Shown one piece after another: positions 1-64,000 of a stretch of 64,000 nt of DNA. A program made the position numbers and the translations under genes. Source of the DNA: Mobula birostris (Eukaryota). The first letter of the stretch is position 1. Each line of letters starts with the position of its first letter. The stretch is taken from positions 28,502,752 through 28,566,751 of the forward strand of contig NC_092394.1 of assembly GCF_030028105.1 (NCBI RefSeq), written 5' to 3'. The notes beneath the pieces were generated by a model that worked only from the letters and a program-made list of their open reading frames with translations, was not told the DNA's origin and searched no databases.

Positions 1-169
1 GTATGTGTTCTCTCTACAAATGCAAGTCAGCCTGTTTTAATCTTCGAACAGTGTTTGAGTTTGTTTTGGAATTTTGAAATTTGTATTCTTTTTGCTTTTT
101 ATTTTTATTTTAAACCTAATCTTCTGAAGCGAGCAATGTATTTTACACCATGATATACATATATATAAA

Positions 170-372
170 ATCACAAAATGAGGCCATTCAGCCTGTCAGC
201 CACATGTGTGCTCTCAGTAGAGCAATCCTACCAATGTCTTTCCCCTCATCTTATTTCCCAGCACTGAACTCTCTCCTACACATGTGCTACAACTCCCTTT
301 TGACTCTTTTTTTTTAACCAATAACCTCCAGCAAATATAATTTACAGTCACAAATTAACCTAGCACACATTT
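170..372 (-). mobile_element. Degraded HE1/V-type SINE fragment
   Basis: Carries 'aggccattcagcc' and 'aatttacagt..aattaacct' motifs shared with better SINE copies at 34343-34560 and 36450-36790. Confidence 0.5.
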
Positions 373-390
373 AAGCCTGTGTATATAAGT

Positions 391-943
391 GGATGGGGTG
401 TCAGGGAGGGGTAGCACCTCTGGTGGGGGAACATGTCACGTCCTTTTCAAGGCGGTTAGTCCACCTCTGGTCCCCAACCGGCACTCAGCTCTCACCTATG
501 GCTCCCCGTAGCTGTTTGCATGTGACAGTGGCCGCACCCCGGGCAACAGCTTCGACAAGCCAGCTAAAACAGGTGAGGGTAGCCGACAGGTCTCAAACCC
601 TCGGTGAGATAGGGAGTTGTCTATCCCAACATGCGAAGACAGACTCCGACGGATTGAGCGGACGAGACCAATGGAAGGTTCAACGGTCAAGAAGGCGGTC
701 TCTGCAAGCGGCGTGGAACATGTAGAGCACGACAAAACACAGAAGACGTCCTGGTCATCCACTGCACCTAGTCCCATCTCCAGCCATCTCGACTCTTGTC
801 TTGCCACTGAATCCAGGTGGGAATTGGGAAGAGAGAGTGAGGCTGACACTGCGCAACTCTCCCTCACTTAATTCCAAATGAAGCGCTAGTCTCGACACCA
901 TCAATGGTGTCAAGGTCTTCATCGACGACGACGATAGACAAAC
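391..943 (+). mobile_element. Non-autonomous, probably RTE-derived retroelement (UTR-like body plus (GAC)n tail)
   Basis: GC- and CpG-rich island in AT-rich DNA ending in gacgacgacga. Flanked by near-direct repeats tgtatataagt / tggatataagt (possible TSD). No credible ORF. Confidence 0.5.
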
Positions 944-1437
944 ATGGATATAAGTAGAATATCTGGACCATTTTACAGCTATTTTCAATCGAGGTATAAA
1001 GGAAATTATTCAATTTTGTACAATATTTGACAGCTACTTGTCAATAGTCTTTGAGGTGGGGAGGGGGTTAGGGAGGAAAGCATACCTGCAGAGAATGATG
1101 AGATTTTTTTCCACTTTCCACAGACGCTCTCTTTAAGTACGATAGTCATAGCCATAACTGCTGGCAATAATACAGTACTTAATCTATGAACTGCAAAGTA
1201 TGAATTTCAGTCATATACTTGAATTGTGGCTAGGCTGCACACAGAGTAACCTTGAGTGTTTTTCATCTGTCTGAGTTAATTTTAATGATTGCTCTTTTTC
1301 TTGCAAGAATACATCCAAATCTAAAAATGCTTCATTTCTATCCAAGATGAGGTTCATGCCACATTTTGCAACCAGTCCGATTAGCATTTATTATTAGGGG
1401 GTGAAACTTTCTTGGTTACACATTTATTTATTTATAT

Positions 1438-1972
1438 TAGACCATAAAACATAGGAGCAGAATTGGGCTATTCGGCCTATTGTGTCTGCGTCACCATTCC
1501 ATCATGGCTGATTTATTATCCCTCTCAATCCCGTTCTCCTTCTTTGTGTAACTTCGGATGCCTTTACTAATCAAGAACCCTTTAACCCCTGCTTTAAATA
1601 TACCCAATGATTTGGCCTCCACAACCATCTATGGCATTGAATTCCACAGACTCTGCCCTCTGGCTAAAGAAATTCCTACTCATCTCTGTTCTAAAGGGAT
1701 GTCCTTATATTCTGTGGCTGTGCCCACTGTTCGTAGACTCCCCAATATAGAAAACATCCTCTCAGCATTCTATGTAGGCCTTTCATTATTTGATGGGTTT
1801 CAAAGAGACCCCCCTCCCATTCTTCTAAACTTCAGAGTACACAGGCCTAGAGCCATCAAACACTTTTCATATGTTAAACCTTTCCTCTCCAGGTCATTCT
1901 TATGATCCTCCTCTTAATTCTCTTCAATGCTACCACATCCTTTCTTAGATAAGGACCCCAAAACTGCTCACG
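1438..1972 (-). mobile_element. CR1 LINE 3' fragment
   Basis: Reverse complement of a CR1 ORF2 end and 3'UTR (accataa..cataggagcagaatt..ggccattcggcc type). Similar to the + copy at 59761-60255. Confidence 0.85.
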
Positions 1973-2245
1973 TTCTCGGACCGCATTTTCATAATATTAA
2001 ATAATAAGAATAAATTGTCTCAGATTTCTGCTTTATCAAGTTAATCAATAACTGTATCAGTGATCATTATTATGACAAAGAGAATACAATTTTAAAATAT
2101 ATTATTTCTAAAATAGATAGAAAACTTTAAAGCAGAGAAAGCTTTCCCATGAACTCAAATTACTGACCTGATGATAATAGTAGATGCTTTGTAAAGATTA
2201 ATTTCATGTTAACTGGATGGTTTTCTAATTGAGGAGGGAAATTAC

Positions 2246-2325
2246 CTTGGAATGCTGACATTATTTATTCTGCATGGCTCGGAACTTTAAGCCCCGGTGC
2301 TGATCGAGGATCATATCGCAGGAAG
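2246..2325 (-). other. Candidate 80-nt cassette exon (non-coding, UTR or poison) of an unidentified minus-strand gene
   Basis: Minus strand reads ttatttttaacctcccccaatag|CTTCC...TTCCAAG|gtaatt. CpG-rich in a CpG-poor context. Stops in all three frames. Confidence 0.45.
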
Positions 2326-3297
2326 CTATTGGGGGAGGTTAAAAATAACTTCAGTATAACCTTTACCATACGAGTGTTATAATCAGTAATAACTGATCTA
2401 TGTTATCATAAAATAATCAGTATAAGCACGTGAGAGGTTTAAGTGTTTTGTTTAAATCAATTTATAATCAATTCATCTACAGATACTGAGATCGGCACTG
2501 ACTTTTTTAAATTTAAAAGAACATGTTCCTTTAGTAAGAAGTATCATGCAATTAGGTTCAACATAAATAAAATTTGATTAAAGAAGATATTAAAAATAGG
2601 ATTATACAACTATTCAATTATGCCCTGATGTAATGCGAACTCAGCTCAATTGCCTCTTCTGCTTTCAAACATAGTTTTAATGAAGTCAATCCTTTAAAGA
2701 GGTTTGTGTTATTTATCACAGATTAACTTTGCATTCTCCTGCAGCTGCTGTTTCAGTAAATAAAAATAGTTATAGATTCATAAGTTTGAGACAAACCCTT
2801 TTGTAACTTAGGCTCTTGATGGAGGTTCTGGTGCATTTAATACAGGGTTCCACACCCTGCACGGGAATGAGGTCAGGTTTCAGGTAGATGTAAATACCTA
2901 CATTTGGTGTAATTGATTTACAATGTCAAACACAGGTGTAGCAATAATCCAGTTAGTAATACTCTAAAATTGGTGGCAGAATATTAACGTTCCTATTGTC
3001 AATAATGGCTAGTTAAGGCATGATGCTCCCTTCAAAATACCGATTTAGAAAGTTTATTTGATCTTGCAACTGAAAGGGGTAAGGTTTAAAATGTTACAGA
3101 AGCTCTTGTTAAATTGCTGACATAACATTGGTGTCAAGCCCTAGCAATGAGGGTAAATAAAATCTATCATTGATCAGAATCCCACTTAAACGAAACACTG
3201 ATTTTCTAAATTCCTTTTATGTCAAGCAATTACTTTTGAAATAAGTACTCGGAGCTTGAGATAATATCAGTATTACTGGATGATAAAAGTTTCTTAC

Positions 3298-3408
3298 CTT
3301 GTTCTGTTTGTCAGAACTATTTTTAAATCTGTGGAGGAGTTGGGTCTCTTTTACTGTTTCACTTACCTCTTTAGGAGTGAGACTTGAAATTATTTTCTGC
3401 ATGTTCAT
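3298..3408 (-). other. Candidate alternative first exon (MNMQKIISSLTPKE...) with two in-frame donors
   Basis: ATG at 3408. Donors GAG|gtaagt (exon ends 3367) and AAG|gtaaga (exon ends 3298) are both phase 0 in the same frame. E-boxes and a CRE-like site lie just upstream. Confidence 0.3.
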
Positions 3409-4370
3409 GCCTCATGGACAGAAGCTTGCGGACGTCACTGTGACATAAACAGAGTCAGACAGCTGATTACTCCATCTCAGCTGATGCAGCCGCAGTGCTG
3501 TAAATAGGTCTTTGCTTTCCATCTTAAGTGCCCCTACTTTAATCAGAATCCAGACTTTTAATAACTCACATTGTAACTGTCTGTGGATGGAAGTATCATT
3601 GGGGAGATGACAGGCTGTTAATTTTCAAGGATGTTTTAATGGGACCTAATGCTCCACTGTATCATAGAATGAAGATGCATAACTCTTTTGCAGGAATCAC
3701 TGTATTCCTCAGCCAGCGCTGACTCTATAGATTAAAGCTATCATGTCTGAGCTGGTCAGCAGTTGCAGGGCACTAACTACGACCTTTTTTAATGAAAAGA
3801 AACACTCCCACTGACAGCTATTTGCAATAATCCTACTGTCAGTTTGATTCTGGCAAGTGACTTCTGTAAGAAGCTGTAATCTCACAATACAATGACAGCA
3901 AGCAACTGTTTCTTTACATGCTTTTTTAAAAATGCACTTCGTTATAATGTACCTGCTGGCATATTGACAGTGCTTTCCATCACTTAACATGGTGAAGCTC
4001 CATTAAACAATTCGCTGACTCCTTGTGAAACTACTGAGCATATTCCTTCCCCACCCCCCACCCCCGCACTGCTTCCTTGCTGTGAGTTTGAAGCATCGTT
4101 TGCCTTGCAAATTAATCATTTTTCTTGTAGATCCCAATTCATAACCTTCTTTGCATTATGTAACCTGGTAAAGGGCAACACTGTTCTCCATGCTCTTAGT
4201 TCTCTAGGTAGGGTAACTAGGTTACAACCTATTCTACAGCAACTCTTGAAGTTATTCTTCCTCTTCCGTAAAATAGGGGAATTTCAAGTCAAATATCAAG
4301 TCAACATCACCATACATCTGACATCAACTGATATGGTTTGGGTCCTGCTAGTTAGTTAATTAATTAATTA

Positions 4371-4401
4371 ATACATACATACATACATACATACATACAT
4401 A
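4371..4401. repeat. (TACA)n microsatellite
   Basis: Direct reading. Confidence 0.95.
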
Positions 4402-4507
4402 CTGAAGTTACTAAACAGGTAAGATTGTGAGCTATCAGGTTCAGTTTCAAAATTTACCTTCAGATATTGTTTTGCTGCCCTGTGAAAGAAAATTGAAAAC
4501 CTGAGAG

Positions 4508-4585
4508 CAACACACATCAAAGTTGCTGGTGAACGCAGCAGGCCAGGCAGCATCTCTAGGAAGAGGTACAGTCCTCGTGTTTGCG
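4508..4585. mobile_element. Penelope pseudo-LTR mini-insertion with internal inversion
   Basis: Flanked by a 14-bp TSD tgaaaacctgagag (4494-4507, 4586-4599). Body matches the pLTR of the element at 52466-53211. Confidence 0.85.
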
Positions 4586-5854
4586 TGAAAACCTGAGAGT
4601 TAGGTTCCTTGTAAAGTTTTCATTCTTCTAATTGCTAACTGGCTTGATTTGTGTTTCTGATGTTTATTATTAACCAGCTATAATCTTCCTAATAATCTAT
4701 TGGTTTCCTGTAAAACAATGCCTCTTTTTAAAAAAGTTTTCAACCTTGTTTTCAATTCGATTCCAGGATCTCATTCTTTCCTACATCATAGTCTCCTGCA
4801 TCCTTGTATCCTGTGAATATCAGTATCCTCAAATATTAGCCTTTTGGATATCATTTCTGGTATTATGTGCCCTCAATCATTGGAACTGTTTTCTTGGAGT
4901 CTATCTGAGCCTTCTATTTTGATTTCTCCTTTAGCACACAAACCTGCCCCTTTACCAAATATTCAGATAGCTAATGATAGGTCAGTACCAGTTTTTGCCT
5001 ATAATGTACAGGCAAATTTTGATTTTTTGAGTGATCAGTCTTTTTTTAATTTTATTGAGATACTATGTTAGTTACGTCATTAATATTTGTGGTCTTGGTG
5101 TGTGTATTTTGAATGTTACATTGGCCCACATCACAAGTGTCAACTTTTAAAAATCTAATTTACTAGAAAATACTTAGGAATACCATAACAGCTACAATAG
5201 ATATGTAGTTTTTTCCCCTCTAAATGTTTTACAAGAAAGGAACACACTTATCGACGTGCAGAAGGCAAAGAAACAATTTAAAAAAACAGTTTACTTAATT
5301 CTCTCTTGTGAGATTTGTCAAACACTTTCTATGCTTTTCCAGTGGTGATATGCATGCATCCTGCAACCACTGACTCACTCTGTTATGCCACAGAAGATCT
5401 TTTCAGGATGTGAAACATTACTAAACAAGGCAGCATTTACAGACTTGATGGTTAAATCCCTCCATTGACTTCTCTTTTATCAATAGTGCAGCCTGAGTGA
5501 GCTAACAGGAAACAGGACAGCTGCAAGCAGGCAGTCAGGAAGTGTGTTGTTGTCATTACTCTGTTGTTTTCCTTTGTGATGGTGAGAACAGACTGGAATA
5601 TTATGGTTTACCTTCCCTTCCCATTCAAATGCACAGTTTTTTATTGGTGTTGTTCCCGAGCTCTATCACTGTGAGTGATAACAGTCATGTAGATTCCATG
5701 TGATATGTGGACACAGCACTATTCATGGTCTAAATAACTTGATGTAAAATATTACTTATTCATGCTCATGTAAAATGTTGATAATCTGACTTTTCACGTG
5801 ACCTGTAATCTTTTTCAAATCAATCCTGATGCACCACACCACAATTACTTTTTA

Positions 5855-6125
5855 ATTTATTTAGAGATGGAACAGGCCTTTGCAGTCCAATCAGTTACAC
5901 CACCCAGCAGCCCACCAACCTTACCCTAGCCTAAACACAGGGCAATTTACAATGGCCAATTAACTTACTGATCGGGATGTCTTTGCACAGTGGAAGGAAA
6001 CTGGAGCAGCTGGTGAAAACCCACATGTTTTCGGGGAGGACGTACAAACTCCTCGCAGAGTATGACAGAATCGATCTCCGAACTCTGGCATCGTGAGCTG
6101 TGAAGTGTCATGCTACTGTGGCACC
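5855..6125 (-). mobile_element. tRNA-derived HE1/V-type SINE
   Basis: Core motifs 'caatttacaatggccaattaac', 'ggaaactggagca..gaaaacccaca', 'gtacaaactcct'. Confidence 0.8.
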
Positions 6126-6166
6126 TGTACTTGCTGGAATTCCGAAGAATTGGGTGGGGGGGGGGG

Positions 6167-6393
6167 TGGTAGTGTATTTAATATTTGAGTAATATTCTAA
6201 ATATACTGTTTGACTAAGCATTCTTTGTTTACATAATTCATTACAATTTCTATGTAAAAGTATGCAAATGGCATACATCATTAGGCCACCGCGTCATATG
6301 TGAACACCTCAGTAAAGAAGAACTAAATACACTAGTATTCCAGGGGTCCCATGTGTTTCTTTCACTTAGTTTCTGGAGCTACAAAACAAAACA
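6167..6393 (+). repeat. 5' LTR of Gypsy element
   Basis: Aligns with 9686-9930 (tgtatttaatattt..., taagcattctttgtt, gtcatatgtga.cacctca, ttctgga..tacaaaaca). Ends in CA before the PBS. Confidence 0.85.
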
Positions 6394-6614
6394 ATGGCAA
6401 TGAGGAAGTTTCAAAATGAACCCGAGATGTACAAAACCTAACAGCGGTGATGAGGAAGTTTTAAAACAAAACTACCTGTCGAAGCAAGTTTTTGTTTTCT
6501 TCACAGGGGAGAGAGGAAGATGTTTGAGATGAGAAAAAGGCAGAAAATGAATGAAATTCGTGGAGTCATAAACAGGGAATACTGGGTAATAATAATAAAG
6601 AACTAAAAGCAGAG

Positions 6615-6876
6615 ATGGCTGGCTACTCTGGAAAGACAGACATCTTCAGTTGCACAACAGATAACTGGATGTCGTATATTGAAAGAATTGAGCAATATTT
6701 TGAACCAAATGGAATCGCCAAAGGAAAATAGGTGTCATTGTTGCTGAGTGCAATAGATGGAAGAGCATACAGTTTGCATAGAGGTTTAACTGCTCCAGCC
6801 AAACCAGCCAAAATGAGCATTGCTGACATCCTGAACGTAATGCAGGGACATTTAGAACCGAAACCAATGTTGATTG
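6615..6876 (+). pseudogene. gag: Gypsy gag N-terminal remnant
   Basis: Translates MAGYSGKTDIFSCTTDNWMSYIERIEQYFEPNGIAKGK*VSLLLSAIDGRAYSL...HLEPKPMLI, a typical Gypsy gag N-terminus with an in-frame stop. Confidence 0.8.
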
Positions 6877-7022
6877 TCAAAACAACACACATAAAAATTG
6901 CTGGTGAATGCAGCAGGCCAGGCAGCATCTATAGGAAGAGGTACAGTCGATGTTGCTGGCCAAGACCCTTCATCAGGACTAACTGAAAGAAGAGGTAGTA
7001 AGAGATTTGAAAGTGGCAGGGG
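6877..7022 (-). mobile_element. Penelope pLTR fragment inside the Gypsy element (degraded hammerhead)
   Basis: Matches 52500-52645. Confidence 0.85.
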
Positions 7023-9120
7023 TACTTACAGAAAGTGATGGAAGAAGATTCTAAGGTGTTTCTCACCATAAGTACTCACAAAGGGCTTTATCGCTTTAAT
7101 AGGTTTTTTTTGGAGCAACATTTGCACCTGCACTCTGGCAGAAAGCTATGGACCAGGAGTTGTGAGGCTGCCCAGGCACCCAGTGTTACCTGGATGACAT
7201 CATTGTTACCAGTGACGGTGACAAAGAACATCTCCAAACTCTCAAGACTGTGTTAAAAAGATAAGAAGATTGTGGGCTCACAGCATGATGCAAAAAGTGT
7301 GAACTCTTTAAACCAAGCATCACTGACTGGGTTACACCGTTGACGCACACGCGTGCTGAGAAAATTCAAGCAGTGGTGGATGCCCTGAGCCCAAAGAACA
7401 TGTCACAGTTATGGTCCTTTTTAGGATTTGTCAATTACTGTAATAGGTTCTTGCCAAACCTGGCTGCTGTGCTCCACCACTTGAACTCATTACTACAGAC
7501 CGAGGAAAAATAGTAAGTGACGTGGCTTTCCAAAGGCAAAGGAAATGGTGATCTCAGACACTGTACTCACAGATTGTGATCCTCATCGCCCAGTGAAGCT
7601 TGCCTGTGACGCTTCACATTGTAGTGTTGCTGCAGTCATGTCACATCCTATGAGTGATGGAAGTGAAAGCCTTTGCATCACATTCCTTTAATGCTGCAGA
7701 GAAATATTACACATATTTTTGACAGAGAGGCCTTGAATCTGGTTTGGGATGTAAAATGCTTCAACCAGTACCTGTATGGAAGAGAGTTTACCCTCACTAC
7801 TGATCATCAACAACCAGTGTCTATTTCCAATTCACAGACGGGAATTCCACTAACAGCAGTTGCAGGAAAGCAGAGATGGACTTTGTTTCTTGGAGCACAC
7901 AATTACAAGATCAAATTCGAGAGGACAGCTAATCATGGAAATGCTGATGGTTTGTCCTGTTTACCCTTGTAAGAGGAAATACCCGAAAAATTTACAAATG
8001 AGGTACTCCTCTTGACCAATTCTCCCTAATGCAAATCAAAAGTCTCTCCATTACGGCAGAGATGATCCAAAGGGAAACCAGAAAGCACCCCAGACTCTCT
8101 CAAGTCTATATGGCAACTCAAAATGGCTGGAATGTTCAGTAGAAATTCCAGTTCCCCCCATTTTTATCACAACCAATGATCTCACTTTAAGGACTCTTTA
8201 TCTTGTTATGTCATGCTCTTGTTATTTATTGCTATTTATTTATATTTGCATTTGCACAGTTTGTTGTTCATTGATCCTGTTTACAGTTACTGTTCTATAA
8301 TTTGCTGAATATACCTTCAGGAAAAGGAATCTCAGGGTTGTATGTGGTGACTCTGATAATAAGCTGAACTTTACCAGTGCCGGAATGAACTTGTCCTTGA
8401 CGGGGTTGCCTTATGTGGGGATTGAGGATTCTTGTAACATCGAAGCTGAGAGCTAATGTGTTGGAGGAGTTATTGGCTGGTCATCTAGGCATGGTCAAAA
8501 TCACAGCCTTGGCTCAAAGCATTGTCTTGTGGCCTGAGATAGATCCACAGATCAAGTAGCCTGCCATGCACTGTTCGGGATGCCAGCACATCCAGAAGAT
8601 GCCAAGGGCAGCACCTCTCCATCCCTGGGAATGACCTGCATTGCCCTGGCAGAGGATGTGGATTTGCCAGATTATTCATGGGCATAAATTTCTTGGTAAT
8701 CATGGATGCAGCTACAAATTGGCCAGAAATGTTTCCAATAGCCTTCACTACAGCCTCTGTTGATGTGTTGAGAAGCCTCTTCTCAAGGGCTGGTGTTCCA
8801 GACACTTAATCAGTGACTATGGACCACAGTTTGCTGTGGAAGATGGTCAGTCATTCTTGAAAGTGAATGGAATAAGAAATATTACACTCAGCTACAAATG
8901 GCTTGGCGGGCAAGTTTGTCCAGAATCTAAACAATACACTGCGAGCAATGTCAGCAGAACACAACAGGCAAACACTGAATCAGCAGCCCGCCATTTTCCT
9001 CCTTGCATATCGCACACTCTACAACCAACAACTCACCTGCTATGCTGTTCTTGGGTCGTCCCTTACGCACACTCTTGGGTCTCCTCAAACCCGGTCTCAG
9101 AAGGAGTATGCAGGACAAAC
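7023..9120 (+). pseudogene. pol: Gypsy pol remnant (RT C-terminal half, RNase H, integrase)
   Basis: Fragmented ORFs 7035-7256, 7673-7972 and 8836-9136 carry RT, RNase H and integrase motifs. Many stops and frameshifts. Confidence 0.85.
8170..8372 (+). mobile_element. Rex1/Babar-type 3' tail inserted in Gypsy pol
   Basis: 'gaatctcagggttgtatgtggtgac..ctctgataataa..gaacttt' matches the 3'UTR at 24260-24470. Confidence 0.8.
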
Positions 9121-9685
9121 AGCTGAGACATATTGAGGAGTTTTGATGTTTGACTCCTGGACGAGCAGCCCTGGTGAGGGATGACAGAGGTGATCAAAAG
9201 TTGGGTACTTGGAAAGGCTAAGGACAGAACAGCACCTCTCTCCAATACAGTGGAGATTGCCACTGGAGTCATCTGGAGACAACGCATCGAGCAATTGAAG
9301 AGAGCAGAGTCAATTGTTAGTGAAGAAAGGTGTGCAGAGGTGTCAGAACCACTTCCTGCAGTCCCAGAGTCAACTCCTACAACCCCATGGAGAGGCCTCA
9401 GTGGAGGAGGCCTCAAAATTTGAGATTGTTTCACAGCCACAAATGTCACCTACCAAACAGAGTGACCACTCCACCTTGTCAGAAAAGATGCTATCCCACA
9501 AGAGCCAGAAATCCTCCACAGTGAATAAATCTATAGCCTGAATGGTACAATTTAAGATTTACTATGCCATGGATATCTGTATATAGTAGTTGCATTATAT
9601 AGAATACAACTATATATACTGTACTGTGTATATAGTTGAGATGTATTCTATATTAAGTTGGAGCTTATAGCTAAGCAGGGAGGAG

Positions 9686-9930
9686 TGTACTGTATTTAAT
9701 ATTTTAGTAATATTTGAATGATATTGTAAATATATTGTTTGATTAAGCATTCTTTGTTGGAGTACGTAATTCATTATTGGTTATATGTAAGAAGTACCAT
9801 ACATGAATGGCACATGACATTATGCCACCAGGTCATATGTGAGCACCTCACTAGTAGAAAAATGAACTTTACTTTTTTCCCAGCTCTTGTGTTTTTCTTT
9901 CAATTCATTTCTGGAATTACAAAACATAGC
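9686..9930 (+). repeat. 3' LTR of Gypsy element
   Basis: Begins TG immediately after the polypurine tract. Homologous to 6167-6393. Confidence 0.85.
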
Positions 9931-10479
9931 TGCAAGGAGCACTTAAGTATCTAGCCGTTTGCTGCAGACCCTAGGCATTCATATTATTAGGTGGCACAAG
10001 AGGGGCAAGAAGGGACAGCACTTTTAAAAATGTTCATAATAAGTATGTAGAAGTTTTGAGTGGGACAGGAAAACAAAACTCTCAGAAATGTAATGTGGTT
10101 GAAGAAGTTTAAAATCTCTTCTGTGGACCTCTAAATAGTGAGGGGTATAGTTAGTTCTTATTATCACTAAGAGCTGGGTGCATACAGTTTCTGTGTTTAA
10201 TCAATAAAAAAACATATTCCACTAATGTCCCTTGTAGACTCATTAAATAATCAAATATTCCCTATAATAATTTTTAAATATTTACATGCCTTACTTAATA
10301 AGTAAATGTTTAAAAACCTGAAGGCAAATGATATTAATTAATGGAACAGTACATGATAAGTACTGCAGATGTTTTGGGTAATGGAGCAAATTTTTGTGGA
10401 TGCTTAAAAATGCCAGAAAAACTGTAAATCAGCAACCACTGACCTGCAAGCAGAAAGTATGAATCCAATGAAGCATGTT

Positions 10480-12170
10480 CTTGCCTGGATGACAGTGAAT
10501 ACAAGCTAAGTTAAGAGCAAAAAGGGTGTTTATTATTAGTGCCACATTCAGAATAAATCAAAAATAAAGAATGTAGAGAAAATTCAAGGAAGAATATAGG
10601 ATAATATGGTAACTTACATAAAAAGGAACTCAAAACCTTTTACAAACAGATAAAAAGGCAGTTCAATGATTGCTGTGAACTATTAGGAACAAATATTAAT
10701 AGAAGTACAGGAAAATGATTCATGAATGAATAATTCCTTCTCGACAAAAGAAGCAGATGAAGTTAATGAAAGTAGGAAAGGGGAGCAATGGGAGTGGTAG
10801 ATGCAGATACACAGTAGATTGTGGTTACTTGGACCATTGGTTAATTGAGGCAGCCACTTATTTGAGACAAAGAACAAAGACATTATCAAGAAAATAGCCT
10901 GGATTCCCTTTGTTTATTAGGGCTGCATAAATGAAGCAGGAGGTTGTTGCCGAATAGTTTCAACATAGCATCAGAAACATGCATTTGTGTGACTGTTAAA
11001 TACTACACCATGCTTAAAGTAAACAGTTTCTAAATAGCGTCAGTTGTGTGTGCTTGTGCTCAAAAAGCAATGACTTTTGTCACTGATAGTTGGCGAGAAA
11101 TAAGCAGTAAGACAATGCAGAACTGTCTTGCTTCCTGTGGTTTCAAGCATTCAGGCTTGGAGATGCCAGAAACAGCTGGGAGTGAAAATGAAATCATCTC
11201 ACTACTTAAACAAGTTATGAACTATAAAGAATTTGAAAGTATTGACAATCATCTTGAATGTTACAATGAAAATGAAGATTTGGAGGATGCAATCATCGAT
11301 AGCATTGTATGAAGGCAGTCCAATATCTACACTAGGTGTCTGCGCTGATTTTGTTCATCTACATTAAATCAAAAGAACACTGGATGAATTCCTCCATCAA
11401 AAACTATTAGGAGATAACATTTTATAGTGCTGAATTGTATTGATAGTGTCATAATTTGTTTTGTATTTCACTTAAGTACATAATTCATTACTTAGTTAAA
11501 TGGTAGTTTGTCTTTTGTATATCTTTCTTAACTATTTCCATGAAATTTCGGCTAATTGGGAGAACTGCTTACTTGGGCCAAAATATACTGGTCCCAATGT
11601 GTCCCAGTTTACTGGAATCCACTGTATTTGAAAGGACACAACTGATGAAAAAGAGGAACTAAAAGGTTGGAACCATTTGAAATGAATACTCACCTGGCGC
11701 AAAGCAATTATCTGAGGAATCTAGGGAAAATTAAGATGGACATAGCTGCAGTTCTCATGCAATTTTAGTATTTATTTTGGTTATTATAGAGATGCTAAAA
11801 ACTTGAAAATTATAATGTGGTTTAAGAAGGGAGAGAGATATAATACATAACTACAGTGTCTGTTGTGGGAATACTAATAGAGATGATTATTAAGAACAAT
11901 TAATTTTCTGTTAGAGATTCATAAAGGGGAAATGCTAGCAAAATTTGTACAGTAATATTAGACATGTATGTCTTCAAAAGGCCTTTGATGATGTACATAT
12001 AATCAGTTTATGTCAAAAATAGATGCATAATCTGTTAACTGGGAGTTGCATAATTGTCTCAAAGATTAACTTTTCTGACTGGGGAGAACGATACACTGTT
12101 GGAACATTAAAAGTTGCTATTGAAATCATTGTTCATTCTGACATGTAATAACGATGGTCAGGTATAGGGA
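10480..12170 (+). mobile_element. Very old CR1 remnant split by a pogo/Tigger element
   Basis: Faint CR1 RT motifs on both sides of 10812-11624 (aaaacctttta, tttaagaagggagagag, cttcaaaaggcctttgat). Confidence 0.5.
10812..11624 (+). mobile_element. Non-autonomous pogo/Tigger DNA transposon
   Basis: TIRs cagtagattgtggtta / ttactggaatccactg followed by TA. ORF 11046-11312 (AMTFVTDSWREISSKTMQNCLASCGF) resembles the Tigger transposase C-terminal W..I...TI.NCF...GF motif. Confidence 0.75.
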
Positions 12171-12464
12171 ATACAAACCTTGGCAGTTTGTATACGGTTT
12201 TTCCAGTATAAAATTTAAGCAGAATAGTATATTGTAGCTGCAAATGCTAAGATTATAAGCTTATTTTAGTGTGTCATTCCTTGTTATAAATAGCTTGGGA
12301 TTTGTTTTTCATTGTTTAAGGCATATAATACTGTAATACAATTATAATAAAAATAGAAAATGTTGGAAATACTTAACAGGTCAAAATCTTGAAACTCTAA
12401 CTCCTTTTCTCCTTGTGAATGTGCTGCCTGACCTGCTCAGTATTTTCAGAATTTCCAGCTTCTG

Positions 12465-12680
12465 AAGGATTTAATGATGGATTCCACTTTCTTGAGGATA
12501 TCTTCGATGGTGGGGAGGGTAGTGCCAGTGATAGAGCTGGTTGAATCTGTAACCCTCTGCAGCTTTTTGCGAAGTGCTTTGGAGGCTCCATACCCGCCTG
12601 TAATGCAACCAGTCAGAATGCTCACCATCATACATTTGTGGATATTTGTAAGGGATATTTGTAAATCTCCTCAAACTCTT
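12465..12680 (-). mobile_element. Rex1/Babar RT C-terminal fragment
   Basis: SILTGCIT..YG...RKKLQRVTDSTSSITGTTLPTIEDI. Confidence 0.8.
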
Positions 12681-12769
12681 AAATTTGATCAGAGACTCTA
12701 CATGTATGATTCTCTCCTCACTGAAAGTTAGTGAGTGAAAACCCTAAAACTAAGTGAAAACTGTGCTTT

Positions 12770-12985
12770 AAATCGGTGGCACAACGGCATAGTAGAGCCA
12801 TTGATTCACAGAGACTCAATCCTGACCTCAACGGCTGTCTGTGTGGAATTTGCCAATTCTACTTGTGAAAGTATAAGTTCCCTCTACACCAATGAAGTGC
12901 AGGCTGGTGGGTTAACTGGCTGCTGTTAATTAGCCCCAGTGGGCAGTTAAGTGTTAGATTCTCAGAGAGAGTTGATGAGAAGGTG
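12770..12985 (+). mobile_element. Degraded tRNA-derived SINE
   Basis: 'tcaatcctgacctc..gctgtctgtgtggaatttgc' head and 'gggttaactggctgctgttaatt' core. Confidence 0.65.
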
Positions 12986-12988
12986 GTG

Positions 12989-13945
12989 TTGTTACATGAA
13001 CAAAGTCACCGGTGAGACACTGAAGCTAATAGATATAGAAGTGTTTTATTCAGCAAAAAGAGCCACAGGCATGATATTGAGACACACTTGGAAGAGGCAG
13101 CCTGCCCAACCCAATATTACGTGACATTTTTATATGCTAAAGATCAAAGGTAACAGCAGGACAATTTTATAGTTACAATGTAGCTATAATGCTTCCTTTA
13201 AATCACATACAGTTTTCAAACACCTCCTTTTTCGCATCTACACTCTAGCCACGCAAAATGAATGTTAACTCCCACCGATTTCGAGCCTCATTCATGCACT
13301 TGCAGGCTTCTGCAGTCAAATGGAAGGTCATCGCTCATGGAGTTGTTATTTAAGTTCAATCTACAATCCACATTCAGACCTGGAGAAGTGCTGGTGTAAT
13401 CAATGCACACTGAAGATCGATCAAAACTTTACATGGTTGCAATTTGCTCATTGTTTAGCCAGAAACACTAATGTCCCTGTCATAATGAAGCCATGGTGAA
13501 ATTGCAATTCACCATGTTTCAAGGAAAAGTCGAAAGATTTTGTGAAGCTGTACCGCCACAGGGGAAACTTTGCAGTTGCCAGAACATACTGAGATCTGAG
13601 CTCGCATTACTAAATAGTTGAAACATTAAACGTACAGTGCAAACTGAGTTTCTGATAGATACTGCCAACTAGCAGTGTTCGATGCCAGCAATATCCACTC
13701 ATAAAATTCACCATTATATCTTTTATGTGGGATTTCAGCTCTGCTGAAGCTGCCAAATTTGAACCAATTTCTTTAACTGCTGACTGCATGGATCCAATTT
13801 TGTATTTGATTGCAAGAATTGTGCATGTGTTTTGAATAAATACTCCCCATTGTAACCATAAGCATTCAAGGTTGATTAATTTCTGTTAACTATTAGAGAA
13901 AAATAATCTTATCCTTAGCTTGTATATAGAAATAAGTACCTTGCT
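12989..13945 (-). mobile_element. Probable solo LTR-like insertion (right boundary uncertain)
   Basis: Starts tgttaca, with tttatt (minus-strand poly(A) signal) about 55 bp in and tttatat (minus TATA-like) further in. Interrupts a SINE. No terminal CA or TSD found. Confidence 0.35.
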
Positions 13946-15102
13946 GTGATATATACTTGGTGGCAACTTCATTAGGGACACCTGTACACCAGCTCATTAA
14001 TGCAAATATCTTATCAACCAATCATGTGGAGGTATCTCAATGCATAAAAACGTGCAGACATTGTTCAGTTGGCGTTCAGACCAAATATCAGAAGGGGAAG
14101 AAATGTAATCTAAGTGACTTTGATCATGGAATGATTTCTGGTCCTTATGTACTGGAAATAACATTAAACAATCCTGTGAACTTGATTATCTCAGAAACTT
14201 TTGATCTCCAGGGATTTTCACACATAACAGGCTCTAGAATTTATGGAAAATGGTGTGAAAAACAAAAAAAAAATCCAGTGAGCAGCATCTCTGTGGGTGA
14301 AAACACCTTGTTAATGAGAAAGGTCAGAGGAGAATGGACAGACTGGTTCAAGTTGACAGGAAGCAACAGTAACTCAAATAGCCACACGTTACAACAGTGG
14401 TGTGCAGAAGAGCATCTCAGACTACGCAACATGTTGGACCTTAAAGTGGATACTACTACGTCGACTCAGGCCTAGGGGGCTGGCATCAGGCATGATGACG
14501 GACTCTCCACTTCTCCCTCTCCCTCATCAGTGTGTTCAGTTCATCTATATTAGCCGTGCTGCTGTCTTCTAGGAGCGTGTTGACCATAGTCTTGGGAGGG
14601 CACCCAGGGTTCATCCTTCCATGCCTGGGCTCCCATATGATGACTAGGCTGGCAGGTAGCTCGGGGTGGTGTAGACGGTGCCCCGCTAGTTGCAGTCTTC
14701 TCACCTCGATTTTAGTGGTGAGCATCAGTAGGTCGTTATAGAGCTCGACGTTTGTCATGTGCTGTTGCCAGCTCACGTCAAGAGCCATCCGGAGCATTCG
14801 TGTATAGCAACCATCTAGAGACCTTCGCATAGTCTTGGCGAGTGTCCACGTCTTGCATCGGTACGTGAGAATGGACTCTATGATTGCTATGAAAATCCTC
14901 TTTTTAAGCCCTCTGGTCAGGTTCAACTTCCAGATTTCTTTCATGTCGTTCATAGCCCTCCACGCCAGCGCCTTCCGTATCTTTACGTCCTTCTCTGAAC
15001 TCATCATTCTTGACCCAAGGTACTTGAAGTCAAAGAATTTCTTAATGGTATCATTCTTTACGGTCTTGAGAGTACCTTTGTCGCAGTTAAACGCCATGTA
15101 CT

Positions 15103-15392
15103 GGGTGGGCACAGGAGTACATTCAGCCAGAGACTCATTCCACCGAGATGCAGCACAGAGCATCATAGGAAATCATTCCTGCCTGTGGCCATCAAACTTT
15201 ACAACTCCTCCCTTGGAGGGTCAGACACCCTGAGCCAATAGGCTGGTCCTGGACTTATTTCATAATTTACTGGCATAATTTACATATTACTATTTAACTA
15301 TTTATGGTTCTATTACTATTTATTATTTATGGTGCAACTGTAATGAAAACCAATTTCCCCCGGATCAATAAAGTATGACTATGACTATGACT
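15103..15392 (+). mobile_element. 5'-truncated Rex1/Babar insertion inside the RTE RT
   Basis: Encodes HRSTFSQRLIPPRC...RKSFLPVAIKLYN. Has aataaa and a (ctatga)n tail. 7-bp TSD atgtact at 15096-15102 and 15393-15399. Confidence 0.92.
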
Positions 15393-15943
15393 ATGTACTC
15401 GGTCTTTTTAGTGTTCAGGTGAAGTCCAACTTTATTGCACACAATTTCCACTTTTGTCAGTAGCTGCTGTGCTTCCTCCATCTGGTCAGAGAGCAGGACT
15501 ATGTCATCTGCAAAATCGAGATCTGTGAGCGTAACTGGTCTGACCCTTTTGGTTTGTCCTGGTTTTATGGTAAAACCAAGCTTGTCATGATCTTTGATAG
15601 CTTGACGTAGAGCGTAATCAAGGACGATTGTAAAGATGCCAGAGTGTCTCCTTGCAGCACTCCAGCTAGGAGCTCGAACACTGCTGTTTCTCCATCTGGT
15701 GATAAACTTTCACCATGGTTTTGGTATAGCCGGACTCTATTGCTCTCAGTAAATGGTCTGGCACTCCGTAAGCTTTCAGGATCTTCAGCATCTTACCTTG
15801 GTGATTGGAGTCAAACGCTTTGCAAAAATCGATGTAAGTAATCACGGCTGGTAGGTTGTTCTTCTTGACTTCCTCGATGATCCTACGGAGAGCAAGTATT
15901 TGCATTACTGTTATGCGCTTCTGCCGAAAATCATTCTGATTGA

Positions 15944-16235
15944 CTCCTAGCTGGAGTGCTGCAAGGAGACACTCTGGCACCCTACATCTTTATAATCGTC
16001 CTTGATTACGCTCTGCGTCAAGCTACCAAAGATCATGACAAGCTTGGTTTTACCATAAAACCAGGACGAACCAAAAGGGTCAGACCAGTTACGCTCACAG
16101 ATCTCGATTTTGCAGATGACATAGTCCTGCTCTCTGACCAGATGGAGGAAGCACAGCAGCTACTGACAAAAGTGGAAATTGAGTGCAATAAAGTTGGACT
16201 TCACCTGAACACTAAAAAGACCGAGTACAATGGCG
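15944..16235 (+). repeat. Inverted duplicate of RTE segment 15393-15673
   Basis: ORF 15956-16279 (+) encodes the same LQGDTLA...FADD...KKTEY block that is read on the minus strand at 15393-15665. Confidence 0.95.
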
Positions 16236-18469
16236 GTGCGAATCTGGTTCAAGATCATCCGATTGTAAAGCTTTGCTAAGATACAGGTCAAGCTGATACC
16301 ACAGTAGTTATCTGTCTTCGTGAGGGATCCAGGCTTGGGGACTGGGATAATGTTTAAGACTGACCACTGTTCTGGTTTGTCGCCTTTCATCAGTGCCATA
16401 TTACATATGTCCAGCAGGATGTCGTCCAGGTCGCAGTTCTTCAGGACATCTGGTGGTATCCCATCTGGACCAGCACTCCTGCCCTGTTTGAGTGCATATT
16501 TGGCCTTCTTCAGTTCCTCAATGGTGAATGGGCCGTCATCGATGTTGACTTGCGTTAGTATCATGGGTTTGTCCTCTTCTTCTTCCATGATCGTTGGAGG
16601 GCTTCCCAGCAGGTTCTTAAAGTGGATAAACCATGTCAGGACACAGTCCTCTGCTGTTTTACCACTTATTTGACCTGATGGGGACTTCTTCCGTCTACTG
16701 ATCTCGTTGACTAGGCGCCATGCTTCTCCATGCTGCTTGTCTTCATTAGCAGCCCCTACCTCTCTAATCCTCTCAGCTAGTTCCTCTTCATTCGGTTGGT
16801 CGTAGGTGGCAAAGAGATTCTTCTTTGCTGTCTTGAACTTGTCTCTTAGCTGTTCTGTTTCACTCCTTCTAAGTTCGGCATGCATGATAAGCATGGACCA
16901 CACTTCTTGCTGCAACGACGTCAGGATGTTTCGAGATTCGACTCTTCTTGATTCGCTTCACAGTAGGCAAACTCTTTGTTGCATCTGTGTGTGTGTCTAT
17001 GAGCCGTTGTTAGCGGTCGGTGGCAGTCTCTTCCTCCCCCCTTTCCAGTGGGCCAAAGCGATTTCTCACCTCCACTGTGTACTGGGCTTGAAGAATAGTT
17101 TGTGAGGAGAATGCCTTCCAGTCTACCTTCTCCTTGGGACCTGTGGCTTTGGGTTGCCGCAGGCTCAGTCTCACTTGCTCTGTGGTCAGAACTGACCGAG
17201 TTGAAGGTGCTGTAGGCTTCTGTGTTGATCACACAATTACGCCATTTTGTTCTTACGAGGATGTAATCGAGCTGTTTCCAGTAGATGGAGGCTCTTTTTT
17301 CGTATGTCCACAGTTTACCAGCTCGCTTCTTGAATTGTGTGTTGGTGACAATGAGACTGTGTTCCTGGATGAAATCAACTAGATATTGTCCATTTCTGTT
17401 GGTAAAGTCTTGGTATGAGTATGGAACATCTTCCAGTCCGACCTGGGCATTAAAATCGCCGAGCACAGCCAGGAAGTTATGTGCCGGTATTGAAGTGACA
17501 GCTTTGTGAAGTTTACTGTAGAAGCCTCCACCTCCTTCTCTTCACTGCAGTTGTGCGAGGAGTAACAGATGATGACAGAGGTCGCTGGGTTTCCGTCAAA
17601 TTCCGCAGTAAGGATTCTGTCACTGACTGAGACTACGCCCCTCAGTGCCTCCTTCGCCTTGCGGCTCAACATCAGCCCTACTCCACCTTGTGCTGACATC
17701 GTCGTCGGCTGTCTCCACGCGGACGAGGTGATGAGGTGCATCCCCTCTACCTCTGTGAACCTTATCTCTTTGTCAGGGTGTACATGACGGTGTTCTTGGA
17801 TCCCCAGGATGGAGATCTCGTAGCTGCTCGCCTGTGATGTCAACTCTGTGCATCGAGGCAAGAGGCGGATGGAGTTTGCGTTGAAGGTTGAGATGATCGT
17901 TTTTACCTTACAACGCAAAAGATGTGCAGTTCACTCGGCCCCCTTGTCGGACTCAACCATCCCCGTGTGGTTTGAGGTTGCATCTTCATACTGCCTGTCT
18001 CGGCCAGGGTCTGGACGTTCCGCAGAGTTCCTGAGCACTCCCGGCTCTGGAAGTACAGGGTTTGTTGGGTTGTCTGTCATTGTAATGCCTTACAAGGTGC
18101 AAAACGAAAGTCTGTATGGCACGCCACTCCTCACACAGACAGTAGGTGGCCGTTGACTCACAAAGAGTTCATCCGCCCTTTGACGGGTTTTGTTTTTAGT
18201 CCTGCTGGGTGCCTACACACCCTCCTCCCTGGTTAACCGAAGTGCACCAGGGGGTGTGCCAGCTGAGTCGCTGACAACCCGACCTGAGACAGGTAATACT
18301 GGGCTGCGTGGCACCTGTAGCAAGGCAAGGCCCTGACCTGACCTAATAGGATACAGCAACAGAAGACCATGAATGTACACTTGGTGGCCAATTTATTAGT
18401 TATGGGAAGTACTTCATAAAATGGCCACTGAGTGTATTTGCCATAGCAGTTAAAACAATGATGGTTTCA

Positions 18470-21268
18470 TTGGTTACTAAACAACATGGTTACAGGAGGG
18501 GTGTGATTGGTAACTAAATAATCCCGGATTTAATTGCTTCAGGAGTGATAGAATCGGAGGGACAAGAGGGGGAGGAGTTGCATTGCTTGTCAGAGAAAAT
18601 ATTACAGTGCTGCTCTGGCAGGATAGATTAGAGGGCTCGTCTAGGGAGGCTATTTGGGTGGAATTGAGGAATGGGAAAGGTGCAGTAACTCTTATGGGGT
18701 GTATTATAGACCACCAAATGGGGAGTGAGAATTGGAGGAGCAAATTTGTAAGGAGATAGCAGATATTAGTAGTAGGCACAAGGTTGTGATTGTGGGAGAT
18801 ATTAATTTTCCACACATAGACTGGGAAGCCCATACTGTAAAAGGCCTGGATAGTTTGGAGTTCGTAAAATGTGTGCAAGATAGGTTTTTGCAGCAATACA
18901 TAGAGGTACCAATGAGAGAAGGGGCAGTGTTGGATCTCCTTTTAGGGAATGAGATAGGTCAGGTGATGGAGGTTTGTGTTGGGGAGCACTTTGGGTCCAG
19001 TGATCACAATGCCATTAGCTTCAATATAATTATGCAGAAGGATAGATCTGCACCCAGGGTTGAGATTTTTGATTGGAGAAAGGCTTACTTTGAGGAGATG
19101 CGAAAGGATTTGGAAGGAATGGATTGGGACAATTTGTTTTATGGGAAGGATATAATAGAGAACTGGAAGTCATTTAAAGGTGAAATTTTGAGAGTACAGA
19201 ATCTTTATGTTCCTGTTAGGTTGAAAGGAAAGGTTAAAAGTTTGAGAGAGCCATGGTTTTCAAGGGATATTGGAAACTTGGTTTGGGAAAAAAGAGAGAT
19301 CTACAATAAATATAGACAGCATGGAGTAAATGAGGTGCTCAGGGAATATAAAGAATGTAAAAAGAATCTTAAGAAAGAAATTAGAAAAGCTAAAAGAAGA
19401 TATGAGGTTGCTTTGGCAAGTAAGGTGAAAATAAATCCCAAGGGTTTCTGCTGTTATATAAATAGCAAAAGGATAGTGAGGGATAAAGTTGGTCCCTTAG
19501 AGAATCAGGGTGGACGTCTATGTGTGGAGCCAAAAGGGATAGGGGAGATTCTTAACGATTTCTTTTTTTTCGGTATTCACTAAGGAGAAGGATATTGAAT
19601 TGTGTAAGATAAGAGAAACGGGTAGGGAAGTTATGGAAACTATGATGATTAAAGAAGAAGTAGTACTGGAGCTTTTAAGGAATATAAAAGTGGATAAGTC
19701 TCCGGGTCCTGACAGGATATTCCCTAGGACATTGAGGGAAGTTAGTGTGGAAATAGCAGGCGCTCTGATAGAAATATTTCAAATGTCATTAGAAACGGGG
19801 ATGGTGCCGGAGGATTGGCGTATTGCTCATGTTGTTCCATTGTTTAAAAAGGGTTCTAAGAGTAAACCTAGCAATTATCGGCCTGTGAGTTTGACGTCAG
19901 TGGTGGGTAAATTGATGGAAAGTATTCTTAGAGATGGTATATATAATTATCTGGATAGACAAGGTCTGATTAGGAAGAGTAAACATGGATTTGTGCATGG
20001 AAGGTCATGTTTGACAAATCTTATTGAATTTTTTGAAGAGGTTACTAGGAATGTTGACAATGGTAAAGCAGTGGTTGTTGTCTATATGGACTTCAGTAAG
20101 GCCTTTGACAAAGTCCCACATGGAAGGTTGGTTAGAAAGATTCAATCATTGGGTATTAATATCGAAGTAGTAAAATGGATTCAACAGTGGCTGGATGGGA
20201 GACGCCAGAGAGTCGTGGTGGAAAACTGTCTGTCAGATTGGAGGCTGGGACTAGCAGTGTGCCTCAGGGATCTGTACTGGGTCCAGTGTTATTTATCATT
20301 TACATTAATGATCTGGATGATGGGGTGGCAAATTGGATGAGTAAGTATGCAGATGATACTAAGATAGGTGGAGTTGTGGATAATGAAGTAGGTTTTCAAA
20401 GCTTGCAGAGAGATTTAGGCCAGTTAGAAGAGTGGGCTGAAAGATGGCAGATGGAGTTTAATGCTGATAAGTGTGAGGTGCTACACTTTGGTAGGACTAA
20501 TCAAAATAGGACATACATGGTAAATGGTAGGGCATTGAAGAACGCAGTAGAACAGAGGGATCTAGGAATAATGGTGCATAGTTCCCTGAAGGTGGAATCT
20601 CATGTGGATAGGGTGGTGAAGAAAGCCTTTGGTATGCTGGTCTTTATAAATCAGAGCATTGAGTATAGGAGTTGGGATGTAATGTTGAAATTGTACAAGG
20701 CATTGGTGAGGCCAAATTTGGAGTATTGTGTACAGTTTTGGTCACCAAATGATAGGAAAGATGTCAACAAAATAGAGAGAGTACAGAGAAGGTTTACTAG
20801 AATGTTACCTGGGTTTCATCACCCAAGTTACAGAGAAAGATCGAACAAGTTGGGTCTTTATTCTTTGGAATGTAGAAGGTTGAGGGGGGACTTGATAGAT
20901 GTATTTAAAATTATGAGGGGGATAGATAGAGTTGACATGGATAGGCTTTTTCCATTGAGAGGGGGGGAGATTCAAACAAGAGGACATGAGTTGAGAGTTA
21001 AAGGGCAAAAGTTTAGGGGTAACATGAGGGGGAACTTCTTTACTCAGAGAGTGGTGGCTGTGTGGAACGAGCTTCCAGCAGAAGTGGTTGAGGCAGGTTC
21101 GATGTTATCGTTTAAAGTTAAACTGACAGCTATATGGACAGGAAAGGAATGGAGGGTTATGGGCTGAGTGCAGGTCAGTGGGACTAGGTGAGAGTAAGAG
21201 TTCGGCACGGACTAGAAGGGCCAAGATGGCCTGTTTCCATGCCGTAATTGTTATATGGTTATATGGTT
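18470..21268 (+). mobile_element. CR1 LINE, nearly complete ORF2 (APE+RT), 5'-truncated and frameshifted
   Basis: GGGVAL, YRPP, VGDINFP, SSDHN, KSPGPD, NYRPVSLTS, YMDFSKAFDKVPH, VPQGSVLGP, YADD, LVRPNLEYCVQFWSP, FFTQRVV. (ttatatgg)n tail. Confidence 0.97.
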
Positions 21269-21420
21269 AATGAAAAGTGCATTTAATTTTAACTTTTTGC
21301 CAATGTAAAATGGGTGAAGCTGCCCATTATATATCTGGGCAACATTTCATTTAACATTTATAAAGGCAAAACAGTCTGAAAGCAGAATTCAGCCAATAAT
21401 ATGGGATATCTGGTTGACCA

Positions 21421-24400
21421 AGATGGCGCCGGCGTACTTTGGCGATACTCTGTGGGCTACAGAAAATTGTACCAGTTTTCCTCTTAAATATACTATTTTT
21501 GAACTACTTTCACTGCAATCTGCAGCAAGTAAATTTCCTCTTAACAACAGACTATGAAACTGCATCAATGATCTTCAGATCTCATGTTCAATGGTTAAAT
21601 GCGGAGCAGTTAAGCACAACTCCTTTAAGAGTCAACGCCGTGGCCAAAAATGCGGCAGGAGAGGTAGAATTTGAACCAGGTGGAAGTGCAGGGAGATGAG
21701 GCCTCCTCTACACACCAACTTGTTGGCAAACGTACAGACACTTGAAAATAAGATTGATCATCTCAGGGCAGGGTTGCTGAATTAGATGCAGATGAAGCAG
21801 ATCTCAATTGCTTTTTGAATTGTGACTTGGTTAACAGCAAACATGCCAGAAGCCCCAGAAGGTTTTACGGTTTTCAGAATGGATTGAACCTCAAATTCTG
21901 GTAAGGAAAAAGGCGGCGACATATGCTTTTTAGTCAATTTTTGTTGGTGCACGGACATTGGGATTATGTCAACTTCTTGTTCCCTTGACCTAGAACAAAT
22001 AATAGTTAAAAGTGGACTATTCTACTTGCCTCACAAGTTCTCATCTGTGATCCTGACCGCAGTTTACATAATTCCAGCAGCCGTTTATAAACAAGCACTG
22101 ACAAAACTGCACCGTGCTTTCTGTAAACAAGAAATGGCCCATCCTGACGCATTTCAAGTCATAGTCAGCAATTTTAAACATGCCTGTTTGAAGAAAACCC
22201 TACCCAATTATCACCAGCACATAACCTGTTGCACCAGAGGTCCTAATTTACTAGACCACTACTACACTACGATAAGGAATGCCTGTTGTTTCTTCGTATG
22301 ACCACATTTTGGCAAATTGGACCATTTGGCTATACTCCTACTACCTGCATACAAACAGAGCCTAAAGAGCAAGACTTCAGAGATCAAGACAACCAAGAGG
22401 TGGTTGCGGGAAGCTGAGGATTGCCTTGAGTCAGTGGTCTGAGCCATGTTCAAGATCTCATCTGAGGGCCTGAATGACTACACCAGGGTCATTACAGACT
22501 TCATTAAAACAGCTGTGAATGAGTGTGTCCCCATGAAATTGTTCAGGGTTTTCCCCAATCAGAAACGCTGAATGTACAATGAAATCTGGATCCTTCTGAG
22601 AGCCAGATGAGAGGTATTCAAGTCTGAAGATCAAAGACGCTACAAGAGGTGCAGGTATGATCTCCGGAAAGCAATCTCTTGGCCGAGGTGGAGATTCCGG
22701 ACCAGACTGGAATCAACAAGGGATGCTCAACAGCCGTGGCAGCATTTGAATGCCATAACCTCCTACAAAGCTAAACCTTGCGACATAGGGGACAGCAGAG
22801 CTTCACCTCCAGATGAGCTCAACGCCTTCTACGCTTGTTTTGAGCACCAGAACAGGAAGGAACCATCGCGCACCCCCTTGTTTCCCAATGATTCTTTGGC
22901 CTCAGTGTCCGAAGGTGACATGCAGGCTGCCCTCACGAGAGTGAATCCAAGGGAAGCATCTGGTCTGGACAGAGTACTTGGCCAAGTACTGAAGACCTGT
23001 GCTGATGAGCTGGCTGGTGTATTGAAGAGATCTTCAACCTCTTACTCCAGCAGTGTGTGGTACCCACCTGCTTCAAACAGGCTTCAATCATACCATTGCC
23101 CAAGAAGAGCATGATAACCTGTCTAAATGACTGTTGCTCAGTGGCACTTACATCCACAGTGATGAAGTGTTTTGAGAGGCTGGTGGTGAAGCACATCAGC
23201 TCCTGTCTGAGTGGCCACTTGGATCCACTCCAGTTCACCTACGGAAGCAAAAGATCCACAGCAGATGCTGTCTTGTTGGCTCTTCACACAGCCCTGGAAC
23301 ATCTGGACAGCAGAGATGCATACATCAGGATGCTCTTTATCGATTACAGCTCAGCATTTGACACCATCATCCTCTCATCCCCTCAAGACCTGGGCCTCAA
23401 TATCCCCTTGCATAACTGGATTCTAGATTTCCTCACTTGCAGACCTCAATCGGTTCAGATTTGCAAAAACGTCTCCTCCACAATCTCCAACCGCACAGGA
23501 GCACCACAGGGATGTGTGCTTAGCCCCCAGCTCTACTCACTTTACACCTATGTCTGTAGCTAAGTACAACTCCAACACCATATACAAGTTTGCTGATGAC
23601 ACTACTGTGGTGGGCTGTATCAAAGGAGGTGATGAATCAGTATACAGGAGGGAGTTGAAAACTTGGCTGAGTGGTGTAATAACAACAACCCCTCACTCAA
23701 TGTCAATAAGACCAAGGAACTGATTGTAGACTTAACGAGAGGGAAACCAGAGGTCCATGAGCCAGTAATCAGAGGTGGAGAGGGTCAGTAACTTTAAATT
23801 CCTGGGTGTCACTATCTCAGAAGACCTGCCCTGGACCCATCGTATAATTGCAAAAAAAAGCACAACAGTGTCTCTACATGTCAGGAGTCTGCAGAGATTT
23901 GGCATGTCATCAGAAACCTTGTCAAACTTCCATAGATATGTGGTGGAAAGTGTGACGACTGGCTGCATTACGTCTGGTATGGGCACGTCAATGCCTTTGA
24001 ATGGAAAATCCTACAAAAAGTAGTGGATTCAGCTCGGTACATCAAAGGTAAAACCCCCTCTACCATTGTGTACATCTACATGAAACATTGCCGTAGAAAA
24101 GCAGCATCCATCATCAAAAATCTTCACCATCCAGGCCATGCTCTTTTCTCGCTACTGCCATCAGGTAGAAGGTACAAGTGCCTCAGAACTTGCACCACCA
24201 GGTTCAAGAACAGTTACTACCCCTCAACCATTAGGCTCTTGAACAAAAGGGGATAACAACACTCACTTAAGAAACCTGTTATATTGTTATTTAATACTTT
24301 TTATTTATTTATTATCTACATATGCACACTTAATTTACAGTTTACAGTACCTGATGTTTACAGTTACTGATCTATAGATTTGCTAAGTATGCCTGCAGAA

Positions 24401-24470
24401 AAAGAATCTCAGGGTTGTATGTAGTGACATATATGTACTCTGATCATAAATTTTACTTTGAACTTTGAAC
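21421..24470 (+). mobile_element. Rex1/Babar LINE, approximately full length, decayed
   Basis: 5' aagatggcg. APE remnants (LANVQTLENKID, GPNLLDH). RT motifs VALTSTVMKCFERLV, LDPLQF, RMLFIDYSSAFDTI, TGAPQGCVLSP, KFADD, FKFLGV, LLPSGRRY. (actttga)n tail. Confidence 0.95.
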
Positions 24471-24659
24471 GAAGCAGAGTGTGTATGGAAATCAACAGGA
24501 TGAGCAAAATCTGCTGCATAATGTATGCTATGTCATTTGAATCCAGGGACATCCTAATAAAGGCAGTAACTTTCTGTAGGCCAGCAGTAATCCCTATATT
24601 TCACCTTTCCCAAACTACAGATTTAGCAATATGTAGATTAAAATAAGGATATAAGAGAT

Positions 24660-24978
24660 AAAGATAAGGATTAGCTTTATTTTTCACATGTACGTCCAAA
24701 AATACAGCAAAATGCATTGTTTGTTTCAAAACTAGTCAGCAAGGTTTATGTTGGCAGCCCACAAGTGTCACCGTGCTTCACACACCAACAAAGCATGCCC
24801 GCAGCTTACTAACCCTAACTGTATGTCTTTGGAATTTGGGAGGAAATCGGAGCACCCAGAGGAAACTCATGCTGTCACAGGAAAAGCTCTTACTGACAGT
24901 GGCGGGAATTGAACACTGATCTTATAGCTGGCAGTGTAATAGCAAGCGTTACACTAACAACTACTCTTCTGTGCCACC
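24660..24978 (-). mobile_element. tRNA-derived SINE
   Basis: 'gtctttggaatttgggaggaaatcggagcacccagaggaaac', B-box complement gggaattgaac, tail aagataag. Confidence 0.8.
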
Positions 24979-24989
24979 CTACCAGGTAA

Positions 24990-25600
24990 GAGCAGGGATA
25001 AGCCTTGTACCCTTCCAAACTGCTCTGCCATTAAATAAGTTATATTTGATCTTGGCCTCAGGTCTACCTTCCTGCTTGTCCCTTATAATCATTGCCTCTC
25101 CTATAGACCCATAGTCTATCTCAGTCCTAAGTATGTTCATCGAAGGGAATTCTGAAGACTCTTGGCAAACTGATGAAAGAAATCCCTCCTGAATCAATCA
25201 TCTCTTGTTTCCCTCCCCCTCCCCAAATCAAGGGGAAATATCTTCTGAACAAATACAGTACCATGACAAGGCACCTCAAAATGTTATAAATTTCTCACTC
25301 CTCCAATTTCCAATGATTATAGGGAGATGTTCAATCTCTCCTCAGAAGATAACCCTTTCCTTCCTAGGAATCTACCCAGTTTATCAGAACGTCCACCATT
25401 GAAGGTAGTTAAGAGTCATAAATTGTGTGCAGTAAACCAGGAATGATTTCGCTAACGCCTCTACAGTTGTTGTAAGATTAGTTTTCTATTGTACACCATC
25501 ACCTTTGCTATAAATGCTGACATCACATTTCCCTTTCTAATTATTACCATAAGGCCATATATAATATGTTTATGAAAGACAAAATCCTTTGAAAGAGCTT
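24990..25600 (-). mobile_element. Old CR1 3' remnant
   Basis: Faint complement of a CR1 3' end (tctatctcagtc, gaagaaatccctcctgaatc). Confidence 0.45.
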
Positions 25601-26523
25601 CAAGTTGTTACTGAAGCACTCCCAGATCCTTGAATACAATAGCTTCAAAGTCGAACCGAGCTATCGTGCAAAGCGCTATACTTGGAAACTGTGGTGTTGA
25701 TCATTTATTGAATATCAAACTGAATTGTCTGCCATTTTGCTGCTTGCGTAGTTAATTGTCCAGCATTCCTATCATTTAGTTAAGATCATCTAAAAATGAA
25801 CAGAGACTGCAGGCTGTTTTAAAGCTAGATAAAAGCCGCAGCCTCTGAAACAACTGTGTCAGCCGTTTTATGTCTTCATCTGACTAGTGCGTAAATGATG
25901 ACTAAGTTGAATACAACCTATGGTACATTCCTTTCTAAAGACTGGTTACTAAATTAATACTGGATTGAAATATATAATGGTCATCTGAAATGTCAGGCAG
26001 AGAAGGAAGACCACTCCCCCCTCCCCCCCACAAATCTTTTAAATAATGCTTTCTTCCTAAAATATACCTTATGTAATGTTATGTTATTGTGTAATTAAGA
26101 TATTACACAAGCCTTTAGCCTTTATTTTGCATATGAGCTTATTACACAATTTGCCATCTGTGGCACATACAGGGAAATCATTTTATAACTTGGATTGTAA
26201 AAAAAAAACCAACTTATTGTTTTTGTGTCAGAGTTGATGCAAATATTTGAGCGGCTGCCATTTATTTAACACTTTTATGACTACAGTTGTGAAAAGGTAT
26301 TGACTCTTCAGTAAAATTCAAATGATTCAGATTTGTTTTGTCAGATTTTGTATTTATGTATTTGGTTTATTTCAGTAAATGTCTGTGCTTTAACATGTAT
26401 GAAGGAGAGAGCTCCAAACTACAATTGAGTAATGGAACCCATTTATAAACCGTATCATTAAAGGTTATTTTTCTATGCATGCCAGAGACATTTATTAACC
26501 CCTCAGAAATCATATCTTGGAGA

Positions 26524-26536
26524 TGACCTTTGACCT
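26524..26536 (-). promoter_or_regulatory. Perfect DR1 nuclear-receptor element AGGTCA-A-AGGTCA
   Basis: tgacctttgacct on +, in non-repetitive DNA. Motif match only. Confidence 0.45.
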
Positions 26537-28699
26537 GCAATCCTGACAGTGTGCAACAACGTTCTCTGTGCACATCACTCTCACTCATCTGTGTATGAAC
26601 TTCCTCCCACTCCTTGAGATACTGCCACTTCCAACACTGGATGTACATAATTAACACCTCTGTATTCTCATCTCAGCCGTTTTCTCTCACTTTCTATTCA
26701 CTACCACAGCTACCACCTCGTCACCCAGGACAGGAATTATTTTCCCCACTCTGCTGCTTGGTTTCCATATCTGGAAAACAAGCATGGCTGCATGAAAAGG
26801 TGGTAGTAAACTGACTTGTATTTAAAATACTCAATCAGTACAGTTTTGTCAGAATCCAGCGTATTGACCTGTAATAATGAACGAACACCAATAGTTAAAA
26901 TTGAGTGAATTTGGCTTCTGCAGTTCATGAAATCCCAAACATCTCAGTTCAAAGGTGGTGAGTTTGCAAGATGCTGTTGAAAAAGCTTGGATGATTTGGT
27001 GCCGTGCATTTCCTAGTTGTTACAGTGATGTGTTTGGTGCTAGTGGGTGCCAAGTTTAAACTGGAGGATTGGGTGTGAATTAAGTGGGCTGCTATCTGTA
27101 TAGAATTGAGCTTTTTCAGTACTTTTGAAGCTGGTCCTAAGCAGCCAAGTGGAAGTATTCCATCAGATCTCTCCCTTGCTGAAGATATGTAGGGAGCAGT
27201 TCAAAGGAACATCTGTATCAATGTCTTGGGGGCTAAGATGATGAACCTCCAGCAACCTCAACCACCTCAACTTGTTTGAGTGTCTCATTCTGAGCTTTCC
27301 CCTTGATATCCAATGGCTCCAGTTTGACATACATTCTGTAGTGTTTACTCCAAATGAATTTGTACAATTTTTTGTGGACAGTATATATCAGAGAAATGTT
27401 CCACATATCTAGATGCACTTCAGTATTACTGGAATAGCTTAACTAGAGGTATGATCTGTTGGCACACTAAGAAAACGGAAAATTGGAGGACTTTACATCC
27501 ATTGAAAGGAAAGGTAATTGTTATATTTGGAGCACATTTGTGGAAGAATCTACAGTAGGCTATATTGGCCTGTTCAGAACCCACAAACACAGAGTGGAAA
27601 CAGGTCATCCTCAAAGCTGATGGATTACCTAAGAAGAAAGAGCCTGGAGCATAAATTTTCAGTATTACAGCCATATGGTCCTATATCCAGCTGTTTCATG
27701 ATATTATGTGAATATAATGAATCAAACTGGGAGAAAACTGGATTTTTCCATTGTAAGGGCCTTATGGGAATGCGATGAGGTGGATTGTGGATCATCTACT
27801 CTACAATTCCGGCTAAAGATGGCTGCAAGCACTGCACTCATGTTTAATAGGATTATCATATAACTGGAAAATAGAAGATCAAACACATTGTAACAAATCT
27901 TGGGTCTGCACATGAATATGAATTTGATATTTGTGGTTCACTTGCTCTGTGGAAAATGTTGCATTTTGTTCTTCGTTACTTCTTCCCCTCAAATAGTCGC
28001 CAATTTCAAAACTATTCTGCGCAAATTAACTTATTTTGCTGCATTTTACACTTTTTCATTATCTTTGTAATGGAAACCTCTGAAGAAAAGCCAAACTCTC
28101 AGTAAAAGTAACAACGAAATCCATGTAGAGGGATAAAATAGGGAAGCACAGATGACTGCAATACCACAGTAATGGAAAATTCCTTTCAGAAGCATTACAA
28201 AGAAAGAGAAGAACCCTGACAGAATTCCATCACCGGCAAAAAGGCTCAACAAGCTGCAGGCTGATTGACTAAGAATTGTTGCATAATGCTATATTGGTAA
28301 TTAACATATGAGTAATTGAGCTTGGCTAACTAGAAAGAAATGTTTAGTACCTCTCAGAGTCCATCCTATATCAGACTTTTATTTCACTGCTTTTAAATGT
28401 TTTATTTTAGAATCATACTTCTTTGGGTGGCTGCCATTGTGAACTGAACTAGTAATCATGAACTAAAGGCGTGGAGAATTGAATTCAAATCCCATCATGG
28501 AGATTGTTGAATTTAAATTTAGCTAAATATAATAATTTTTATATTTGCATATTTATATATTCTAAAAAGCTATTGTCAGTATTGGTATTGATGAAACCAC
28601 AGGAAGTATGTAAAAGCTTACCTGTTTTACTATTGTCATTTATAGAAGACCCTCTCCTGCTATTACTTGGTTTGGCCTGAGTGTATTTCTAAATGGATG

Positions 28700-29170
28700 T
28701 GGCATGGTGGCTGCGAGCCCACAGCTCCAGGAACCCAAGTTTAATTCTGATCTTGGGTGTTATCTGTCATGCTCCCCACGACAGCATAGCTTTCCCCCAG
28801 TTCCCCCAGGTGCTCCGGTTTCCATTCACATCACAACAATGTGCTGAGGTTAAAAGTTTAGGGATAACATGAGGGGGAACTTCTTTACTCAGAGAGTGGT
28901 AGCTGTGTGGAATGAGTTTCCAGCAGAAGTGGTTGAGGCAGGTTCTATGTTGTCATTTAAAGTTGAATTGGATAGATATATGGACAGGAAAGGAATGGAG
29001 GGTTATGGGCCGAGTGCAGGTCGGTGGGAATAGGATAGGGTAAGAGTTCGGCACGGACTAGAAGGGCCGAGATGGCCTGTTTCCGTGCTGTAATTGTTAT
29101 ATGGTTATGTGGTTAACTGGCAACAGCAAATTACCTCTCTGTAAACATATCAAAGAGGAACTGATGGGCA
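28700..29170 (+). mobile_element. SINE interrupted by a young CR1 3' end (28848-29114)
   Basis: SINE head and core (cagctccaggaacccaagttta, gtgctccggtttcc). The insert is nearly identical to 21010-21268. Confidence 0.8.
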
Positions 29171-29202
29171 AGCCCAAAGCAATGTAGTCGATTGCATACT
29201 GG

Positions 29203-29323
29203 CTGCTGATTGGCTGGCAAACTACTCAGTCATATCAAATTGATTACAATTACGTACAAGAAGAGTTTATATGGATAGGCCCTATGATATTGGCCAGGAG
29301 GCCAGCTTCTGGACCAACAAAGA
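29203..29323 (+). repeat. 121-bp dispersed copy of 30654-30774
   Basis: Manual alignment gives 118/121 identical positions. Confidence 0.95.
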
Positions 29324-30029
29324 TACTCTTAGTCCTGTCAATTGAACCAAAACCTGTCAGGCAATTCTGGGGATAGGTTTATACTGGAGATCCATCCAAC
29401 AGACCACTTAAATTATTACAGAATCATGCCTTTCAACCAGTGTCTGAAATCCAGGGAGTGTCTTCTCTTACCATAGGACAGAATCAATAAAAGCTGTAAT
29501 GCAGCCATTTTGCACTAAGAAAAAGTGACCTTGGATCTTCTTAACATTGACTTTAGACACCGTGAAGATTAAATGGGATATATTTAGAATAGAACTACCA
29601 GCCCTAACCTAAGCTGTGGAGCATCAACCACTGTATCTACTGTAACTACTGTGTAGAGTAGAACTGTATCTACACTGACCTATTAACTCGCGATAAGGAA
29701 TTCCCATCAGTTTCCCATTACTGTGAGTGAGTCAAGCTATGCCTCCTTCCAACAAACAACTCTGTAGTCACTGTTGATAAGACATGCCTCAGAATGTCTG
29801 AACAGGTCAGAGGCTGGGTTTTCTGTAATGAGTGAATCAGCTTTTCTGCCCCTAGAACCATTCTACATTTTAAGGGCACATTTTAGGAGTACTGTCCACT
29901 TGCCTGCATAAATGCAGCTTCAGAAGAATACGTGACCCATTTAATTCGCTCCTGAAACACTACCCTGAAATTAATAACCTCTACTGCCAGTGCACCAAGG
30001 TTTTGTCTGCACCATTCCACAACATACAA

Positions 30030-31790
30030 CTAGTGTATAGCATCCTGAAAGTGATAACATGTGGATAGGGTGGTAAAGAAGGCTTCCTGCATGTTTGCCT
30101 TCATCAATTGGGATTTCTGAGTATAGTTATATTGTAGTTCCATAAAGATCTAACTAAATTACCCTTGGAGTATTGTGTGCAATTCTGGTTGCCATGCCAT
30201 CAGGAAAGATATAGAGACTATGAATAAGGTGCAGAAGAGGTTTATCAAGATGTTGCCTAGATTGGAATGTATTAACTGCAAGGATAAATTAGACAAATTT
30301 GAATAGTTTTCACTAGCTTGTCAGAGGCTGAGTGGCAACTGGATAGAAATGTATAAAGCTATGAGGGAGTAGAGATAAGGTAGATGCTCACAGTCTTTTT
30401 CCCAAGGTGAAGAGGTCAAATTCTATGATGGTATTGGGTTTGCTTACCGCAATGTTCTAAACTCTAACGAAGACCTTAAGCTCTATCAACATAAATGGCC
30501 ATGAGTACTCACACTAAAGAGAGATTATACTGTAACCATCTAATCTTAAAAGACATTTATTATCAGTGATATATGTTTAAATCCAAACATTCTTAAAACA
30601 CATTAAAAACTCAGAGGTTTCTGGCTTAAACAGTTTCAAATCACAAACCATTTCTGCTGATTGGCTGGCAAACTACTCAGTCATATCAAATTGATTACAA
30701 TTACATACAAGAAGAGTTTATATGGATAGGCCCTATGATATTGGCCAAGAGACCAGCTTCTGGACCAACAAAGAATTAAGGATTTCCAAAATGCAGGTAC
30801 AATTCCTATAAACTAAACAGACATGCCGGGATGCAGACGAACAAGTATTCTGTTGCAGAAAACAAAGTTGGAGGAATGAATTCTAGTTCACCCTGTTTTT
30901 CTTTCATGTTTCTTCTTAATGATCCTTATCCCATTGCTAATAAGCCTGAACTGTTGTTTACATTTATCCCCTTTTTCTACCACTTGGATGACTTCACACA
31001 CATCTGGTATTTCCTTAGATGCCTTTCAATAGAAACGGTCTAAAAGCATCTTTTGGAGACATAGTTCTCAACTAATGCTGTAAATGCTGTGAAGCTAACT
31101 TCCACTACAAATGCATCAGTTATTGATATGCTAAATGATATTATCCTTTTGCTCTGCAAGATTCCTTGAACTTAGCAGCTTAAGAGTCAGCTTGTCTATT
31201 TGAAACAATCCAACTTAAACAACCCATTGTCTTTTACTGCATCATCCAGCAGCAATAAAACAGGTGCAGTGACTCTTTACAGACAGAGCAACTTCAAAGC
31301 TGCTCTATAGATAATACATTTTTTTTACTTCAAACTAACTACTGCTTGTCATTTGCATTTCAAGAACTGAAGACTAACTTCCATTTACAACCAGAAAATA
31401 ATCAAAGTGGAAGTTTACTTATATCTGTTTGCCTTACAAGTAGGAAATGGTGTGTTTGGAAAGCAAGCTTAGCAAAAGTGATACTTCCTGTCCCAGGACA
31501 GTGAATATCCATTACAATATGGAAGGGCATACATTTAAGATAAGATGTAGAGAACTTATATGAGATGTACAAGGCAAGTTTTCTTTACATTGAGAGTGGT
31601 AGGTATCTTGCAGACCCTGGTATAGAGATTGTAGAAGCAGATAAGATGGTGACATTTAAGAGGTATTTAGATAGACATATGAACAAGCACAGAATAGAGG
31701 ATATGGACCACTTGTGGGCAGATGGGATTACTTTTGATTAATTTCATGGTCGGAGCACACAAGTAGAGTGATTAGCATGATTCTGTGCTG
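30030..31790 (+). mobile_element. Old CR1 3' region (30030-30423 plus ~31520-31790) split by an LTR-like insertion
   Basis: gtggatagggtggtaaagaaggc, ttggagtattgtgtgcaattctgg. Resumes at gaagggcatac and acatttaagagg. Confidence 0.75.
30424..31516 (-). mobile_element. LTR-derived insertion (solo LTR, or LTR plus internal remnant)
   Basis: Imperfect inverted termini tatgatgg / ccattaca. Minus-strand CCAAT, TATA (~30717) and AATAAA (~30556). A PPT-like tract next to TG at 30962-30978 offers an alternative LTR boundary. Confidence 0.5.
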
Positions 31791-32499
31791 TTCTTTTTTC
31801 TAGTCTACATGAACAATAACTCAAGCCCCCAATGTTTCCAATGAAAAATGTAAGAGCAACAGTTATTACCTGCAAATTTTACCTACATACTATCTCTACC
31901 TGGAAACGTATTATGGTTCCTCCATCATCTGTCACCACCGGAATGTTCAAACATCTTGCATTGCAACATTAGAAGTACCTTATCAGAAAGATTATAGTAG
32001 ATCAAGTGGCTCAACTCCACTTTCTCAAGTACAGTTGGAGATGGGCAAAAAATGCTGTCTTGCCAGCAGTAGGCAAACACCGTGAGAGAATTAATATCAA
32101 TGTATTCTTGATTTGTACTGTTACCTGCACAATTCCCATGGGCCACTCTTAATTTATACAGCCCTGCAGGTCCAGTTTTACAGGGAGCCTACTGCCAATA
32201 CCATCTCGTGAAACACAACGGGCTACAAACGAGAATTAGGGCTCCAGCAAGTGGTAACTTAGACTGTCCCCAGGCTGGTCCTTTGGCCCTTTGACACCTC
32301 ACTATTGGCAAAGGCCTTTGAGTTACTTTAATTGTAATTGATGATAAGAGACATTTAACAGCAGATCAAAATAATTATAGCAAAATTTTAAGTAATGAAA
32401 ATTAACTATAGGAAGTTGAGCGACAGAAATAAATTAAGAGTATTTAAGATTAAGTAAAAAGGAAAAAACATATACAGAATTCCCTGTTAAACTCATTAG

Positions 32500-33300
32500 G
32501 CAGCGTGGTGATACAGCAGTTAGTATTACTGTCTCACTCAGGTTAACTCTGAACTCACATGCCGTATGTGCAGTTTATGTGTAATTTCTCTAACCTTGCG
32601 GAGGTGCTCTGCTTTTCTCCCACACTGATACAATCACAAAGAGGGCACATCACTAGCTCTACTTCATTAGGAGTTTGAAGCAATGTGATACATTACCAAA
32701 GACTCTTGCAAATTTCTGTAGATGTGCAATGGAGAGCTTTGTGACTGGTTGGGTCAAAGCCTGGCAGGGAGGCACCAGTGGACGGGATCTCAAGGGGCTG
32801 CAGATGGTTGTAAACCCAGCCAGCTCCATTACAGGCACAAACATCCCTACCAAAGAGGGCATCTACAAGAGGCACAGCCTCAAGAAGGTGGCGTGCATCA
32901 TGAAGGACCTTCACCATCTGGGATAGGCTCTCTTCTCATTTTTACCGTCAGGAAGAAGGTAATGAAGCCTGGTCTGCACTCAGTGATCCAGAAACAGCTT
33001 CTTTCCTGCTTCTGTCAGATTTCTAAATAGTCTATGACTACTAGTTAATTATTCCCTTGTTGTGCTATTTATTGAGTAATTTATAGTAATTTTATGGCTT
33101 TGCATTGTACTGCTGCCACGAAACAAAGAAATTCATGTCATATAAGAGTGAAAATCCAATCATTGGTGTAGGTGTATTAGCCACTGTAAATTTTGGCAAA
33201 AGGAATTAATGGAGAATTATGGAGCAAATGTGGGAGAAAAGAAATTGCAGAAATGCAGGACAATAAGAAGAATAGAGCTAAGTACAATGCTGCCCTGGGA
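32500..33300 (+). mobile_element. Old SINE split by a Rex1/Babar 3' fragment (~32625-33150)
   Basis: KTLANFCRCAMES..TG, LQMVVNPASSITGT, KKVACIMKDLHH. SINE motifs on both sides. Confidence 0.7.
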
Positions 33301-34342
33301 GCTGGCAAAGAAATTATTGTCTGAGTACTTTCCAGCTCTGTCATTATCAGCATAGTAAAAGTGAATGAGCCAACACAGCATAAAATACATCCCTGGTTTA
33401 AACCTCGGAACTTGACGCTGAGAGCAGTATCCGTGTGGTAAGTCAAATGCATTTGCACCTGACTTTGAGCTCATTTCTGTCTCCTGTGTTGCAATGTGCA
33501 AGTGCTGGAGTTGACCTATATTCTGCTGTTTGCCATTGAGTGATTCTCTACAGAGCTGCTTACTAAAAACAGTATATTCCCAACCCATGGGTTCCCCATT
33601 AATGGTAGGGGTCCACTGCACGAAAGAAGATTGGGAATCCCTGTTCTAGCCCAACATATAAAATGATACTCTGATTTTGTGCAGTACATATCTAAAAATA
33701 CGGCTACTGCGTTAAGAAGCAAGCTATTTCAGTAGGAATGTTTTATAAAAGCAAAAGTATTTAGTGCAGCTGCTGGGACAGAAATAAAAACGGCAAATAC
33801 AAGAAACACGCAATAGGTCAGACAGCATCTGTTGGGAGAAAGAATAACAGATGTTTCAAGTCAATGACACTTTCATTAGAGATCTACTTACTTTGGGCTG
33901 AAATCCTAGTTATGATGATTAGCAGCTGGCAAGCTTCTTGTTAGGCGCTGCTGAAGGAGCAGCAATCGTGCTTTGTGCAGAGTTCATGAACTAGGCTTGA
34001 AAAAAATTGCTTATATACTCAGGATCCAAAAGGTCCAATCAGCTCACTGTCAGAAAGTCAGTGCTGGAACATGTAGAACGCCATCAATTGAAAAAAGCCT
34101 GAGGTGAGGAAGGAGAGCAGTCTGTGAATATAGCAAGCGTTGCAGCTGACACCCTACAAGTCCAGTAACCATGACAACAAACGTTGCCTTGTTCTTTCTC
34201 TAGTTATATAAATTTACAGCTAATTTTACCTGTGAAATTCAAATACCTTGCTCTATGGCATGACATTTTAAAAAAAAATTCTCTGGTTGCTTGCAAACTT
34301 TTTGGGGTGGTATGTTTTTAATAAAAATTGGCTTTGGATTTT

Positions 34343-34560
34343 TTTTATTTAGAGATACAGCACAGTAACAGGCCCTTCTAGCTCAACTAGGCCACGCCCC
34401 CCCAATTACACCCATGTGATCAATTAACCCCCTAACGCATATGTCTTTGGAATGTGGGAGGGAACTCACGTGGTCATGGGGAGGATGTACAAACTCCTTA
34501 CTGACAGTGGTGGGAAATGAACCGAGATCACTGGTGCTGTAATAGAGTTGCACCACCAAA
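34343..34560 (-). mobile_element. tRNA-derived SINE
   Basis: 'aacaggcccttc', 'caattaacc', 'gtctttggaatgtgggagg', 'gtacaaactccttac'. Confidence 0.8.
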
Positions 34561-35984
34561 ACCCCTCCAAAAATTTCACTTCAAAATGCTTTATAATTTA
34601 ATTTTCACATAAAATACAAATAATAGCCATGTATAGTAATTTTCCCAGTTTAAATGTCAAGGTTAAAATGTATTTAAGTAAATATTTTATTGAAATTTAT
34701 AATATTATAATTTGCCCAAAAATGAAGAGTATGGAACCATGCTTAGTTGGACTACAGTTATCAATTTCCGTGACAGTAAATACAAAGAAAAACTGGGGAC
34801 AAAGTTATTTGCAGGAAGACTGCAGTTTTTTTTTTCTGTGGGGCTTGATGTCTAAACATGGCCAGTTGTACCTTTGGGGTTTTCGTTCACTGCATCAACC
34901 CCCACAATTTGAGATCTTTACTTAACCCACTTTTCTCAAGCCCAATGACGACCAGCTTTGACATCCCCTCCATTGACATCTCTGCTAATCTCTTTGCACC
35001 GACCTTCTCTGCCCAAACTGCTCTAACAGCGTACTCAGATTGAATACTAGACCCTGGTCCAACCCCTCACAGGACTGACCTCTCTAATAATCCCTGGTCT
35101 GACTCTTCTCCCAAACCTGACCTGACTCCTCTTACTGAGAGCAGTTCACAACTCCTGCCTTCAATCTCCGATCATCCTTTGGACTCCAAGTCAATTGAGC
35201 CGTAGCATCTGCAGCTCTAGCACCCACTCCATTCCATCTCAGACAGAGTTCAACATTTCCTAGTTTGCTTTGCATGTTTCCAATGAAGCACACAAAGGGA
35301 AGTTCTTTTCTAGTTTGAGGCTTATCAGTAGTTGTATTTGGAACTGGTCCAGAAGCCACAACTGAAGAGATGGTGAGTACTGCATAACGTAAACACATAG
35401 GAAATACCAAGAGCTTCAGAACATGTTTAACAATTGAGTACCAACCGTAACTACAAAACAAAATAATTTGCATTCACATATAAATGTGGTTGATGTAAAC
35501 ATTTATATGTGAATGTACCAGCCTGATATCCTTCCTGTAAAAGACCGTTTCATATATTTACAATTGCCAATTATTCTTTTGATGATGCACCCTTTCATAA
35601 TTGTTCCAATGTCTGATTTGTATCCATGGAATGTGTGACACTTCAACTCGCCCTTGACTTGTCTCCTCTTAAGTGGATGGTTCTCTACACATCTGTAAAA
35701 AGTTTATCATCTACAATATGATCTGTTACATCCAAAGATCAACTGACGAGATGTCATCCAAGTGATTACAGTGAGAGCACCGCAATCATTTACATGACAT
35801 CTCCTTAGTTGATCCTCAGTCTTTGTTAACTAATCATCATCTAGTAATGTAGTTAGCTATTGACGATATTGGCAACTTTAACAGTTGGGTATGTTAGAAG
35901 ATGCATTGTTTTACTTAAGTGCTTCACTGGAATTTATCTTGAGACTAACTGTGCTAAATAGAACAAGCCTTTGCTGCACATATT

Positions 35985-36235
35985 CATGTCCTCTGAAAAT
36001 CCAGAACCAAGGACTGGAGGCCTGTCTGTCGTGAGTGCGTGAGTGGGAAAGGGGTTGTTTTACTGTTGTTTTTTTTTACTTGTGTTGTTCTGCTGAACAT
36101 TATGGGCATGCTATGCTGACACCAGAGGCAACACTTGCGGGCTGCCCCCGGCACATCCTTGGTTGTTAATGAAAACAATACATTTCACTGTATGTTTCGA
36201 TGTACATGTGATAAATAAATCTGAATCTGAATCTA
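35985..36235 (+). mobile_element. Short retroposon with Rex1-type (tctgaa)n tail
   Basis: Ends catttcactgtatgtttcgatgtacatgtgataaataaatctgaatctgaatct. Confidence 0.7.
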
Positions 36236-36449
36236 CAGTGGCTTGTTTATCTGTATTTTTGTCTTGAAATCTTGCTGTTTCCACAATGCTTTACAAGAGT
36301 AGTTCTATTCTGTCTGAGAGCAAGTGAAAAAATGCAGATGTTAAAATTCAGAAATGTAAGCAGAAAAATGCTGTACATACTCCTGACTTGCTGAGTGGTT
36401 CCAGAATTTTCTGCTTTTATTTCTATTCCATAAAATTTCTTTACAACGT

Positions 36450-36790
36450 AGAGGGAGGCCAGTTGAACCTTCCAGTCTAGGCTGGCTCACAGTAATCCAA
36501 TTTACGACTAATTCTTTCTGTAACCTATTCTTTTCTCCTGTTCCTGTTATTTCTACATTTCTCCCAGATTCTACCACTTGCCTATGCACAAGGGACAATT
36601 TACACTAGTCAATTAACCTACTAACCAGCACATCTCTGGGCTGCAGTGGAAACTGGAGCAATGAAAGGAAGCCCATTCCGTCACAGGGAGAATGTCAAAA
36701 CTCCACACAGATAGCTCCGGAGGTCAGGAATGAACCTGGTTCATTAGAATTGTGAAGTAGCAGCCCAGTTAGCAGTGTGACTATGCCACT
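36450..36790 (-). mobile_element. tRNA-derived SINE (old)
   Basis: 'caatttacactagtcaattaacctac', 'gtcacagggagaatg..aaactccacacaga', 'ggaatgaacctgg'. Confidence 0.75.
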
Positions 36791-37169
36791 CGACTCTGAA
36801 TGAATTTCAAAGCTCCTCTTCTGTTTTTACTTGCTGAAAGTATTTCCCTCTAGGAAGGGGTATTGCTTCTACCTCAGTTTGGATTGATAGGCCTCTATGC
36901 TACAACATGCTTTAGACACGCTGCAGACATGTTTCCTGCTTAAAGAAATAGTTCTCTGGGAAATGGCTGGTACTACATCCGTAGCAAGAAATTGGTGCCA
37001 CGTGCATTCATGTGATGCTAGCATTTTGCAGCTTGAGTTTTCACTGCTGCCTTAGGACTATAGACTACAGTAACTTGAGTACCTGATGATAGGTGAAATA
37101 CCTTGGTGTTTTTCAACGCTATTCCCACCAAGATTACACGGTAATACACCAGCTCTAATGCTTAGCATG

Positions 37170-37395
37170 CTGCTAAAGTAGTTAGTACGGCTGTCCTCCC
37201 AGCTGCGGAGACCCAGGTCCAATCCTGACCTTAGGTACTGTCTTGTGGTATTTCCTTGTGACTACCCTCCTTTATCTCCCACATCCTAAAAGGCATGTTG
37301 TTAGGTTATTGGCTACTTGGTTTAGCTATGTAGGTTAAAGAGTCAAAGAGTAATTGTTAGGCATGTGAAAAGAAAACTACTTGCAGGAAAATTAC
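37170..37395 (+). mobile_element. Old SINE
   Basis: 'cagctgcggagacccaggtccaatcctgacctt', 'ctcccacatcctaaa'. Confidence 0.6.
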
Positions 37396-37398
37396 TTT

Positions 37399-37914
37399 AT
37401 AGGAAAGATGTCAACAAAATAGAGAGAGTACAGAGAAGATTTACTAGAATGTTACCTGGGTTTCATCACCTAAGTTACAGAGAAAGGTTGAACAAGTTGG
37501 GTCTTTATTCTTTGGAACATAGAAGGTTGGGGGAGGGGGCTTGATAGAGGTATTTAAAATTATGAGGGGGATAGATAGAGTTAACGTGGATAGGCTTTTT
37601 CCATTGGGAGTGGGGAAGATTCAAACAAGAGGACATGAGTTGAGAGTTAAAGGGCAAAAGTTTGCGGTAACATGAGGGGGAACTTCTTTACTCAGAGAGT
37701 GGTAGCTGTGTGGAACGACCTTCCAGCAGAAATGGTTGAGGCAGGTTCAATGTTGTCGTTTAAATTTAAATTGGACAGCTATATGGACAGGAAAGGAATG
37801 GAGGGTTATGGGCTGAGTGCAGGTCGGTGGGACTAAGTGAGAGTAAGAGTTCGGCACGGACTAGAAGGGCCGAGGTGGCCTGTTTCTGTGCTGTAATTGT
37901 TATATGGTTATATG
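37399..37914 (+). mobile_element. Young CR1 3' fragment
   Basis: Highly similar to 20752-21268. (ttatatgg)n tail. Confidence 0.95.
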
Positions 37915-38115
37915 ACCAACTGAAATTTAAGAGAGGGTGAATGGGACAGACAGAGTTGCACCTGTGGAAATCAGTTCAGTTGTTATTCTATTTATTCTCT
38001 GTCACAATAGTTGAGATTGTAAGCTTAACAATTTTTTTATTCTTTATTTAAACCACACACAATTCTGTATTGTAGCACCCAGGTTAAGATATAACTAAAG
38101 GGGCAATGTCTTGGT

Positions 38116-38194
38116 CAGGGTTTCCCACCTTTTTTATGCCATGGACTAATACCATTAAGCAAGGGGTCCATGAACCCCAGGTTGGGAACTCCTG
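38116..38194. mobile_element. 79-bp hAT-type MITE
   Basis: TIRs cagggtttccca / tgggaactcctg. 8-bp TSD gtcttggt / gtctaggt. Sister copy at 40875-40954. Confidence 0.85.
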
Positions 38195-38254
38195 GTCTAG
38201 GTAAATCCCTTAATTTAACAATATAATTGCCAATTGTTCCTCTGACTCTGATAT

Positions 38255-38865
38255 GCCTTCTTCTCATTGCTGTCATCAGGGAGGAGGTACAGAAGCCTGA
38301 AGATCCACACTCTATGTTGTAAGAACAGCTTCTTCCCTTCTGCTATACGATGTCTGAACAGTCAATGAGCACTAGCTCTCAGTTCATCTTTTGCAGGACT
38401 ATTTATTGTAACTAATGGCATGAACATTGACTTCTCTAACTTCCGTTACTGCCCTACCTCTCCTCGTACCCCATCCGTTATTACCCATCCTCTGGGCTTC
38501 CCCCCTTCTCCTTTCTTTCTCCCTAGGCCTCCCATCCCATGATCCTCTCATTTCCCTTTTGCCAATCAACTGTCCAGCTCTTGGCTCCATCCCTCCCCCT
38601 CCTGTCTTCTCCTATCATTTTGGATCTCCCCCTCCCCCTCCCACTTTCAAATCTCTTACTAGCTCTTCTTTCAGTCAGTCCTGACGAAGGTCTCGGCCCA
38701 AAACGTCAACTGTACCTATAGATGCTGCCTGGCCTGCTGCATTCACCAGCAACTTTTATGTGTGTTATTGTAACCTATAGTGACTTCTATGTCTTGCACT
38801 CTCTGCTGCCACAAAGCAACAAATTTCACAACATATATCAATGATAAATAACCTGATTCTGATTC
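38255..38865 (+). mobile_element. Rex1/Babar 3' end split by a Penelope fragment
   Basis: ctgtcatcagggaggaggtacagaagcctg (LPSGRRY-type) and an aataaacctgattctgatt tail. Confidence 0.8.
38413..38764 (+). mobile_element. Penelope-like 3' fragment with mutated hammerhead
   Basis: GMNIDFSNF end of GIY-YIG plus pLTR. 10-bp TSD ttattgtaac (38403-38412, 38765-38774). Hammerhead at 38676-38712 has GAAA changed to AAAA. Confidence 0.88.
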
Positions 38866-38884
38866 CAGTAGCAGAACTTCTACT

Positions 38885-39422
38885 AAGATGTTACAGGGAC
38901 TTGAGGACCTGAATTATAGGGAAAGATTGTAGAGGCTAGAACTTTTTTCCTGGAGCACTGGAGAACAAAGAGAGACATAGAGGTAAGCAAAATTATGTGG
39001 GTTATAGACAGGGCAAGTGCAAGCAGACTTTTTCTACTGAGGTTGGATGAGACTAGAACAAAAGGTGATAGGTTAATGGTGAAAGGTAAAATATTTAAAG
39101 GAACTTTCTTCACTCAGAGGGCTGTGTGAGTATGGAATGAGCTGCCAGCAGAAGTAGTGGATGGGGGTTCGATTGCAGCATTTAACAGTAGTTGAGATAC
39201 GTACAGTACATGGATGGAAGGACTATGAAAGATTTTGATTCAGGTGTGAGTCAATGGGACTAGACGAAATAAAATTTCAGCATGAACAAGTTGAACTAAA
39301 TGGCCTGGTTCTGTGCAGTAGTGTTCTTTTACTATGAGTATGCCTGCAAGAACATAAATCTCAGGATTGCATATGGTGACATAGATATACTTTGATAATA
39401 AACTTACTTTAAGTTTGAACTT
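38885..39422 (+). mobile_element. Older CR1 3' fragment followed by a Rex1-type tail
   Basis: ttcttcactcagagg..tggaatgagctgccag, then 'atctcaggattgcatatggtgac..tgataataaac'. Confidence 0.75.
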
Positions 39423-39832
39423 GATTACAACCCTAAGAATCTGGCAGTCTAAGTACATGGTTTGCAAAAGGCTGGTATATATTTAATGCAACTAATTAAA
39501 AAAAGCTAAGAAGACATTATTGTTTATTGCTGGAGGAAGTGGGTGAGGTGTGCTAGAAGGACTTGTTTCTGTTCTCTGTGGTTCTATACTAAGTAAAATA
39601 GGGAGGTCATGTTTACTTATGTAGGGCATTGGTGAGACCACACCTGGAGAACTGTGTACAATAGTCACCTTATTCAAGGAAGAATGTTAAGGCATTGGAA
39701 ACACTTCAGGAGAAGTTTGCTAAACTAATACTTTGAATAAGTGTTTTGTGAAGAAAAGGTGGATAGGCTATAAGTATTTAAGAAGTATGAGGCAACTTAA
39801 TTGAAGCATACAGTATAAGGTCACAGAGGAAG

Positions 39833-40265
39833 CACACACAAAATACTGGAAGAGCTCCGCAGGTCAGGCAGCATCAATGGAAATGAATAAACAGTTGACG
39901 TTAATGAATAAACAGTTGACGTTTCAGGGTGAGACCCTTCATCAGGACTGAGAAGGAAGGGGGAAGATGCCAGAATAAAAAGGTGGGGAGGCAAGCTGGA
40001 AGGTGACAGGTGAAACCAGGAGGGAGGGAAAGGTCAGGAAGGAATCTGATAGGAGAGGGGAGTGCACCGTAGGAAAAAGGAAGAGGAGACGCAGTGGGAG
40101 GTGATAGGAAGGTGAGGAGAGCAAAGAAGGTCAAAGTAGGGAATAGAGGAATGGGGGGGGGTAATTTTTACCTCAAGGAGAAATCGATATTCATGCCATC
40201 AGATTGGAGGGCACCCAGACAGAATATATGGTGTTGCCCCTCCACCCTGAGGGTGGTCTCAAGGG
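39833..40265 (-). mobile_element. Penelope-like fragment inside an old CR1
   Basis: Minus strand LRVEGQHHIFCLGALQSDGMNIDFS, plus pLTR with hammerhead at 39913-39950. Confidence 0.85.
39913..39950 (-). ncRNA. Minimal type I hammerhead ribozyme (variant)
   Basis: CAGUC-CUGAUGA-AGGGU-CUC-ACCCU-GAAAC-GUC-AACUG. Core intact, with one mismatch in helix I next to the cleavage site. Confidence 0.65.
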
Positions 40266-40874
40266 GTCTTGGTAGGATGGATTAGAGGGGATACTCTCTT
40301 GTGGGAGAATCTGGAACTTAGGGCCACTGTTTAAAAATGAAGACCTCAATGACGCAAGATATTTTCAATCAGAAGTCATGGGGTTTTAGAAATCTCTTCT
40401 TCGAAAGGTGGTGGAATCAAAGCCTTTGTTTTTTTATGGCAAAGTTTGATAGATAAGCAAGGGAGTGAAACATTTACATGGGTAAACAGGAGCACGTTGA
40501 GGTTAGAAACAGGTCAGCATTGATGTTATCAAATTCTAGAGAACACTCAAGTAGGCAGGTGACCTCCTTCTGTTTCCAATTCGTGCGTAAATCAAAAGAC
40601 TCTTAAAATCCAATTGTACTGAAATCCATAATGTGTAGCATAAAAGAATTGTTCAAAATGGTTACCCACATTTTATCTTGACTATCCATTTGTGTTACTA
40701 ATCAGTAACTTCTATTTAACCACATGAAGATTAGGTGAACAATTACCCCACCCCCTTACACCTGTATTATTCGTTGAATCATGTGCTGCTATTGTCTTCA
40801 TTTTTCTCTGGATCTTATCCTCTTAGTTAAGTTCAGAGTACTCTATTATAAATATCTATCATCTAGGCCTAGGG

Positions 40875-40954
40875 CAGGGGCTCCCATCCTGTGGTCTGCA
40901 GACCCTTCGGTTAATGGTACTGATCCATGGCATAAAAAAAGTTGTGAACCCCTG
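40875..40954. mobile_element. 80-bp hAT-type MITE (opposite orientation to 38116-38194)
   Basis: TIRs caggggctc / gaacccctg. Partially matching 8-bp flanks gcctaggg / atgtaggg. Confidence 0.8.
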
Positions 40955-40974
40955 ATGTAGGGTAAAAGATCCTA

Positions 40975-41370
40975 GATCTCCCTCACTGTGAAACGGAGAC
41001 ACCTTTTTTTCCCCTTTTAAGGGAGAGAGAGAGAGCCTGTGGTATGTCGAATTACCAGGAGAACAAGTAGTCATTGGTGAACTGCAAGTCTGTGTCTTTA
41101 TTGAAGCTTTGCTGCACGCTTGAGTGCTCGGTGGGGGGGAGGGCGGCGCTGGTGCTTTTTTGCTGGTGGGAGAGGGAAGATCGTTGCTTGCTGCCTACAC
41201 GTGGGGGGTGGGGGAGCGGGGGGTGGTGCTTTGGGGTTCTAACATTTAACTGTCATTCATTCTTTGGGGCACTCCTCTGTTTTTGTGGATGGTTGTGAAG
41301 AAAAAGCATTTCAGCATGTGTATTGTATATACATTTCTCTGGCATTAAATGTACCTTCCAAACCTTTGAA
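40975..41370 (+). mobile_element. Non-LTR retrotransposon 3'UTR fragment (family unassigned)
   Basis: G-rich tracts, attaaa signal and a short repeated acctt(tga) tail. Confidence 0.5.
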
Positions 41371-43299
41371 GCACTCTAATGTCATTCCTAGTCACATACA
41401 CACAGATTTCATAGATTAACGAATGCATCTCACTTCTTCTCTCTCATCCATTTATACAACCTTGATGAATTTACTCTGTACCAGGACCAGAGGAAAGTGG
41501 TATTCCTTAGTTTTCTTAATTTATTCGAATTGTTTTGGCTGGTGATTACAGGGTAACAGTCTCACAATGCATTCAGCTTCCTGTTTCAGTCTGTCACCAT
41601 CACTGTTGCTGTTTTGAAAGAGAGGTCTTACAGGTGATAGGAATATTTGCATAGGCAAATCATGATCACTAAATCCTGTTGGGTTGACCCTGAGATATCA
41701 CCCGTACTCCACTGCGTCTGAGTCATTTCCTTTTAGCCTCAGCCATCCTCTATTATGGCAGTTAGCCTTAATTCAAGCTGGGTCACGATGACTGTTTGGC
41801 ACCCTACAGACACAGTGTCAATGAAACTGGTGCCTGAAAATTGTAACTGGCTCTTTGCCATGATAATAAGCAATGAGATAGCATGCCTCATCAATTAATC
41901 ACCAAAGTAAAATTTGATCCTCTCAGCAAGGATTTCATGGTTCATTTCAAATTGCTTTAACAGCAAATTATAGCATTTTCACCTATCTAACTATTTCGTA
42001 GTTTCGTGCTGTGAACATTCCTGCCGAAAGAAATCATTCTGGTTTAATCAGACACAGTGGCATCCAATATCTTATAAATAGCATTCTCCTTTGCTGCCAT
42101 TCATTTTATATATAAAGGAAAGGGTGCCATTGCGTTTGTTCATGAACACATAATGTACTGACAGGAATTCAGGTTAAAATAGTAATATTGAAATACATCT
42201 TTTATAACTCCTAAACTTACCTTGCTAATTACAAAAAAGTGGTTCTGCACATCCTGAGAAGGGTAAGTAGTACTCTAAAATAAACAAATGATCAAACTAC
42301 AAATCAAAACATGTTTAAGACCTGGTGGAATTCCTTCCATAAAGGAGTTTAGTTTTGATAACATATTTAGTTTAAAAATTAAGAAATTTTTAAATAGAAG
42401 ATGACTCATCCTGAAACTGCATTCGCAACTGAACTTCATGCTTAAACATTGCTCTCCTAGGAAATGTGGCTTCCTGGAATTGAATAATTGCTTTCAAAGT
42501 ATTTTAATTTCTCATTTCAAGCATAAATAGTTAAAAAAAAGACTGATCAGTTCCAGTAAGTGGCCATTAGCAGAGAACAATAATTGTGTTCTTTTCTCTG
42601 CAGATGCTGCCTGACTTGCCTCATTTTGCCTGTTTGCTCAGTCAGCCATTGTGCTAAATACTAAATCTAACCTGACAATTGAAAGGACTTCAAAGTGCAT
42701 TTCAAGGATTCTGTAATGGATAGAAACAAGTATTTCTGATCAAATATAATGGAATTTGGGATTATAAGCCTCTATTTTCCAATGTTTTGGTTTTAATTAT
42801 CAAAATTATGGATATTTTTATTTCAAGAAAAGAATTGGCAGATTTAAGACATTAAGTGAATGAAAAGCACAGTTATTGGATGCAAGCTCAGACATCAGGG
42901 GCCAAATCTTCTCCTGTCTGCTGTCATTACGTGAATATGAACATGAATAAAAGAATGAGTGAGAGCAGATAGGTTAGCTCTCACAGCCAGTTTGCTGCTC
43001 GAGAAGATGGTGCAAGATTATGTATGAGTAAAGGTAGATACAGTATGCAGATGAACGATTTGTAAATGTATCTGACAGTCAAAGATGAAGGGAAGGGGAA
43101 GACTCAATCTAACCATTGAAATAATACATCCAAAAGATTGTGAACATAATCTAAGTCTTTAAAGTCCAAGATCCATTTATTTCTTGAGAAAAATCCAGAG
43201 GTATTGTAAATATTTCTCTTTAGTAGCAACTTTTTCATGAGTAATAACAACAAATTATGATCTTATGAACATAGATTTTAACATACTTCCTCACAACAT

Positions 43300-43630
43300 T
43301 TGGCCCATCAAGTTCTTGCTGATTCAATCAGTAATGAGCATGTGTGAACCAATGACTAGATAAAAATCTTAGTGCAATCCCATACTCCCATTTATTTTAC
43401 TTAATGTATTATATCTCTCACATTGCTGATTAATATTTCTCTGATCCTGTCATCATGTACACAGCGTAACTTACAACAGCCATTAATTTAACAACCAGCA
43501 TGACTTTGGGATGCAGGAGCACCAAGAAGGTACCTTTGTAGTCATTGGGAGAACTTGCATGCTCTACACAGACAGCATCGGAGGTCAGGATCAAATTTCC
43601 GTCCCTGGAGCTGTTGCACCACCTCTGCCA
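43300..43630 (-). mobile_element. Old SINE
   Basis: 'gactttgggatgcaggag', 'ctctacacagacagcatcggaggtcaggatc'. Confidence 0.6.
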
Positions 43631-44419
43631 TTTCAGTGATGCTACATTAAGACGATTGCCATAAACTTGTATAAAATTTGCCAACTGAAATAATTCCTGG
43701 TTCAAAAGTAGCACTTATGATTGGCTACAGAACAAATAGCGCCTAAGGTAAAACATCTTAATGAATTGAGTGATTGGGACTTGGTGTGCACCACGTGACA
43801 TGTATTCAATCAAAGATTTCCCAAACAAAATAGTTAGATGGCAATTTGAAGAGAAAAGATTGCCAGAGGTAAGGGAAGGAAGCAAACAAAAGGATTAACT
43901 GGTTTGAATTTCAACAGAGCTGAAACTGTCTTGTTGGGCTGAATACCACCTTCGTTTTGTTATCCCATACTCCAGTACAGAAAGTGGGCCTCAATGTTTT
44001 CTGACTAAAATTCCAGTTGTTTAGGGTTTCCAGTGTACCAACAAGGTTTATTGGAATGCATTTTTAGTACCCACACCTCTTAGCAAAATGGTAATGAGAC
44101 CAGGACAAACTCGCTGTAGACAGGCCAAATTTCTGACTCTAGTCGTAATCTCAGTTTAATCAGAAGAGTTGCATTTTTGGAGGCGATGCTTTCTTGAGGG
44201 AAACATTAATCTTTGGCCACTTTCTGCTCAGGTAGTTTAAAAGACCCTGTAGCAAATTCTAAAGATAGTCAAAGGATCAACTTGTGTAAAGTTCAGAAAA
44301 AGTAATAACAGTTTGAAGAAACTTTCTGAAGCATTTGCTAAACACAGGTAGTGGGCAGCGGGGAGCACAAGACCTGGCAGGGAAGAGAATCTTACTTGCA
44401 TCAAAGTTTACCCAGAGCA

Positions 44420-44660
44420 ACTTACAACCTGCTGGAGAAACTCAGGAAGCTGAGCAACATCCGTAGGAGGAAAGGAATTGCCAGCACTTGGGCTGAAACC
44501 CTGCTTTGGGACTGTTCCAATGCAGGTCAAGTCCTGATTCAGGGTTTCAATCCAAAACATTCACACTTCCCTTCCTGCCACAGTTGTCGCTCGAACCCCT
44601 GAGCTCCACCAACGGAATGTTTGTTGCTCCTGATCTCAGCATCTGCAGCCTCGTATGCCT
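44420..44660. mobile_element. Fold-back Penelope pLTR remnant
   Basis: Inverted arms (ctgctggagaaactcagg / ccctgagctccaccaac) with two degraded hammerhead-like halves facing each other. Confidence 0.6.
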
Positions 44661-44891
44661 CTCAGAGTTTTCCTGGGTGCATAATGAGTCAACAAATCTG
44701 CAGCTTCTGCTTAGACGGCTATATTCAGTAACAGTGTGAGAGCCAAAGAGAGGTCGTACATAAGGGTGAAACACTTAGGAGGACGTAGAGCAGAGAGGTC
44801 TTGAGTGCAGCTCTGCCGCTGTTTACACATGAAATGATAAATAATGGCAGCTGAAGTGAAAGATAGAAAAGCACCTTGGAATGTAAAGTTA

Positions 44892-45533
44892 AGAACATAG
44901 AACATTGAATAGTACAGCACATTACAGACCCTTCGGCCCACAATGTTGTGCCGACCCGCAAACCCTGCCTGCCATATAACCCCCCACCTTAAATTCCTCC
45001 ATATACCTGTCTAGTAGTCTCTTAAACTTCACGAGTGTATCTGCCTCCACCACTGACTCAGGCAGTGCATTCCACACACCAACCACTCTCTGAGTAAAAA
45101 ACCTTCCTCTAGTATCCCCCTTGAACTTCCCACCCCTTACCTTAAAGCCATGTCCTCTTGTATTAAGCAGTGGTGCCTTGGGGAAGAAGCACTGGCTGTT
45201 CACTCTATCTATTCCTCTTAATATCTTGTACACCTCTATCATGTCTCCTCTCATCCTCCTTCTCTCCAAAGATAAAGCCCTAGCTCCCTTAATCTCTGAT
45301 CATAATGCATACTCTCTAAACCAGGCAGCATCCTAGTAAATCTCCTCTGTACCCTTTCCAATACTTCCACATCCTTCCTATAGTGAGGCGACCAGAACTG
45401 GACGCAGTACTCCAAGTGTGGCCTAACCAGAGTTCTATAGAGCTGCATCATTACATCGCGACTCTTAAACTCTATCCCTCGACTTATGAAAGCTAACACC
45501 CCATAAGCTTTCTTAACTACCCTATCTACCTGT
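44892..45533 (-). mobile_element. Young CR1 3' fragment (second subfamily)
   Basis: LVRPHLEYCVQFWSPHYRKD, ERRRMRGDMIEVYK, FFTQRVV. (ttctatg)n tail. Confidence 0.95.
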
Positions 45534-45574
45534 AAGTGTATGAGTCCTTCACACCTTATATGTCAAGAATGACA

Positions 45575-45870
45575 AGGGGCAGTATGGTAGCATAATGGTT
45601 AGCACAACACTTTACGGTGCCAGCAAAATAGGTTCAATTCCCGTCACAGCCTGTGAGGAGTTTGTACGTCCTCCCCACGACCACATGGGTTTCCCCGGGT
45701 GCTCCAGTTCCCCCCCCACCACTACAGTCCAAAGGTGTACCTGTTGGTAGGTTATATGGTCATTGTAAAATGTCCCGTGATTAGGTTTAAGTCAGGGGTT
45801 GCTAGGTGATGTGGCTCAAAGGCCCTGAAGGGCCTATTGCACGCTCTTTCTCAATAAGTAAATAAAATAC
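45575..45870 (+). mobile_element. tRNA-derived HE1/V-type SINE
   Basis: A-box-like tagcataatgg, B-box ggttcaattcc, core gggtttccccgggtgctccag, A-rich tail. Confidence 0.85.
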
Positions 45871-46469
45871 TTAATGCTGATAATATTTTGGAAGTAGAAA
45901 ACCATAAGGGGTGTGGGAGGGATCTACAGATACAAAAACTGCCATGAGGGAGCATAATAAGGCTGTTCCCCTATAGGTGTTGCATCCGAGACTTATCATA
46001 TTTTTACTAACCTGGTAGCACTAAAGAAACATTTAAAATGTTCCACTGTTGACGTCTTGCAGAAATTGGAATAGTATTTGAATGTACAGCTGTTGGCAAT
46101 TACATGTGGATTGTTCGTGAGGTAGTACAAGTCAAACGTAATTCTGCTTCTGACAAGGTCTGCAGCTCCTACCATCTCGGAGCTCATAAAACCAGAGTGG
46201 AAGCAAATAGTCCTCTCTCCAAGGGACTGCCTAAATAAGAAGACTTGACCATTAGCTTCAATTGGCATGTTGTCTTAGGTTGGGCTGGGTAGGGTTTCAA
46301 CCACTGGGATTTAAAAGAGTCGAAGAGGATTCTATTGAAACCATTTAGGTGATATTGGTCTAGGAGACGGCACTGAACCAGCTTTCTCTGAATTGCTTCT
46401 GGTAGATTAATAATCTATCTTGTTTTAGTAGTTCTACACTGTATAGTGTTTTAGTAGTCCAACACCGTA

Positions 46470-47929
46470 GAGGGTGGCAGGGTGGAAATACGTCTCTACC
46501 AAAGGAAGTGTAAGACACTCCTTCCCTCTGTTAGCTTGTAGGTCACCCTTGGGCAAGGTGTAGCATCTGCTTAATCCCCAGATCATGGTCACCTGAAGCC
46601 ATGGGAGCAGGTGGTGGATGGTCATATGAGCAGCTGGTGCACATCACAAGTCCTGGTTATGCGACCACTGATACCAGGCAGACAATCTCTGAAGAGTATT
46701 GATAATGGATCACCTGCACAGTACTCATACCTATGTCAGGACGCTGTTTATTGACTACAGCTCAGTGTTTAACACAGTTATTCCTACAGTTCTATTCGAC
46801 AAGCTCCAAAACTTGGGCCTCTGTACCCCCATCTACAACTGGATCCTCGACTTCCTAACCGGAATACCACAATCTTCATGGATCTCTGCCTCACTGGCGC
46901 ACATCAGAGATGTGTACTGCTCTACTCTCTCTATATCCATGACACACAGCTCAAATGCCGACTATATATTTGCTGATGACGCAGTTATCGTTGGTAGAAT
47001 CTCAGATGATGATTAGAGGGCGTACAAGAGTGAAGTAAGTCAGCTAGTTGAGTAGTGCTTTGCATTCAGCATCAGTAAGACCAAAGGAACAATTGTGGAC
47101 TTCAGAAAGGGTAAGTCGAAGGAGCACACTCCATTCCTCATAAAGGGATCAGAGATGGAAAGAGTGAGAAATTTCAAGTTCCTGGGTGTCAATATCTCTG
47201 AGGATCTGTCCTGGGCCCAAAATATGGACACAGTTACAAAGAAGGCAAGACAGTGCCTATACTTCAATTGGAACTGGAATTTAATCATCAAAGACACAAA
47301 GACACTCGCAAATTTCTACAGATGCACCGTGGAGAAAATTCTAACTGACTGCATGGTGGGAGGGAGAGGAGGGGGCTACTGCACAGGAACGAAATAAGCT
47401 GTAGAGAGTTGTAAGCCTTGTCAGCTCCATCATGGACACTACCCTCCGGAGCATCCAGGACATCTTCAAGGATGCCTCAAAAAACGTGGCATCTATCATT
47501 AAGAACCCCCATCATTCCCTGTTCTCATCTCCACCATCAGGAAGGAGGTACAGGAGCCAAAAGGCGCACACTCAATGATTCAGGGAACAGCTTCTTTCCC
47601 TCTGGCAACCATTTTCTGAATAGTCATTGAACCCATGAACACTACTTTTTTTAAAGTTTAAAATTTTTCCACTACTTAACTATTTCCTGTAATTTACTTT
47701 TTCCTGTATTATTATGCATTGTACTGCTGTTGCAAAGACAACAAATTTCATGACCTATGCCAGTGATATTAAACCTGATTCTGATCCTGATAATGGCTGT
47801 CTTGTAAAGACACTGCCCAGGAGAAGGCAATGGCAAACCACTTCTGTAGAAAAATTTGCCAAGAACAATCATGGTCATGAAAAGACCATGATTACCCTTG
47901 ATACGACACGACACGACACAAAATGAATG
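46470..47929 (+). mobile_element. RTE-derived non-autonomous element split by a Rex1 insertion
   Basis: Contains ggagaaggcaatggcaaaccacttc (Bov-A/RTE UTR-like motif) and an aatgaatga tail. TSD aacaccgta / aacactgta (46461-46469, 47930-47938). Confidence 0.75.
46709..47787 (+). mobile_element. Rex1/Babar RT 3' half
   Basis: YVRTLFIDYSSVFNT, NWILDFLT, FADD, FKFLGVNISEDLSW. (ctgatt) tail. 9-bp TSD tgataatgg (46700-46708, 47788-47796). Confidence 0.92.
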
Positions 47930-47989
47930 AACACTGTACAGAGTTTTTGAAAGTATCCTATATGATTGAAGGATAACCTCCCTACTATT

Positions 47990-48420
47990 CAACCTGCAGG
48001 CTTTCTGAATTTCTTGCATTACCTAGATACTAACTTTTTGTGAAATATGTACTAAGAAACCCAGATCCTTTTGCATGTCAGCTCTGCAATCTTTCACAAT
48101 TTAGACTATCTGCTCTTTTTTCTGTCCTGCCTGCCATTTACACATTTTCCCACATTACACTCCTTCTGTGAGATCTTTGCCCACTCACTTAAACTATTTA
48201 TATCCCTTTATAATTTCCTTGTATCCTCTTCATAGCTTATTTTTCAATCTACTTTGAGTCATCAGCAATTTTAGTGCTGTACCTTCAGTGCCTTCTCCTA
48301 GTTATTTATATAGATTGTAAAATGTTGCAGTCCAGCACCAGTCACTGTAATGCATAACTCATTACATCTTGCCAGCTGGAAGAAGATCCACTTATGTCCT
48401 CTCCTGATTTCCTGTTAGCC
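47990..48420 (-). mobile_element. Old CR1 RT remnant
   Basis: cacattttcccacattacactcc, tttgcccactcactt, gagtcatcagcaa (complement of FADD). Confidence 0.6.
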
Positions 48421-48575
48421 ATTCGTTCTTTTATCCATACCAACCTCCTGTATCGACAGCATATGTTAACTCTTCATTGGTTAAAATCGGCTTCTCTGTC
48501 AGAGAACTATGTTGACCAGTCATGATTACCTTGCAAATTCATGAGCGCCCAGCTGCAATACCTTTAATAATAACA

Positions 48576-48727
48576 GAAGATTCTTGATTGGTCAGGGCAT
48601 GAAGGAATACGGGGGCGGGGGTGAAGGCAGGAGATTGGGGCTGAGAGGAAGAAATATCAGCCATGATGGAGGAGCAGACTCAAAGGGCCAAATGGTCTAA
48701 TTCTGCTTCTATATCTTATGGTTCATA
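48576..48727 (+). mobile_element. CR1 3' tail
   Basis: agattcttgattggtcagggc...ggagcagactc..gggccaaatgg..tcttatggt. Confidence 0.8.
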
Positions 48728-49849
48728 ACAATTTTCTTTTGATAAATGTTAAGCAAGCTAGCCTGTAGATTCAGCTTTCTCTCTCAATCCCTTTTTGAAT
48801 AAAGGAGGTTCATTTGCTATTTTTGAATCTTTCTCAAATCTGGGGAGTTTGAAAATTTCAAATCAATATATCAACTCTCCTCCCAGCCTCTTGACTCAAG
48901 TCTACACAGGAATTCTACTTCTGAGCAGTTGTTCTGCTCCAGACATGTATCATACAGACAGAGACACTAAACAGGATATGAATAATCATGCCCCAAGAAA
49001 TCCAAGGCGCACATAGCTGAAGTAATTAATTCTTACGGCTAAGATATGTGACCAAAGAATTCTCTATGGCAGTCAGTGAAGTTAAACTGGTCGGAGTCCA
49101 TCCAATTTCTAGCAGGCATAAAAGCATAGGATAAAGATTCCTGCTCAAAATGGGCAATAGATCATGCCACTCCTCTATTGCAATAAAGCAGTGAATTTGT
49201 TTCCCGGAACACTTGAGGATTTAAGAAAAATGCCTAAAAATGAGATCATAGGGCACTACATTTTTAGCAATTCAATTACCTTGTAAAATAAATCGTGGAT
49301 TATTAGGGGCTTATAGCATGGTTCCTGATGCCCTTGATTATCATTCTGAGGCCCTTAATGCTTCTAGAGGGCATAGTATAGCTACATCCCAAGGCATGCA
49401 ACAAGTCTGGGTAATGCTTACATTCACATAGGAATGGTTTGGGATTGTCCATGGATATAGGATCTTGCTTGATATAAAGGGAGTTTCAGGTCAGCACTGG
49501 AACTCCACGTCCCCTTTATTGGATTAATAGCTCTCTACCACTACCTCTTGTCCACTGACCCCTACCCACATTCCAAGTTAAAGACCATTACCATATCAGA
49601 ATCACCCTTTCCATCCACTCGTCAGCCAGTCACCAGCCATCCTACTCATCAGTCACTTTCTAAACTAAACTAGACCCTACATCATCATTGCAGGCTCCCC
49701 CCAACCCATCACTAAATCACCCCTCCAACCCCAGCACTTGATCGGACAGGCCTAGGCCATCACTCTGTTGCATCCTTGTGAGATGTTGCATCCTGTATTC
49801 CCTGAACAGTACCAAGGAACAAAGGGACATTGTTCTACAAAACTAAAGG

Positions 49850-50505
49850 TTCCTGGTGGTGGTAGCACAGAAAGACAGGGTGGTGAAAAAGCAAAAGGGA
49901 TGTCCATCTCTGGTAACCAAGTCATGGAATATAAATGCAGGGCAGACTTGGTGAAATGTAATAAAACGTTAGTCAGGCCACAGATGGAGTATTCTGGTCA
50001 GCATGGGAAAGGAAAGAAGTGATCACACTGGAGAGGGTGAAGGTGAGGTTCATGAGCGTGTTGCTAGGATGGAATTTTTCGGAATGAGGAGATATTCAAT
50101 AGGTTGGACTTGTTTCTCTTGGATCAGAGGAGGGAGAAGGGGAACGTTTTAGGGGTATACAAAATTATGAGAGGCTGAGCTAGGGTAAGGTCAGAAGAAA
50201 TTTTTCACCATGCCAGTGGTACCTAAGACCGGGGTGTTTGAGGTGAGGACTGAAAAATGTTGAGAGGATCAGAGAAAGTTTTTAAAAAAATACTTGGCCA
50301 GAGAATGGTTGCAATTTGGAATACACTGCCTGAGAAGGTGGTGGAAGGAGGCGCCACATTTAAGTAGCACCTGACAGATACTTGAATCAACAAGGCATAG
50401 TGGGCTATGGAACAAGTAGTAGTAAATGGGATTAGTATCGATAGCAACCAGGTTGCCAGCATAGACATGGTAGGCCCAAAGGGCCTACTTCTGTGCTCTA
50501 TCACT
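49850..50505 (+). mobile_element. Old CR1 3' fragment
   Basis: KTLVRPQMEY, ctggagagggtg, tggaatacactgcctg, gggcctacttctgtgct. Confidence 0.7.
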
Positions 50506-50739
50506 CTTGACTCACAAAGGAAGGCCTTGGGCGATATCTCTAAGTGGGCAGGCCACACCTGAACCAGAAATATTTCAATACATTATTTTTTCCATCACTG
50601 AAATACTAATATAATAATTTATTCTGCGTTTCTATCAAATTTGCTTGAAATGTACAGATAGAATGAAGACCAATTTATATTTTTAACAAAGCCAATTTTT
50701 CAAATTCCGTCTAACAGAACAGCAAGGTGGCAATGTTCA

Positions 50740-51245
50740 CAGTTCAAAGTACATTTATTATCAAAGTATGTATACATTATATAACCTTGAGATTCGTCTC
50801 TTCACAGGCAGCTCGAAAACAAAGACACCCAAAAGAATCCATAAAAGAGAAGACCATCAAACACCCAATGTGCAGAGAGAGAGAAAAAACAGATTGAGCA
50901 AACAGTGGAAGTAAGCAAATAGCATTCAGAACAAAAGTGAGTCTATAGACATGAAACTCAGAACAGTCAGAGCAGGTCATAGCCTCAGCCTTAGTCTCAG
51001 TTGAGCACAGAGCTAAATTAGCATCACTGAGCAGCGAGCAGAAACGACCCAACCCTCGTCTCTTGTTCCAACACGCTGCCTTCTCAATCCATCTGGCCCG
51101 GCGTCCAAATCATCCAAGCATCAGATCGTTCCTCACACTAGGACCTGGGCCCTGTAGTATTGATATACTCTGGGCCTGGGCCCCGCTGCCACCTCTCAGC
51201 CCGTACCCGACCTTTCCAATTCAGCCTGGGGCTTAGATCGATCAA
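50740..51245 (-). mobile_element. Short retroposon with Rex1-type tail
   Basis: Begins gttcaaagtacatttattatcaaagt...accttgagattc, the complement of the Rex1-type tail seen elsewhere in the window. Confidence 0.7.
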
Positions 51246-52566
51246 AGGTAGGTTGGAACACTAAATTGTGTGAGGTGAAATTGTGAGTCCCCAGTCTGCT
51301 AATTCTGTCTTGCAGAGTTGGAACAGAAACAGAATGATAATCACCTCTCCTGGATGATTTAAGAGAGGCGTTTGCAATGGTCAGGATGATGAAGAATGGA
51401 GGGATGATGAGCCCTTAAGCAGTTAATCCCAGTTATGAGTAAATGGAAAAGCATCTTTGCAGTAAAGACAGGAACTCATCAGTGTAAAAATTGAAGTGAA
51501 TATATTTAAATAATAAACTCAAATGAAATTAGTTTTAGTCAGCCACAGGAACAGGAGGATCTGTGACATCATACCATTGTACTAATGTCCCAGTTAACCT
51601 TGGCAAAGCAGCAGATGGGAATAAAAAACATGATAAGAAAGAATGCTTTAACTAAAGAACTTCCACTTTCTTGACACCCTGTTCATCATTTATCGTCTGT
51701 AATGTGAAGAACTGCCTATTCAACAGAGTAAGGAAATCAGCTTTCTAATTTAAAATAATTCCTTGCGGAGTTAAGTGTGAGGCAACAGATTTAGCCAAAA
51801 CAGGTGGAGCCTATTTTATAATTACTTTTATGATAAGAAGTAACTCCATTTCAAGTGAGTATTTTATTATAGGCTGGTTATTTGATGTTTGTTATACTGC
51901 ACATCAATAAGACTCAAAATTCATCTTTCAAAGAAAATCATTTGCATTCTTCAGATTAGAGTCATGGTTAAAATGATAATCCATTTAAAATGAATTACTG
52001 TAAAATAATTCTTGAGCATGACAAATGAAATTGCTTTCAATTCTTACAAAGCAGATGAGTCTGAATGTTGTTTTCCATTTTATCACCTTGCTAACCATGA
52101 TAAGCTGCCTGATTCCAGCAGGCACTTTTTAAAGGTTCCAGCAGATTCTCAGGATCTCAATGATGTGGCTGTTCTTCACATACAATACCAGACAGTAGCT
52201 AGTCTTCTCCTGGCCCTGCTGGTGCTCTTCTTGTAGCTCTTCAGCTTGCAATACACAGCTGACATCACTGCTGAGCGTGTTCCATGGGAAGTGACAAGAA
52301 AGCAGGTGCTGAATCTAACCTCACCCTATGCACTTCCCCGATGGCTTTTTGGCAGCTCAGGCTGTGTAAGACTTCTACCTTCCTTCCTCTCTATCCAAAC
52401 AACCCTGATGATCACAGACATTGAGAAACATTTCAAAAAAGCTTAATTGATCCAAAAATATAAGTCCGCAAATACGAGGAAATCTGCAGATGCTGCAATT
52501 TCAAGCAACACACATAGAAGTTGCTGGTGAACACAACAGGCCAGGCAGCATCTCTAGGAAGAGGTA

Positions 52567-52604
52567 CAGTCGACGTTTCGGGCCAAGACCCTTCGTCAGG
52601 ACTG
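52567..52604 (-). ncRNA. Minimal type I hammerhead ribozyme, intact
   Basis: CAGUC-CUGACGA-A-GGGUCUUGGCCC-GAAAC-GUC^GACUG. Perfect 5-bp helix I, full catalytic core, palindromic ACGU helix III. Confidence 0.85.
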
Positions 52605-52910
52605 ACTGAAAGAAGAGCTAGTAAGAGATTTGAAAGTGGGAGGGGGAGGGGGAGATCCAAAATGATAGGAGAAGACAGGAGGGGGAGGGATGGAGCCAAG
52701 AGCTGGACAGTTGATTGGCAAAAGGGATAAGAGAGGATCATGGGACAGCAGGCCTAGGGAGAAAGAAAAGGGGCGGGGGGGGGAAGCCCAGAGGATGGGC
52801 AAGGAGTATAGTGAGAGGGACAGAGGGAGAAAAAAGGAGAGAGAGAAAAAGAATACACACACACACTATATATATATAAAATATATATGATACGAGGGGG
52901 AGGTGGGGCA

Positions 52911-53211
52911 TTAATGGAAGTTAGAGAAGTCACTGTTCATGCCATCAGGTTGGAGGCTACCCAGATGGAATATAAGGTGTTGTTCCTCCAACCTGAGTGT
53001 GGCTTCATCTTTACAGTAGAGGAGGCCGTGGATAGACATGTCAGAATGGGAATGGGACATGGAATTAAAATGTGTGGCAATTGGGAGATCCTGCTTTCTC
53101 TGGCGGACAGAGCATAGGTGTTCAGCGAAACAGTCTCCCAGTCTGCGTCCGGTCTCGCCAATATATAGAAGGCTACATCGAGAGCACCAGACGCAGTATA
53201 TCACCCCAGCC
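52911..53211 (-). pseudogene. GIY-YIG endonuclease domain of Penelope-like element (5'-truncated)
   Basis: Open frame with VIY-YIG motifs and the conserved R, H, E and N positions. No RT domain upstream. Confidence 0.88.
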
Positions 53212-53222
53212 AAAATATAAGT

Positions 53223-53555
53223 TATTTATTTACTGCCCATTATGCTGCTGGCATTTAGGGCAGTGATGAAGATCCTCCATCGTTGTCTGTCCATACCGCC
53301 ACACACAGACGTAGAAGGGTTCTTCATTGCTGTTTCTGTAACCCACTCTAGGTTGTTCACCCTGAGCTGAACCTCCAAACCTGGAGGACTGGTGGACCAT
53401 TCTTAGCCTGGCCTTTACCCTTTGATTTGTTTGGCATGGGTGACCCTACAAAGAGCCAAAGTATAAAGCCCTGACTCCAGCCAGCATAGCTCTCCAGGTC
53501 ATTGAGGCATGCAAGCCTCCAAACCCCATGACAAGGCTGTGGTTCTCTTGGAGGA
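53223..53555 (-). mobile_element. Bipartite RTE-derived SINE-like element (5'UTR fused to 3' end)
   Basis: Minus strand has acagccttgtc...gagagctatgctggc...gtagggtcacccatgcc (RTE 5'UTR type) joined to DRQRWRIFITALNA and a (taaa)n tail. Confidence 0.7.
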
Positions 53556-54231
53556 AAAATACAAGCATTATAATAAAAATCTAAAGTTTTTTCAAAAACC
53601 ATAAATCAATTTGGGAAATATGTTAAATTGGCATAAATTAGCTTCACATCTTATTAATTAAGTTTTGTGACTACATTCAAGTGATTGTGGTGTGTTAGAT
53701 GCATCAGTTATAGTTAGTGTAAATCTGAAGGGTCAGATACCAAGTATATTCTTGGCACAGAAAGCAACAGAATGCCTTGGCCCCATTGGTAATCCCAGAT
53801 GAAAGTTAGGCACTCAGATTAGGGGTGAACTTGATTTCCAGCACCTTCTATAATTCTACATTGCAGGGCACGTGAATGAAAAAGTCCAGAACATTACAGC
53901 TGACCAGTGTTTTCTATGGAACCGCTTGTTATTGAATGACATGGTGTACTTAATCATGGGAATTAAGTTTTGAATTTCAACAGAGTTCACCCAACTCTTT
54001 GCTCAGTGAGAAATTGACAGGCAGATAAAGAATTAGAATAAACAAACCTTTATACTCTATTTCTAGCAGGTGGTCCCTCAATTTCCAATTTCTTAAATTT
54101 AAGCTTGGGACTAATTGAGGTTAATTTTCCATATTGAGATGAGGGTGCAAAGGGATTCATTTTGTGTTCTAAATCTCATGTAGGAGTCATGCATCAGTTT
54201 CCTATCTACATTATATTCTGTTTTGCACAAT

Positions 54232-54528
54232 TATTACGTCGATTATGGTAACTAGTTCACATGAGTGGGAATGTGGTAAAAGCAAAGGGAATAGGTCACG
54301 CATACGTACTTTGTGTGGTAAATGCAGAGGGAATAAGTCACACATGCGTGCTTGGCGTTGTAAATGCAGAGGGAATAAGTTACACATGCATGCTTAGCTC
54401 CTCGCAGTGTGTAGTAGCTGGGGACCGGTGGATGTCTTATCTTTTGCTGACCACTCAATAAAGCTCAATTGTGCTTAGCTTACACCTAGGTATGCTTAAG
54501 TTTCATCGCTTCAAGACTGTATTTTACT
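54232..54528 (+). mobile_element. Probable solo LTR with three 42-bp tandem units
   Basis: Units start at 54276, 54318 and 54360. aataaa at ~54457. Termini degenerate. Confidence 0.55.
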
Positions 54529-55044
54529 AATTGCAAATAAAGGGTCAAATATATATCCTTGACTTCTGGAGCAACCATTATTGGAGTGAGGATGCGTCAT
54601 GCAAGTATAACAAATCTGCAGGGTTGCTGGCAGCGGTAATAGTTTCGGTTTTGGTTTGGTTTGGCTCATACCAATACTAAATGCATGCATGCATGGAACA
54701 AACAGAGAAAAGGAGTTGCTACTTAAGATGTCTGAAATCTGGAATAAAATTAAAAAAAAATTCTGGTAACACTCAGCTGATTGAGATGTATAATGGAGGG
54801 TAAAAGGGGGTTATTGGTGAAGAAAGCAGACATTATGCTGTGGAACATTAGAATGGCAGATATGACAGATGAGTGACATTCGAACAGGCACAAAACAAGG
54901 TGAAGCAGGGGTGCACAATCATACACACGGGGCTGAGTAATGGATAAGCTGAAGTACAATGGAGAACAGGCTGAAGTGATATTGGATCCAGATAGTATAG
55001 GATAGTGTCAGATGGTCTATTTACAACATAGGACACAGCATTAT

Positions 55045-55488
55045 CCTAAGAACACTCAAAAAGTTAGAGAAACTCAGCAGCCTAGACAACATCTTTCGGG
55101 GGAAATGGACAGTCTAAGCTTCAGGCCAAGATGCTTCATCTGGACTGAAAGGTAGCCAGTATAAAACTCTGGAGGGAAGGAGGAGGCAGCAATTAGTCGA
55201 TGGATCCGGGTGAGAAGGGGCAAAAGGCAGATGAAGGAGGGGAGAATAGGAATAATACCAGAAGCTGGGAGGAGACAGGTGGAAGTGATAAAGGGCTAAA
55301 GGTGATGAAATCTGTTAGGTGGTGACGATGGAGCACAGAATCATGGTAAGGGGTAGGTGGGGTGAATGGGGATAGAGGAGGGGAACTACTGGGATGAGGG
55401 GCAGATGAAGAGGGTGGAGGAGGGGAAAGACTGATGGAGGCTGGATAGATCAGGAGGTGAGAGTAAAGGTACAGAGGGGGAGCAGTTT
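55045..55488 (-). mobile_element. Old Penelope pLTR remnant
   Basis: aactcagcag..caacatct, degraded hammerhead complement (cttcatctggactg), purine-rich tract. Confidence 0.65.
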
Positions 55489-56580
55489 ACATAGAACATA
55501 GAACATAGAATAGTACAGCACAGTACAGGCCCTTCAGCCCACAATGTTGTGCCGACTCTCAAACCCTGCCTCCCATATAAGCCCCCACCTTAAATTCCTC
55601 CATAAAACTGTCTAGTAGTCTCTTAAACTTCACTAGTGTATCTGCCTGCACCACTGACTCAGGCAGTGCAGTCCACCACCAACCACTCTCTGAGTAAAAA
55701 CCTTGCTCTAATATCCCCCTTGAACTTCCCACCCCATGTCCTCTTGTATTGAGCAGTGGTGCCCTGGGGAAGAGGGCTGGCTATCCACTCTATCTATTCC
55801 CCTTATTATCTTGTACACCTCTATCATGTCTCCTCTCATCCTCCTTCTCTCCAAAGAGTAAAGCCCTAGCTCCCTTAATCTCTGATCATAATGCATACTC
55901 TCTAAACCAGACAGCTTCCTGGTAAGTCTCCTCTGTACCCTTTCCAATGCTTCCACATCCTTCCTATAGTGAGGTGACCAGAAGTGGACACGGTACTCCA
56001 AGTGTGGCCTAACCAGAGTTTTATAGAGCTGCATCATTACATCACGACTCTTAAACTCTATCCCTCGACTTATGAAAGCTAACACCCCATAAGCTTTCTT
56101 AACTACCCTATCCACCTGTGAGGCAACTTTCAGGGATCTGTGGACATGTACCCCCAGATCCCTCTGCTCTGCCACACTACCAAGTATCCTGCCACTTACT
56201 TTGTAGCCTGCCTTAGAGTTTGTCCTTCCAAAGTGTACCACCTCACACTTCTCTGGGTTGAACTCCATCTGCCACTTCTCAGCCCACTTCTGCATCCTAT
56301 CAATGTCTCTGCAATCTTTGACAATCCTCTAGACTATCTACAACACCATCAACCTTTGTGTTGTCTGCAAACTTGCCAACCCACCCTTCTACCCCCACAT
56401 CTAGGTCGTTAATAAAAATCACAAAAAGTAGAGGTCTCAGAACAGATCCTTGTGGGACACCACTAGTCACAACCGTCCAATCTGAATGTACTCCCTCCAC
56501 CACGACCCTCTGCCTTCTGCAGGCAAGCCAATTCTGAATCCACCTGGCCAAACTTCCCTGGATCTCATGCCTTCTGACCT
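55489..56580 (-). mobile_element. Young CR1 RT 3' region
   Basis: RWIQNWL, VTSGVPQGSVL, KFADN, WQMEFNPEKC, LVRPHLEY. Same subfamily as 44892-45533. Confidence 0.96.
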
Positions 56581-56639
56581 TCTTACCAGAAGATATTTCC
56601 TTTCTGTTCCTTCCAAAGTTATCGCGGTTTACTGTAACT

Positions 56640-56778
56640 AACAAGAAAAAATCTGCAGATGCTGGAAATCCAAGAAACACACACAAAACATTGGAGGAAC
56701 GAAGGGTTCCAGCCCGAAATGTCATCTGTATTCTTTTCCTGTCTGCTGAGTTCCTCTAGCATTTTGTGTGTGTTGCAG
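56640..56778. mobile_element. Fold-back Penelope pLTR remnant
   Basis: acacacacaaaacattggaggaac ... gttcctctagcattttgtgtgtgt inverted arms around a partial hammerhead (gaagggttccagcccgaaatgtc). Confidence 0.75.
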
Positions 56779-56799
56779 TTTAATAGGTTTTTTCGCAAA

Positions 56800-58140
56800 G
56801 TTGGTGTCCTTGGAATAAGTGAAGCAAGGGTAGCATGTATTCAAAATTAGGTAAGTGACAGCAAACTGAGTAACAGTGTATGAACATCTCTCAGATTAGA
56901 TGAATTTCTATAATGCTGTTCCCTGTTCTGGGACAGCCTCTTTTCTTCATATAAGTATATTTATAATTAAGATCTCAGTGTATAAAACTTGCTCATCACA
57001 TCAAAATTGGAAAATCGTAAGAGTAAGTAGACAGTGGTGGACTTCAAGGGTACAAAGACCAGTGTGCAATGGGTTGCGACATTGCAAGTTAAATTCAGCA
57101 AGTAGGCATGAGAAAAATGATACATGTTTGTTGGAAGAATGATGAGGTATAACATCAGACAGTTCAATTTTAAAGAGAGTTCAATAACAGTGACAATTAA
57201 TTGCATATTCACATAAGATTTTGAAAGTGGCAGGGCAACTGGAGAAGTTAGTTTAAAAAACGGGGTATCCTGGACTTCATAATTTGAGGCACAGAGCATA
57301 AAACAGTGAAGTTACAATGAACCTTCACTGGTTGAGGGCATATTGAGTTACTATTTACTATTCGCGGAATCAGAATCACAGGCAGGTTTAATATCACTGG
57401 CATATGTCATGATATCTGTTGTTTTATGACAGCTGTACAGTGCAATAAATAAAAATGCTATAAATTACAATGAGAAATATATATACAGTATATATATATT
57501 TTTTAAAATTAAATAAGTAGTGCAAAAGAAGGAAATAAATATTGATGGCAGAGGGAAGAAGGCGTCCTTAAAACATTGAGTGTGTGCCTTCAGGCTCCTG
57601 TACCTCCTCTCTGATGGTAGTAATAAGAAAAGAGCAGGTACTGGATGATAGGGGTCCTTAATGATGGATGCCGTCTTTTTTGAAGCGTTGCCTTTGGACG
57701 ATGTCCTCGATGCTGGAGATTCTGGCCTTTGCACTTCAGGAAGAGTGTGAAAATCTCTGAGCCAGACGCAGAGAAGAATTACTGGAATGGTTCCAGGAAT
57801 AATTTACGTTTATCCCTGATTGCTTTAGAGTAGAAAGCTGAGAGGAGATTTGATTGAGGCGTTAAAATATTGATGGGTCTTGACTGAGAAAATACTTCCG
57901 GTGCTCAAAGAGAACCAGAGGCACACATACTTAAGTTAATTGTTAAAGAGCAAAGAGCAAATAAAGGTGAAACATTATGCCTGATTGGTCGATGAAAGCT
58001 GGTTCAACTGTAGCTTTCAAAAGGACATTGGAGTAGTATCTGAAAGAGAACGCAAAATGCAGGTCTCTGTGAAGAAAGAGTTAGCATGGACTGAAAGGGC
58101 AGAATGGTCTTCTAAACTGTTACCATTCTAAGATTCCATG
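56800..58140 (+). mobile_element. Very old CR1 split by a minus-strand Rex1 3' end (~57368-57720)
   Basis: CR1 remnants on both sides. Insert reads KKTASIIKDPYHP..LLPSERRYRSL with a gaatcagaatca tail. Confidence 0.65.
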
Positions 58141-58684
58141 AGGAACTTGATCATCAAGCTCGAGTCTTGACTGATGCGCCATATTCAATTTTGAACTGAA
58201 CAAAGGGTTCACAGAGATGAAAACAACGCTTAACTGAGATCTGCAATGTAAAGTGCAATGAACACTGAATAATGCATTGTTATTTGTGATTTATGTGTCA
58301 TGGGCAACAGATTGGGGGTAGTTACATGACTCACATTTATGAAATTCTTTGGCTGATACTCATAGGTGCAATCTGAATCATTTTGAAAAGTTCATCACTA
58401 AATTACCATTTTATACAGTAAGTATGAAAAGAATGACTCATCATTTGGAATATTTATTACAGAGAGGTCTCACTGTGCGATACTTTGATGGCAATCTTTG
58501 CTCACTTCCTGAAGCTACTGATTTCTTACTGAAATGTCATTCCATATTGATTGATTGGTTTGTGGTATTAAGCACAAAAGGCATTAGGCACATGGGGTTG
58601 TTGCAATGCTGCTGTTCTACAAAAGCGGACAGTTTTTCTTCCTGCATCCTGATGCAGAGAAGTTCCAGTCACAATTCATAAACA

Positions 58685-58800
58685 CAATGCTGGAAATCCA
58701 GAGTAACACACACAAAATGTTGGAGGAACTCAGCAGGTCAGATAGCATCTATGAAATTAAAAAAGAACAGTCAATGTTTCAGGCCCAGACCCTTCGGCAT
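58685..58800 (-). mobile_element. Penelope pLTR fragment
   Basis: atgctggaaatccagagtaacacacacaaaatgttggaggaactcagcagg...gtttcaggcccagacccttc. Confidence 0.75.
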
Positions 58801-59659
58801 TATTGGGTTCTGATCACAATTGTGGCTTTGATTATTCAATACAACGTTGACTTGGGATTAAACTCGGCTCTTCTACATCTAGGTAGGTTAGCTATTCACT
58901 CATAAACTCATACTGTACAATCTGGGAAGGCTTTTTCAGAAACACATGATAAATCTTTGCTCTCTCTTTGCTATGTTTCTTATATATCATGCATGTTCAA
59001 GGTGCAATTTATTTCTGATTTCCAATAGATCAAACTGTAATTGAGAAATATGAAATAACAGTGAAATGATTTTTAAACATGCCAACTTCACAAGCTAAGC
59101 ACAAAGCAGAGGCCTCCAACATCTTAGTCTAAGATGTACAATTTCCACAGCAATTTGCAGGAAATGTTTGAGGAACTCTGTAGAAAAGCAGATATTTCAT
59201 ATCTGAGGGGAACTTAGTCAAGAAGCTCAATGATTAAAATTCATAAATAACGCTTAGAAAAAAACTTTCATATGGAAGCATCAACATAAAAAAACTTGCT
59301 GACTCAATTAGATAATAAATACAGACCAGAAAGCTCCTTTGAAATGCTCATTTAGTTGTCCTTGGTAATAAGGGGCTTAATTTGATCGGGGAGCGGGGGG
59401 AGGGATATATGTACTTACAACGCCCATTGAATAGCTCACACACTAATAATAACTATTAGAAATGGACATGGATCCAGCTTAGCAATAATGTGGAATGGCA
59501 GGATACCTTGCTGCGTGAAGAACAGCCATGAGCTAATGAATCGAATTATGTCTACAGTCCATATACTGGTACCTTAATGAATCTTCTTTCAGAAGAGATA
59601 GGAAGATATTTGGAAATTCAGAAGTAATGGTCAGTACTTTTTAATCATCTTTGTCAACA

Positions 59660-60470
59660 GAATTAGAGTCACAGATCCATACATAGGGGAAGCAAGCCCT
59701 TTGGCTTACTAAGTGTACACTGACTACTAATCACTTGTCTATCCCCTTTCTGTGATCTCATCAAAGATTCACTAGAATGATTCTGGGAATGAGAGGGTTA
59801 ACATATGAGGAACGTTTGTCTGCTCTTGGACTGTATTCCTTGGAGTTTAGAAGAATGAGGGGAGACCTCATAGAAACATTTCGAATGTTGAAAGGCCTGG
59901 ATAGAGTGAATGTGGCAAAGTTGTTTCCCATGATGGGGGAGTCTAGTATGAGAGGGCATGACTTAAGGATTGAAGGGCGCCCATTCGGAACAGAGATGCG
60001 AAGAAATTTTTTTAACCAGAAGCTGGTGAATCTATGGAATTTGTTGCCACGGGTGGCAGTGGAGGCCAAGTCAGTGGGTGTATTTAAGGCAGAGATAGTT
60101 AGGTATCTGAGTAGCCAGGGCATCAAAGGTTATGGTGAGAAGGTGGGGGAGTGGGACTAAATGGGTGAATGGATCAGCTCATGATAAAATGGCGGAGCAG
60201 ACTCGATGGGCCAAATGGCCAACTTCTGCTCCTTTGTCTTATGGTCTTATGGTCTTACACCTAGATTCTACCATTTACCAACACAATAATTTACAGTAGC
60301 CAGTTAACCTGCCAATCTGCACGTCTTTGGAATGTAGGAGGAAACTGCAGCAGATGGGAGGAAACCCATGCAGTCACGGGGCGAATATGTAAACACCATG
60401 CAGGCAACTCCGTGCAAAGAGCTTAGAATTTGAATCCAGATCTCTGGCACAGCGAGCCTGAAATTCTACT
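59660..60470 (-). mobile_element. Old SINE split by a CR1 insertion
   Basis: aagccctttggc on the left. 'aatttacagtagccagttaacc', 'gtctttggaatgtaggaggaaac' on the right. Confidence 0.65.
59761..60255 (+). mobile_element. CR1 3' fragment
   Basis: LTYEERLSALGLYSLEFRRMRGDLIETF...RRNFFNQ. (tcttatgg)n tail. Confidence 0.95.
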
Positions 60471-60748
60471 TCCAACTTGTTCAATAATCAGGCAGTAGTA
60501 CATCTCATTATGTCATTGAATGAACCATCGCTAGGAAAGGTGAATGAAAGAATGAGGGCTATTAGATTTGCATTATTGTACTGCGATTTGCACAGTTGCT
60601 TTGATAATATCAGCACAGTAAGTTCCGTTTCTGTTATTTAAAAACAACATAACAACTTCTGACAGAAAAGATACAGATAAGAAAATTCCAGGGAATCCTA
60701 TGTAAAATTATCACAACTAGTTGCAACATTACTACTGACCAAATCAAA

Positions 60749-60767
60749 TGCACCATCTAGTGGACTG
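60749..60767 (-). promoter_or_regulatory. CTCF-binding motif
   Basis: Minus strand cagtCCACTAGATGGTGCa fits the CCAC(C/T)AG(A/G)(G/T)GG(C/T)GC core, in unique DNA. Motif match only. Confidence 0.5.
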
Positions 60768-62591
60768 TGGTGATTACAGCTCTGACTTCAAGTGTATTTG
60801 CTCCAGGGACTGATACCGATTAGCAGATACATTTGTAGGGTATTTCCTCATCAGTGATATTTTTAGAAATTAAATTGTTTCAAAGAATACCTCTTGACAT
60901 CTGTTTTTTAAGTCGCTTTGAAAGTAAAGCTAATGGAATTGAAGGTTTTAACACTCCCATAGCCTTATGGGTTTTTTAAAAAACTCCATCTGACTGATTA
61001 AAGTCATTTGAATCACGAACCAGAAACCTAGTGACTTAAATTTTAACCTGAACAGATGGCAAAATCAACCCAGAGCCAGTCAGGACTTTACTTGTGCCTT
61101 CCCTTCTTGGATTAACTTGAAGTCTGGAACTAATCTTGTGGGTATTGGTGCAAACAACCTGGGAGAATTTTGAGGCTGTATAGGATTAACAATACCAAAT
61201 GTGAAAGCTACTGCAGATAGTACATGATTCATGAGGAATGCAAGACTGCATTGCAGTCCCTCATATTCTCTGCTCCAAAATTAACCATAATGCATTGCAG
61301 TCAGGCCTTAATAGGATAGCTAAATGAATCTACTATGACTGGTAGATGCCCATATGCCGAATCCGTGGAGTATTAGAATATTGACTTCCTATTTTAGAGA
61401 CGGCTAGACCCTATTTCTCAAATCTATTCATGAAGCACTTAATCCAAGCTTGAAATTCACATTTAGAGACAAAAGTCCAAAACCTACAAAACGTTTTATT
61501 TATGACCTGTTAATTTAATTCTTTACCTCGTGGAATGAATCATCTCAGTATTACAATAAAATGGCCAATATCAGCATAATACACTAGAAAAAAAATCAGT
61601 TGCTAGTCCATGGTGTAAGTCATGTTCTTTAAACTCATAATAAAGTGCTCAATTATAGTTTAATTATCATTCATTTGCCAGCATTGAAATACGACATGAA
61701 AGAAATTGGTGACTCAAAGTGTTTTGCCTCCTGCACACAACGTTCTTACTCAGTTTCCTTTCATATTGCTACTACTAAGTTCTCTTTGGATTTTTTTTTA
61801 TGAGACCTTCAGGAAAAATCCACCAAAAACATTGGAAAGAAAACATCTGTACTGAGGAAAATCATTTTGTTTTCTCATGAATACCCTGAATAAAATTATT
61901 GAACTTCAATTTTGCAGTACTCATTATAAATTTTCCAGTATATGTTACGCAACTGTGTCACAAGTTAATATTTTATATTCTTATAACCGTAACTCAAAGG
62001 AGCAAAATTACTAGGTGATTCGGATTGTAGAAACAATGAAAAAAATTCTGCATATTTAGATTATTTTGAGGAATAAATAAGGAGGACAAGAAGTTTAATA
62101 TACCTAATTTGACAACATGTTGGAGGAAGATTCTCCATGACTTCTGCAAATTAACTAAATGGATGATTGTTTGATGAATAAGCTTTGTATTCTCTACAGT
62201 AATACAATCTCAAAGATATTGCCTTTATAGGCATCTTAAATCATATTTTAAATATTGAAAACTGTCATCATTTGGCTGTGTTTTAATTGCCTAATGGCTG
62301 AGAGGGGGAAAATAAATCAAATGCCTGTCACATGGTTACAGATGAGATCTGACACTATTCCTTTGGTTTGAGAAATATTGCTTTCCCCTGAAAATTAATT
62401 GGCAAAACTGTTTGTAAAAGATGTGTAAAATTAATATCTAAAACCCGAAGAAGCTGGTTTGAAGTGGCCAGGTAGTTCCATGTAATGTTATTTTAAAAGG
62501 AATATTTTTCAGTCAATAAGTCTGTTCAGCTAGTTAATTGTTGTATATTATTCAACATGTTGATATAAGCAAGAAGCAACATGTTCTAACT

Positions 62592-63111
62592 CAGACATCC
62601 CACCCTGCAAAAACTCATTTCAGGGAGGTAGCACCATCAATTTGCAGGAGACTCCTGGAACTTCCGGGAGAGGTGGGATGTCTGCAATAGAGTAGCTCCT
62701 TAGCAGCTAGCCAGCTAGTTTAACTAACGTTAGCTATGCTAATGAATGGACGACACCTGTTAAACTCACCTCAACATGTCTTTTACAGTCTTAACCCACC
62801 GTAGGCAATAGAAAAGTCACTGTTGCAAACAGTGCAGCAAGCAACACTGTCATTATTTTTGACCCCTATTAGGCAGGGGTACACTTTAGTGTAGTCTGGG
62901 GTGACGTACGTTTTATATTTTCTTTTTTTAGAACACTCTGCTATGGTGCTCTCTCTCTCTCTCTCTCTCTCTCCCTCCCCCTCTCTCTTGCTCTCTCGCT
63001 CGTTCTCAAAAAAATCAATTTCCGGGATATTGTATATAATTTGCGGGCATCAGGGAGCTACTATCAATATGCGGGAGATTCCCGGAACTTCTGGGAGAGG
63101 TGGGATGTCTG
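62592..63111. mobile_element. Composite MITE with 13-bp TIRs and 6-bp TSD
   Basis: ctaact|cagacatcccacc...ggtgggatgtctg|ctaact. A second right end closes at 62684. Internal (CT)n. Confidence 0.85.
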
Positions 63112-63230
63112 CTAACTCCAGATCATTGACAAGTTGTGCCAATCTTTGAAAATTGCTGTGTCATACTGTAAGATCATAGATCATCTGATCTTGGCTTCAA
63201 TTAATAAGCTCCCAAATGTCGAGTTGGAAT

Positions 63231-64000
63231 TGTTACGTACCCCGTAACTGGGTTGCCAAACCAGCAGAAATGGATCACTCAGTTGGAGTCTGGATTACTA
63301 GAACCAAGAAAGTTTTATTAAAGAAACAAGCAACACAGTATTCTAATCAAAAGAATAATAAATGCAACAGTTCAGCAGTGATAAACATACATGTGCACAG
63401 AATTAAGATAACAGGATCAATCAAGCTCTATCGTTGTCTAGGGGTAAATGACCAGGTTCAAAGTGACGCAAAGTTCAGTTCAATTTAGTTCAGTTCGCAG
63501 TAATCGCTGCCATGAGAGATGGACAGTGGGGGGAAGGAGAGAGAGAGAAAAACGAATGAATATTCAAGGCTTCCACACAGACCTTCGCAGTCAGCTTTCG
63601 GGCGAGTCCTTTGTGATGTCATTTGAGGTCACCGACCGTGACCCCTCCGTTTCCAGATACGATCGTCTCCCTGCGGTGAACCTGGCACCCAGGCAAGAGT
63701 GGACACACACCAGGTTCCCGCCGATCGTGCCTTTCCACCCTGTGCGTCTATGGCCCGGTACTTCCCACCGATTTGTGAGAGACGCACCGTTTCCAGGGTC
63801 TTGTTACCTCGGGTGTCGTGTGTGCCCTGCCTTAGCGAACCTGTCCCTTTTTATCCCCCTGCTGGGGTATCGCCTGTCCATCACTTCAAACAGTTCAGGG
63901 TTCAAAGGGGGAGCCGATCTTGACAGCTCTCCTTCCTTCTTTAACATCTCCAAATGCTGCTCCATTGTTTTCCTTATCTCTCTCTCTCATGAAAACAGGT
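63231..64000 (-). mobile_element. LTR (solo or 3' LTR) running off the window end
   Basis: Starts tgttac. tttatt at ~63314. CpG-rich body with minus-strand gggataaaag TATA-like motif near 63850. Confidence 0.7.

What the first reader, a model, noticed from the sequence alone, without database searches (positions are those of the whole stretch)
4494..4599. 78-bp Penelope mini-insertion whose inversion junction sits at the hammerhead cleavage site
Seen: between 14-bp TSDs, the insert has an inverted pLTR piece (4508-4573) ending ...ggtacagtc, joined to the element's extreme 3' end ctcgtgtttgcg in the opposite orientation. Compared with the intact copy (52466-52604), the inverted piece stops at the base following the GUC^ scissile bond, within a 2-nt 'tc' microhomology. 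Established: Penelope pLTRs carry minimal hammerheads, and twin priming yields TSD-inverted part-3' part-TSD structures. Inference: this is a genomic fossil of the ~105-nt 3' self-cleavage product being reverse-transcribed to its ribozyme-made 5' end. That would mean the minimal hammerhead cleaves in vivo in the germ line and generates its own class of tiny mobile RNAs.
Basis: partly seen in the sequence, partly recalled or inferred. Interest (0 to 1): 0.7.

Follow-up and report, generated by a model that had tools for sequence, protein, structure and literature searches.

The report
Penelope mini-insertion ending at ribozyme cut
This 78-base insert is an ordinary two-armed stub of a very abundant Penelope-type jumping gene, and its arm likely stops at the predicted ribozyme cut by chance, because most sister copies run through that site; but rare head-to-tail chains of the same element restart at that bond, which likely means the ribozyme does sometimes cut in the germ line.

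Summary
Observation confirmed: a 14-bp target-site duplication flanks a 66-nt inverted arm (ending 0 to +2 nt after the predicted hammerhead cut) and a 12-nt tail. This is the textbook Penelope-like (Neptune-type) structure: 60 of 64 two-armed copies pair a tailed with a tail-less arm. In eye-scored genome-wide listings most arms read through the cut and pile up at -36 to -28, likely the RNA start. Ends joined to AT-rich flank show no excess at the cut (3-5 of 97); neither does the finding's own class (3 of 23). The excess in unfiltered joins (18 of 83) falls to 6 of 71 without three joins that use the ribozyme's own complementary sequence. No separate class of tiny mobile RNAs was found. However, following a lead from earlier scan notes (same and other genomes), 12-13 of 38 head-to-tail duplications and 8 of 11 multi-unit arrays restart at the cut; the same assay peaks at -37 to -31 (47 of about 71). 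A minority of transcripts is therefore likely cleaved in vivo; a hairpin stall is the rival. This copy alone proves nothing.

The parts
4494..4507 (+). left target-site duplication, 14 bp
   Evidence: identical to 4586-4599; 14 bp is the modal TSD length of the family, 19 of 52 called TSDs
4508..4573 (-). inverted arm: pLTR positions 0 to +65, starting at the tail-less 3' end and stopping 0-2 nt after the predicted hammerhead cut
   Evidence: 62 of 66 identical to 52506-52571
4572..4573 (.). 2-nt microhomology at the arm-arm junction
   Evidence: read from the sequence
4574..4585 (+). sense arm: last 12 nt of the element's tail
   Evidence: 11 of 12 identical to the reverse complement of 52467-52478
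4586..4599 (+). right target-site duplication, 14 bp
52467..53213 (-). reference copy: 3' end of GIY-YIG coding region, pLTR and tail; 5'-truncated
   Evidence: Pfam GIY-YIG E=0.003, below the curated cut-off
52567..52604 (-). minimal type-I hammerhead motif; predicted cut between 52572 and 52571
   Evidence: motif scan, fold; architecture as in PMC4209133
52599..52607 (-). positions -36 to -28: main pile-up of 5' ends and of head-to-tail restarts, likely the RNA start

Best explanation
The insert is a very short two-armed copy of an abundant Neptune-type Penelope-like retroelement, likely made when both ends of a 14-bp staggered cut each primed reverse transcription, one at the tail end and one at the tail-less site 37 nt upstream, and the two cDNAs were then likely joined through a 2-nt microhomology. 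Shown: the structure, the TSD, the tail/no-tail pairing in 60 of 64 copies, and where 5' ends fall. Inferred: most templates are uncut RNAs starting at -36/-32/-31, probably the transcription start; this copy's stop at 0 to +2 is most likely an ordinary truncation (I put the chance that it came from a cleaved RNA at about 25%). Inferred at family level: a minority of RNAs is cut at the hammerhead site, and the reverse transcriptase running off that end sometimes jumps back and repeats, leaving head-to-tail arrays that start at the cut.
For: Family is a PLE: RT and GIY-YIG ORFs lie upstream of this pLTR in L156 and L115. Two-armed copies: 60 of 64 tail plus no-tail, 4 no-tail pairs, 0 tail pairs (P about 4e-14 against independent 50:50). 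Inverted truncated copy plus optional 30-40 bp tail is the published PLE pattern (PMC8557442, PMC3846280, passages), and two internal initiation sites bound the tail in vitro (PMC11167929, parts 1-2). 5' ends read through the cut in 79 of 98 and 74 of 98; 34 of 99 fall in -39..-28 with 14 at -31; 18-19 of 59 arms in the position-blind sample fall in -39..-20 against 8 in -260..-40. No excess at the cut for AT-rich-flank ends or for the finding's class. Restarts: 12-13 of 38 loci and 8 of 11 multi-junction arrays include the cut (P about 7e-5 and 2e-7); the same assay gives 47 of about 71 loci at -37..-31.
Against: Unfiltered joins show a real local excess at the cut, 18 of 83 over 20 positions (P about 1e-7); attributing 12 of them to microhomology is an interpretation, and they could also be cleaved-RNA ends that join easily. 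The exact junction of the finding occurs at two other loci, whose flanks I could not fetch. Position +7, with no ribozyme role, takes 8 of 38 restarts, though only 1 is multi-unit. An inactive fold has an inner hairpin (-8.5 kcal/mol) whose base is at -1 and could stall the enzyme at 0. Most histograms are eye-scored from the first 100 listed matches, the lists overlap in part, and both arms of one insertion can appear.
Confidence: 0.7

Rival explanations
1. One reading: this copy was made from the about 104-nt 3' self-cleavage product, copied to its ribozyme-made 5' end, and such products are a class of tiny mobile RNAs.
For: Arm end interval includes 0; same junction at two more loci; 18 of 83 unfiltered ends at 0; head-to-tail arrays show that 0 can act like an RNA end.
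Against: 3 of 23 in its own class, equal to -1, +5 and +9; 3-5 of 97 and 0 of 98 in flank-enriched lists; 2 of 58 other arms at -1/0 in the position-blind sample. In about half of the first 100 exact-0 ends the partner arm itself read through the cut to -18, -26 or -32.
Confidence: 0.25
2. No cleavage in vivo at all: every excess at the cut, including the array restarts, comes from RNA or cDNA structure (stall at the base of the inner hairpin, stem-I complementarity), with arrays expanded later at DNA level.
For: Inner hairpin starts at -1; +7 restarts near the base of the outer helix; PMC11167929 found no RNA-seq reads ending at the cut in Anolis and no need for cleavage in vitro.
Against: 5-6 restarts at 0 are blunt or carry an untemplated base and their 3' ends vary from +30 to +43; multi-unit arrays are enriched at 0 (8 of 13 loci against 3 of 25 elsewhere, Fisher P=0.003) as they are at the -36..-31 ends (7 of 11).
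Confidence: 0.3
3. The -36..-28 pile-up is not a transcription start but a splice-acceptor or structure effect, since a branch-point-like motif, pyrimidine tract and AG lie just upstream of helix I.
For: Motifs seen in the sequence; in D. virilis Penelope the intron ends at the 5' end of helix I (PMC4209133, part 2).
Against: No shared upstream exon: of 41 held copies ending at -37..-28, 25 join an inverted arm, 15 map to nothing in the element and 1 to adjacent sense sequence. Restarts centre on A-36 and A-32, each in an initiator-like YYAGT context (consensus recalled, not from a call), and 6 of 11 restarts at -31 carry an extra G.
Confidence: 0.25

Closest known systems
Endonuclease-positive Penelope-like element insertions with inverted 5'-truncated pLTR, optional tail and TSD (PMC8557442, PMC3846280; passages read)
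   Same: Inverted truncated copy head-to-head with a sense copy, tail on one end only, TSD, microhomology at the join; full-length relative L156 has inverted copy, pLTR, RT ORF, GIY-YIG, pLTR.
   Different: Extreme shortness (66 + 12 nt). The near-strict tail/no-tail pairing and the map of 5' ends are quantified here; I did not see them in the passages read.
Anolis Poseidon PAc in vitro (PMC11167929; parts 1-2 of 4 read, supplements not seen)
   Same: Two initiation sites bounding the tail, both target strands cleaved and extended, predicted dimer, uncut RNA as dominant template.
   Different: This family has the Neptune-type CX4CXXC linker. That paper found no in vivo reads at the cut; here rare genomic arrays restart there.
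Minimal hammerheads of metazoan PLE pLTRs (PMC4209133; parts 1-2 read)
   Same: Type-I core, no loop III, palindromic 15.2-16.2 positions, predicted dimer.
   Different: Activity of this sequence is untested; that paper states there was no in vivo evidence.
L1 twin priming
   Same: TSD - inverted part - 3' part - TSD with microhomology at the inversion point.
   Different: Twin priming uses non-overlapping parts of one RNA and a variable internal site; here the second site is fixed and arms overlap in 62 of 64 copies (8 of 9 in the position-blind set).
R2 elements whose 5' junctions record the ribozyme cut (PMC3774820; passages read)
   Same: Precedent for reading an in vivo ribozyme cut from genomic junctions and tandem duplications.
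   Different: In R2 the cut defines the main template end; here it defines at most a minor one.
Non-LTR retrozymes (bioRxiv 10.64898/2026.07.22.740005, part 1 read; PMC7229834, listing only)
   Same: Tandem repeats derived from PLE pLTRs.
   Different: Retrozyme units contain the ribozyme; the arrays that restart at the cut contain only downstream sequence, and the finding is a single insert.

Membership tests
EN+ Penelope-like element | RT followed by C-terminal GIY-YIG endonuclease upstream of the pLTR | tested here: met
   L156 and L115: Pfam RVT_1 (E 1e-3, 8e-5, below cut-off) and GIY-YIG (E 7e-5, above cut-off in L156); tested on sister copies, since the insert is non-coding
EN+ Penelope-like element | pLTRs in partial tandem with adjacent inverted truncated copy | tested here: met
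   L156 structure; 64 two-armed copies
EN+ Penelope-like element | optional 30-40 bp tail at one end | tested here: met
   3' ends at about +60..+73 or +89..+103; 60 of 64 pairs have one of each
Neptune/Nematis clade | CX2-5CXXC zinc-finger-like linker between RT and EN | tested here: met
   CX4CXXC in L115 ORF; definition from PMC8557442; no phylogeny built
Minimal type-I hammerhead | CUGAnGA and GAAA core, stems I and II, NUH site, no loop III | tested here: met
   Rfam has no match at E<=1
Minimal type-I hammerhead | self-cleavage (as dimer or protein-assisted) | not testable with these tools
   only indirect genomic evidence; the computed lowest-energy monomer fold is not the active one
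L1-type twin-priming product | arms from non-overlapping parts of one RNA, variable internal priming site | tested here: not met
   this copy's arms do not overlap, but its internal site is the family's fixed site and 62 of 64 sister copies overlap
Independent family of cleavage-product mini-elements | many copies with 5' end fixed at the cut | tested here: not met
Non-LTR retrozyme | tandem units each carrying a hammerhead | tested here: not met
   single insert without the catalytic core

The most novel reading that the evidence does not exclude
Head-to-tail restarts in this family are a genomic map of the RNA ends used in the germ line: a main capped start at -36/-32/-31 and a minor end exactly at the hammerhead cut. 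The minimal hammerhead therefore cleaves in vivo, and the telomerase-related reverse transcriptase, on running off the cut end, jumps back or rolls round a small ligated circle to make arrays of up to about 25 units; each insertion is built from two cDNAs started at two fixed sites, likely on two RNAs held by a dimer.
Probability: 0.55. Interest if true: 0.7.

Novelty: new member of a known kind. Interest (0 to 1): 0.47.

Why it matters
What the minimal hammerheads of Penelope-like elements do in cells is stated as open in PMC4209133 and PMC8557442, and PMC11167929 found no in vivo reads at the cut. A genome with on the order of 100,000 young copies (47 insertions in 1.22 Mb) lets junctions stand in for RNA-end mapping. 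The result is that uncut RNA is the normal template while a rare array class points to real cleavage, and it names exact positions (-36, -32, -31, 0) for end-mapping in gonad RNA. The 78-bp insert itself is ordinary.

Tried and rejected
RNA evidence: no RNA holder listed on record; the four runs laid were contigs, which cannot show ends; no conclusion drawn. Rfam: no hammerhead match. Multi-copy family of the exact insert: the top 41 matches were the insert itself and, for the 29 others inspected, copies running on through the cut with a point change; rejected. Count at -32 (2254) against count at 0 (219): not comparable, because the first pattern is not subfamily-specific; not used as evidence. 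Cap-templated extra G with TSD context: not tested, flanks of the listed copies were not available; held loci were inconclusive. Spliced upstream exon at -34/-30: not found. 36 of 160 requested sampling stretches did not exist, leaving 124. One arm at -36 is cut by the edge of its stretch. Literature searches gave no paper whose listing reports genomic breakpoints at a PLE hammerhead cut; most subscription papers are not in the library, Lunse et al. 2017 was seen only as a citation, and no supplements were read.

Full report
Coordinates. Element positions are given relative to the predicted hammerhead cut: 0 is the first base after GUC (window 52571 in the reference copy, 4573 in the finding). 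Counts marked eye-scored come from the matched text that pattern searches list (first 100 matches unless stated); a script check on rows 1-30 agreed exactly at 27 of 30, and on rows 1-30 gave the same five ends at 0.

Observation. The TSD (4494-4507, 4586-4599) is a perfect 14-mer and the insert is 78 bp. Its first 66 nt are the reverse complement of positions 0 to +65, 62 of 66 identical to the copy at 52468-52870; the last 12 nt are the tail end in sense orientation. A 2-nt overlap leaves the arm end at 0, +1 or +2.

What the element is. The reference copy runs back into a GIY-YIG coding stretch and is truncated near 53213. L156, from the position-blind sample, holds an inverted truncated copy, a pLTR with tail, a 1001-codon frame with RT motifs, a GIY-YIG frame and a second pLTR. 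L115 has RT and GIY-YIG in one frame with a CX4CXXC linker, the Neptune/Nematis mark in PMC8557442. 47 young insertions in 1.22 Mb of 124 position-blind stretches give about 150,000 copies, an order-of-magnitude figure.

The two-armed structure is the family norm. Among 64 distinct head-to-head insertions in all held loci, 60 pair a tailed arm with a tail-less arm, 4 pair two tail-less arms, none pairs two tails; TSD length peaks at 14 (19 of 52 called); arms overlap in template by more than 10 nt in 62 of 64, and 8 of 9 in the position-blind set (most loci were selected by an anchor in one arm, which inflates overlap but not the pairing). The published description of PLE insertions has the inverted truncated copy and the one-sided tail (PMC8557442; PMC3846280), and the Anolis protein initiates at two sites bounding the tail and extends both target strands (PMC11167929). 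The finding is such a copy with an unusually short tailed arm. I infer two priming events, likely on two RNAs.

Filters requiring non-element letters upstream, with a fixed anchor at +15, sampled 5' ends. (5089 matches): of 98 ends, 79 lie upstream of the cut, 30 in -36..-30, 4 at 0, 15 in +1..+15; 2 internal deletions dropped. (580): 74 of 98 upstream, 24 in -32..-30, 0 at 0; 2 dropped. (6567): 21 in -75..-40, 34 in -39..-28 (14 at -31), 23 in -27..-16, 7 in -15..-1, 1 at 0, 13 downstream; 1 dropped. The lists share some loci. In the position-blind sample 18-19 of 59 arms end in -39..-20, 8 in -260..-40, 18 run beyond -260, and 3 end at -1/0, one being the finding. The main stop is thus the front edge of helix I, on uncut template.

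Zooming on the cut. (1899 matches) gives 18 of 83 ends at 0 over 20 positions, a real excess; 17 internal deletions dropped. Twelve of the 18 are three join types using the ribozyme's own complementary or repeated sequence, with partner arms ending at -32, -18 or -26; the same three types make up about 51 of the first 100 exact-0 ends (eye-scored; 30 loci inspected). Without them 6 of 71 remain (P=0.14). With AT-rich upstream sequence, which favours joins to flank, 0 has 3-5 of 97 against a mean of 3.9 (3 dropped). In the finding's own class, a body arm joined within 30 nt to a tail fragment, all 23 matches were listed: 3 end at 0 (the finding and two loci with the same junction), 3 at -1, 3 at +5, 3 at +9. 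So nothing singles this copy out as a cleavage fossil, and no family of cut-started mini-elements appears.

A rare class that does point to cleavage. Earlier scan notes gave the lead that head-to-tail repeats restart at the cut. One search listed all 68 such junctions within its limits, in 38 loci. In 13 loci the restart interval includes 0 (one ambiguous with -4); 5-6 are blunt or carry an untemplated base, 6 have 1-2 nt of overlap. About 2-3 would be expected. Eight loci restart at +7, mostly through C-rich overlap. Of 11 loci with two or more junctions, 8 restart at 0, with unit ends from +30 to +43 (one of the 11, L178, shows its second junction); the others restart at -5, -6 and +7. One array has 18 listed junctions over about 1 kb. 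As a positive control, (127 matches, first 100 listed, about 71 loci after collapsing arrays and apparent duplicates) puts 47 restarts at -37..-31, centred on A-36 and A-32/G-31, and 7 of 11 multi-junction arrays there. Restarts therefore behave as markers of template ends, and the cut is a minor one of these. The rival is a stall: the lowest-energy fold has an inner hairpin whose base is at -1, and arrays could have grown at DNA level. R2 gives a precedent for reading a ribozyme cut from junctions (PMC3774820).

RNA data. No run was on record as RNA and the contigs laid cannot show ends, so the transcription start and the cleavage remain inferred.

Verdict. The insert is a new, very short member of a known kind. 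The broader claim of in vivo cleavage is more likely than not (about 55-65%) on evidence from other loci, which this scan had already noted in this and other genomes and which I re-tested here. Interest 0.47.

Noticed in passing
window 56649-56774: Two-armed insertion of an older, related pLTR family: inverted tail end followed by a sense arm starting inside the hammerhead.
   Followed up: partly
window 6880-7022 (-) and 38481-38769 (+): Tail-less young copies ending at +65..+69, 5' ends at about -74 and -231 or beyond.
   Followed up: yes
window 39824-40256 (-): Older-family copy with an intact-looking hammerhead and a short head-to-tail duplication that restarts at about -6.
   Followed up: no
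window 52606-52625 (-): Branch-point-like motif, pyrimidine tract and AG directly upstream of helix I, where the D. virilis Penelope intron ends; no spliced copies found among 41 held copies.
   Followed up: partly
G000:C29:27758977-27759931: About 1 kb array of a 38-nt unit starting bluntly at the predicted cut, on the window's own contig.
   Followed up: partly
L156 2820-7898: Near full-length element (inverted copy, pLTR with tail, RT frame, frameshift before the endonuclease, pLTR).
   Followed up: partly
G000:C17, six loci between 33.9 and 85.0 Mb: Identical head-to-tail junction restarting at -25, confined to one contig in the listing; duplication or a propagated variant.
   Followed up: no
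window 15394-15672 and 15944-16229: 286-bp inverted repeat, 96% identical, arms about 270 bp apart.
   Followed up: no
window 18373-18439: Palindrome matching Rfam mir-9256 on both strands at half the gathering score; more likely a small inverted repeat than a microRNA.
   Followed up: no
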